Assembly: GCA_964586355.1 (NCBI GenBank)
Contig: CAZPGO010000043.1
Location: 10,427-42,426, forward strand
DNA length: 32,000 bases
Reading direction: 5' to 3'
From: an uncultured archaeon
GTDB taxonomy: Archaea > Iainarchaeota > Iainarchaeia > Iainarchaeales > CSSED10-239
Every line of letters starts with the position of its first letter. Position 1 is the first letter of the stretch. This document shows, one piece after another, positions 1-32,000 of this stretch. The position numbers and the translations under genes were made by a program. The notes under the pieces were generated by a model. The model saw nothing but the letters and a program-made list of their open reading frames with translations. It was not told the origin of the DNA and ran no database searches.

Positions 1-133
1 TTGCTTTGCCTTTTATTGGTTGGCTATTTATTTTTAATTTGTAATTGTCTTTATCAATACAAATTATTTCTGGCGATTTACTAGAATTACAAATCACCTG
101 TAAATTAATTACTTGATTTTTTGTAAAGTTCAT
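1..133 (-). CDS. Hypothetical protein, N-terminal fragment (gene runs off the left edge)
   Basis: An ATG at 131-133 (minus) opens a frame that stays open for 44 codons to position 1 (MNFTKNQVINLQVICNSSKSPEIICIDKDNYKLKINSQPIKGKA...). In DNA this AT-rich, a 44-codon stop-free run is only modest evidence. There is no clear Shine-Dalgarno. Confidence 0.25.
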   Translation of the reverse strand, partial: MNFTKNQVINLQVICNSSKSPEIICIDKDNYKLKINSQPIKGKA

Positions 134-385
134 CTTTGTAATTTTTTATAATTTTCTAATTTTTTTAAAATCTATTTTTTTCTAAAAACTAAACTTTTTA
201 ATATACTAAATTATTTTTTTGATTTTTATTTTTAAGAACAATCTTTAAAACAATATTGTTCTTTTATTAAATATCTATCAATAATATAATAATATAAGAA
301 AACTATTATAAATGATATCTAATTTCAAAAAATAATAGACAGATAACACCCATTTTAAAATAAAAAGAACTAAAAGAGGTTAAAA

Positions 386-787
386 ATGAAAAAAAACAAA
401 GTAAAGGGGTCTAATGCTGAAAGAGAGCTTTTATTTATGCTTTTTGAGGAGGGTTTTGCTGTGTCAAGGGTTGCTGGTTCAGGTTGCTCAACTCTACCAA
501 CTCCAGATATTATTGCTGTAAAAAACAAAATTTCTGTTGCTATTGAGTGTAAGACAAAAATAGGGGATTACCTAAATATTAAAGAATCACAAATAGAGGA
601 GCTAAAAACCTGGGAAAAAATGTCAAAATGTAAGTCATACATTGCTTGGAGGCTTGGTAAAGATGCATGGTATTTTTTGGAGTTAAAGGATCTTAAGAAA
701 ACAACAAAAGCATATTCTATAAAAAAAGAGGATATTATTAATAAGGGTATGACATTAAAGGATTTTATTTTTTTTGTTATGAAATAG
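386..787 (+). CDS. hjc: Holliday junction resolvase Hjc (archaeal type)
   Basis: 133-aa ORF. The pattern G-x-x-AERE-x5-L-x3-GFAV-x-R-x-AGS ... PD-IIA ... IECK matches the Hjc nuclease core (E / D / E-x-K). GAGGT lies 5 nt upstream of the ATG. Confidence 0.85.
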   Translation: MKKNKVKGSNAERELLFMLFEEGFAVSRVAGSGCSTLPTPDIIAVKNKISVAIECKTKIGDYLNIKESQIEELKTWEKMSKCKSYIAWRLGKDAWYFLELKDLKKTTKAYSIKKEDIINKGMTLKDFIFFVMK

Positions 788-871
788 TTTTTTTCTTTTA
801 TAATATAAATATGTTTATATAGAGTTTCAATCAGATATATTATAGCAACAATAAAAAATGGGAAATAAATT

Positions 872-1006
872 ATGGCATATTTAGAACTAGAAGACATCAT
901 AAGAAGCTTAGAAATAGAAGCAAAAAAAGAAAAAAGTTTAAGAAAAAAATGTTTATATGATTCAGCCATAAAAACATTAAAAGAACTTAAAGAAAGAAAA
1001 AGCTAA
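872..1006 (+). CDS. Small charged helical ORF (44 aa), hypothetical
   Basis: The ATG at 872 gives MAYLELEDIIRSLEIEAKKEKSLRKKCLYDSAIKTLKELKERKS. It is not in the ORF track because it is under 60 aa. The ribosome-binding site is weak. Its last 12 codons form copy 1 of the 37-bp direct repeat. Coding status is uncertain. Confidence 0.25.
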   Translation: MAYLELEDIIRSLEIEAKKEKSLRKKCLYDSAIKTLKELKERKS

Positions 1007-1007
1007 T
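971..1007. repeat. Direct repeat copy 1 (37 bp, aaaacattaaaagaacttaaagaaagaaaaagctaat)
   Basis: Base-for-base identical to 2884..2920. Read directly from the sequence. Confidence 0.9.
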
Positions 1008-1419
1008 GTTGACAAGATCTTAATAAAATTGTAGCAAAAAGAACCCCTGTTGGCATTGCAACCATAACAGCAAAAGGGGCCTTCTCTTTTTCTGCCATAT
1101 TGGGCACAAAATTTGGATCTCTTCTTTTTATTTCAAATTCACGAGCTCTAACGATTTTTTCGGGAACTTTTTTTCCTAAAGCAACACTTTTTAGAACACT
1201 TTCTAAAATAGCTTGTACTTCTGGAGCACTTTTTTTTGCTAATTGGGCCTCAAGTATTTTAACTGCTTTTCTTTTAACAATTGCTTGATTTTTAACTGCT
1301 TGTTTTTTTAATACCTCTAACTCGGCAACTGTCCAAGCAGTTGTTTTTTTCTTTTCTGCAACAACTTTTGTACCTGCAGAAGTTGTTCTAAATTTTACTG
1401 TTGGTTTTCTATATTTCAT
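1003..1419 (-). CDS. Hypothetical basic protein with hydrophobic C-terminal segment
   Basis: 138-aa ORF with an ATG start and a strong SD (GGTGGAGGCGGAT ending about 7 nt before the ATG). The N-terminus is Lys/Ala/Val-rich and the C-terminus (APFAVMVAMPTGVLFATILL) looks like a membrane anchor. No family recognised. It is visibly richer in G/C than its neighbours. Confidence 0.6.
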   Translation of the reverse strand: MKYRKPTVKFRTTSAGTKVVAEKKKTTAWTVAELEVLKKQAVKNQAIVKRKAVKILEAQLAKKSAPEVQAILESVLKSVALGKKVPEKIVRAREFEIKRRDPNFVPNMAEKEKAPFAVMVAMPTGVLFATILLRSCQH

Positions 1420-1553
1420 TTAATAATCCGCCTCCACCAAATAATACAAACCTCTAAAAAAATAGAAATCCGATATATATATATCGAATATGGTGTGATT
1501 TGATTTTGCCCAAGAATTTGTGCATAAAGAATAGATTTATTATTGTATCTAAA

Positions 1554-2708
1554 TTATAAAAAAAAGTCTACGCCATTTGCAAGAATTTTATTTTTTATTT
1601 TTAGAGTATCAAATAATTCTTTTTGCTTATCTTTTATATCTTGATTGTATTTTGCCTCAACTATAGTATCTTTATATTTAAAATCTATTTCAATATTATT
1701 TTCTCTTATAAATCTAGGGCTATTTTCTTTTATTTTTAAAAAAACCAAATTTTCGTAAATGGAACCTAAATCTCTAAAACCAGTAACTACATTTTTAATT
1801 CCAACGTCTGCACAATATATCTTTTTATTATCTACAATTCTTTCATTCAAACTTTTAGCATCTTTTTCTATAATATAAAACAAATAAGTTTCTTTGAAAT
1901 AATCAATATAATTTTTAACTGAATTCTTACTAATTCCTAAAATATGACTTAATTTATTATAAGATATTGGCTTACCTACTCTCTCACAAAGCAATCTGAA
2001 TAAATTTTCAATAGCATCATTATCTCTTAAATTATATTTTGCTATTATGTCCTTATATATTATGTTTTTTGTTAAATTTATTATATATTCTGGATCTTTT
2101 GTAAGAACATATTCTGGCATGCCCCCATATTCCATATACTCTTCAAAATATTTTTCTAAAAGATATTTTTCTGATTTTTTTGGGGCATAATTTTTAAAAA
2201 ATAAAAATTCTTGAAAATCCAGTGGTTTTACTTCTAATACTCTACTTCTTCCAGTTAATAGTGCCTTTTTATCAATTAATTTATTTGCAGAAGAGGATGT
2301 GGCAAATATCTTACTATTTCCCAAATCATATAAATTCTTAAGTTCTTCTTTAAAAGAATCCTTATATGTGACTTCATCAAAAAACAAATAAATTTTTTCG
2401 TTTATCTTTAAATTATTTATCTTTCTAAACTCTCTAACTAAATCAGATATACTCTTATCTCTAAAAGAGAAAGAATCTAATGACAAATAAAGTATTTTCT
2501 TTGCATTTACATTTTGATCATTTATTAGAAAAAAAATCAATTGTTTAAGTAAAGTTGATTTTCCTACCCTTCTAAGACCAGTCAATAAAATAATATCTTT
2601 ATTATTTAAATTGCGTTCTAAAAAAGACAAATATTTCTCTCTTTTAATGCCCATTAGTTTATACTTTTCTTCCCACCACGGATTGAATTCATAAAATAGT
2701 TCATTCAT
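1554..2708 (-). CDS. AAA+ superfamily ATPase (COG1373 / DUF4143-type)
   Basis: 384-aa ORF with a Walker A motif GLRRVGKST and Walker B-like YLFFDEV. The overall layout (N-terminal ATPase plus C-terminal DUF4143-like region) is typical of the archaeal 'predicted ATPase (AAA+ superfamily)' family. Confidence 0.75.
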   Translation of the reverse strand: MNELFYEFNPWWEEKYKLMGIKREKYLSFLERNLNNKDIILLTGLRRVGKSTLLKQLIFFLINDQNVNAKKILYLSLDSFSFRDKSISDLVREFRKINNLKINEKIYLFFDEVTYKDSFKEELKNLYDLGNSKIFATSSSANKLIDKKALLTGRSRVLEVKPLDFQEFLFFKNYAPKKSEKYLLEKYFEEYMEYGGMPEYVLTKDPEYIINLTKNIIYKDIIAKYNLRDNDAIENLFRLLCERVGKPISYNKLSHILGISKNSVKNYIDYFKETYLFYIIEKDAKSLNERIVDNKKIYCADVGIKNVVTGFRDLGSIYENLVFLKIKENSPRFIRENNIEIDFKYKDTIVEAKYNQDIKDKQKELFDTLKIKNKILANGVDFFL

Positions 2709-2883
2709 ATATTACATCTGTAACAAACAGTATATAAAGGTTGCCTTTACTAAAGTCCACCAACACTGGTTTGTAGTTTTTAGTAATTACAACTAATAAT
2801 CCTTTAATCTATGCAGTTAAAAATAGTGTGCATAAATTTTTTTACAAAAAGTTCAAAAAAAAGGTTTATATTAGTCTACTATT

Positions 2884-2920
2884 AAAACATTAAAAGAACT
2901 TAAAGAAAGAAAAAGCTAAT
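2884..2920. repeat. Direct repeat copy 2 (37 bp)
   Basis: Identical to 971..1007. The in-frame context upstream is closed by a TAG at 2872-2874, so only the 3'-terminal gene fragment is duplicated. Confidence 0.9.
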
Positions 2921-2935
2921 TGTTTTTTAAAAATA

Positions 2936-3283
2936 TTATAACAATTTATATTTTTTTGTAAACTGATCTATTTCAGTTTCTTTAATAGGCCCAATACCAA
3001 GGCAAGTAATGTCTGGTCCAGGTAATTGAGTCAATCCTGCGTCTTTTATTAAAACACAAGGAAATCTATTTTTTATGGATTGATAAAGCTCTAATAGCTC
3101 TGTTTTTGATTCTATCTTTAAAACAACTTTTTTCTGACCATAAGTAAGCCAAGAATCGACAGCTTTAGGGTCTTTTTTAGAAGTTAGAAGATAACTTTCT
3201 ATTGCTGCATGCCCTGCTTGTGCTGCTATTTTGCCTTTCCCTAGTTTTAGATCGTTTCTTACTATTATTACTTGTTTATACAT
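2936..3283 (-). CDS. pth2: Peptidyl-tRNA hydrolase, archaeal/eukaryotic Pth2 type
   Basis: 115-aa ORF. The N-terminus KQVIIVRNDLKLGKGKIAAQAGHAA, followed by GLTQLPGPDITCLGIGP, is the characteristic PTH2 signature. Confidence 0.88.
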   Translation of the reverse strand: MYKQVIIVRNDLKLGKGKIAAQAGHAAIESYLLTSKKDPKAVDSWLTYGQKKVVLKIESKTELLELYQSIKNRFPCVLIKDAGLTQLPGPDITCLGIGPIKETEIDQFTKKYKLL

Positions 3284-3320
3284 GTTTTTCTAATATAAAA
3301 GTATATTTAAATGATGAAAA

Positions 3321-3677
3321 TCATTCATCCTCTGATTCAAACTCTGGACTTTCATCACTACTATTATCTATTCCTAAAAAGGTCATAGTAAATGTTGTTT
3401 GAAGTCTGCCCCACATTGAGGTTATTTGTTTTGTTTCGTTTAAGTATATGGTTGTATTAAACTCATATCCTCTATGCTCATTTTTTACTAAATAGTGTCT
3501 ATCATATTCTATTTGTGCTCCATTTGATATTAAATTAACAAGTTTAAAAATATAAACACCATCATGTAATCCAAACTCATCACCAACAGACACAACTTCT
3601 TCTGTTTCTTCTTTTGTATTTTTTGATGGACGTTCCATATCTGTTACTTTTTTTAGTATATGAAATCTTGCTTTCAT
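3321..3677 (-). CDS. Hypothetical protein with acidic C-terminal tail
   Basis: 118-aa ORF with an ATG start and GGAGA about 10 nt upstream. The C-terminus is DNSSDESPEFESEDE. No family recognised. Confidence 0.5.
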   Translation of the reverse strand: MKARFHILKKVTDMERPSKNTKEETEEVVSVGDEFGLHDGVYIFKLVNLISNGAQIEYDRHYLVKNEHRGYEFNTTIYLNETKQITSMWGRLQTTFTMTFLGIDNSSDESPEFESEDE

Positions 3678-3761
3678 TATTGATCTTTCTCCATTTTTAG
3701 TGTTTTAAATATTTATTTCTAATAAACTTAAGAATAATATGTTTATAAATATAATTATTTT

Positions 3762-4760
3762 TCACCAATTTATAATAACTTGGTCAGTTCTAAATTTTGG
3801 GTTGATTTTTGTATTTTTAAGAGACATTCCTTTTTTATAATTATTAAGATAATGCTTTAGTCCAAGATCTGCAATAATCAAACCATTATCTACGCACACA
3901 ACCATTGGTGGTACAAATAATTTAATTTTATTTTGCTTACAAAATATTTCTAACATTTCTTTTAGGGCTTTACTTGCTGCAACTCCACCAATTACCATTA
4001 CTTCTTTTTTTTTTGTGTAAGAAAGTGCTCTATCAGTTACTTCTAACAACATGGCGTAAGCTGTGTGCATAAAGGAATAAATTAGTTCTTCTTTTGGATA
4101 TTTGTCTATTAATTTTTTTGAATGTGTTAATAATCCTGAAAAGTTCAGATCCATTCCTTTTACTGAGTATGGTAGTTCTATATATTTAGATCTATCTGCC
4201 TTAAAATAAATTTCATCTAAAACAGGGCCACCAGGAAATCCATAGCCTAAATCTCTTGCAAAGCTATCAAATAAATTACCTATACCAATATCTAGTGTTT
4301 CTCCAATTATTTTATATCTATTTTCGTCTTTTGCGATTATTTGTGTGTTTGCTCCTGAGGTGTAAATTATAAGAGGATCTTTTGCGTTTAATAGGGTTTT
4401 GCCTATTTCTATGTGGGAGATGCAATGATTTACTCCAATAATTGGTTTGTTATACTTAATTGCTAATACTCTAGCAACAGTTGCAGAGACTGATAAACAA
4501 GGGCCTAATCCTGGACCTTGTGAAAAAGAAATAATATCTATATCTTTTAGTTTTAGGTTTGCTTTTTCTAGTGCGGAGATTAAAACATTAATAACATTTT
4601 CATAATGGAATATGGACACATCAAATGGTTTTAGTCCTTCTCCATCTTTAGAAACAAATTGTTTTTTTTCATTTGCAAGTATATTGCCATAATTATCAAT
4701 TATTCCAACTCCTATGGTGTGAGCAGTACTTTCTATTCCTAAACATATTTTTTTTTTCAT
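3762..4760 (-). CDS. kae1: tRNA N6-adenosine threonylcarbamoyltransferase Kae1 (stand-alone, no Bud32 fusion)
   Basis: 332-aa ORF. It carries LGIESTAHTIGVGI, the metal-binding block GVNHCISHIEIG, and the C-terminal VCVDNGLIIA typical of Kae1/TsaD/Gcp ASKHA-fold proteins. Confidence 0.9.
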   Translation of the reverse strand: MKKKICLGIESTAHTIGVGIIDNYGNILANEKKQFVSKDGEGLKPFDVSIFHYENVINVLISALEKANLKLKDIDIISFSQGPGLGPCLSVSATVARVLAIKYNKPIIGVNHCISHIEIGKTLLNAKDPLIIYTSGANTQIIAKDENRYKIIGETLDIGIGNLFDSFARDLGYGFPGGPVLDEIYFKADRSKYIELPYSVKGMDLNFSGLLTHSKKLIDKYPKEELIYSFMHTAYAMLLEVTDRALSYTKKKEVMVIGGVAASKALKEMLEIFCKQNKIKLFVPPMVVCVDNGLIIADLGLKHYLNNYKKGMSLKNTKINPKFRTDQVIINW

Positions 4761-4800
4761 ATTTTTCTTTTAATTTATAATTATAATTGGTTTTTTCCTC

Positions 4801-6777
4801 TTAATTTCTGTTATTATAACCAGTATATAATTCTTCTAGGGTATTTACATTTGTGTTATTTGGATAAAGTACTCTAGATACAGAAGTTTTACAATCACAA
4901 AGTCCTTGTTTACAACAGTTATAAAGTGGTCTTAATTTTTCATACTCTTTATTATTTGGATTACATAGTTTATCATAAACTACAAAACTATTATCTAGGT
5001 CCTTAAACTCACAATAATACCCATCAAAACAACTATAACATTTTTTTGTGCTTACCCAATATAGAATATTATTTTTTTCTATTGTTTTATATTCTTCTTC
5101 TGAAAATAATGTAATTCTGTCTTGTAAGATTCCTTGTTGAAAGGTCAAATACTCATCTAGATTTTCTAGCCCTACTTTTTTTCCTACCATATGTAGAATT
5201 TGATCTCTAGAAGATATGTTTCCTAAATATAATGCTGCATGAGTATATTGTCTATCTCGTCCTACCATATCTTTTTTTTTTACAAGTTCTAAATTGTTTA
5301 TGGAATTATCATTTAGTCTATAAAGATAATCACTTGTTGGAATATAGATTCCTAAGATCACTCCAGGAATTAAGGTTAATGGCAAATTACTTTCTTTTTC
5401 CCAAATTACTTTGTTTTCATATATTAGATCCCAAGCATTTGCTTTTATGTAGTTAAGACCAAAAATATTTCTTGCAGTATCTACTGCAACTTTTGAGCAT
5501 AAAAAGGGTCTTGGGAGATATAAGCCATTACAGTTTTTATTTGTTTGATCTATTACACAATTATATTTTAAAATATCTGAATTAGAGAGTCTTTTTTCAG
5601 GGACTATAATGGTTTTTGTTTCTGGTAATGGACACATTTGTAATAAAAAATTATTATCATTTGGATATACGGTTATAGAAACAGAACCACCTAATCCTGG
5701 TTTTTCTAAATCTCCAACAGTTTCTGCTAATAATGATGGATCGTATTCTCCAGATAAGCATCTCATTCTATATGTGGATTTATAATAGGTTGTGTAATTT
5801 GCTATAATTTTGTCTTTTAAAGTTGTATTATTATATCTTTGTGTGCTCAAAACCTCTTTTAAAACAAGATATTTTGCCATCTTTACTGCAATTTGTAGAT
5901 CTGCATTATTACTTACTTTTTCATCATAGTTTGTTATTCCAAATCTAAATCTTATTGGCATAGAGGTATATTTGTATGAAAAACAAGTAGCATAAAAAAG
6001 GTCTACAGAGTCATGATGTGTTTGAAGCAAATTATACCAATTTGAAATAATTCTATTTAGCTCAAATGGTTTGTTTGAGTTTGCTGATTCTGATTCAATA
6101 ACTTTAATTATATTTTTATATAAAACTGCTCCCATAAGAGCACTAGCATAGGGATTTCTGTTTTCTTTTATTTCGTTTGCTAGTTGCCTATATTCAGAAT
6201 CTGAGTCTATAATGTTATTTTTGCCTCCAAATGTGGATCCATATCTGTTTCTTTGTATATCTTCATTTATGGTTAAAAGATCTGTTTCTTTAAAGATAGA
6301 TTCTAAGTATTTTGTATTTCTGAGTTTAGATTCTTTAGAAAGAACAATATCATTATACCAAACAGGACCTATTTGACCAATACCTTTAAACAAATTATCA
6401 GAACTTATAAGACCTATTCTTTGATTTTTATTTTTCCAAGCAGAGCACCCAGATTCTGCTGACATCATTGCAAAGTATTGAACGGTTTCTTCTTCTGTAA
6501 ATTTTAAAGTGTTTGCAATAGTAAAAACTATTCTTAAAAAATCATCTTGACAGTTTTGATAATCACCAACCGCTTTATCTATCTGCCCACTAATCATTTC
6601 TTTTAGTGCTGTTTTTCTTGAAGGTCTTAGATCAAAATCATCAAGATAATTATCAATTACAAGCTCATAATCTTGCTCTGTGTTTTGTCTATTCGGCTCA
6701 TTTGGTAAAGATGCATTTATATTAACACTAAACAAAAGCAAAAATAGTAAAGGTATTATGTATTTTTTAAAGATCAT
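4801..6777 (-). CDS. Secreted two-domain cell-wall-hydrolase-like protein (lytic-transglycosylase/lysozyme-like plus NlpC/P60-like papain-fold domain, Cys-rich C-terminus)
   Basis: 658-aa ORF with an ATG start and the signal peptide MIFKKYIIPLLFLLLFSVNINA. Residues ~100-220 read MMSAESGCSAW ... FKGIGQIGP ... NRNPYASALMGAVLY, comparable to the E-S / G-L-M-Q / N-x-x-x-G-x-x-Y-L motifs of SLT family enzymes. Residues ~420-530 read LCSKVAVDTARNIFG ... IPGVILGI ... YTHAALYLGN ... ILHMVG, a Cys...His pattern like NlpC/P60. The domain calls are by eye only. Confidence 0.55.
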   Translation of the reverse strand: MIFKKYIIPLLFLLLFSVNINASLPNEPNRQNTEQDYELVIDNYLDDFDLRPSRKTALKEMISGQIDKAVGDYQNCQDDFLRIVFTIANTLKFTEEETVQYFAMMSAESGCSAWKNKNQRIGLISSDNLFKGIGQIGPVWYNDIVLSKESKLRNTKYLESIFKETDLLTINEDIQRNRYGSTFGGKNNIIDSDSEYRQLANEIKENRNPYASALMGAVLYKNIIKVIESESANSNKPFELNRIISNWYNLLQTHHDSVDLFYATCFSYKYTSMPIRFRFGITNYDEKVSNNADLQIAVKMAKYLVLKEVLSTQRYNNTTLKDKIIANYTTYYKSTYRMRCLSGEYDPSLLAETVGDLEKPGLGGSVSITVYPNDNNFLLQMCPLPETKTIIVPEKRLSNSDILKYNCVIDQTNKNCNGLYLPRPFLCSKVAVDTARNIFGLNYIKANAWDLIYENKVIWEKESNLPLTLIPGVILGIYIPTSDYLYRLNDNSINNLELVKKKDMVGRDRQYTHAALYLGNISSRDQILHMVGKKVGLENLDEYLTFQQGILQDRITLFSEEEYKTIEKNNILYWVSTKKCYSCFDGYYCEFKDLDNSFVVYDKLCNPNNKEYEKLRPLYNCCKQGLCDCKTSVSRVLYPNNTNVNTLEELYTGYNNRN

Positions 6778-6833
6778 ATTTTTTTCACAATTATAGTATA
6801 AATAAAATATAGCTTACAAAATAAATATATATA

Positions 6834-7523
6834 CTACTTTCTTGGTAAAATGATCTCAATTAACTCGTTTTCTTCCAAATATTTATTTATTTCAAAGATC
6901 TGCACTTTTTCTTTTTCTAGGCTTATAACAGATTGGTTATTATCTATTTTTCCTACATATAAAACAACATGTGTATAATCATATTCTGATAGATTTAAAA
7001 GATTTAAAAAATCTTTATTTTCTTTTGTTTTTATTCCTAAGATAGATCCTTCTGGTATTTGTGAATTATCTATTTTATTGTCTTTATATTTATTCCAAAC
7101 AACAATATTATTTTCTTTTGTATTTAAAAGCCAAGCATGGTCTAAATCATAATTGATATTATAAACTTTTTCTGCAAGAATTACTACTAGTTGTGCACAA
7201 TAGTTGTTTTTTTTTATATAAACTCCTTGACAGATTTCTCCAACTTTACATTCTCCAATTGCTTTTATAATTTCTTCTGAAAGTATTCTTTCTGGAATCA
7301 CCACATTTTCTTTTTTAAGATTTCTTTCAAAACTATTAAAAAAATGTAAAAAATCATAATCTATTATTGTTGGTATTTTTGAAAGTATTTTTTGAGAAAC
7401 AGTAAACAAATCTAAAATAATCTGTTTATCTTCTTCTATTTCTATTTGTTCTGATTCTACTTCTTGTGCATAGCAATTACTTAAAAACAGAATTACAATT
7501 AATAAGAGTAATATTTTTTTCAC
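6834..7523 (-). CDS. Secreted NlpC/P60-like papain-fold protein, paralogous to the C-terminal domain of the upstream 658-aa protein
   Basis: The track ORF 6834..7595 begins at a TTG with no SD. The in-frame GTG at 7521-7523 is preceded by AGGT about 9 nt upstream and yields a canonical signal peptide, MKKILLLLIVILFLSNCYA. The motifs NYCAQLVVILAEKVYNINY ... IPEGSILGI ... YTHVVLYVGK align with the 658-aa protein. Confidence 0.5.
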   Translation of the reverse strand: MKKILLLLIVILFLSNCYAQEVESEQIEIEEDKQIILDLFTVSQKILSKIPTIIDYDFLHFFNSFERNLKKENVVIPERILSEEIIKAIGECKVGEICQGVYIKKNNYCAQLVVILAEKVYNINYDLDHAWLLNTKENNIVVWNKYKDNKIDNSQIPEGSILGIKTKENKDFLNLLNLSEYDYTHVVLYVGKIDNNQSVISLEKEKVQIFEINKYLEENELIEIILPRK

Positions 7524-7636
7524 TAATTTTCTACCTTTTTTGTATTTTCTAAAGATTTTAGTTCTAAAATGTTTATAAATTGATTTTTTATACAAACCAC
7601 TAATATTTTAATATTGTTCTAATCAATAAATATATT

Positions 7637-9076
7637 ATGAGCATAAAACTATATAACACAAAAACAAAAAAAAAAGAAATATTTAAATCACACAAGCCAA
7701 ATTTACTTAAAATATATGTTTGTGGGGTTACTATTTATGATGATGTTCATATTGGTCATGCTTTCTCTTATATTAATTATGACATTTTAATTAATTATTT
7801 TAAATATTTTTTAGGGTATGAAATATTATATGTAAGAAACATAACAGATGTTGGTCATTTAACAGATGATGGAGATTCTGGTGATGACAAAATTGAAAAG
7901 CGTGCTCAACTTAGAAAAATTCATCCTATGGAGCTAGTTTATATATATAGCCACAGAATGTGGAAATGTTTTGATGCTCTTAAATTATCTAGACCTAATC
8001 TTGAACCAACAGCTTCAAGTCACATACTAGAAATGCAAGAATGGATTAAAAAAATGCTAGGGAATGGCTTTGCTTATGAAGTTAATGGAAATGTTTATTA
8101 TGATATTTCAAAGTTTAAGGATTATGGAAAATTTGCAAACAAAAAAATTGAGGATTTAGAAAAGAACACAAGATTTGAAAATGATTCTAATAAAAAAAAC
8201 ATTCAAGATTTTGCTTTATGGATAAAAGCAGAACCAAAGCACATATTAAAATGGCCCTCTCCTTGGAGTGTTGGGTATCCAGGGTGGCATCTTGAGTGTT
8301 CTGTGATGGGCACTAAATATTTAGGAGAAAAGTTTGATATACATGGTGGAGGAATAGAACATGTCTTTCCACACCACCAAAACGAGATTGCTCAAAATTA
8401 TGGATTTTACCAACACGATGTTGTAAAATATTGGGTACATAGTGCAATGCTAATGGTTAATGGTAAAAAAATGGGCAAGTCTTTAGGAAATTTCATCACA
8501 ATAGAGGATTTTCTTAAAAAACATTCTGCTGAAAGTTTAAGATATTTGTTTAGTACTGGCCATTATAGAAAGCCTCAAAACTATACTGAGCAAGCTATCT
8601 CTGATTCAGAAAATGCTATTGAGCGAATTAATAAATTTATAAAAAGATTACAGAAAATAAATAACAGCAACGAAAGTAACTTTGGAAAAGAAATAATTGA
8701 GACTACATTAGAAAATTTCAAAAACTCCATGAACGATGATCTAAACACCCCAAGTGCATGGGCTAGCATATGGATGCTAGTAAAAGAAATAAATAAGATA
8801 ATGGACCAAAACAACCTAACCACACAAGAAGCTAATCAAATATTAGATTTCTTACAAAAAGTTAATCTTGTGTTTAAGGTTTTTAATTTTGAAATAGAGA
8901 ATAAAGATAACAGAGAAAAAATAAAAAAAGAAGAAGTTGAAGATCTTATTAAAAAAAGAAAAATTGCAAGAGAAAATAAGAATTGGGAAGAAGCTGATCT
9001 AATAAGATTAAATCTAGAAAAAAAGGGAGTAATATTAAGTGATTCTCCAACAGGAACCTCTTGGCATTATGAATAG
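7637..9076 (+). CDS. cysS: Cysteinyl-tRNA synthetase
   Basis: 479-aa ORF with class I motifs HIGHA and KMGKS. The CysRS-specific blocks YVCGVTIYDDVHIGHA and GWHLECS are present, along with a C-terminal DALR-like helical domain. Confidence 0.92.
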   Translation: MSIKLYNTKTKKKEIFKSHKPNLLKIYVCGVTIYDDVHIGHAFSYINYDILINYFKYFLGYEILYVRNITDVGHLTDDGDSGDDKIEKRAQLRKIHPMELVYIYSHRMWKCFDALKLSRPNLEPTASSHILEMQEWIKKMLGNGFAYEVNGNVYYDISKFKDYGKFANKKIEDLEKNTRFENDSNKKNIQDFALWIKAEPKHILKWPSPWSVGYPGWHLECSVMGTKYLGEKFDIHGGGIEHVFPHHQNEIAQNYGFYQHDVVKYWVHSAMLMVNGKKMGKSLGNFITIEDFLKKHSAESLRYLFSTGHYRKPQNYTEQAISDSENAIERINKFIKRLQKINNSNESNFGKEIIETTLENFKNSMNDDLNTPSAWASIWMLVKEINKIMDQNNLTTQEANQILDFLQKVNLVFKVFNFEIENKDNREKIKKEEVEDLIKKRKIARENKNWEEADLIRLNLEKKGVILSDSPTGTSWHYE

Positions 9077-9078
9077 TT

Positions 9079-9390
9079 TTATTTTTCAATCAGAACTTCT
9101 TCTGTGTTGTTTTCTTTAATTATGATAAAATCTATTTCTGTATTTTTTAATTCTTTAAAATAATATTTTGCAAGTGATTCCATGCCTTTATAATTTTTTA
9201 TTAATGTAAATAGATCTTTATCTCTTATTTTAAAATTAAATTCCTCTAACTTTTTTCTTTCAAGATTAAGATCTATATTTTTTATTCTTCCATTAATTAA
9301 TTTGCCTCTAAAACCTAAACCTATGGTAAATTGTAAAGGGTGGTTTTTATGTGTAAATGTTAGTGTGGAATAACATATCGCTTGATTCAT
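9079..9390 (-). CDS. Hypothetical protein
   Basis: 103-aa ORF with an ATG start and GTGAT about 4 nt upstream. It lies 11 nt downstream of the preceding gene on the same strand. No family recognised. Confidence 0.5.
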   Translation of the reverse strand: MNQAICYSTLTFTHKNHPLQFTIGLGFRGKLINGRIKNIDLNLERKKLEEFNFKIRDKDLFTLIKNYKGMESLAKYYFKELKNTEIDFIIIKENNTEEVLIEK

Positions 9391-9401
9391 AAAATCACTA
9401 T

Positions 9402-9869
9402 CTAAAAGGTTGGTACTTGATGATGTGTTTTACTAAATGCTATAGCAAAACAATTTTTTTCTCTTGGTTTTCTAGACTGCATAGCTAAAATATTTTCAAA
9501 AACTAAGATACCAATTGCAACTTGTGTTGGTGTATATCCTGCAAGTAGTAATTCTTCTGGTCTTGCTCTTGCTTCTGCTCCTCTAACCACAACACTTTTT
9601 ACAACCCCTTCTAGAGTTTTTGTGTTTTTTAGATCTCTAAGTCTTGATGTTTTTAAGTAAGTAACAGTGCTTTTATCTGGTGTAAAACTTTTTGCATTTG
9701 TTTTTAAGTTCTTTATCTCAGAAATTTTGCCTAAAAGTCCAGACACCCCAAAATTTTGTTCTAGTTCTATCACTTTTTTAATATTGGTAATTGCTTTTTG
9801 TGATTTCTTATTTACTGATTTTATATTTTTTTTACTAATTATTCTTTTTGCAATTGGTTTTGGTTTCAT
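9402..9869 (-). CDS. Hypothetical basic protein
   Basis: 155-aa ORF with an ATG start and GAGAGGT 7 nt upstream. The N-terminal half is Lys-rich. No family recognised. Confidence 0.55.
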   Translation of the reverse strand: MKPKPIAKRIISKKNIKSVNKKSQKAITNIKKVIELEQNFGVSGLLGKISEIKNLKTNAKSFTPDKSTVTYLKTSRLRDLKNTKTLEGVVKSVVVRGAEARARPEELLLAGYTPTQVAIGILVFENILAMQSRKPREKNCFAIAFSKTHHQVPTF

Positions 9870-9972
9870 AAAAAAACCTCTCTTATTTTTAATATATTAA
9901 ATATAATAAAAACAATCATATTTAAAAAGAAATTGTTAATACTCTTTTTTTAAGAAAAAAAAAGAAAAAAAA

Positions 9973-11274
9973 TTATGGCTTATATCTTACCATTGTTCTT
10001 GGAAAAGGGATAGCATCTTTTATACTATTTAATCCAGTAATATAAGAAATCAATCTCTCAACACCCATTCCAAAACCTGAATGCGGAACTGATCCATATC
10101 TTCTAGTGTCTAAATAAAATTCATAGTTTTTTGGATCTTCGCCTTGTTCTTTCAATCTTTGTATGATCTTATCTATGTCTGCTTCTCTCTCACTTGCTCC
10201 AATTATTTCTCCATAACCTTCTGGGCCTATACAATCAAAACCTAAAACTACTTTTTCATCTTTTGGGTCTTCTTTCATATAAAAGGCTTTTACTTGTTTT
10301 GGATATCTAGTAACTATTGTAAAAGTATCTACCATTTTACTTAACTTGTCTTCTTCAGTTGTTCTAAGATCTTTTCCCCATTCAATATCCATATCTTCTT
10401 TTTCTTTTAGAATCTTTAGTGCCTCAGTATAGGTCATTCTTACAAATGGTTTTGAGATTGCTGTTTCTAATACTCTATAATCTCTTTTTAAAATTTCTAG
10501 ATCTTCTTTATGTTTTTCAAGAACAGATCTAATTACGTGCTTTATAAGCCCTTCTCCATGATATTGCAATTCTTCAAAATCAACCCACGCACCTTCCATC
10601 TCAGCATGCCAATATTCTGTTAAATGTCTAGAGGTTTTTGATTTTTCTGCTCTAAATGATGGTGCTATGGTGTAGATCTTACCTAAAGAAAAGATTGCTG
10701 GTTCTGCATATAGTTGCCAAGTCTGGGCTAAGAATACTCCTTCTTGTTCAAAGTAATCTACCTTAAATAATGTTGATCCTCCTTCACATTGTACTGATTG
10801 TAGAATTGGAGATTGATATTCAAAGAATCCTTCTTTACGGAAATATTCGTGTATTGCTCCAATAACTGTTGATCTAATTTTTAATATTGATGTCATTTTT
10901 CTGCTTCTAAGCCAAAGATGTCTAACATCTAAAAGAAATTCTTCTGAGAAGTCTTTTGAGATTGGATAGTTTTCTGATTTTCCAATAAGTTCTATTGATT
11001 GAAGATCTAGTTCATAACCTTGGGGAGATCTTTCTTCTTTTCTAAGTTTTCCAAAAACTTTTATTGAACTTTCTATACCTAAGGATTTTGCTAAAGTAAA
11101 GGTATCTTCTTTTAGTTTTTCTTTTGTTGCTACTAATTGTATTATTCCTGAATGATCTCTTATGGTAATAAACACATTATCTTTTTGTGCTCTTATTCTA
11201 TACACCCACCCTCTTAAAAAAACCTCTTCTTCTTTTTTTTCTAAGATTTCTTTTATTGTTAAATATTTACTCAT
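9973..11274 (-). CDS. asnS: Asparaginyl-tRNA synthetase (class IIb)
   Basis: Motif 2 is FRAEKSKTSRHLTEYWHAEME. Motif 3 and the C-terminus read HSGFGMGVERLISYITGLNSIKDAIPFPRT. The E(F/Y)W-x-x-E-x-E and HSGFG forms resemble AsnRS more than archaeal AspRS. There is an N-terminal OB fold (LRGWVYRIR). The track ORF starts at a GTG at 11283, but the ATG at 11272-11274 follows GGAAGTGA by 5 nt and is the more likely start. Confidence 0.72.
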   Translation of the reverse strand: MSKYLTIKEILEKKEEEVFLRGWVYRIRAQKDNVFITIRDHSGIIQLVATKEKLKEDTFTLAKSLGIESSIKVFGKLRKEERSPQGYELDLQSIELIGKSENYPISKDFSEEFLLDVRHLWLRSRKMTSILKIRSTVIGAIHEYFRKEGFFEYQSPILQSVQCEGGSTLFKVDYFEQEGVFLAQTWQLYAEPAIFSLGKIYTIAPSFRAEKSKTSRHLTEYWHAEMEGAWVDFEELQYHGEGLIKHVIRSVLEKHKEDLEILKRDYRVLETAISKPFVRMTYTEALKILKEKEDMDIEWGKDLRTTEEDKLSKMVDTFTIVTRYPKQVKAFYMKEDPKDEKVVLGFDCIGPEGYGEIIGASEREADIDKIIQRLKEQGEDPKNYEFYLDTRRYGSVPHSGFGMGVERLISYITGLNSIKDAIPFPRTMVRYKP

Positions 11275-11610
11275 TATTTTCACTTCCTTTTTTTAAGTAT
11301 TAAATATTAGTTAACAAATATATTAAAAACAATTCATTTCTCTAATAGATCTAATAATTTTAAGATCTAGAGAAAATATCTGCTAATAAAAAAAGATTTA
11401 TTTGGCCTTACTGGCCATTAAAGTTAGTGATAATTATACAAAATTTTGATTTATAATAAATAGCTTCTAAAAGTGTTTTGTACATCATAAATAATTTAAT
11501 AAAAGAAAAAGTATTTAAAAGCTTGTTAATTTTAGGGGTTACAAATATATTATAGAAAAAAATATTTTTTTAAAAAAGATTATGAAATAAACTTGATCAA
11601 ATAAAATATA

Positions 11611-14460
11611 TTAAAAAGAAAAAAATATTTCTCTTTCAATAAGTTTTTGCTTATCTTTAGAACTCTCATCAAAATCTTTAATTTCTAAGATTGTTGATGT
11701 TGCTTGCTCTATTGCTTCTTTATTTTTTTCTAAAAAAGATTTATCAGAACAAGAGATCTTAAGGCTTACAACTTGACTAGGGGTTAGATTATTTTTCTTT
11801 CTTTGTGCTTGTATTGCTCTAGTTAATTCACTTAGCTCCCATTCCTCTTCTAAACCTTCTGGAAGATTTAGATCTAAATATATAAAACATTCTTCAGATA
11901 TTTGACTTTCTTCAAAGTTACCAGAAGGTTTTTCTTTTTCTAAAATTACTTCTTTAATATTTGCTAAGTTTGAAATTATGTCTGTAATATTTTTATTTTG
12001 TAAATCTTCTTTTAGAACAACAACTAATTTAGGCATAATCCATCTTAGTCTTTTCTTTATTTTTTCTCTTACTGCCAAAGTTTCTTGAACAACATCTAAG
12101 GCTAACAAAAATTCTTTTTCTAAGGTTAAATTTATTAGATCTTTATTAGCTAAAGGGATATTTTCAAAATTAATACTCTCTTTTCTTTCTTTAAATTTTA
12201 AATAAAGATATTCTGTTAAATGTGGTACTGATGGAGCTAACATTAACAAAATTCCTGAAAAAATATGTGATAACACTAATGTTTTATTTTCTTTTTTTTT
12301 TATTAGTTTTATATAAGTTCTACTATAATCTTCTAAAATAAACTTTTCTAAATCCATAGTTGCTTTAGAGAAGTTACATTCTGTATAGTTTTTGTGATAA
12401 TTTTCTAGTAAAACGTTATATTTAGACAAGATCCATTTATCTTCTATATCTAAGTTATCAACATTAATTTCTGCATTGAATTTTTGATCTTGATTGCAAA
12501 GGGAAATATATGAAAAGCTGTTTTCTAAAAGGTTAAACATTCTTTTAATCTCTAAAAATTTCTTTTCATCTATTACTACATCCATGCCATTATATTCTCT
12601 GGTTAAATAATATCTATAATAATCAATAGACAACTCACTAAATCTTTGTTCAAGTGGTCTATCATTACCTAAAGATTTTGATAACTTTCTTTTATCAACA
12701 GATAAGACCATTCCATGAAGTGCTACTAGTTTATAAGGGGCTTTATCAAAGCTTATCGTTGAACAAATTAACTGTGAATTCCACCAGCCTCTTATTTGAT
12801 CTGACCCTTCTAGATTAATATCTGGTGGCCAATATTGATTAAATAATTCTTTGTTTTTAGGATAACCAATACTTGCAAAAGAAGCAACACCAGAATCAAA
12901 CCAAACATCAAAGATTTCTGGTATTCTTTTTTTTGTGCCTCCACATTCACATTTAAAAACACATTTGTCAATTTCTGGTTTATGAATATTCATATTTAGA
13001 TCTAAATTCGGTATTTTTTCTCTAAGTTCTTCTAAAGATCCAAACACATCTATTTTTTTACATTTATCACATTGCCAAATAGGAATTGGAGCACCCCAAT
13101 ATCTGGATCTAGAGATTGGCCAATCAGAAATACATTCTAACCAATTTGCAAATCTTTCTTTTGCCCATTCTGGATACCAGTTTACTTCTTTTTCATTTAT
13201 TTCTTTTAATCTTTCTTTTAAGGATTCTGTTTTTAAAAACCATTGTGGAAGTGCAACCTGAAGTAATGGACTAAAACATCTCCAACACACAGGGTATGCA
13301 TGAGTTATTGATCTTTTTGCTAAGATTTTTCCTTTTTCTTCTAAGTATTTTATAATTTCAGGATCTAGGGCTTTTACTTTTTTTCCGGTATTCCAGTTTA
13401 TGGTTTTATCATACACACCTTCAATAGTTACTGGGCAATAGGCAGTAAAACCATTTTCTTTTCCTACCTGATAATCTTCCTTACCATGCCCAGGAGCACA
13501 ATGAACTAGTCCTGTTCCTTCTTCTAAATGCACATATCTTTGTGAGCCTATTACTTTATAGTGATCTTTTTTTAGCTCTTCTATGTTTTCTAACCATTCT
13601 CCTAAAACTGGTTCATACTTTTTTCCAATTAGATCTGTTCCTAAGTATTTTTCTCCTAAGGTATATTGGTCTTCCCAATTTAGTTCTTTTACTAGTTTTG
13701 AGAGTAGTTCTTCTGCTACTATATATTTGTGATTTTCATGAACTAGTTCAATATAAGTATAACTTGGATTAACCATAATTCCTAGATTTGCAGGAAGTGT
13801 CCAAGGAGTTGTTGTCCAGATTACAAAAAAAGTATTTTCTTTGTCTAAACATTTTATTTTTACATAAATTGATGTGTCTGTTAGATTGTCATGCTCAATC
13901 TCATTAAACGAAACTGCAGTTTCACAGGTTGGGCACACATGTACTGGATATTTGTCATGGTATAATAAACCTTTTTCTACTGCTTTTTTAAACACCCACC
14001 ACTCTGTTTCTATATATTTATTGTCTAGTGTTCTATATGGGTTTTTAAAATCCATCCATTGTCCAAGATTATATATTTCTTTGGACATGTCTTCTATATG
14101 CTCTGTTGCAAATTTCTCGCATTCTTTAGTAAATCTATCAATTCCAAATTTTTCAATATCTTCTTTGGATTTTAGATCATATGCTTTTTGTACTTTTGCT
14201 TCTATTGGCACACCATGTGTATCAAATCCAGGAATATCTAAAACAGTGTACCCAGTCATTCTTTTATATCTTATAATTAAATCCTTTAAAATCCTGTTCA
14301 TAGCAGTACCCAAATGAAGACTGCCTGAAGCATATGGTGGACCATCTATAAAATAATAAGGTTTATCTGTTTTTTTTGATCTTACACTTTCTGGGATGTT
14401 TTTTTCTTCCCAATATTTTTTTATTTCTTTTTCTGTGTTGTAGTTAAATTGTTCTGACAT
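11611..14460 (-). CDS. ileS: Isoleucyl-tRNA synthetase
   Basis: 949-aa ORF. It has the class Ia HxGx motif (PPYASGSLHLGTA) and the KMSKS variant KLSKS. The CP1 editing block is WTTTPWTLPAN, the IleRS-typical block DWPISRSRYWGAPIP is present, and there are Cys clusters (CPTC, CWRC, CDKC). Confidence 0.9.
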   Translation of the reverse strand: MSEQFNYNTEKEIKKYWEEKNIPESVRSKKTDKPYYFIDGPPYASGSLHLGTAMNRILKDLIIRYKRMTGYTVLDIPGFDTHGVPIEAKVQKAYDLKSKEDIEKFGIDRFTKECEKFATEHIEDMSKEIYNLGQWMDFKNPYRTLDNKYIETEWWVFKKAVEKGLLYHDKYPVHVCPTCETAVSFNEIEHDNLTDTSIYVKIKCLDKENTFFVIWTTTPWTLPANLGIMVNPSYTYIELVHENHKYIVAEELLSKLVKELNWEDQYTLGEKYLGTDLIGKKYEPVLGEWLENIEELKKDHYKVIGSQRYVHLEEGTGLVHCAPGHGKEDYQVGKENGFTAYCPVTIEGVYDKTINWNTGKKVKALDPEIIKYLEEKGKILAKRSITHAYPVCWRCFSPLLQVALPQWFLKTESLKERLKEINEKEVNWYPEWAKERFANWLECISDWPISRSRYWGAPIPIWQCDKCKKIDVFGSLEELREKIPNLDLNMNIHKPEIDKCVFKCECGGTKKRIPEIFDVWFDSGVASFASIGYPKNKELFNQYWPPDINLEGSDQIRGWWNSQLICSTISFDKAPYKLVALHGMVLSVDKRKLSKSLGNDRPLEQRFSELSIDYYRYYLTREYNGMDVVIDEKKFLEIKRMFNLLENSFSYISLCNQDQKFNAEINVDNLDIEDKWILSKYNVLLENYHKNYTECNFSKATMDLEKFILEDYSRTYIKLIKKKENKTLVLSHIFSGILLMLAPSVPHLTEYLYLKFKERKESINFENIPLANKDLINLTLEKEFLLALDVVQETLAVREKIKKRLRWIMPKLVVVLKEDLQNKNITDIISNLANIKEVILEKEKPSGNFEESQISEECFIYLDLNLPEGLEEEWELSELTRAIQAQRKKNNLTPSQVVSLKISCSDKSFLEKNKEAIEQATSTILEIKDFDESSKDKQKLIEREIFFSF

Positions 14461-14528
14461 ATATAACCATATTTTCTTTATATTATATATTATATAAATA
14501 GAAAAAGAATAAAAATAAGTTTGTTTTA

Positions 14529-15899
14529 TTACTTATTTTTAGAAAATACAGAATAAATATCATTAATAAAATTAACAACTTTTGTTTGAAGGTTTTCAGT
14601 ACTTACAAAATCAACACCTTCCTTTTTAAATTCATTCATAACATCTGTAATTATTTCAGGATTATATTCTTGAGACACTAAAAAGGATTCTAGTTGAGAT
14701 TTTGTGTATTTTTTTGCATATGGTTTTAAAAATTCAAATAAGAATCTAATTTGTTTCATATATTTTTCATACTTCTCTTTCTCTTTTTTTGATTCTATTT
14801 TTAAATTAAAATTTTTTGGCAAAGTTAGATTTTCTGAAGAGATTATGTTATTTCCTTTATTTGAATTATCATCATTTAAACGATTAATATTTAATTTTTT
14901 TTGCCTTTTTTCTAAAACATCTATTTTTTTATAGATCTCATTTATTTGACCATAAACTTCTTTTAAGGACAAAAATTCGTCATGAATTTTTGATAAGAAA
15001 AGCTTAGTCATTTTTTCATTTGCTGTGCTTGGTAAATTTGATTTTTTATTAAAATCAACATTATCTTCTTTAATTAGGTTAGTTAATATGCTTTCAGCAA
15101 CTTGTTTACTAAAACCATTTTCTACTAATAGTTTTTTTATAAATTCTGAGTCTGTTTTTATTTTTAATAAATATCTAATAGTGTTTTTTATGTTGGTTAT
15201 ATGTTCTTGTTGTTTTTTTGCTTTTTTTAATACTGCCATTCTTTCTTGATTAAGTAGTTTTATATCTTTTATACCAAGCAAATTTAAATAAAAAGACTGA
15301 GGTAGTCTAATAATCAAAAAACCTTCAATAAAGAACAAACAAAAAATAACAAAAGCTATTGCAAAAGGTATAAGTGTTTCTTTTAAAAATAAAAAATTAG
15401 GTAAAAGTATTATTAAAAAATAAACACCAATAGATAATATAAAACCAAATATCCAATAGATATAACGAACAGTTCTTATTTTTTTTATATGTTTAATAAT
15501 ATTTTCAGCAGTCTCAAAATCCATCCCAATATATTCTACAAAATGTTTTATTGATTCTTTTGAGTATTTTTCTTTTATTATAAAAAAAATTAATTTTTTA
15601 ATAGTTACAACTAATTTATTTATTTGTGCCTCATTATTTTCTGAGTCTACAAGGTCTTCTAAAGCATTTAATTTAACTTTATTTTTTTTTGCTAATAACA
15701 AAAGACCTATTTTTGGAATTTTGGAAATCAGACAACCTACAAAAAAAAAGAGAAAAATAATTATTAATGGCAAAACTAATTCTAGATACCAAATCTCTTT
15801 AATATTTGAAAAAAAGGACACATAATGTACTAACAAATAAATAATTATGGAAAATATAAGACCAAATATCCAATAAAATAGTTTTTTATTTATAGCCAT
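14529..15899 (-). CDS. Polytopic membrane protein with internal duplication, unknown function
   Basis: 456-aa ORF with two copies of a two-TM module (YWIFGLIFSIIIYLL... / YWIFGFILSIGVYFL...). Each module is followed by a short helical motif (HFVEYIGMDFETAENIIKHIKK / KLLVENGFSKQVAESILTNLIKE), and a third motif copy lies near the C-terminus. Confidence 0.65.
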   Translation of the reverse strand: MAINKKLFYWIFGLIFSIIIYLLVHYVSFFSNIKEIWYLELVLPLIIIFLFFFVGCLISKIPKIGLLLLAKKNKVKLNALEDLVDSENNEAQINKLVVTIKKLIFFIIKEKYSKESIKHFVEYIGMDFETAENIIKHIKKIRTVRYIYWIFGFILSIGVYFLIILLPNFLFLKETLIPFAIAFVIFCLFFIEGFLIIRLPQSFYLNLLGIKDIKLLNQERMAVLKKAKKQQEHITNIKNTIRYLLKIKTDSEFIKKLLVENGFSKQVAESILTNLIKEDNVDFNKKSNLPSTANEKMTKLFLSKIHDEFLSLKEVYGQINEIYKKIDVLEKRQKKLNINRLNDDNSNKGNNIISSENLTLPKNFNLKIESKKEKEKYEKYMKQIRFLFEFLKPYAKKYTKSQLESFLVSQEYNPEIITDVMNEFKKEGVDFVSTENLQTKVVNFINDIYSVFSKNK

Positions 15900-15979
15900 T
15901 AATACACCTGTGCTTTATTATTTAAGATTAATTAAATAGATAAACAAAACATATAAAAAACAATTTGTAACAAAAAAAA

Positions 15980-16054
15980 TGGAAGATGCAGGATTCGAAC
16001 CTGCGACCCTTGGTGTATAAGACCAATGCTCTGACCAGACTGAGCTAAACTTCC
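15980..16054 (-). tRNA. tRNA-Ile, anticodon UAU (decodes AUA)
   Basis: The reverse complement folds as a 75-nt cloverleaf: GGAAGTT-TA-GCTC-AGTCTGGTCA-GAGC-A-TTGGT-CTTATAC-ACCAA-GGGTC-GCAGG-TTCGAAT-CCTGC-ATCTTCC-A. The anticodon loop is C-U-UAU-A-C. No CCA is encoded and a T-run follows the gene. There is one U6-U67 mismatch in the acceptor stem. Confidence 0.85.
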
Positions 16055-16121
16055 AATATTTAAAATTGTCTCCTATAAATAATATAAGAATAAGAAATAT
16101 ATTTAAACCTTTAAGATTTTA

Positions 16122-16460
16122 CTATTCTTCAGAAACAAAATTATTTAAATTTACTGATAAATCAGCATCTGTTTCCTTAAAATCACCAAATCTGCCAATA
16201 TTAAGTCTTACTGATTTTTTAAATTCTGAAGAAAATAGATTTTTGAAACTATATGTCTTATTTGTTTCTATTTTATCTATGGTCTCATCCCAAAGAGTCA
16301 AATAAATTGTGCCAGTCTCATCACCTAATATAGCTTCACAAACATTGTGTTTTGTTTCATCTAGTTTTGAGATCACTTCTCTTATAGCTGTTTTGTCTAT
16401 AACTTTTGCTATTATGTCTATCTTCTTTTGGAATGGTTTTATTTTATCTATTTTTTCCAT
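16122..16460 (-). CDS. Single OB-fold ssDNA-binding protein (RPA/SSB-like)
   Basis: 112-aa ORF. The segment VCEAILGDETGTIYLTLWDE is the typical RPA-type OB-fold signature (D-x-T-G-x-I-x-x-T-x-W). Confidence 0.6.
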   Translation of the reverse strand: MEKIDKIKPFQKKIDIIAKVIDKTAIREVISKLDETKHNVCEAILGDETGTIYLTLWDETIDKIETNKTYSFKNLFSSEFKKSVRLNIGRFGDFKETDADLSVNLNNFVSEE

Positions 16461-16544
16461 TTTTGATTAATTTCTCATATATTTTATATATCCTGAGTAC
16501 AATAAATATATAAAATTAACTATTTTTAAAAAAAAAGAAAAAAA

Positions 16545-18161
16545 TCACATATCAGCCATATCTTGAGGACCCATTCTTGGAGCTCCTCTTCCTGACTGAC
16601 CTGCGATTATATCGTCTATTCTTAAAATCAATTCTGCTACTTCTGTTGCTGAAACAATTGCTTGTGTTTTAACATTTAATGGTTCTATAATGTTTTTGCT
16701 TTTCATATCTGCAATTGTACCATTAATAACATCTACACCAAATCCTCTGTTTTTAGGATCTTGATGTTTACTTCTTAAAGAAACAATAGTATCAATAGCA
16801 TCTAAACCAGCACTTTCAGCTAATGTTTTTGGAATTATCTCTAAAACATCTGCAAAAGCCTCAATAGCTAATTGCTCTCTTCCACCAATAGTTTTTGCAA
16901 AGTTTTTTAATTTCAAAGCAACATCTATCTCTGAAGATCCACCAGCAGCTAAAAATTTACCTGATTTTAAAGAAGATATAACTGCACCAACAGCATCTGT
17001 TAATGTTCTATCTGCTTCAGAAAGTGTTTGTTCACTAGCTCCTCTTAATAGTATAGTTACATAATTTGGATTTGGACAACTTTCAACAAATAACATATCA
17101 TCTCCAGATATTTTCTTTGAATAGACACGTTTTGCTGTGCCTAGATCTTTATCAGTAGCATCTTTTAATCTGTTTATAATTTTTGCTCCTGTTGCTTTTG
17201 CTAATCTTTCTATATCTGTTAATCTTACTCTTCTAACAGCAGTAACTCCTGCTTTTGCTAGGTAATGTTGTGCAAGATCATCTATTCCTTTTTGACAGAT
17301 TAAAATATTGGCTCCTGTAGCAACTATCAAATCAACCATTTCTTTTAATTGTTCTTCTTCTTGATCAATAAATGCTTGTAATTGCTCTGGAGAAGTTATT
17401 TGTATTTTTGCTTCTGTTTCTGTTTCTTTTATCTCTAACGCAGTTCCTAACAATAATATTTTTGCGGAATCAATATCTCTTGGCATCTCTGAGTGAACAA
17501 CTTCTTTATCAAGAACAATTCCATCTATTAATTTAGTGTCAGATAAATTCCCACCAATCTTTTGCTCTATTTTTATTTGTTCTTTATCTAGCTCTTTGGA
17601 GTTTGATATTTTTAAGATAGCATCAACAACAATATTTGCTAAACTAGAACTATATTCTGCAGCTTTTCCTGTCATTGATGTTGTTGCTATATCCAAAAGT
17701 GCTTTCTTATCACTAATGGATATGTTTTCTGAAATTTCTGTAAAGTAACCGCTTGCTTTTTCTGCAGCCATTTTATATCCTTTTATTATAATTGATGGAT
17801 GAATATTTTCATCTAAAAGATTTTCTGCTTTAGAAACTAGACCACCAGCAATTATTACTGCACTTGTTGTTCCATCCCCTACCTCATCATCTTGATTTTT
17901 AGCAAGTTCTACAAGCATCTTTCCAATTGGGTGCTCTATAGCCATTTCTTTTAAGATTGTTGCCCCGTCATTACTAATTGTAACATCTCCCATCTCGTTT
18001 ACTAACATCTTATCCATGCCTCTAGGACCTAATGTTGATTTTACTGAATTACTTACTGCTTTTGCAACAAGTATATTTAATCTTTGTGCATCCTTGCCTT
18101 TATCTCTTCTGGTTCCTTCTGGTAAAAAGGCATTTGAATTTTGATTGTTTGAATTATTCAT
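16545..18161 (-). CDS. ths: Thermosome subunit (group II chaperonin)
   Basis: 538-aa ORF with the hallmark blocks LGPRGMDKML, VGDGTTSAVI and GGSSEID. GGAGTGAT lies upstream of the ATG. Confidence 0.95.
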   Translation of the reverse strand: MNNSNNQNSNAFLPEGTRRDKGKDAQRLNILVAKAVSNSVKSTLGPRGMDKMLVNEMGDVTISNDGATILKEMAIEHPIGKMLVELAKNQDDEVGDGTTSAVIIAGGLVSKAENLLDENIHPSIIIKGYKMAAEKASGYFTEISENISISDKKALLDIATTSMTGKAAEYSSSLANIVVDAILKISNSKELDKEQIKIEQKIGGNLSDTKLIDGIVLDKEVVHSEMPRDIDSAKILLLGTALEIKETETEAKIQITSPEQLQAFIDQEEEQLKEMVDLIVATGANILICQKGIDDLAQHYLAKAGVTAVRRVRLTDIERLAKATGAKIINRLKDATDKDLGTAKRVYSKKISGDDMLFVESCPNPNYVTILLRGASEQTLSEADRTLTDAVGAVISSLKSGKFLAAGGSSEIDVALKLKNFAKTIGGREQLAIEAFADVLEIIPKTLAESAGLDAIDTIVSLRSKHQDPKNRGFGVDVINGTIADMKSKNIIEPLNVKTQAIVSATEVAELILRIDDIIAGQSGRGAPRMGPQDMADM

Positions 18162-18197
18162 TTAAATCACTCCTTTTATATACAATAATAGAAATTT

Positions 18198-18458
18198 TTA
18201 AAGCTGACCTTGTTTTTTTTTAAGTTTTAAAAATTTACTCTCAAATATTTCTTTGTTATCATAATCTAAAAAAAATCTATTATTTACTAGTTCTAGATCA
18301 AAAAACCCTGTTTTGTATTTATTTTCTAGACCTTTTTTAAATTCATTAAATTCCTTGTTTTTATTTAATAATATTTTTTCATCTAGATCTAAAAAAGGTT
18401 TCATTTCTTGTTTTAATTTTAAAAGATATTTTTCTGGGTAAAATAAATCATTTGACAT
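18198..18458 (-). CDS. Hypothetical protein
   Basis: 86-aa ORF with an ATG start, lying 14 nt downstream of the histone-fold gene on the same strand. No family recognised. Confidence 0.45.
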   Translation of the reverse strand: MSNDLFYPEKYLLKLKQEMKPFLDLDEKILLNKNKEFNEFKKGLENKYKTGFFDLELVNNRFFLDYDNKEIFESKFLKLKKKQGQL

Positions 18459-18472
18459 AATAATAACCTTTT

Positions 18473-18880
18473 TTACTTATGGAATTTTCTTTCAACATCG
18501 TCTATTAAAATATCACATTCTGCTTTTATTTTTTCTAGATTCTTAATTATTCTTATTTTTTCTAATTCGATTGTTTGAATATTTTCAAAAGTTTCTATAG
18601 CTTGTTTAAACATTCCATAGTCAACATAACTATATTCATAGCTATTCATTTTTTTACAAATTGTTTCTACAATTTGACCTAAAAACAAGTTCATTTCTTT
18701 TTTTACTATTCCTTTTATTTGCTTATGAGGATCTAAACTTTTTCTCATTAGTCTTACAACCGTTGCATTAGGGAAAGGCAATTTTTCATCATCTAATTCT
18801 TCTTCTTCACTATCTTCTAATACCTCGTCTAAGTCTTCTCCTTCTAATTCTGCTTTTGTTTTATCTATTTCATCAGTCAT
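18473..18880 (-). CDS. Histone-fold protein (CBF/NF-Y/archaeal-histone family) with acidic N-terminal tail and helical C-terminal extension
   Basis: 135-aa ORF. The core LPFPNATVVRLMRKSLDPHKQIKGIVKKEMNLFLGQIVETICKKMN...VDYGMFKQAI aligns by eye with NF-YB/Dr1/archaeal histone helices a1-L1-a2-L2-a3. The first ~33 residues are strongly acidic (EGEDLDEVLEDSEEEELDDE). Confidence 0.65.
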   Translation of the reverse strand: MTDEIDKTKAELEGEDLDEVLEDSEEEELDDEKLPFPNATVVRLMRKSLDPHKQIKGIVKKEMNLFLGQIVETICKKMNSYEYSYVDYGMFKQAIETFENIQTIELEKIRIIKNLEKIKAECDILIDDVERKFHK

Positions 18881-19026
18881 ATAAATTACCTCTTTTTTAT
18901 AAAAATAGTTATAATATTCTATAATATATATAGGTATAGAAGGCTTTAAATATGTATTTTTTAAGAATTTTTTCCTTAAAAAACTGATAAAAATAGCTAC
19001 TTAAAATTAGTTAATTTAAAATAAAT

Positions 19027-19049
19027 AAAAAATAAAAAAAATAAAAAAA
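19027..19049 (-). terminator. Oligo-T termination signal for the acidic mini-ORF unit
   Basis: On the minus strand, a T7 run (19043-19049) and a T8 run (19034-19041) begin about 23 nt after the stop of mini-ORF A. Archaeal RNA polymerase terminates at oligo-T tracts. Confidence 0.35.
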
Positions 19050-19071
19050 GTTCAAATAAAGACCTTAGTAA

Positions 19072-19170
19072 TTATTCGTCTTCTTCATCATCATATTCTT
19101 CATCATCATAATCGAAGTCTTCTTCTTCTTCATCACTATATGCCACATAATAGTTTTTATCTAAACTCAT
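19072..19170 (-). CDS. Hyper-acidic mini-protein A (32 aa)
   Basis: ATG..TAA frame translated by hand: MSLDKNYYVAYSDEEEEDFDYDDEEYDDEEDE. GGGTGAG (SD) ends 4 nt before the ATG. It lies 17 nt downstream of mini-ORF B. It is absent from the track only because it is under 60 aa. Confidence 0.5.
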   Translation of the reverse strand: MSLDKNYYVAYSDEEEEDFDYDDEEYDDEEDE

Positions 19171-19187
19171 ATGTCTCACCCTTTTTT

Positions 19188-19352
19188 TTATTCATCACTG
19201 TCTGAGTCGATCTCATCAAAGTCGTAGTCGTCATCATTTTCGAAATCTCTGTCTATGTCATTAATGTTATCGTCTTCAACAACTTTTTCATCGCCGTCGT
19301 AATCATAGTCATCTAAGTTATAATCGTCTGACAACTGGTATATATTTTTCAT
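19188..19352 (-). CDS. Hyper-acidic mini-protein B (54 aa)
   Basis: ATG..TAA frame translated by hand: MKNIYQLSDDYNLDDYDYDGDEKVVEDDNINDIDRDFENDDDYDFDEIDSDSDE. GTGAGGAG (SD) ends 4 nt before the ATG, and a TATA-like box lies about 30 nt upstream. Confidence 0.55.
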   Translation of the reverse strand: MKNIYQLSDDYNLDDYDYDGDEKVVEDDNINDIDRDFENDDDYDFDEIDSDSDE

Positions 19353-19382
19353 CTAACTCCTCACAATTTATTTTTTAGTTGC

Positions 19383-19390
19383 TATAAATA
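19383..19390 (-). promoter_or_regulatory. TATA-box-like element upstream of mini-ORF B
   Basis: The minus strand reads TTATTTATAGC, with the TTTATA hexamer about 30 nt upstream of the ORF B ATG. This leaves room for a short SD-containing leader. Confidence 0.3.
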
Positions 19391-19522
19391 ATTTGTTATG
19401 GTACCATAATATTTAAAAATATGTACTAAAACTCAAATTACAAGATATATTTATATATGTTTTGTTGTCTTTAAAAAACAGATTTTAAAAATAGATTGCA
19501 GCAAATATATGTATGATCTACT

Positions 19523-20458
19523 ATGGTTCTTAAAAAAAACATTTATTTTCCACCTGATTTTCTAGAAAAATATAAAAAGATTCTAAAAGAGAAAGATTTT
19601 GAAAGATTTATTGATTCTTGCTCTGTAAGATTAACAAAAGCTATAAGAATAAACAAACTAAAAGTTAATTCTATTGATGAGATTGAGATATTAAAAGAGC
19701 TTAATCTAAAAGAAACACCATACATAAAAGACACATATTTTATTTTATCAACTGTTTCAGCTATAGGTAACACTGTTGAACAATTAAATGGATTATTTCA
19801 AATTCAAGAAGTATCTTCATTATTACCAGTTATTGTTTTAAATCCAAGACCTAAGGATATTATTTTAGATCTAACTGCAGCACCTGGTAATAAAACAACC
19901 TATATTGCTGAAAAAATGAATAATACTGGTTTAATTATTGCTAATGAAATAGATACTAAAAGAATAAAGACATTAATCTATGCTCTTAAAAAATTAGGTG
20001 TAACTAATACTATTGTAACTAATTTTGATGGGAGAACATTTGATTTAAATATAAAATTTGATAAGATCTTATTAGATGCTCCTTGTAGTTGTGAAGGAGA
20101 GATTAAAAAAAATAAAGATGTTTTAAAAAGCTGGAGTGAAAAATTGGTTCTATCTAAATCAAAATTACAAAAAGAGTTAATCCTTAATGCTTTTGATCAA
20201 CTTAAACAAGGAGGAATATTAGTATATTCTACTTGTACTCTTTCTCCTGAGGAAAATGAAGAGGTTATTGATTATTTGATTAAAAAGAGAAAAAAACTTT
20301 CTATTGAAAGAATAAGTATCCCTAACTTAAATTATAAAGAGGGGTTGGAAAAATATAAATTAAAAACATACTCTCCAGAAGTTAAAAAATCTATAAGAAT
20401 TTGGCCTCAACTTACTGACTTAGAGGGCTTTTATATCTGTAAAATAAAAAAGGAATAA
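19523..20458 (+). CDS. NOL1/NOP2/Sun-family RNA cytosine-C5 methyltransferase (RsmF/Trm4-like)
   Basis: 311-aa ORF. The SAM-binding block is DLTAAPGNKTT. The catalytic Cys motifs are DAPCSCEG (motif IV, PC) and YSTCTLSPEENE (motif VI, TC). The N-terminal pre-methyltransferase domain ends in RINKLK. Confidence 0.85.
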   Translation: MVLKKNIYFPPDFLEKYKKILKEKDFERFIDSCSVRLTKAIRINKLKVNSIDEIEILKELNLKETPYIKDTYFILSTVSAIGNTVEQLNGLFQIQEVSSLLPVIVLNPRPKDIILDLTAAPGNKTTYIAEKMNNTGLIIANEIDTKRIKTLIYALKKLGVTNTIVTNFDGRTFDLNIKFDKILLDAPCSCEGEIKKNKDVLKSWSEKLVLSKSKLQKELILNAFDQLKQGGILVYSTCTLSPEENEEVIDYLIKKRKKLSIERISIPNLNYKEGLEKYKLKTYSPEVKKSIRIWPQLTDLEGFYICKIKKE

Positions 20459-20461
20459 ATT

Positions 20462-20944
20462 ATGTTTGTCTTATGTACAAAAAAAGAGTTAGAAAAAACA
20501 AAAAATTTTTTATATTCTAGATTTGGAATTAATAAAAATTACCTAAATAATTTTCTTTGTTATAAATATAAAAAAAGCTTATTTTTAATAACTAATGATA
20601 AAAAAGAGATCATACAAAAACTCATTTTTAAAAAAAACATAAGATCTCTAGGAATTGAAATTTTTTGCGATCTTAGACAATTAATTCCTAGTTCTTTAGG
20701 TTTTGGTGGTGTTTTAAAAATAGAGCAAATAAAAAGCAACTTTCTGATCTTAAATAGAGAACAAGCAATTTCTTTTTTTGAAAATGAAAATATTGATGCA
20801 AAAAAAATAGAATCTAAAAATTTATTGTCTTCTGGTTATGTTATTGGTATTTATAATAAAAAGATTATTGGAACACTTTATTATGATAAACTAAAAGAGA
20901 TGTGCACACCTAATCTTTCTTTTGAAAATAAAAATATTAAATAA
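20462..20944 (+). CDS. Hypothetical protein, possibly the PUA-like RNA-binding domain partner of the preceding methyltransferase
   Basis: 160-aa ORF in the same reading frame as the methyltransferase, separated from it only by TAA plus ATT. AGGA lies 7 nt before its ATG. The size and the SSGYVIGIYNKKIIGTLYY pattern are compatible with PUA-like C-terminal domains of RsmF-type enzymes. This is inference only. Confidence 0.4.
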   Translation: MFVLCTKKELEKTKNFLYSRFGINKNYLNNFLCYKYKKSLFLITNDKKEIIQKLIFKKNIRSLGIEIFCDLRQLIPSSLGFGGVLKIEQIKSNFLILNREQAISFFENENIDAKKIESKNLLSSGYVIGIYNKKIIGTLYYDKLKEMCTPNLSFENKNIK

Positions 20945-20945
20945 T

Positions 20946-21815
20946 TTAGATCTCTCTAGTAATAAATTCTTTTATCTTTTTTTGAATAAGATCGCTATCA
21001 ACATCTAATGGTATTTGATGAGAAGAACTTTGCACAATAAATCTTTCTGCATTATCACTAGAGACTTTTTCTAAAATGGCATTTACATTACTTAATGGAA
21101 CAATAACATCTTTTTTACTATGAATTACTAGTATTGGAGAGGTTATTTTTTTTAGACCTTTGTTTGTGATATTTATTAAAACTAATAATTCTTTTAATGC
21201 ATGATAAGATAAAGAATCATAAGTGTCTATATATTTAATTAGTTTTTCTGTTTTTGAAATTTTTATATTATTATCAAATATTTTTTTATATATATTATTT
21301 ATTACTAATTTAGTGGTGTCAATAGAATCTTTCTTTTTAAGTTTAGATGCTTTTTCTATTTCCTTAATTATTTTTCTAACACTTAGATCATTTAATCTCC
21401 ATTGTTCTTTTATTTTTGTGGTTATAAATTTTAGATCTAGAAGATCAATAGGAGAAGAGATAGTTATGATTTTATAAGGAGAAATTTTTTTAGAGATCTG
21501 CAGTGCTATAGTTCCACCCATTGAAAATCCAATAATTACTACTTTTTTGTATATACTATTAAGATATTCATAAACATTATTAGCACAAGTTACCCAATCG
21601 CTATACTTTTTTCTATCTGTGTCTTCTATTTGTGTGCCATGCCCTGGCAATAAAGGAGCATAAACATCAAAATCTTCCTTTAAATAATCGCCTAGTGGTA
21701 TTAGCTCTTTTGGGCTTGCTGCAAAGCCATGTATTAGTAAACAAGCGATTTCTTTTGCTTTTTTTTCTTTGTACTTATAACCACCACACAAAAGATTCTC
21801 AACATCTGCACTCAT
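20946..21815 (-). CDS. Alpha/beta-hydrolase (carboxylesterase/lysophospholipase-like)
   Basis: 289-aa ORF. It has the HGFAASP oxyanion region, the nucleophile elbow GFSMGG, the acid site HSKKDVIVP and the His site SSSHQIPLD. A cap insertion of about 100 aa lies between the Ser and Asp. Confidence 0.8.
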   Translation of the reverse strand: MSADVENLLCGGYKYKEKKAKEIACLLIHGFAASPKELIPLGDYLKEDFDVYAPLLPGHGTQIEDTDRKKYSDWVTCANNVYEYLNSIYKKVVIIGFSMGGTIALQISKKISPYKIITISSPIDLLDLKFITTKIKEQWRLNDLSVRKIIKEIEKASKLKKKDSIDTTKLVINNIYKKIFDNNIKISKTEKLIKYIDTYDSLSYHALKELLVLINITNKGLKKITSPILVIHSKKDVIVPLSNVNAILEKVSSDNAERFIVQSSSHQIPLDVDSDLIQKKIKEFITREI

Positions 21816-21841
21816 TATTTAATCACAAATTAAAAATTATA

Positions 21842-21916
21842 TGGGAGAGGCAGGATTCGAACCTGCGACCTCTCGATTATCAGTCGAGTGCTCCAACCAG
21901 ACTAAGCTACACTCCC
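21842..21916 (-). tRNA. tRNA-Ile, anticodon GAU
   Basis: The reverse complement folds as a 75-nt cloverleaf: GGGAGTG-TA-GCTT-AGTCTGGTTG-GAGC-A-CTCGA-CTGATAA-TCGAG-AGGTC-GCAGG-TTCGAAT-CCTGC-CTCTCCC-A. No CCA is encoded. There is a U6-U67 mismatch in the acceptor stem. Confidence 0.9.
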
Positions 21917-22025
21917 ATCTTAAATATAAAAACAGTAAATAAATATATTAATACAAAAACAAATAAAAACCCTTTGCTTTTTATTTACAAAAAGTAATTC
22001 CTTTTTAAAAATTACTACTTATAGA

Positions 22026-22036
22026 TTATATATAAA
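22026..22036 (+). promoter_or_regulatory. TATA-box-like element for tRNA-Gln
   Basis: TTATATATAAA is centred about 29 nt upstream of the mature 5' end of tRNA-Gln at 22060. Confidence 0.35.
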
Positions 22037-22059
22037 TCTAGTTTTATTAAACAGGATTT

Positions 22060-22132
22060 AGCCCGATAGTGTAGAGGCCAAGCATGCAAGGCTTTGAACC
22101 TTGCGACAGGAGTTCGAATCTCCTTCGGGCTA
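22060..22132 (+). tRNA. tRNA-Gln, anticodon UUG
   Basis: 73-nt cloverleaf: AGCCCGA-TA-GTGT-AGAGGCCAA-GCAT-G-CAAGG-CTTTGAA-CCTTG-CGAC-AGGAG-TTCGAAT-CTCCT-TCGGGCT-A. The 7-bp acceptor stem is perfect and a T-run follows the gene. Confidence 0.9.
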
Positions 22133-22138
22133 TTTTAT

Positions 22139-22375
22139 TTAATTAAGATCAATTATTTCTGAATCGTTATTAGAATCTAACAACTCATCTAAAGAATCTA
22201 ATTCTTCTAGTTCCTTATTTAGATTATCTACATCAATATTTTCTGGACCCAAACTCTCTTTATTTTCTGATAGATCTTCTGAGTCTGTATTGTTCTTGCC
22301 AACTAATAAAACAAAAGAAGCTATAATAATAACTAAAATTATTACAACAGCTATTATTAATTTTAATTTCTTCAT
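22139..22375 (-). CDS. Small membrane-anchored acidic protein
   Basis: 78-aa ORF. It has an N-terminal TM helix (LKLIIAVVIILVIIIASFVLLV) followed by an Asp/Glu/Asn/Leu-rich tail. It is the last gene of the co-directional envelope cluster. Confidence 0.55.
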   Translation of the reverse strand: MKKLKLIIAVVIILVIIIASFVLLVGKNNTDSEDLSENKESLGPENIDVDNLNKELEELDSLDELLDSNNDSEIIDLN

Positions 22376-22388
22376 ATTTTTAACCCCC

Positions 22389-24197
22389 TTATTTAATATT
22401 CTCTAAAGATTTTTTAATATTCTGATATCTTAATAAAAGCGCATCTATTTTTTCTTTCGAAAGTTCACTCTTATTTGTTTTTTCAATATCTTCTTTTAAA
22501 AGAGAAATTTCTTCTTTAATCTCGGAATATTTAGTAGACTGTTTTAGATATTTTTCTACAATTTCATTTAATCTATCTGTGTTTTTTGACAGGATCTTTA
22601 AATTTGAAGAAAGTCTTGCATTTATCTCTTCTTTTCTTGCAAGAATTATAATTTCTTTTAATTGATCAGCAGTCAAAGCTAGATCTAAAGAGTCTTTTGT
22701 TTTCTCTAATTTTGCAATTTGCTCTTGCAAATCATTAATATTTTCTTCATTTTGATTTGTAAAAGATATTTTTTCTAAAAGTTTTCTATGATTTAAAATT
22801 CTGTTTTCTAATCTGTTTTTTGCATGATCTGATAATATAATAGAATTTTCATAAATTAGATCTGTTTTTTCTAAAGCATTCTTTTTTGCAAAAACTTGTT
22901 TTAAATTCTCGATTTCTGATCTTTGATTTTCTACTTGTTTTTTTAATTCTGACTTTTCTTGTTCTAATTCTTGTATTCTTTGTTTTAATTTTTCTTCTTG
23001 ACTTTGGTTTATTTGCTCTCTAGTTATATTAGACTCGCAATTAACCATTTCTAATTTGTTTTTATAAAACTTAATTTTTTCTTCTAATAAATAAATTTCC
23101 TCTCTATTAGTTGTTTTTTGTATTTGTGTATTTAATTGATCTAAAGCAGATAATATTTCTTTTTTTTCCACACAATCATTTTTTTCAATAGATTGAATTG
23201 AAATTTCTTTTTGAGAATTACAATTATTTTTTATTTGCTCTATTTTTTTAAAAATAAATGCGTGTCTTGTAATTAATAGTTCTAGCTCTTTTATTTTGTC
23301 TCCATCTGACTGAACCAAAGTTTCGGATTTTAATAACTTAATTTGTTCTTTTAATCTCATTTCTTCTTCTAAAAGATAATTTGGAATTTCACAAATAGAG
23401 GTGAAATTTTTTCCAGTACATTCTTTTATTAAAGCATTTCTTTTTTCTATAAGAGCAGATAATTTTGTAATATCTTCTTTATGTTGTTCTTTAAAGACTA
23501 CAACCTCTTCTTTGATTTTTTGCAAATTATCACTTGCATTTTCAAAATTGTTTTTTTCTTCAACACAATAATCTTCTAAAGAATTTAGTTCTTCAGGGAT
23601 TTGCTCAAAAACAAAATTTTGGGATTCCATTTCTTTTAATTTATTTTCTAAACTATCTATAGTAAAATCAGTTTCAGAAACTATGCTTTGATCGTCTTTT
23701 AAAATAGGTGCATCTGTAGAAACTGTTTTTGAAAGTGATTTTGAGGATAATATTAAATTTCCGGTTATATTTGTGGTGCCATAATTATTAGCAACAGGTG
23801 CATCATTCTTAAGCCTATATGCTTTTTTTAAACAAACCATATAAGATTCATAAGCTGCTTTATAATTTCTGTTTTGATTTCTAAAAGAATTGCTTATTTC
23901 TTCTGTTTTTTGTAGTTTTATTCTTATTTCATCTATTTCTTTTTTAAGTTGATCTAATTTTTCTTTACAACTATTATTATTGCTTGTTTCCAAAACTTCA
24001 CAGGGAAAAAACTCACAATTATTTGTTGGATCTCTTGATACAAAAGAACCGTCTGGACATTCTTTAACATCCATTGTACAAACTAATGGATTTTCTAAAT
24101 TTTCTGCATCTGTATTTTCTAGAGCAGTATTTTCATTAGCATATATTTGTGATGCTATCAAAAATAGAAAAAAAATTGTAAAAATTATTTTTTTCAT
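22389..24197 (-). CDS. Secreted long coiled-coil protein with N-terminal 4-Cys module
   Basis: The track ORF starts at 24212 (MEARNM...), but those first codons spell ATGGAGGCAAGAAAC. This places a perfect GGAGG 8 nt before the second ATG (24195-24197), which gives a canonical signal peptide, MKKIIFTIFFLFLIASQIYA. The rest is heptad-rich and Lys/Glu/Leu/Asn-dominated. Confidence 0.65.
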   Translation of the reverse strand: MKKIIFTIFFLFLIASQIYANENTALENTDAENLENPLVCTMDVKECPDGSFVSRDPTNNCEFFPCEVLETSNNNSCKEKLDQLKKEIDEIRIKLQKTEEISNSFRNQNRNYKAAYESYMVCLKKAYRLKNDAPVANNYGTTNITGNLILSSKSLSKTVSTDAPILKDDQSIVSETDFTIDSLENKLKEMESQNFVFEQIPEELNSLEDYCVEEKNNFENASDNLQKIKEEVVVFKEQHKEDITKLSALIEKRNALIKECTGKNFTSICEIPNYLLEEEMRLKEQIKLLKSETLVQSDGDKIKELELLITRHAFIFKKIEQIKNNCNSQKEISIQSIEKNDCVEKKEILSALDQLNTQIQKTTNREEIYLLEEKIKFYKNKLEMVNCESNITREQINQSQEEKLKQRIQELEQEKSELKKQVENQRSEIENLKQVFAKKNALEKTDLIYENSIILSDHAKNRLENRILNHRKLLEKISFTNQNEENINDLQEQIAKLEKTKDSLDLALTADQLKEIIILARKEEINARLSSNLKILSKNTDRLNEIVEKYLKQSTKYSEIKEEISLLKEDIEKTNKSELSKEKIDALLLRYQNIKKSLENIK

Positions 24198-24218
24198 GTT
24201 TCTTGCCTCCATAATATT

Positions 24219-25409
24219 TTATTCAAATTTCAAGAAATCTATGATTTCTTTATATAATTTTAAAAATTTTGGTTGAGTTGCAATTTTTGGAATTAATGGC
24301 ATAATAAAATCAATATTGCCATGTTTTTCTAAAAAGTGTTCTATACCAGAATTTTTTAACTTTAATAAAATGTATTCTAACTCCTCATGATCTTTACTTA
24401 TAAGATATTTATGAATCTTGTAATGAAGATTAAGATTTGATAAATGCTTAGATAATAACTTATTATAATTTTCAATCTCTTTAAAATCCTTAAATCTTAG
24501 AGCAATAGTGTTTGCAGCTTCTTCAGCTGATAACAAACCAAAAATCAGCCCTCCACCAGTTGTGGCTTTTAATAAAGAGCCAGCATCTCCTACTAATAAT
24601 TTGTTTTTTTCAACAAATGTTTTGTCTTTAAGGTTTGTTATAGGAATGATTCCTGAACAATTAAATTGAATATTTTTTAAATCCAAACCCGATTTTTCTA
24701 AAAATAGATCAAAAGCAAGCTTAGGGTTTTGAGTGATATTTGTTCCAACACCAATTTCTGCTTGTGTTCTTGATATTGGTATAATCCAACCAAAAAAGTC
24801 TTTTGAAAAGTCTCCAAAATATACAGAGACCATATCTTTTCTAAAATCTCCTTGGGCATTTACTTGATAAGTAATAATATAGTCAGAAATATCTTTTTTT
24901 TCTAAAAAACTTTCTCTTACTATAGAGTTTGGTCCATCTGCACCTATTAAAAAATCATATTTAATAGTGAGATATTTGTTTGCTTGTTTATCGTCTATAA
25001 CTATTTCTTCATCATTTATAAAAGAAACCTTATGATTTAATTTAATATCTACTCCAATCTCTTGTGCTAATAAAAAAATTTCTTTTTCAAAATTTTCTCT
25101 ATCAATTAAAAAAGTTTGAAATCTTTCTGTGCATATTTTTAGTTTTGCTTTATTTGGTCCAAAAATATATGCCCCTCTAATCTTATTTACTAAAAATTTA
25201 TCTAAGTTTAATAAAGAGGATAAATATAATTTTCTATACCCTGAAATTGATATGTGACCTGCACAACAAGAACTTTTACCAATTTCTTTATTTTTTTCTA
25301 ATAAGGTAACACAAACTCTAGGGTTTTGTTTTTTTATTAGATATGCACAGTAAAGCCCTACTGGTCCCCCACCAACAATTACAACTCTTTTTTCTAATCC
25401 TTCTATCAT
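24219..25409 (-). CDS. Geranylgeranyl reductase family flavoprotein (archaeal lipid/prenyl reductase)
   Basis: 396-aa ORF. It has the N-terminal FAD fold VVIVGGGPVGLYCAYL, the GADGPNS block and the GDAGSLLKATTGGG block typical of the GGR family. Confidence 0.85.
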   Translation of the reverse strand: MIEGLEKRVVIVGGGPVGLYCAYLIKKQNPRVCVTLLEKNKEIGKSSCCAGHISISGYRKLYLSSLLNLDKFLVNKIRGAYIFGPNKAKLKICTERFQTFLIDRENFEKEIFLLAQEIGVDIKLNHKVSFINDEEIVIDDKQANKYLTIKYDFLIGADGPNSIVRESFLEKKDISDYIITYQVNAQGDFRKDMVSVYFGDFSKDFFGWIIPISRTQAEIGVGTNITQNPKLAFDLFLEKSGLDLKNIQFNCSGIIPITNLKDKTFVEKNKLLVGDAGSLLKATTGGGLIFGLLSAEEAANTIALRFKDFKEIENYNKLLSKHLSNLNLHYKIHKYLISKDHEELEYILLKLKNSGIEHFLEKHGNIDFIMPLIPKIATQPKFLKLYKEIIDFLKFE

Positions 25410-25411
25410 TT

Positions 25412-28400
25412 TTATCTTTTTTTAATTGCATTTAAAATATAATCATAATCTTGTTGAAACTGTTCTTCACTAGCTTTACTATTTTTTGGAGGTGGTGTTT
25501 CTTTTTTTGTTTCTGTTTTTTGGTTTGTTTCTGTTTCTGATTTTCCTAAATAATCATTCATCATAGAACCAGTATCTGGTTTTATCATGTTTTTTATATC
25601 TCTATCTCTTTTTGATTTAAAAATAATACCAATAATTACTAATAAAGACAATAACACAAACAGAGCAATTACTAAATAAATTATTATTTTTGTATTTAAT
25701 GGTTTTGTAATTGTAATCTGTTCAGCAATTACTTCCCCACTTAAAACAACAGGATCTGTAAAAAATATTCTAGAATATTTGGTAGCGACATCTACATCTG
25801 TTATTATGTTTTTGTTTTTATAGTTTAAAGTAACATTTGATTTTGCTGGGATGGTATAAGAATAAGAGACTATGGGATCTCTTAATAAAATAGTTACTGG
25901 CTTAGAAAATATTAAATCAGAGGCATCATTTGCAAAAGATTTTGGAACGTCTTCAATAATTGTAATTGTTTGATCAAAATCACTATTATTTTTTATAGAA
26001 AGTATTACTGCAAAATATTTGTTTTGACCTATTTGCTGAACCACAAAATTTCTGTCAACAGAAATTGCTGCACTTTCATATAGTTTGTTTGTATCTCTTA
26101 AAATGTTTGCATCAAAAACATATTTAGAAACAATATTAAAGTTATTAATATCGTAATTTGTTGTAATTGGGGTGTTTTTTATTTGTTTTTCTTCTGGTAG
26201 TTGATCTATAATTGTTGTGTGCTGAGTGGATATTTCAGAATACTTTGTTTTTGCATCAACAAACTTATTTTGATCATACAAAAGGTCTGCAACTTCTTTT
26301 TGTTCTTTTAAATTTTGAAGTTGTGTTTTTAGATCTTCTGGCAAAACTATTAACAAATCTTCTAAAACAAATATTTTTTCTTCAAGATCTATAAGATCTG
26401 TGGTTAGTTTTTCTTTTAAAAAAGTTGAGCTTTCTTTGTCTTCATCTACATTATTAATAACAAAAGTAATTTCTTTTTTTGTAACATTTAATGCTTTATC
26501 ATACCCATAAACAAACAAAACATAATCTCCATCAGAATAAGATAACGTATCAAATTCACAAGCAAAGGTTTCTGATTGATTTTTTTCTACAATACATATT
26601 TCTTCATTATCATTTAAGAGATATTGAAGTCTAAAAAGATCTTCTGAAAAATTATTAGCATCTAAATTTATTGTTGTATTTTCCCAAACTAAATTCACAT
26701 CAAAAATAGGCAAATTTGAATCAACTATAAAATCAAAGATATTTTCAGCAGTTTCATTTTGGAGATTTTTTCCACTTATCTTTAATTCTGATTCTCCATT
26801 ATTATTAAAATCATAAGTTGTAGAAATATTTTTGCCTGTTTTTGTAATACTTAATATTTTTGAGATGTTTCCTGTTTTTAGAGTAACAATTGGATTAGCA
26901 CTAAGCTCTTGATCACTAATAAAATTTATATTTTTTAAACCTCTTCCAACATATAAAACACCATTAACATCATTAGAAGGAACAATACTTAAAGTAAATG
27001 TTGGACCATATCTTCTTGCTTGTGCTGATTTTTCAGAACTTAGGTTTGATTCATTGCCAGCATCATCTATTGCTGAGATCTTAAAATAAAACATAGATTG
27101 TTCATTTGGGTTAAAAATAGTTTGAAGATCATCTGTTTCTAGATATAAATCGCTTTTTGTAACTCCTGTTTGTTTAGAATAATAAACCCTATATTTAATA
27201 TCATCACTTAGATTATCATCACTAGAAGACCAAGATAATTTTATAGATCCATTTGTTTGAGTTGTTGCTGTAAAATTTATGGGGATTGTTGGTGCTGTTG
27301 CATCATATATTATTTCGTCGCTACATATTGTTGTATAGTAGGGATCATCTTCACTTTTTACTTTTAGATATATTGTTTTTTCTTCTTGCCTATTATTACA
27401 TCCTGTTCCACTTATAATATTAAAGGCATAATCATCATCGTCAATATCTATAAAACTAGTAAAAGAAGTACCATTACAACTAAAAGCAAATAAATTAACA
27501 TCATCTGAAAATTCTAATTCCATTTGCGGAGTTGCAGATTTTGTAAACTTATCGCCATCAGCAATCTCTATAGAACAACTTGGACCTGTGTGAATATATT
27601 CTGAATTGACATCACTTTTATTTCCTGCAAAATCTATTGCAGAAACACCATAGTATATTCTTGAATTTGAGGGTTTTGAAGTTGTATCTTCACAGGTTTT
27701 ACTCTCACTTGCTAAAACTGTACAGATTAGTGTTTGGGTGGTTACTGGAGTAAATGAACTACTAGATCTATAAACTTTATACTCTTTTACTCCTGATAAA
27801 TCATCTGTTACTGCATCCCAAGTAAGAGTTACATTTTTATCAGCATCTATTGAAAGTGTTTTGATATCTGGAATTTCTGGTGCTGCTTTATCAATAACAA
27901 CATTAAAATCTAATTCTAATAAATTGTCTAAATTATCCATAACATTTAGATATATAACAAAAGTATCGTCTGTTTGCCAAGTGGATCCTAGGAGTGGTGT
28001 AAAAGTAATATAAAAAGTATCTGTTAAGGAATTAAAATTACCGCTTACTATTCTATCATCAGGTAATCTTATAGAATAAAAAGTACTTGGAGAGTCTGAA
28101 TCTATTCCTGAAACATCTGATACAGGTATATTAAGATCAAAGGCATCACTTTTATTAACATAAATTACAGAATCATCATCAACAGCTCCTAAATTTGTTT
28201 CTTCAAATTCTGGAGTTGAATTATCAAAATAAACTAGTCTTTTTGTGTTTAAAACAGATGTATTTAAAACCAAATTTCCCGCAATATCATTTGCATCTAA
28301 TAAAACATAGTAGTTACCATCAGGTATTTCTAGATCAATAGAATTAATTGAGATGCTTACAGATGTGTTTATATCTATTATTTTTTTTGTGTATTGTGTC

Positions 28401-28972
28401 AAATAATTAGTTTCTAAGCCAACTGGCACCACATAAACTATTTGCTTATCAATATATGTGCTAGAATCAGCTGCAGGAGCTACATTAACAGAGATTGTTT
28501 TTGAATAGAAATCATTATACTTTTCTCCGGTTGTATTTGTTATGGAATTTATTGTACCTGCTGTTGGTTTAATATTATCAAAAGTTAAGGAATCTGATTT
28601 TCCTTGACCATCGGTGTCTGAAACTGTTATTGTATCATAATTATTTATAATTATTATAGGTGTACCATAGGAATCATAACTAGATTCACTAGCAGTGGTG
28701 CTCATATAAAAACTACCACTAAAATTAGTGCCAATGACAACAACATTAAAATCTAGACCAGTTGAGTCTTTTTGTGATTTTATATTTAATAATATTTTGT
28801 TATCTGTAATTCCGTCTGTATTTGATAAAGTCCCAGTAATGTGCTGAACTTGTATTGTGTTAGTATATTCATCAGTAATACTTAGTGTGGAAATAGTATA
28901 TGCAAAAATAGAATTTTGCAAGAATACACAAAATATTAAAGTTATTAAAAATAATAAATGTTTTTTGGACAT
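25412..28972 (-). CDS. Large cell-surface protein (signal peptide, FN3/Ig-like repeats, C-terminal TM anchor plus cytoplasmic tail); S-layer or adhesin candidate
   Basis: 1186-aa ORF with the signal peptide MSKKHLLFLITLIFCVFLQNSIFA. FN3-like modules are present (LTWDAVTDDLSGVKEYKVYRS...SAIDFAGNKS; LSWSSSDDNLSDDIKYRVYYS...SAIDDAGNES). A TM helix, IIIYLVIALFVLLSLLVIIGIIF, lies near the C-terminus and is followed by a basic/Thr-rich tail. Confidence 0.75.
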   Translation of the reverse strand: MSKKHLLFLITLIFCVFLQNSIFAYTISTLSITDEYTNTIQVQHITGTLSNTDGITDNKILLNIKSQKDSTGLDFNVVVIGTNFSGSFYMSTTASESSYDSYGTPIIIINNYDTITVSDTDGQGKSDSLTFDNIKPTAGTINSITNTTGEKYNDFYSKTISVNVAPAADSSTYIDKQIVYVVPVGLETNYLTQYTKKIIDINTSVSISINSIDLEIPDGNYYVLLDANDIAGNLVLNTSVLNTKRLVYFDNSTPEFEETNLGAVDDDSVIYVNKSDAFDLNIPVSDVSGIDSDSPSTFYSIRLPDDRIVSGNFNSLTDTFYITFTPLLGSTWQTDDTFVIYLNVMDNLDNLLELDFNVVIDKAAPEIPDIKTLSIDADKNVTLTWDAVTDDLSGVKEYKVYRSSSSFTPVTTQTLICTVLASESKTCEDTTSKPSNSRIYYGVSAIDFAGNKSDVNSEYIHTGPSCSIEIADGDKFTKSATPQMELEFSDDVNLFAFSCNGTSFTSFIDIDDDDYAFNIISGTGCNNRQEEKTIYLKVKSEDDPYYTTICSDEIIYDATAPTIPINFTATTQTNGSIKLSWSSSDDNLSDDIKYRVYYSKQTGVTKSDLYLETDDLQTIFNPNEQSMFYFKISAIDDAGNESNLSSEKSAQARRYGPTFTLSIVPSNDVNGVLYVGRGLKNINFISDQELSANPIVTLKTGNISKILSITKTGKNISTTYDFNNNGESELKISGKNLQNETAENIFDFIVDSNLPIFDVNLVWENTTINLDANNFSEDLFRLQYLLNDNEEICIVEKNQSETFACEFDTLSYSDGDYVLFVYGYDKALNVTKKEITFVINNVDEDKESSTFLKEKLTTDLIDLEEKIFVLEDLLIVLPEDLKTQLQNLKEQKEVADLLYDQNKFVDAKTKYSEISTQHTTIIDQLPEEKQIKNTPITTNYDINNFNIVSKYVFDANILRDTNKLYESAAISVDRNFVVQQIGQNKYFAVILSIKNNSDFDQTITIIEDVPKSFANDASDLIFSKPVTILLRDPIVSYSYTIPAKSNVTLNYKNKNIITDVDVATKYSRIFFTDPVVLSGEVIAEQITITKPLNTKIIIYLVIALFVLLSLLVIIGIIFKSKRDRDIKNMIKPDTGSMMNDYLGKSETETNQKTETKKETPPPKNSKASEEQFQQDYDYILNAIKKR

Positions 28973-29139
28973 GTTTTCATCTTTTTTTATTTGTTATAAT
29001 TTTATCAATATATATTTAAGTTTATATCTTTATAAATATATATTTAAGCTAATAAAATATTAGATTATAACCTTTAAAAAGAAAACGATTTTTAAAAATC
29101 TTTAAAAATTAAAAAATATATTTTAAATTTGAAAAAAAA

Positions 29140-29865
29140 ATGATTAGAGAAGTAATATTAAACGAAAAAAGAATAACTTTTATAGGTACGGCACATATCT
29201 CCAAAGAAAATGCTCTACAAGTAAAAGAAATAATTGAAACAAAAAAACCTGATGTTGTTTGTGTGGAACTAGATAAACAAAGACTTTATGCTTTATTAAA
29301 TAAAGACAAGATAAAAAAACCTAAGATCACAGCAGTATTTAGATCTAAAAAACCATCTGTTTTTTTACTTTCTTATGTGCTTTCAGGGATACAAGGAAAA
29401 CTTGCAAAAAAGTATAATGTTAATGCTGGAGATGAAATGCTTTTAGCTATAGATAGTGCAAAAAAAGTGAATTCTAAAATTGCTCTAATTGATAGAGATA
29501 TTAATATTACTCTTTTAAAGCTTATTAAGAATCTAACCTTCAAAGAAAAATTTAAAGTTTTGTTTAGTGGTTTTTATGTTCCTAAAAAAGATCTTAAAAA
29601 TATTAATATAGATGCATTACTAAAAGATGTTGAAGAAGGTAAAGAAAATTCTGATATGATTGAATATATTTTACAGATATTTACAAAACAGCATAAGAAA
29701 CTTAAAGAAATATTAATTGATCAAAGAGATCAGTTTATGGCATACCAATTACAAAACATACCAGGAGAAGAAATTGTTGTGGTTGTTGGTGCTGGGCATG
29801 TTAATGGGATTATAAATAATTTAAATAACAAAATAGATCTTAAAAAAATATTAACAGTTACTTAA
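29140..29865 (+). CDS. TraB/PrgY-family protein
   Basis: 241-aa ORF. The blocks ITFIGTAHISKEN, DVVCVELD and VVVVGAGHVNG are the conserved TraB-family histidine/glutamate blocks. Confidence 0.8.
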   Translation: MIREVILNEKRITFIGTAHISKENALQVKEIIETKKPDVVCVELDKQRLYALLNKDKIKKPKITAVFRSKKPSVFLLSYVLSGIQGKLAKKYNVNAGDEMLLAIDSAKKVNSKIALIDRDINITLLKLIKNLTFKEKFKVLFSGFYVPKKDLKNINIDALLKDVEEGKENSDMIEYILQIFTKQHKKLKEILIDQRDQFMAYQLQNIPGEEIVVVVGAGHVNGIINNLNNKIDLKKILTVT

Positions 29866-30583
29866 AATAACTGTCTTTTACAATATTTAAGTAAGCACCA
29901 AGGGTTTGAATCTTTGGGACTAATCCAGATAATCTTCCACCGACAACAACTCTTCCAAGTTTTATTTCTTTTAATAGTTCTGATTCTGAGGTTGCGTTTG
30001 CTATTAGATATCCGTTACCTATCTCGTGTGGCATATGGGCATCAGAACCAGCTGTTTGCAAAAGATAATTTTTTTTTGCAAATTCTTCTGCTTTTTTATT
30101 TGTTTTAGGTTTATAAACTCTTGAATTAAATGTTTCCATTGCTGGAATATATTTTGAAAGAGGCATGTCTTTTGAAAGAATATCAAATCCTAAAAATTTT
30201 CTGCCATAATCAAATGGGTGTGGAATTGATAATAATGCTGCTTGTGATTTTGCTTCGTCTATCACATCAAAAATATCCACAGATTCAATCTTATCATAAG
30301 TAAACAAAGCCAGAATATGACCTATTTTTTTTCCTTGATAAGTTACTGTCACTTCTTGTCCTGAAATAAATATTAAACCATTATCTTTACAAAGAGTGTG
30401 TGTTTCTGACCAACCTCTTATTGTATTGTGGTCTGTTAGTGCAATTCCTTTTAGGCCAGTAGCCAATGCTTTTTTTACAATTGTTTTTGGTTCATTTACT
30501 GCACAAGGAGAATATTTACTATGAATATGCAGATCAAATTTATTATAATTTTTTTTATTCTCAATAGATTTATTTTCTATCAT
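29858..30583 (-). CDS. PHP-domain metal-dependent phosphoesterase
   Basis: 241-aa ORF with the PHP histidine/aspartate motifs FDLHIHSKYS, ALTDHN, IPHP and GSDAH. It converges on the TraB gene with an 8-nt overlap. Confidence 0.8.
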   Translation of the reverse strand: MIENKSIENKKNYNKFDLHIHSKYSPCAVNEPKTIVKKALATGLKGIALTDHNTIRGWSETHTLCKDNGLIFISGQEVTVTYQGKKIGHILALFTYDKIESVDIFDVIDEAKSQAALLSIPHPFDYGRKFLGFDILSKDMPLSKYIPAMETFNSRVYKPKTNKKAEEFAKKNYLLQTAGSDAHMPHEIGNGYLIANATSESELLKEIKLGRVVVGGRLSGLVPKIQTLGAYLNIVKDSYFK

Positions 30584-30702
30584 AATTACTCATATTAATT
30601 TTATAATATTAATTTCCTAATAATATATATATATAATAGATATATAAAACTTTTTAATTATCAAAACTTTAAAAAAATAATGAAAAGTTAAGAATTAAGA
30701 AA

Positions 30703-30858
30703 TAGTTTGTTTAGGAAGGGGAAATTCATACAACTTTCTGCTATCTAGCCTAGTTTAAGCATAATTTCCCCACCGGTCCTTTTACCCTGGTTAAAAACCA
30801 GCTCATGTTCTAACAGCCCCTATCATATCGCCCCCTAGATGAAACTAACGGTTTTTTT
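30703..30858 (+). ncRNA. Candidate structured RNA of unknown class (three-helix fold; possibly a divergent 5S-like RNA)
   Basis: This is a GC-rich island inside an AT-rich 518-bp gap, and no frame stays open beyond about 25-30 codons. The closing helix pairs 30703-30715 with 30834-30847 (12 bp including one G-U, with a small internal loop). A 9-bp helix pairs GGGGAAATT (30718-30726) with AATTTCCCC (30763-30771). A hairpin pairs CTGGT with ACCAG (30787-30801). A T7 run at 30852-30858 follows the element, and TTTAAAAA lies about 30 nt upstream. The strand is assigned from the T-run only. Confidence 0.4.
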
Positions 30859-31101
30859 GCTCCTATTTTTTCAAACCATTTATTTCCTTATTTATCTTGT
30901 ATCTACAAAATCCAATATAATTATACATCTCTAGGTTTATATAAATAAAGTAGATTTACATGTACTAAAAAGAACAAAATAAATGAAAGTAATGTTCCAA
31001 AAAACAACCCTCTTTGTTTATTGCTTTAAAAAACTAGTTTGTTTTAATTAACAAAACATAATTACTTTATACATTAAAATTTATCTAAAATAATAAAAAA
31101 A

Positions 31102-31632
31102 TTAAATAAAAATTAATAAAATTAAATAAATAACGGTATTATACAAAAGATGTGCTAAATAATTAGGCCAGATAGATTTTGTTTTTATATAATACCAAGA
31201 AAGCAAAATACCTAAAAAGAAAGCACCTAGTAACTGAATTAGAGAACCATAACCAATATGAGCTATAGCAAAAATAAGACTAGAAAAGAATGGACCGATT
31301 TTTGGAATTAAAAAAGCTCTAAAAAACCATTCTTCTAAAAACACTCTTACAATAAACATATATACTAAAATAAACAATGGAATTTTTAGTATCTCTTCTC
31401 CAACTAAATTAAGATCTGAGATATTAAAAAATATAGAAAGAGCACTAATAGTATAACTTAAAACAAAAAGCAAAAAAAAAAGTATTAATGTATGTTTAAC
31501 AACTTCTTTAAAACTTATTTTTCTTAAACCTAAGGATAAAATAAGATCTTTAAGATTTTTTTTTGGATTAAATAATATTAAAAAATAAATAGGGATTATA
31601 AAAAGTAAAATGTCTAATCCAAATTCAATCAA
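31102..31632 (-). CDS. CPBP-family (CAAX/Abi) intramembrane glutamic protease
   Basis: 176-aa polytopic ORF with the motifs EEWFFRAF (EExxxR), FAIAHIGY (FxxxH) and HLLYN (HxxxN). It has a TTG start preceded by TGTGAT 6 nt upstream. Confidence 0.8.
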   Translation of the reverse strand: MIEFGLDILLFIIPIYFLILFNPKKNLKDLILSLGLRKISFKEVVKHTLILFFLLFVLSYTISALSIFFNISDLNLVGEEILKIPLFILVYMFIVRVFLEEWFFRAFLIPKIGPFFSSLIFAIAHIGYGSLIQLLGAFFLGILLSWYYIKTKSIWPNYLAHLLYNTVIYLILLIFI

Positions 31633-31653
31633 AAAAAATCACAATAAAATCTT

Positions 31654-31875
31654 TTACTCCCAGATGTTCATGCCACATTTACCACAAGCAAATCTGGTTT
31701 TTCCTTCTTTTGTTTTATGGGCACCCATCTTTACACCAGTGCCACATTTAGGACAATCTCTTCCTAATCTTGAAACATCCTCTCCTTCTACTTTGTAAAA
31801 TTTACTTACTTTTATTTTAACGCTTGGTGTGTGTTTAGTTTTTCCTTTTTTAACACCGCTTCCTTTTTTTCCCAT
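31654..31875 (-). CDS. rps27ae: Ribosomal protein eS31 (S27ae)
   Basis: The zinc ribbon is CPKCGTGVKMGAHK...FACGKCG, preceded by KFYKVEGE. The track ORF begins at a TTG at 31881. The ATG at 31873-31875 follows GAGGT by 10 nt and is the more likely start. Confidence 0.85.
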   Translation of the reverse strand: MGKKGSGVKKGKTKHTPSVKIKVSKFYKVEGEDVSRLGRDCPKCGTGVKMGAHKTKEGKTRFACGKCGMNIWE

Positions 31876-31902
31876 AATCAATCAAACCTCTTTTAAAAAT
31901 TA

Positions 31903-32000
31903 TTATTCTTTTTTTACTTCTTCTTTAGGAGCTTCTTCTTTTACTTCTTCTTTAGGAGCTTCTTCTTTTACTTCTTCTTTAGGAGCTTCTTCTTTTACTT
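31903..32000 (-). CDS. C-terminal end of a protein with KEEAPKEEV nonapeptide repeats (gene continues beyond the right edge)
   Basis: The minus-strand frame is open from the window edge to a TAA at 31903-31905 and reads ...(KEEAPKEEV)x3-KKE*. It lies directly upstream of rps27ae on the same strand. In many archaea that position is held by rps24e, but nothing diagnostic is visible here. Confidence 0.45.
   Translation of the reverse strand, partial: VKEEAPKEEVKEEAPKEEVKEEAPKEEVKKE
31916..32000. repeat. Tandem 27-bp repeat (acttcttctttaggagcttcttctttt), 3 full copies plus a partial copy cut by the window edge
   Basis: Perfect copies are read directly at 31916-31942, 31943-31969 and 31970-31996. 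The period is a multiple of 3 and the repeat lies inside the open frame. Confidence 0.9.

Follow-up and report, generated by a model that had tools for sequence, protein, structure and literature searches.

Two hyperacidic mini-genes upstream of a histone-like gene

The stretch of Iainarchaeota DNA analysed here, referred to as the window, spans 32,000 nucleotides and carries two tandem short ORFs on its minus strand, in a 642-nt gap upstream of a gene for a 135-aa histone-like protein. ORF B (positions 19188-19352) encodes a hyperacidic mini-protein of 54 aa that is predicted to be disordered, and ORF A (19072-19170, minus strand) encodes a hyperacidic mini-protein of 32 aa. An earlier note on this DNA had described the pair, and its coordinates, translations and counts of acidic and basic residues all match our re-reading of the sequence. 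B contains 25 D/E, 3 K/R and 7 Y/F residues and has a net charge of -22, and A contains 18 D/E, a single K and 6 Y/F residues and has a net charge of -17. In B, the segment D-Y-N-L-D-D-Y-D-Y-D (residues 10-19) is followed by the later aromatic anchors F37, Y43 and F45, and A consists of a short aromatic N-terminus, NYYVAY, and then D/E runs punctuated by F/Y. B has a GC content of 0.35 and A one of 0.29, compared with 0.17 in the remainder of the gap. The pair had been called hidden, which holds for an ORF track limited to at least 60 aa, from which both are absent, but not for the public record, since in four public assemblies of the same organism standard gene callers had predicted both. One homologue of B has also been entered at NCBI as a hypothetical protein.

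Each ORF is preceded by a Shine-Dalgarno-like site on the minus strand 4 nt before its ATG, GTGAGGAG (19357-19364) for B and GGGTGAG (19175-19181) for A. The site of B is kept in locus L009, and other lineages have GAGGT- or AGGTG-type sites or no leader at all. A GGTGA lies upstream of every A orthologue, 5-9 nt from the start. A TATA-like box, TTTATA (19383-19388, minus strand), is located about 33 nt before the ATG of B and may act as its promoter element, and there is a second A/T box at about 19408-19417. The TATA-like block is nearly identical in L009, and other loci have TTTATATA-type boxes. Downstream of A, runs of T7, T8 and T6 (19027-19049, minus strand) form a putative archaeal-type oligo-T terminator, which would set the B-A pair apart from the histone-like gene; in all loci, A is followed by T-rich runs, and where A is missing they come after B. 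The Shine-Dalgarno sites, the TATA-like box and the T7 and T8 runs are present as originally described, and the promoter-like region and candidate terminator are consistent with the proposal that the tandem pair is a transcription unit of its own. The TATA-like box is adjoined by a perfect 14-bp palindrome, TTATGGTACCATAA (19396-19409, no strand assigned), which is a candidate operator and has degenerate versions TAATGnnnCCATAA in other species. We did not retain the palindrome as the operator of a regulon, as this is its sole exact copy in the window.

Conservation identifies B and A as genuine protein-coding genes

When the 642-nt gap was shuffled, an ATG-initiated ORF of at least 54 aa arose in 9% of the shuffles (P ~0.09), so that length by itself is no proof of a gene. 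Conservation, and not ORF length, is what decides the question. B-like ORFs with an open frame were found at 49 loci (35 distinct sequences), and in every case the ORF lies upstream of the 135-aa gene and shares its strand. In close pairs of B sequences, pN is 0.05-0.11 against a pS of 0.6-0.9. Where dS is unsaturated, dN/dS is about 0.05-0.2. The differences at codon positions 1, 2 and 3 number 53, 44 and 159 for B and 58, 60 and 168 for A, that is, third-position differences outnumber those at the first and at the second position by about 3:1 in both genes. A-like ORFs are confined to one subclade, in which their start and Shine-Dalgarno site are conserved; the A orthologues of clade-1 loci have 41-56 aa, and an A-like ORF was also found in L087. 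The dN/dS of A is 0.1-0.5 in close pairs and at most 0.8 overall. On this comparative evidence, B and A are real, conserved and lineage-specific protein-coding genes of Iainarchaeota.

The contrary reading, that the ORFs opened by chance in purine-rich DNA of GAN repeats or are upstream ORFs with a regulatory role and an irrelevant peptide, draws on the non-significant length of B and on the GAN repeats, which hold two frames open and produce K/M/T-rich overlapping ORFs in the +1 frame. However, the strong three-base periodicity of the differences lies in the D/E frame of both genes, the pN of B is far below its pS, starts and Shine-Dalgarno sites are kept, the motif of B survives at about 30% identity, and a putative oligo-T terminator stands ahead of the next gene. 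For B, a chance ORF is largely refuted by these data, and we consider the reading as a whole extremely improbable. The related concern that the acidic runs might be strand-symmetric low-complexity DNA found genome-wide was not borne out. Across six frames of the 32 kb window, 30-aa stretches with at least 50% D/E occur in only three places, namely B, A and the N-terminal tail of the 135-aa protein, which argues against such DNA being the source of the acidic runs.

The B family is defined by an invariant motif, Y-x-[LFPI]-x-[DE]-[FY]-D-Y-D, together with a second W/F/Y within an acidic run and, close to the C-terminus, an aromatic residue (DSDxD[FY] or DSEY). All three B alignments show Y11, Y18 and D19 as invariant; D17 is invariant in two of them and at least 90% conserved in the third. 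The motif is kept across sequences that are only about 30% identical, and outside it D and E swap freely. AlphaFold predicted no secondary-structure elements in B (no helix of at least 4 residues; pTM 0.16), and pLDDT peaks over the motif at residues 11-20. By composition and by this model, B and A are predicted to be intrinsically disordered polyanions with conserved aromatics embedded in D/E runs. On inspection, Y-x-L-x-x-F was discarded as a PIP box, which requires two adjacent aromatics that are missing here. In L057/L021 and L086, B has an additional Lys-rich, SPKK-like N-terminal extension of 50-130 aa, of the DNA-binding kind, and the histones of those loci have longer acidic tails (149 aa in L021 and 158 aa in L086).

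Neither protein matched any family in Pfam, NCBIfam, PHROG or PADLOC, in agreement with the earlier statement that no described family resembles the pair. Even at E ≤10, Pfam gave no match for B and A of the window, for 21 B homologues or for 9 A homologues. A word-index search found one relative with B alone and 19 with the B alignment, every one a member of the B family. An exhaustive HMMER search of 1.84 billion representatives returned five clusters, all belonging to B's own family, with no distant relatives or domain fusions, and the distribution of B in this search is this Iainarchaeota lineage alone. Whatever their function, these genes show that proteins shorter than 60 aa can belong to the core, strongly selected gene set of genome-reduced DPANN archaea and yet escape ORF-length filters of at least 60 aa.

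The neighbouring gene probably encodes a coiled-coil histone

The 135-aa gene (18473-18880, minus strand), the proposed partner of A and B, encodes a histone-fold-like core between an acidic disordered N-terminal tail (residues 1-32, net charge -16) and a long C-terminal helix. AlphaFold placed helices at residues 38-48, 57-80, 85-99 and 101-133, with a pLDDT of 89-95 for the last helix and below 50 for residues 1-28. The Pfam model CBFD_NFYB_HMF matched the protein at E = 0.013 and 16.1 bits, below the cut-off of 21.4 and over α1-α2 only, whereas a 48% identical relative passed the cut-off with 24.7 bits. The top 15 Foldseek matches were all NF-YB/NF-YC-type histone-fold chains, although weak ones (E 0.09-0.6, TM 0.2-0.3). 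An hhalign comparison with NF-YB and HMfB was not significant, and a PDB sequence search with the alignment of the 135-aa protein gave no histone match. The JGI label of the protein is 'histone H3/H4'. Coiled-coil histones with acidic tails have been reported in Iainarchaeota; their tails are highly negative and disordered and have been proposed to occlude the DNA-binding α1 face (PMC11390915). The 135-aa protein has two traits of this class, a long C-terminal helix after the histone-fold-like core and a highly negative disordered tail; the class is further characterised by tetramerisation through the coiled coil and by DNA bridging. Judged from these sequence and model features, the 135-aa protein is probably a coiled-coil histone whose tail is acidic and disordered. 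R46, K53, K56 and K60 are invariant on its α1/L1 face, the net charge of the core is only +4, and the acidic tail contains no aromatic residues.

B and the histone-like gene are closely associated. B lies upstream of the histone gene, on the same strand, in 14 of the 15 GTDB species loci, and the 15th is cut by a contig end. Among metagenome loci, all those with a histone at least 68% identical and sufficient upstream sequence have B, whereas no acidic ORF was found at any locus with a histone of only 45-64% identity. Where the upstream side has been replaced by a tRNA gene and others, as it has at the Forterrea-like loci L016, L019 and L020, B has stayed on the histone side. B is at times 1-2 kb from the histone gene, and a 186-aa ORF intervenes in L008 and L009. 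Downstream, all 15 GTDB species loci share the syntenic block histone-thermosome-SSB-p456-IleRS, except that in a few of them p456 or IleRS is absent or lies past the end of the fetched sequence. Because of this shared synteny, the adjacency of B and the histone may be inherited gene order, and the partner of B may be another protein.

Possible roles of the acidic-aromatic peptides

Three kinds of role had been suggested for the pair: a DNA mimic or decoy of the anti-restriction or anti-defence type, a partner of the adjacent histone-fold protein, or a divalent-cation-binding peptide. The histone partner fits the context best, as B accompanies this histone subfamily wherever the upstream sequence suffices, whereas the EF-hand version of cation binding fails and an anti-defence role is unlikely. 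From this context, we tentatively favour B and A as trans-acting disordered polyanions whose aromatic anchors help them to bind the DNA-binding face of the adjacent histone, as chaperone or competitor, a reading that is plausible but not yet probable. As competitors in trans that resemble DNA, the peptides would lay their acidic runs over the basic DNA-binding surface and anchor their aromatic side chains in hydrophobic pockets. The likeliest target would be the probable coiled-coil histone encoded directly downstream, whose own acidic tail is proposed to be auto-inhibitory. The peptides might keep free histone off DNA or escort it in the manner of a chaperone; alternatively, they might tune DNA bridging by the histone. 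Several observations run against a histone partner, including the apparently separate transcription unit of the pair, the low charge of the histone core, the distance of 1-2 kb at some loci, and a histone-fold assignment that is itself only probable.

The proposed binding mode would be that of the eukaryotic DEF/Y-motif histone chaperones, arisen independently. A DEF/Y motif is an F or Y after consecutive D/E residues and works with a C-terminal DSDF, DSDW or ESDY anchor (PMC9477414); B ends with DSDHDF, DSDSDY or DSEY. The H2A-H2B-binding regions of Swc5, Spt16, YL1, APLF, Chz1 and ANP32E and the viral mimic EBV BKRF4 resemble B and A in being disordered D/E runs with F/Y/W, of which two or three per peptide serve as anchors (PMC9477414), and they compete with DNA for the histone surface. 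B has DDY at residues 9-11 and 14-16, DDDY at 40-43, and YDFD, and A has EEEEDF and DDEEY, but such strings are nearly unavoidable in proteins with 50% D/E and 15% aromatic residues, so that their presence is a weak test of membership. There is no sequence homology between B or A and these chaperones. B and A are also free-standing archaeal proteins of 32-80 aa and not regions of large chaperones, and have a presumed partner that is a homo-oligomeric coiled-coil histone and not H2A-H2B.

The same composition and disorder would also fit generic nucleic-acid mimics directed at another basic protein, which we regard as unlikely. One such target could be the OB-fold SSB (Pfam Ssb-like_OB, E = 3.7e-11), whose gene follows two or three positions downstream within the conserved block, in the style of DSS1/Sem1 and RPA; the Lys-rich proteins of this AT-rich organism, ribosomal or otherwise, might be targeted as well. 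DSS1/Sem1 is a eukaryotic acidic, aromatic-studded protein of about 70 aa that acts as a DNA mimic towards RPA and is a partner of BRCA2 and the proteasome lid. B and A are similar to it in size, hyperacidity, disorder and W/F/Y residues within D/E runs, besides the nearby OB-fold SSB gene, and the clade-2 B proteins contain DDWDDD strings reminiscent of DSS1. However, none of the 21 B and 9 A members matched DSS1_SEM1 (PF05160) or any other Pfam model at E ≤10, and B and A lack the C-terminal helix of DSS1 and occur in one archaeal lineage only. SSB and thermosome genes also adjoin the histones of relatives that have no B, indicating that B tracks the histone subfamily or lineage and not the presence of SSB.

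A role without any specific partner, as a charge-based 'Hero-like' solubility or anti-aggregation factor or a polyanionic buffer, perhaps together with the thermosome, is quite unlikely. It agrees with hyper-charged disordered proteins in small genomes, with the thermosome gene in the same syntenic block, and with the variable length (32-56 aa) and relaxed dN/dS (0.1-0.8) of A. It does not account for the invariant, position-specific aromatics of the B motif, which are under strong purifying selection and speak for a defined binding site and against bulk charge.

Dense carboxylates bind cations non-specifically. It is improbable that B and A are Ca2+/Mg2+-binding peptides with a DxDxDG EF-hand-like loop, as had been suggested from DYDYDGDEKVVE of the window, which fits loop positions 1, 3, 5, 6 and 12. 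Gly6 and an acidic position 12 occur together in only 16 of the 35 distinct B sequences, and the other clade has DYDEDPKKKK. Position 8 is hydrophobic in only 2 of the 35, and not in B of the window. AlphaFold gave no flanking helices, no EF-hand model of Pfam matched B of the window or the 21 members at E ≤10, and it is the aromatics at loop positions 2 and 4, neither of them ligands, that are invariant. Anti-defence proteins are typically small, strongly acidic and without a match to any family, but an Ocr/ArdA-type DNA mimic from a mobile element or virus is hardly credible here, because these are vertically inherited genes without PHROG or PADLOC matches at a chromosomal site among housekeeping genes (RsmB-like methyltransferase, thermosome, SSB, IleRS) that is kept in many species, including a complete 0.84-Mb genome.

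Returning to a histone-directed role, polyanions that compete with DNA for basic chromatin proteins have precedents. Prothymosin-alpha and the acidic tail of HMGB1 are polyanionic disordered regulators of linker histone H1 and HMG boxes, but they are nearly free of aromatics, unlike B and A, and share no homology with them. The acidic tails of coiled-coil histones are likewise highly negative and predicted to be disordered, and they sit on the same kind of histone (PMC11390915), whereas A and B are separate, aromatic-rich genes with a promoter and terminator apparently of their own, and B has a fixed motif. No archaeal homologues of histone chaperones or of chromatin remodellers are known (PMC7990501), and what the acidic tails of coiled-coil histones do is still open (PMC11390915). 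A conserved trans-encoded pair locked to a probable coiled-coil histone gene makes both questions directly testable. It is possible, though doubtful, that B and A are the first dedicated archaeal histone-binding regulators or chaperones, free-standing and independent of the eukaryotic ones, which would regulate how a coiled-coil histone binds and bridges DNA by a DEF/Y-like cap-and-anchor mechanism and would be fused in some lineages to an H1-like Lys-rich DNA-binding tail. The Lys-rich and acidic B variants of L086 and L057 recall proteins in which a basic DNA-binding region precedes an acidic tail.

Two small acidic ORFs upstream of a histone-like gene

ORF B (54 aa, 19188-19352, minus strand) and ORF A (32 aa, 19072-19170, minus strand) both lie within the 642-nt gap that separates a 135-aa gene (18473-18880, minus strand) from a divergent RsmB/F-like methyltransferase gene (19523-20458, plus strand). 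The window is archaeal with a GC content of ~26%, its genes include a thermosome, an Ssb-like OB protein and aminoacyl-tRNA synthetases, and the names of close relatives, Candidatus Iainarchaeum and Forterrea, are those of DPANN archaea. Our translations of both ORFs and their D/E, K/R and aromatic counts agreed exactly with the earlier note, and the Shine-Dalgarno (SD)-like sites, TTTATA box and T7/T8/T6 runs that it described around them were all found in the window sequence. The pair had been called hidden, which holds for a track of ORFs of at least 60 aa, but gene callers already predict both A and B in four public assemblies of this organism, whose A/B loci are sequence-identical to the window.

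ORFs A and B are conserved at the protein level

Shuffling the gap produces an ORF of 54 aa or longer in 9% of cases, so ORF length by itself is weak evidence. In a six-frame scan of the 32 kb, stretches of 30 aa in which D/E make up half or more of the residues occurred at three places only: in the two ORFs and in the N-tail encoded by the 135-aa gene. This composition is therefore local, which removes the possibility that the acidic runs are strand-symmetric low complexity throughout the intergenic DNA.

Homologous loci were collected using the 135-aa neighbour as a handle, yielding 15 species loci from a GTDB genome scan, 61 more loci from a metagenome scan and further ones by exact-protein look-ups. 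An upstream, same-strand B-like ORF was found in 49 loci including the window (35 distinct sequences) and was present in every locus with a histone-like protein at least 68% identical and sufficient upstream sequence; loci L085-L088 supplied additional cases. Close pairs of B gave pN of 0.05-0.11 versus pS of 0.6-0.9, dN/dS was ~0.05-0.2 where dS was unsaturated, and nucleotide differences at codon positions 1/2/3 numbered 53/44/159. The corresponding differences for A were 58/60/168, with dN/dS of 0.1-0.5 in close pairs and up to 0.8 overall; a GGTGA SD stands 5-9 nt upstream of A in every orthologue, and its N-terminus is conserved as MYVINND..GQ.YK. The conserved frame, start and SD and the synonymous bias proposed as a check in the earlier note are present. 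B is very likely a functional protein, and A probably is one as well. The K/M/T-rich +1-frame ORFs overlapping A are a by-product of GAN repeats.

B comprises a short variable N-terminus (MKNI/MNNV-like or Lys-rich), an invariant motif [DE]-Y-x-[LFPI]-x-[DE]-[FY]-D-Y-D, an acidic linker that reads DGDE..EEKEDIE in one group of sequences (clade 1) versus DEDPKKKK in the other (clade 2), and a second aromatic (W/F/Y) inside an acidic run together with a C-terminal DSDxD[FY], DSDSDY or DSEY. The aromatic positions are unchanging, whereas D and E swap freely. AlphaFold, given a 16-sequence alignment, predicted no secondary-structure element in B (pTM 0.16; mean pLDDT 61) and its confidence peaked over the motif, a profile of the kind usual for disordered proteins that carry a short binding motif. 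A, the shorter protein, varies more in length (32-56 aa); its aromatic or hydrophobic N-terminal part leads into FEDFDEED-type repeats. It occurs in clade 1 and, with the gene order inverted, at locus L087. At the level of sequence, A and B are conserved disordered polyanions with fixed aromatics.

Two lineages (L057/L021 and L086) have a B with a 50-130-aa N-terminal extension of Lys-rich, SPKK-like repeats fused to the conserved acidic-aromatic module (L086 1847-2353, 168 aa; L057 1997-2284, 95 aa; L021 5343-5783), and the histone-like proteins beside it have longer acidic tails (158-aa protein in L086, 149 aa in L021). L087, which is more divergent, reverses the order: an A-like ORF (1129-1287) precedes a diverged B-like ORF of 93 aa (1478-1759), in which the motif has become DFDEVSSYDYGED. 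A membrane protein of 143 aa lies between this pair and the histone gene.

An exhaustive HMMER search of 1.84 billion representative proteins returned five 50%-identity clusters only, all of this same family, and Pfam, NCBIfam, PHROG and PADLOC models matched no member, in line with the earlier statement that no described family resembles the pair; we conclude that the family is undescribed and confined to this lineage. In NCBI, one member is labelled simply as a hypothetical protein.

The neighbouring gene probably encodes a coiled-coil histone

The core of the 135-aa protein (residues 33-135) is 76-97% identical across GTDB species loci (68% in L021); the protein is very conserved but its N-tail is variable and acidic. 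Pfam CBFD_NFYB_HMF gave a sub-threshold match to residues 36-77, a 48%-identical relative passes the Pfam cut-off, and JGI annotates the protein as 'histone H3/H4'. AlphaFold predicted helices at 38-48, 57-80 and 85-99, then a long one at 101-133 with high confidence, and showed the tail as disordered; the top Foldseek matches were all NF-YB/NF-YC histone folds, but weak. This architecture agrees with the coiled-coil (CC) histones reported in Iainarchaeota, which carry highly negative disordered tails; these have been proposed to mask the alpha1 face that binds DNA, and DNA bridging has been shown for HMfC (Schwab et al. 2024, PMC11390915). We regard the protein as a probable, not proven, CC histone. 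More distant CC-histone-like relatives at 49-53% identity (L078-L080) are without the acidic N-tail and carry C-terminal acidic tails with aromatics (e.g. DSIADFSFNEEKDE), a cis acidic-aromatic element.

Oligo-T runs and the histone gene's own strongly conserved promoter indicate, at the sequence level, that A/B and the histone-like gene are separate transcription units. The promoter block ATATTTAAAG[GC]CTTCTAT[AG]CCTATATATATTATA (~18905-18950) is common to clade-1 loci and conserved far above the surrounding intergenic DNA. Upstream of B, a perfect 14-bp palindrome TTATGGTACCATAA (19396-19409), a candidate transcription-factor operator, lies between two TATA-like boxes. The exact sequence occurs nowhere else in the window; L009 has it unchanged, and other species have a degenerate form (TAATGnnnCCATAA).

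A possible role in competing for a DNA-binding surface

We infer that A and B would attach to a DNA-binding surface of basic charge, which the acidic runs would cap in the manner of DNA while the aromatic side chains anchor the peptide; that they act as such polyanion-plus-anchor competitors is about an even call. The most likely target would be the adjacent probable CC histone, with the peptides doing in trans, and more strongly, what its own acidic tail would do in cis, a partnership that we propose only tentatively. B co-occurrence is complete within this histone-like subfamily, no acidic ORF was found within the fetched flanks at loci with 45-64% identical histones, and in the Forterrea-like L016, L019 and L020 a tRNA and other genes replace the upstream neighbourhood while B is kept on the histone side. 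As caveats, a downstream histone-thermosome-SSB-p456-IleRS block is syntenic in the 15 GTDB species loci (p456 or IleRS is missing or past the fetched end in a few), B can lie 1-2 kb from the histone gene, and the two belong to separate transcription units as described above. In some species (L008 5307-5867; L009 5263-5823) a 186-aa ORF resembling a membrane protein separates A from the histone-like gene, so the pair is not always immediately beside it.

Cap-and-anchor binding is documented for DEF/Y motifs (F/Y preceded by consecutive D/E) and double- and triple-anchor peptides of eukaryotic H2A-H2B chaperones and EBV BKRF4, whose anchors include C-terminal DSDF, DSDW or ESDY (PMC9477414); the B C-terminus resembles these. 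Acidic disordered DNA-competitor or histone-binding peptides are already known as a kind from eukaryotes and viruses. The A/B family, which is archaeal, is not homologous to them; its members are free-standing proteins linked to a histone of non-nucleosomal type, and histone chaperones have no known archaeal homologues (PMC7990501).

The closest rival to the histone as partner is another basic protein, such as the SSB encoded in the same syntenic block, with A and B in a DSS1-like role. A charge chaperone with no specific partner would share the polyanionic composition; against it stand the unchanging aromatic positions. Cation binding comes next; its EF-hand form, a calcium loop that the earlier note read in B, was rejected on conservation, predicted structure and profile searches. 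An anti-defence mimic is unlikely; it would likewise be acidic, but PHROG and PADLOC models gave no match. Non-coding DNA is equally unlikely, given that third-position differences dominate.

Other features of the locus

In some lineages a Lys-rich ORF of 73-87 aa without a family match separates the thermosome gene from the histone-like gene (window 18198-18458, minus strand; L085 1121-1363; L086 3029-3250; L087 3025-3288), its copies sharing a loose N-terminal pattern Y-x-x-K-L-x-x-E-M. ORFs of 1186 aa (25412-28972, minus strand) and 607 aa (22389-24212, minus strand) have no precomputed Pfam match and just 23-43% identity in related loci. ARAGORN placed a tRNA-Ile with anticodon TAT at 15979-16055 (minus strand), and a second tRNA-Ile(GAT) lies at 21841-21917; a tRNA-Ile with a UAU anticodon is uncommon in archaea, where AUA is usually decoded by a modified CAU anticodon.
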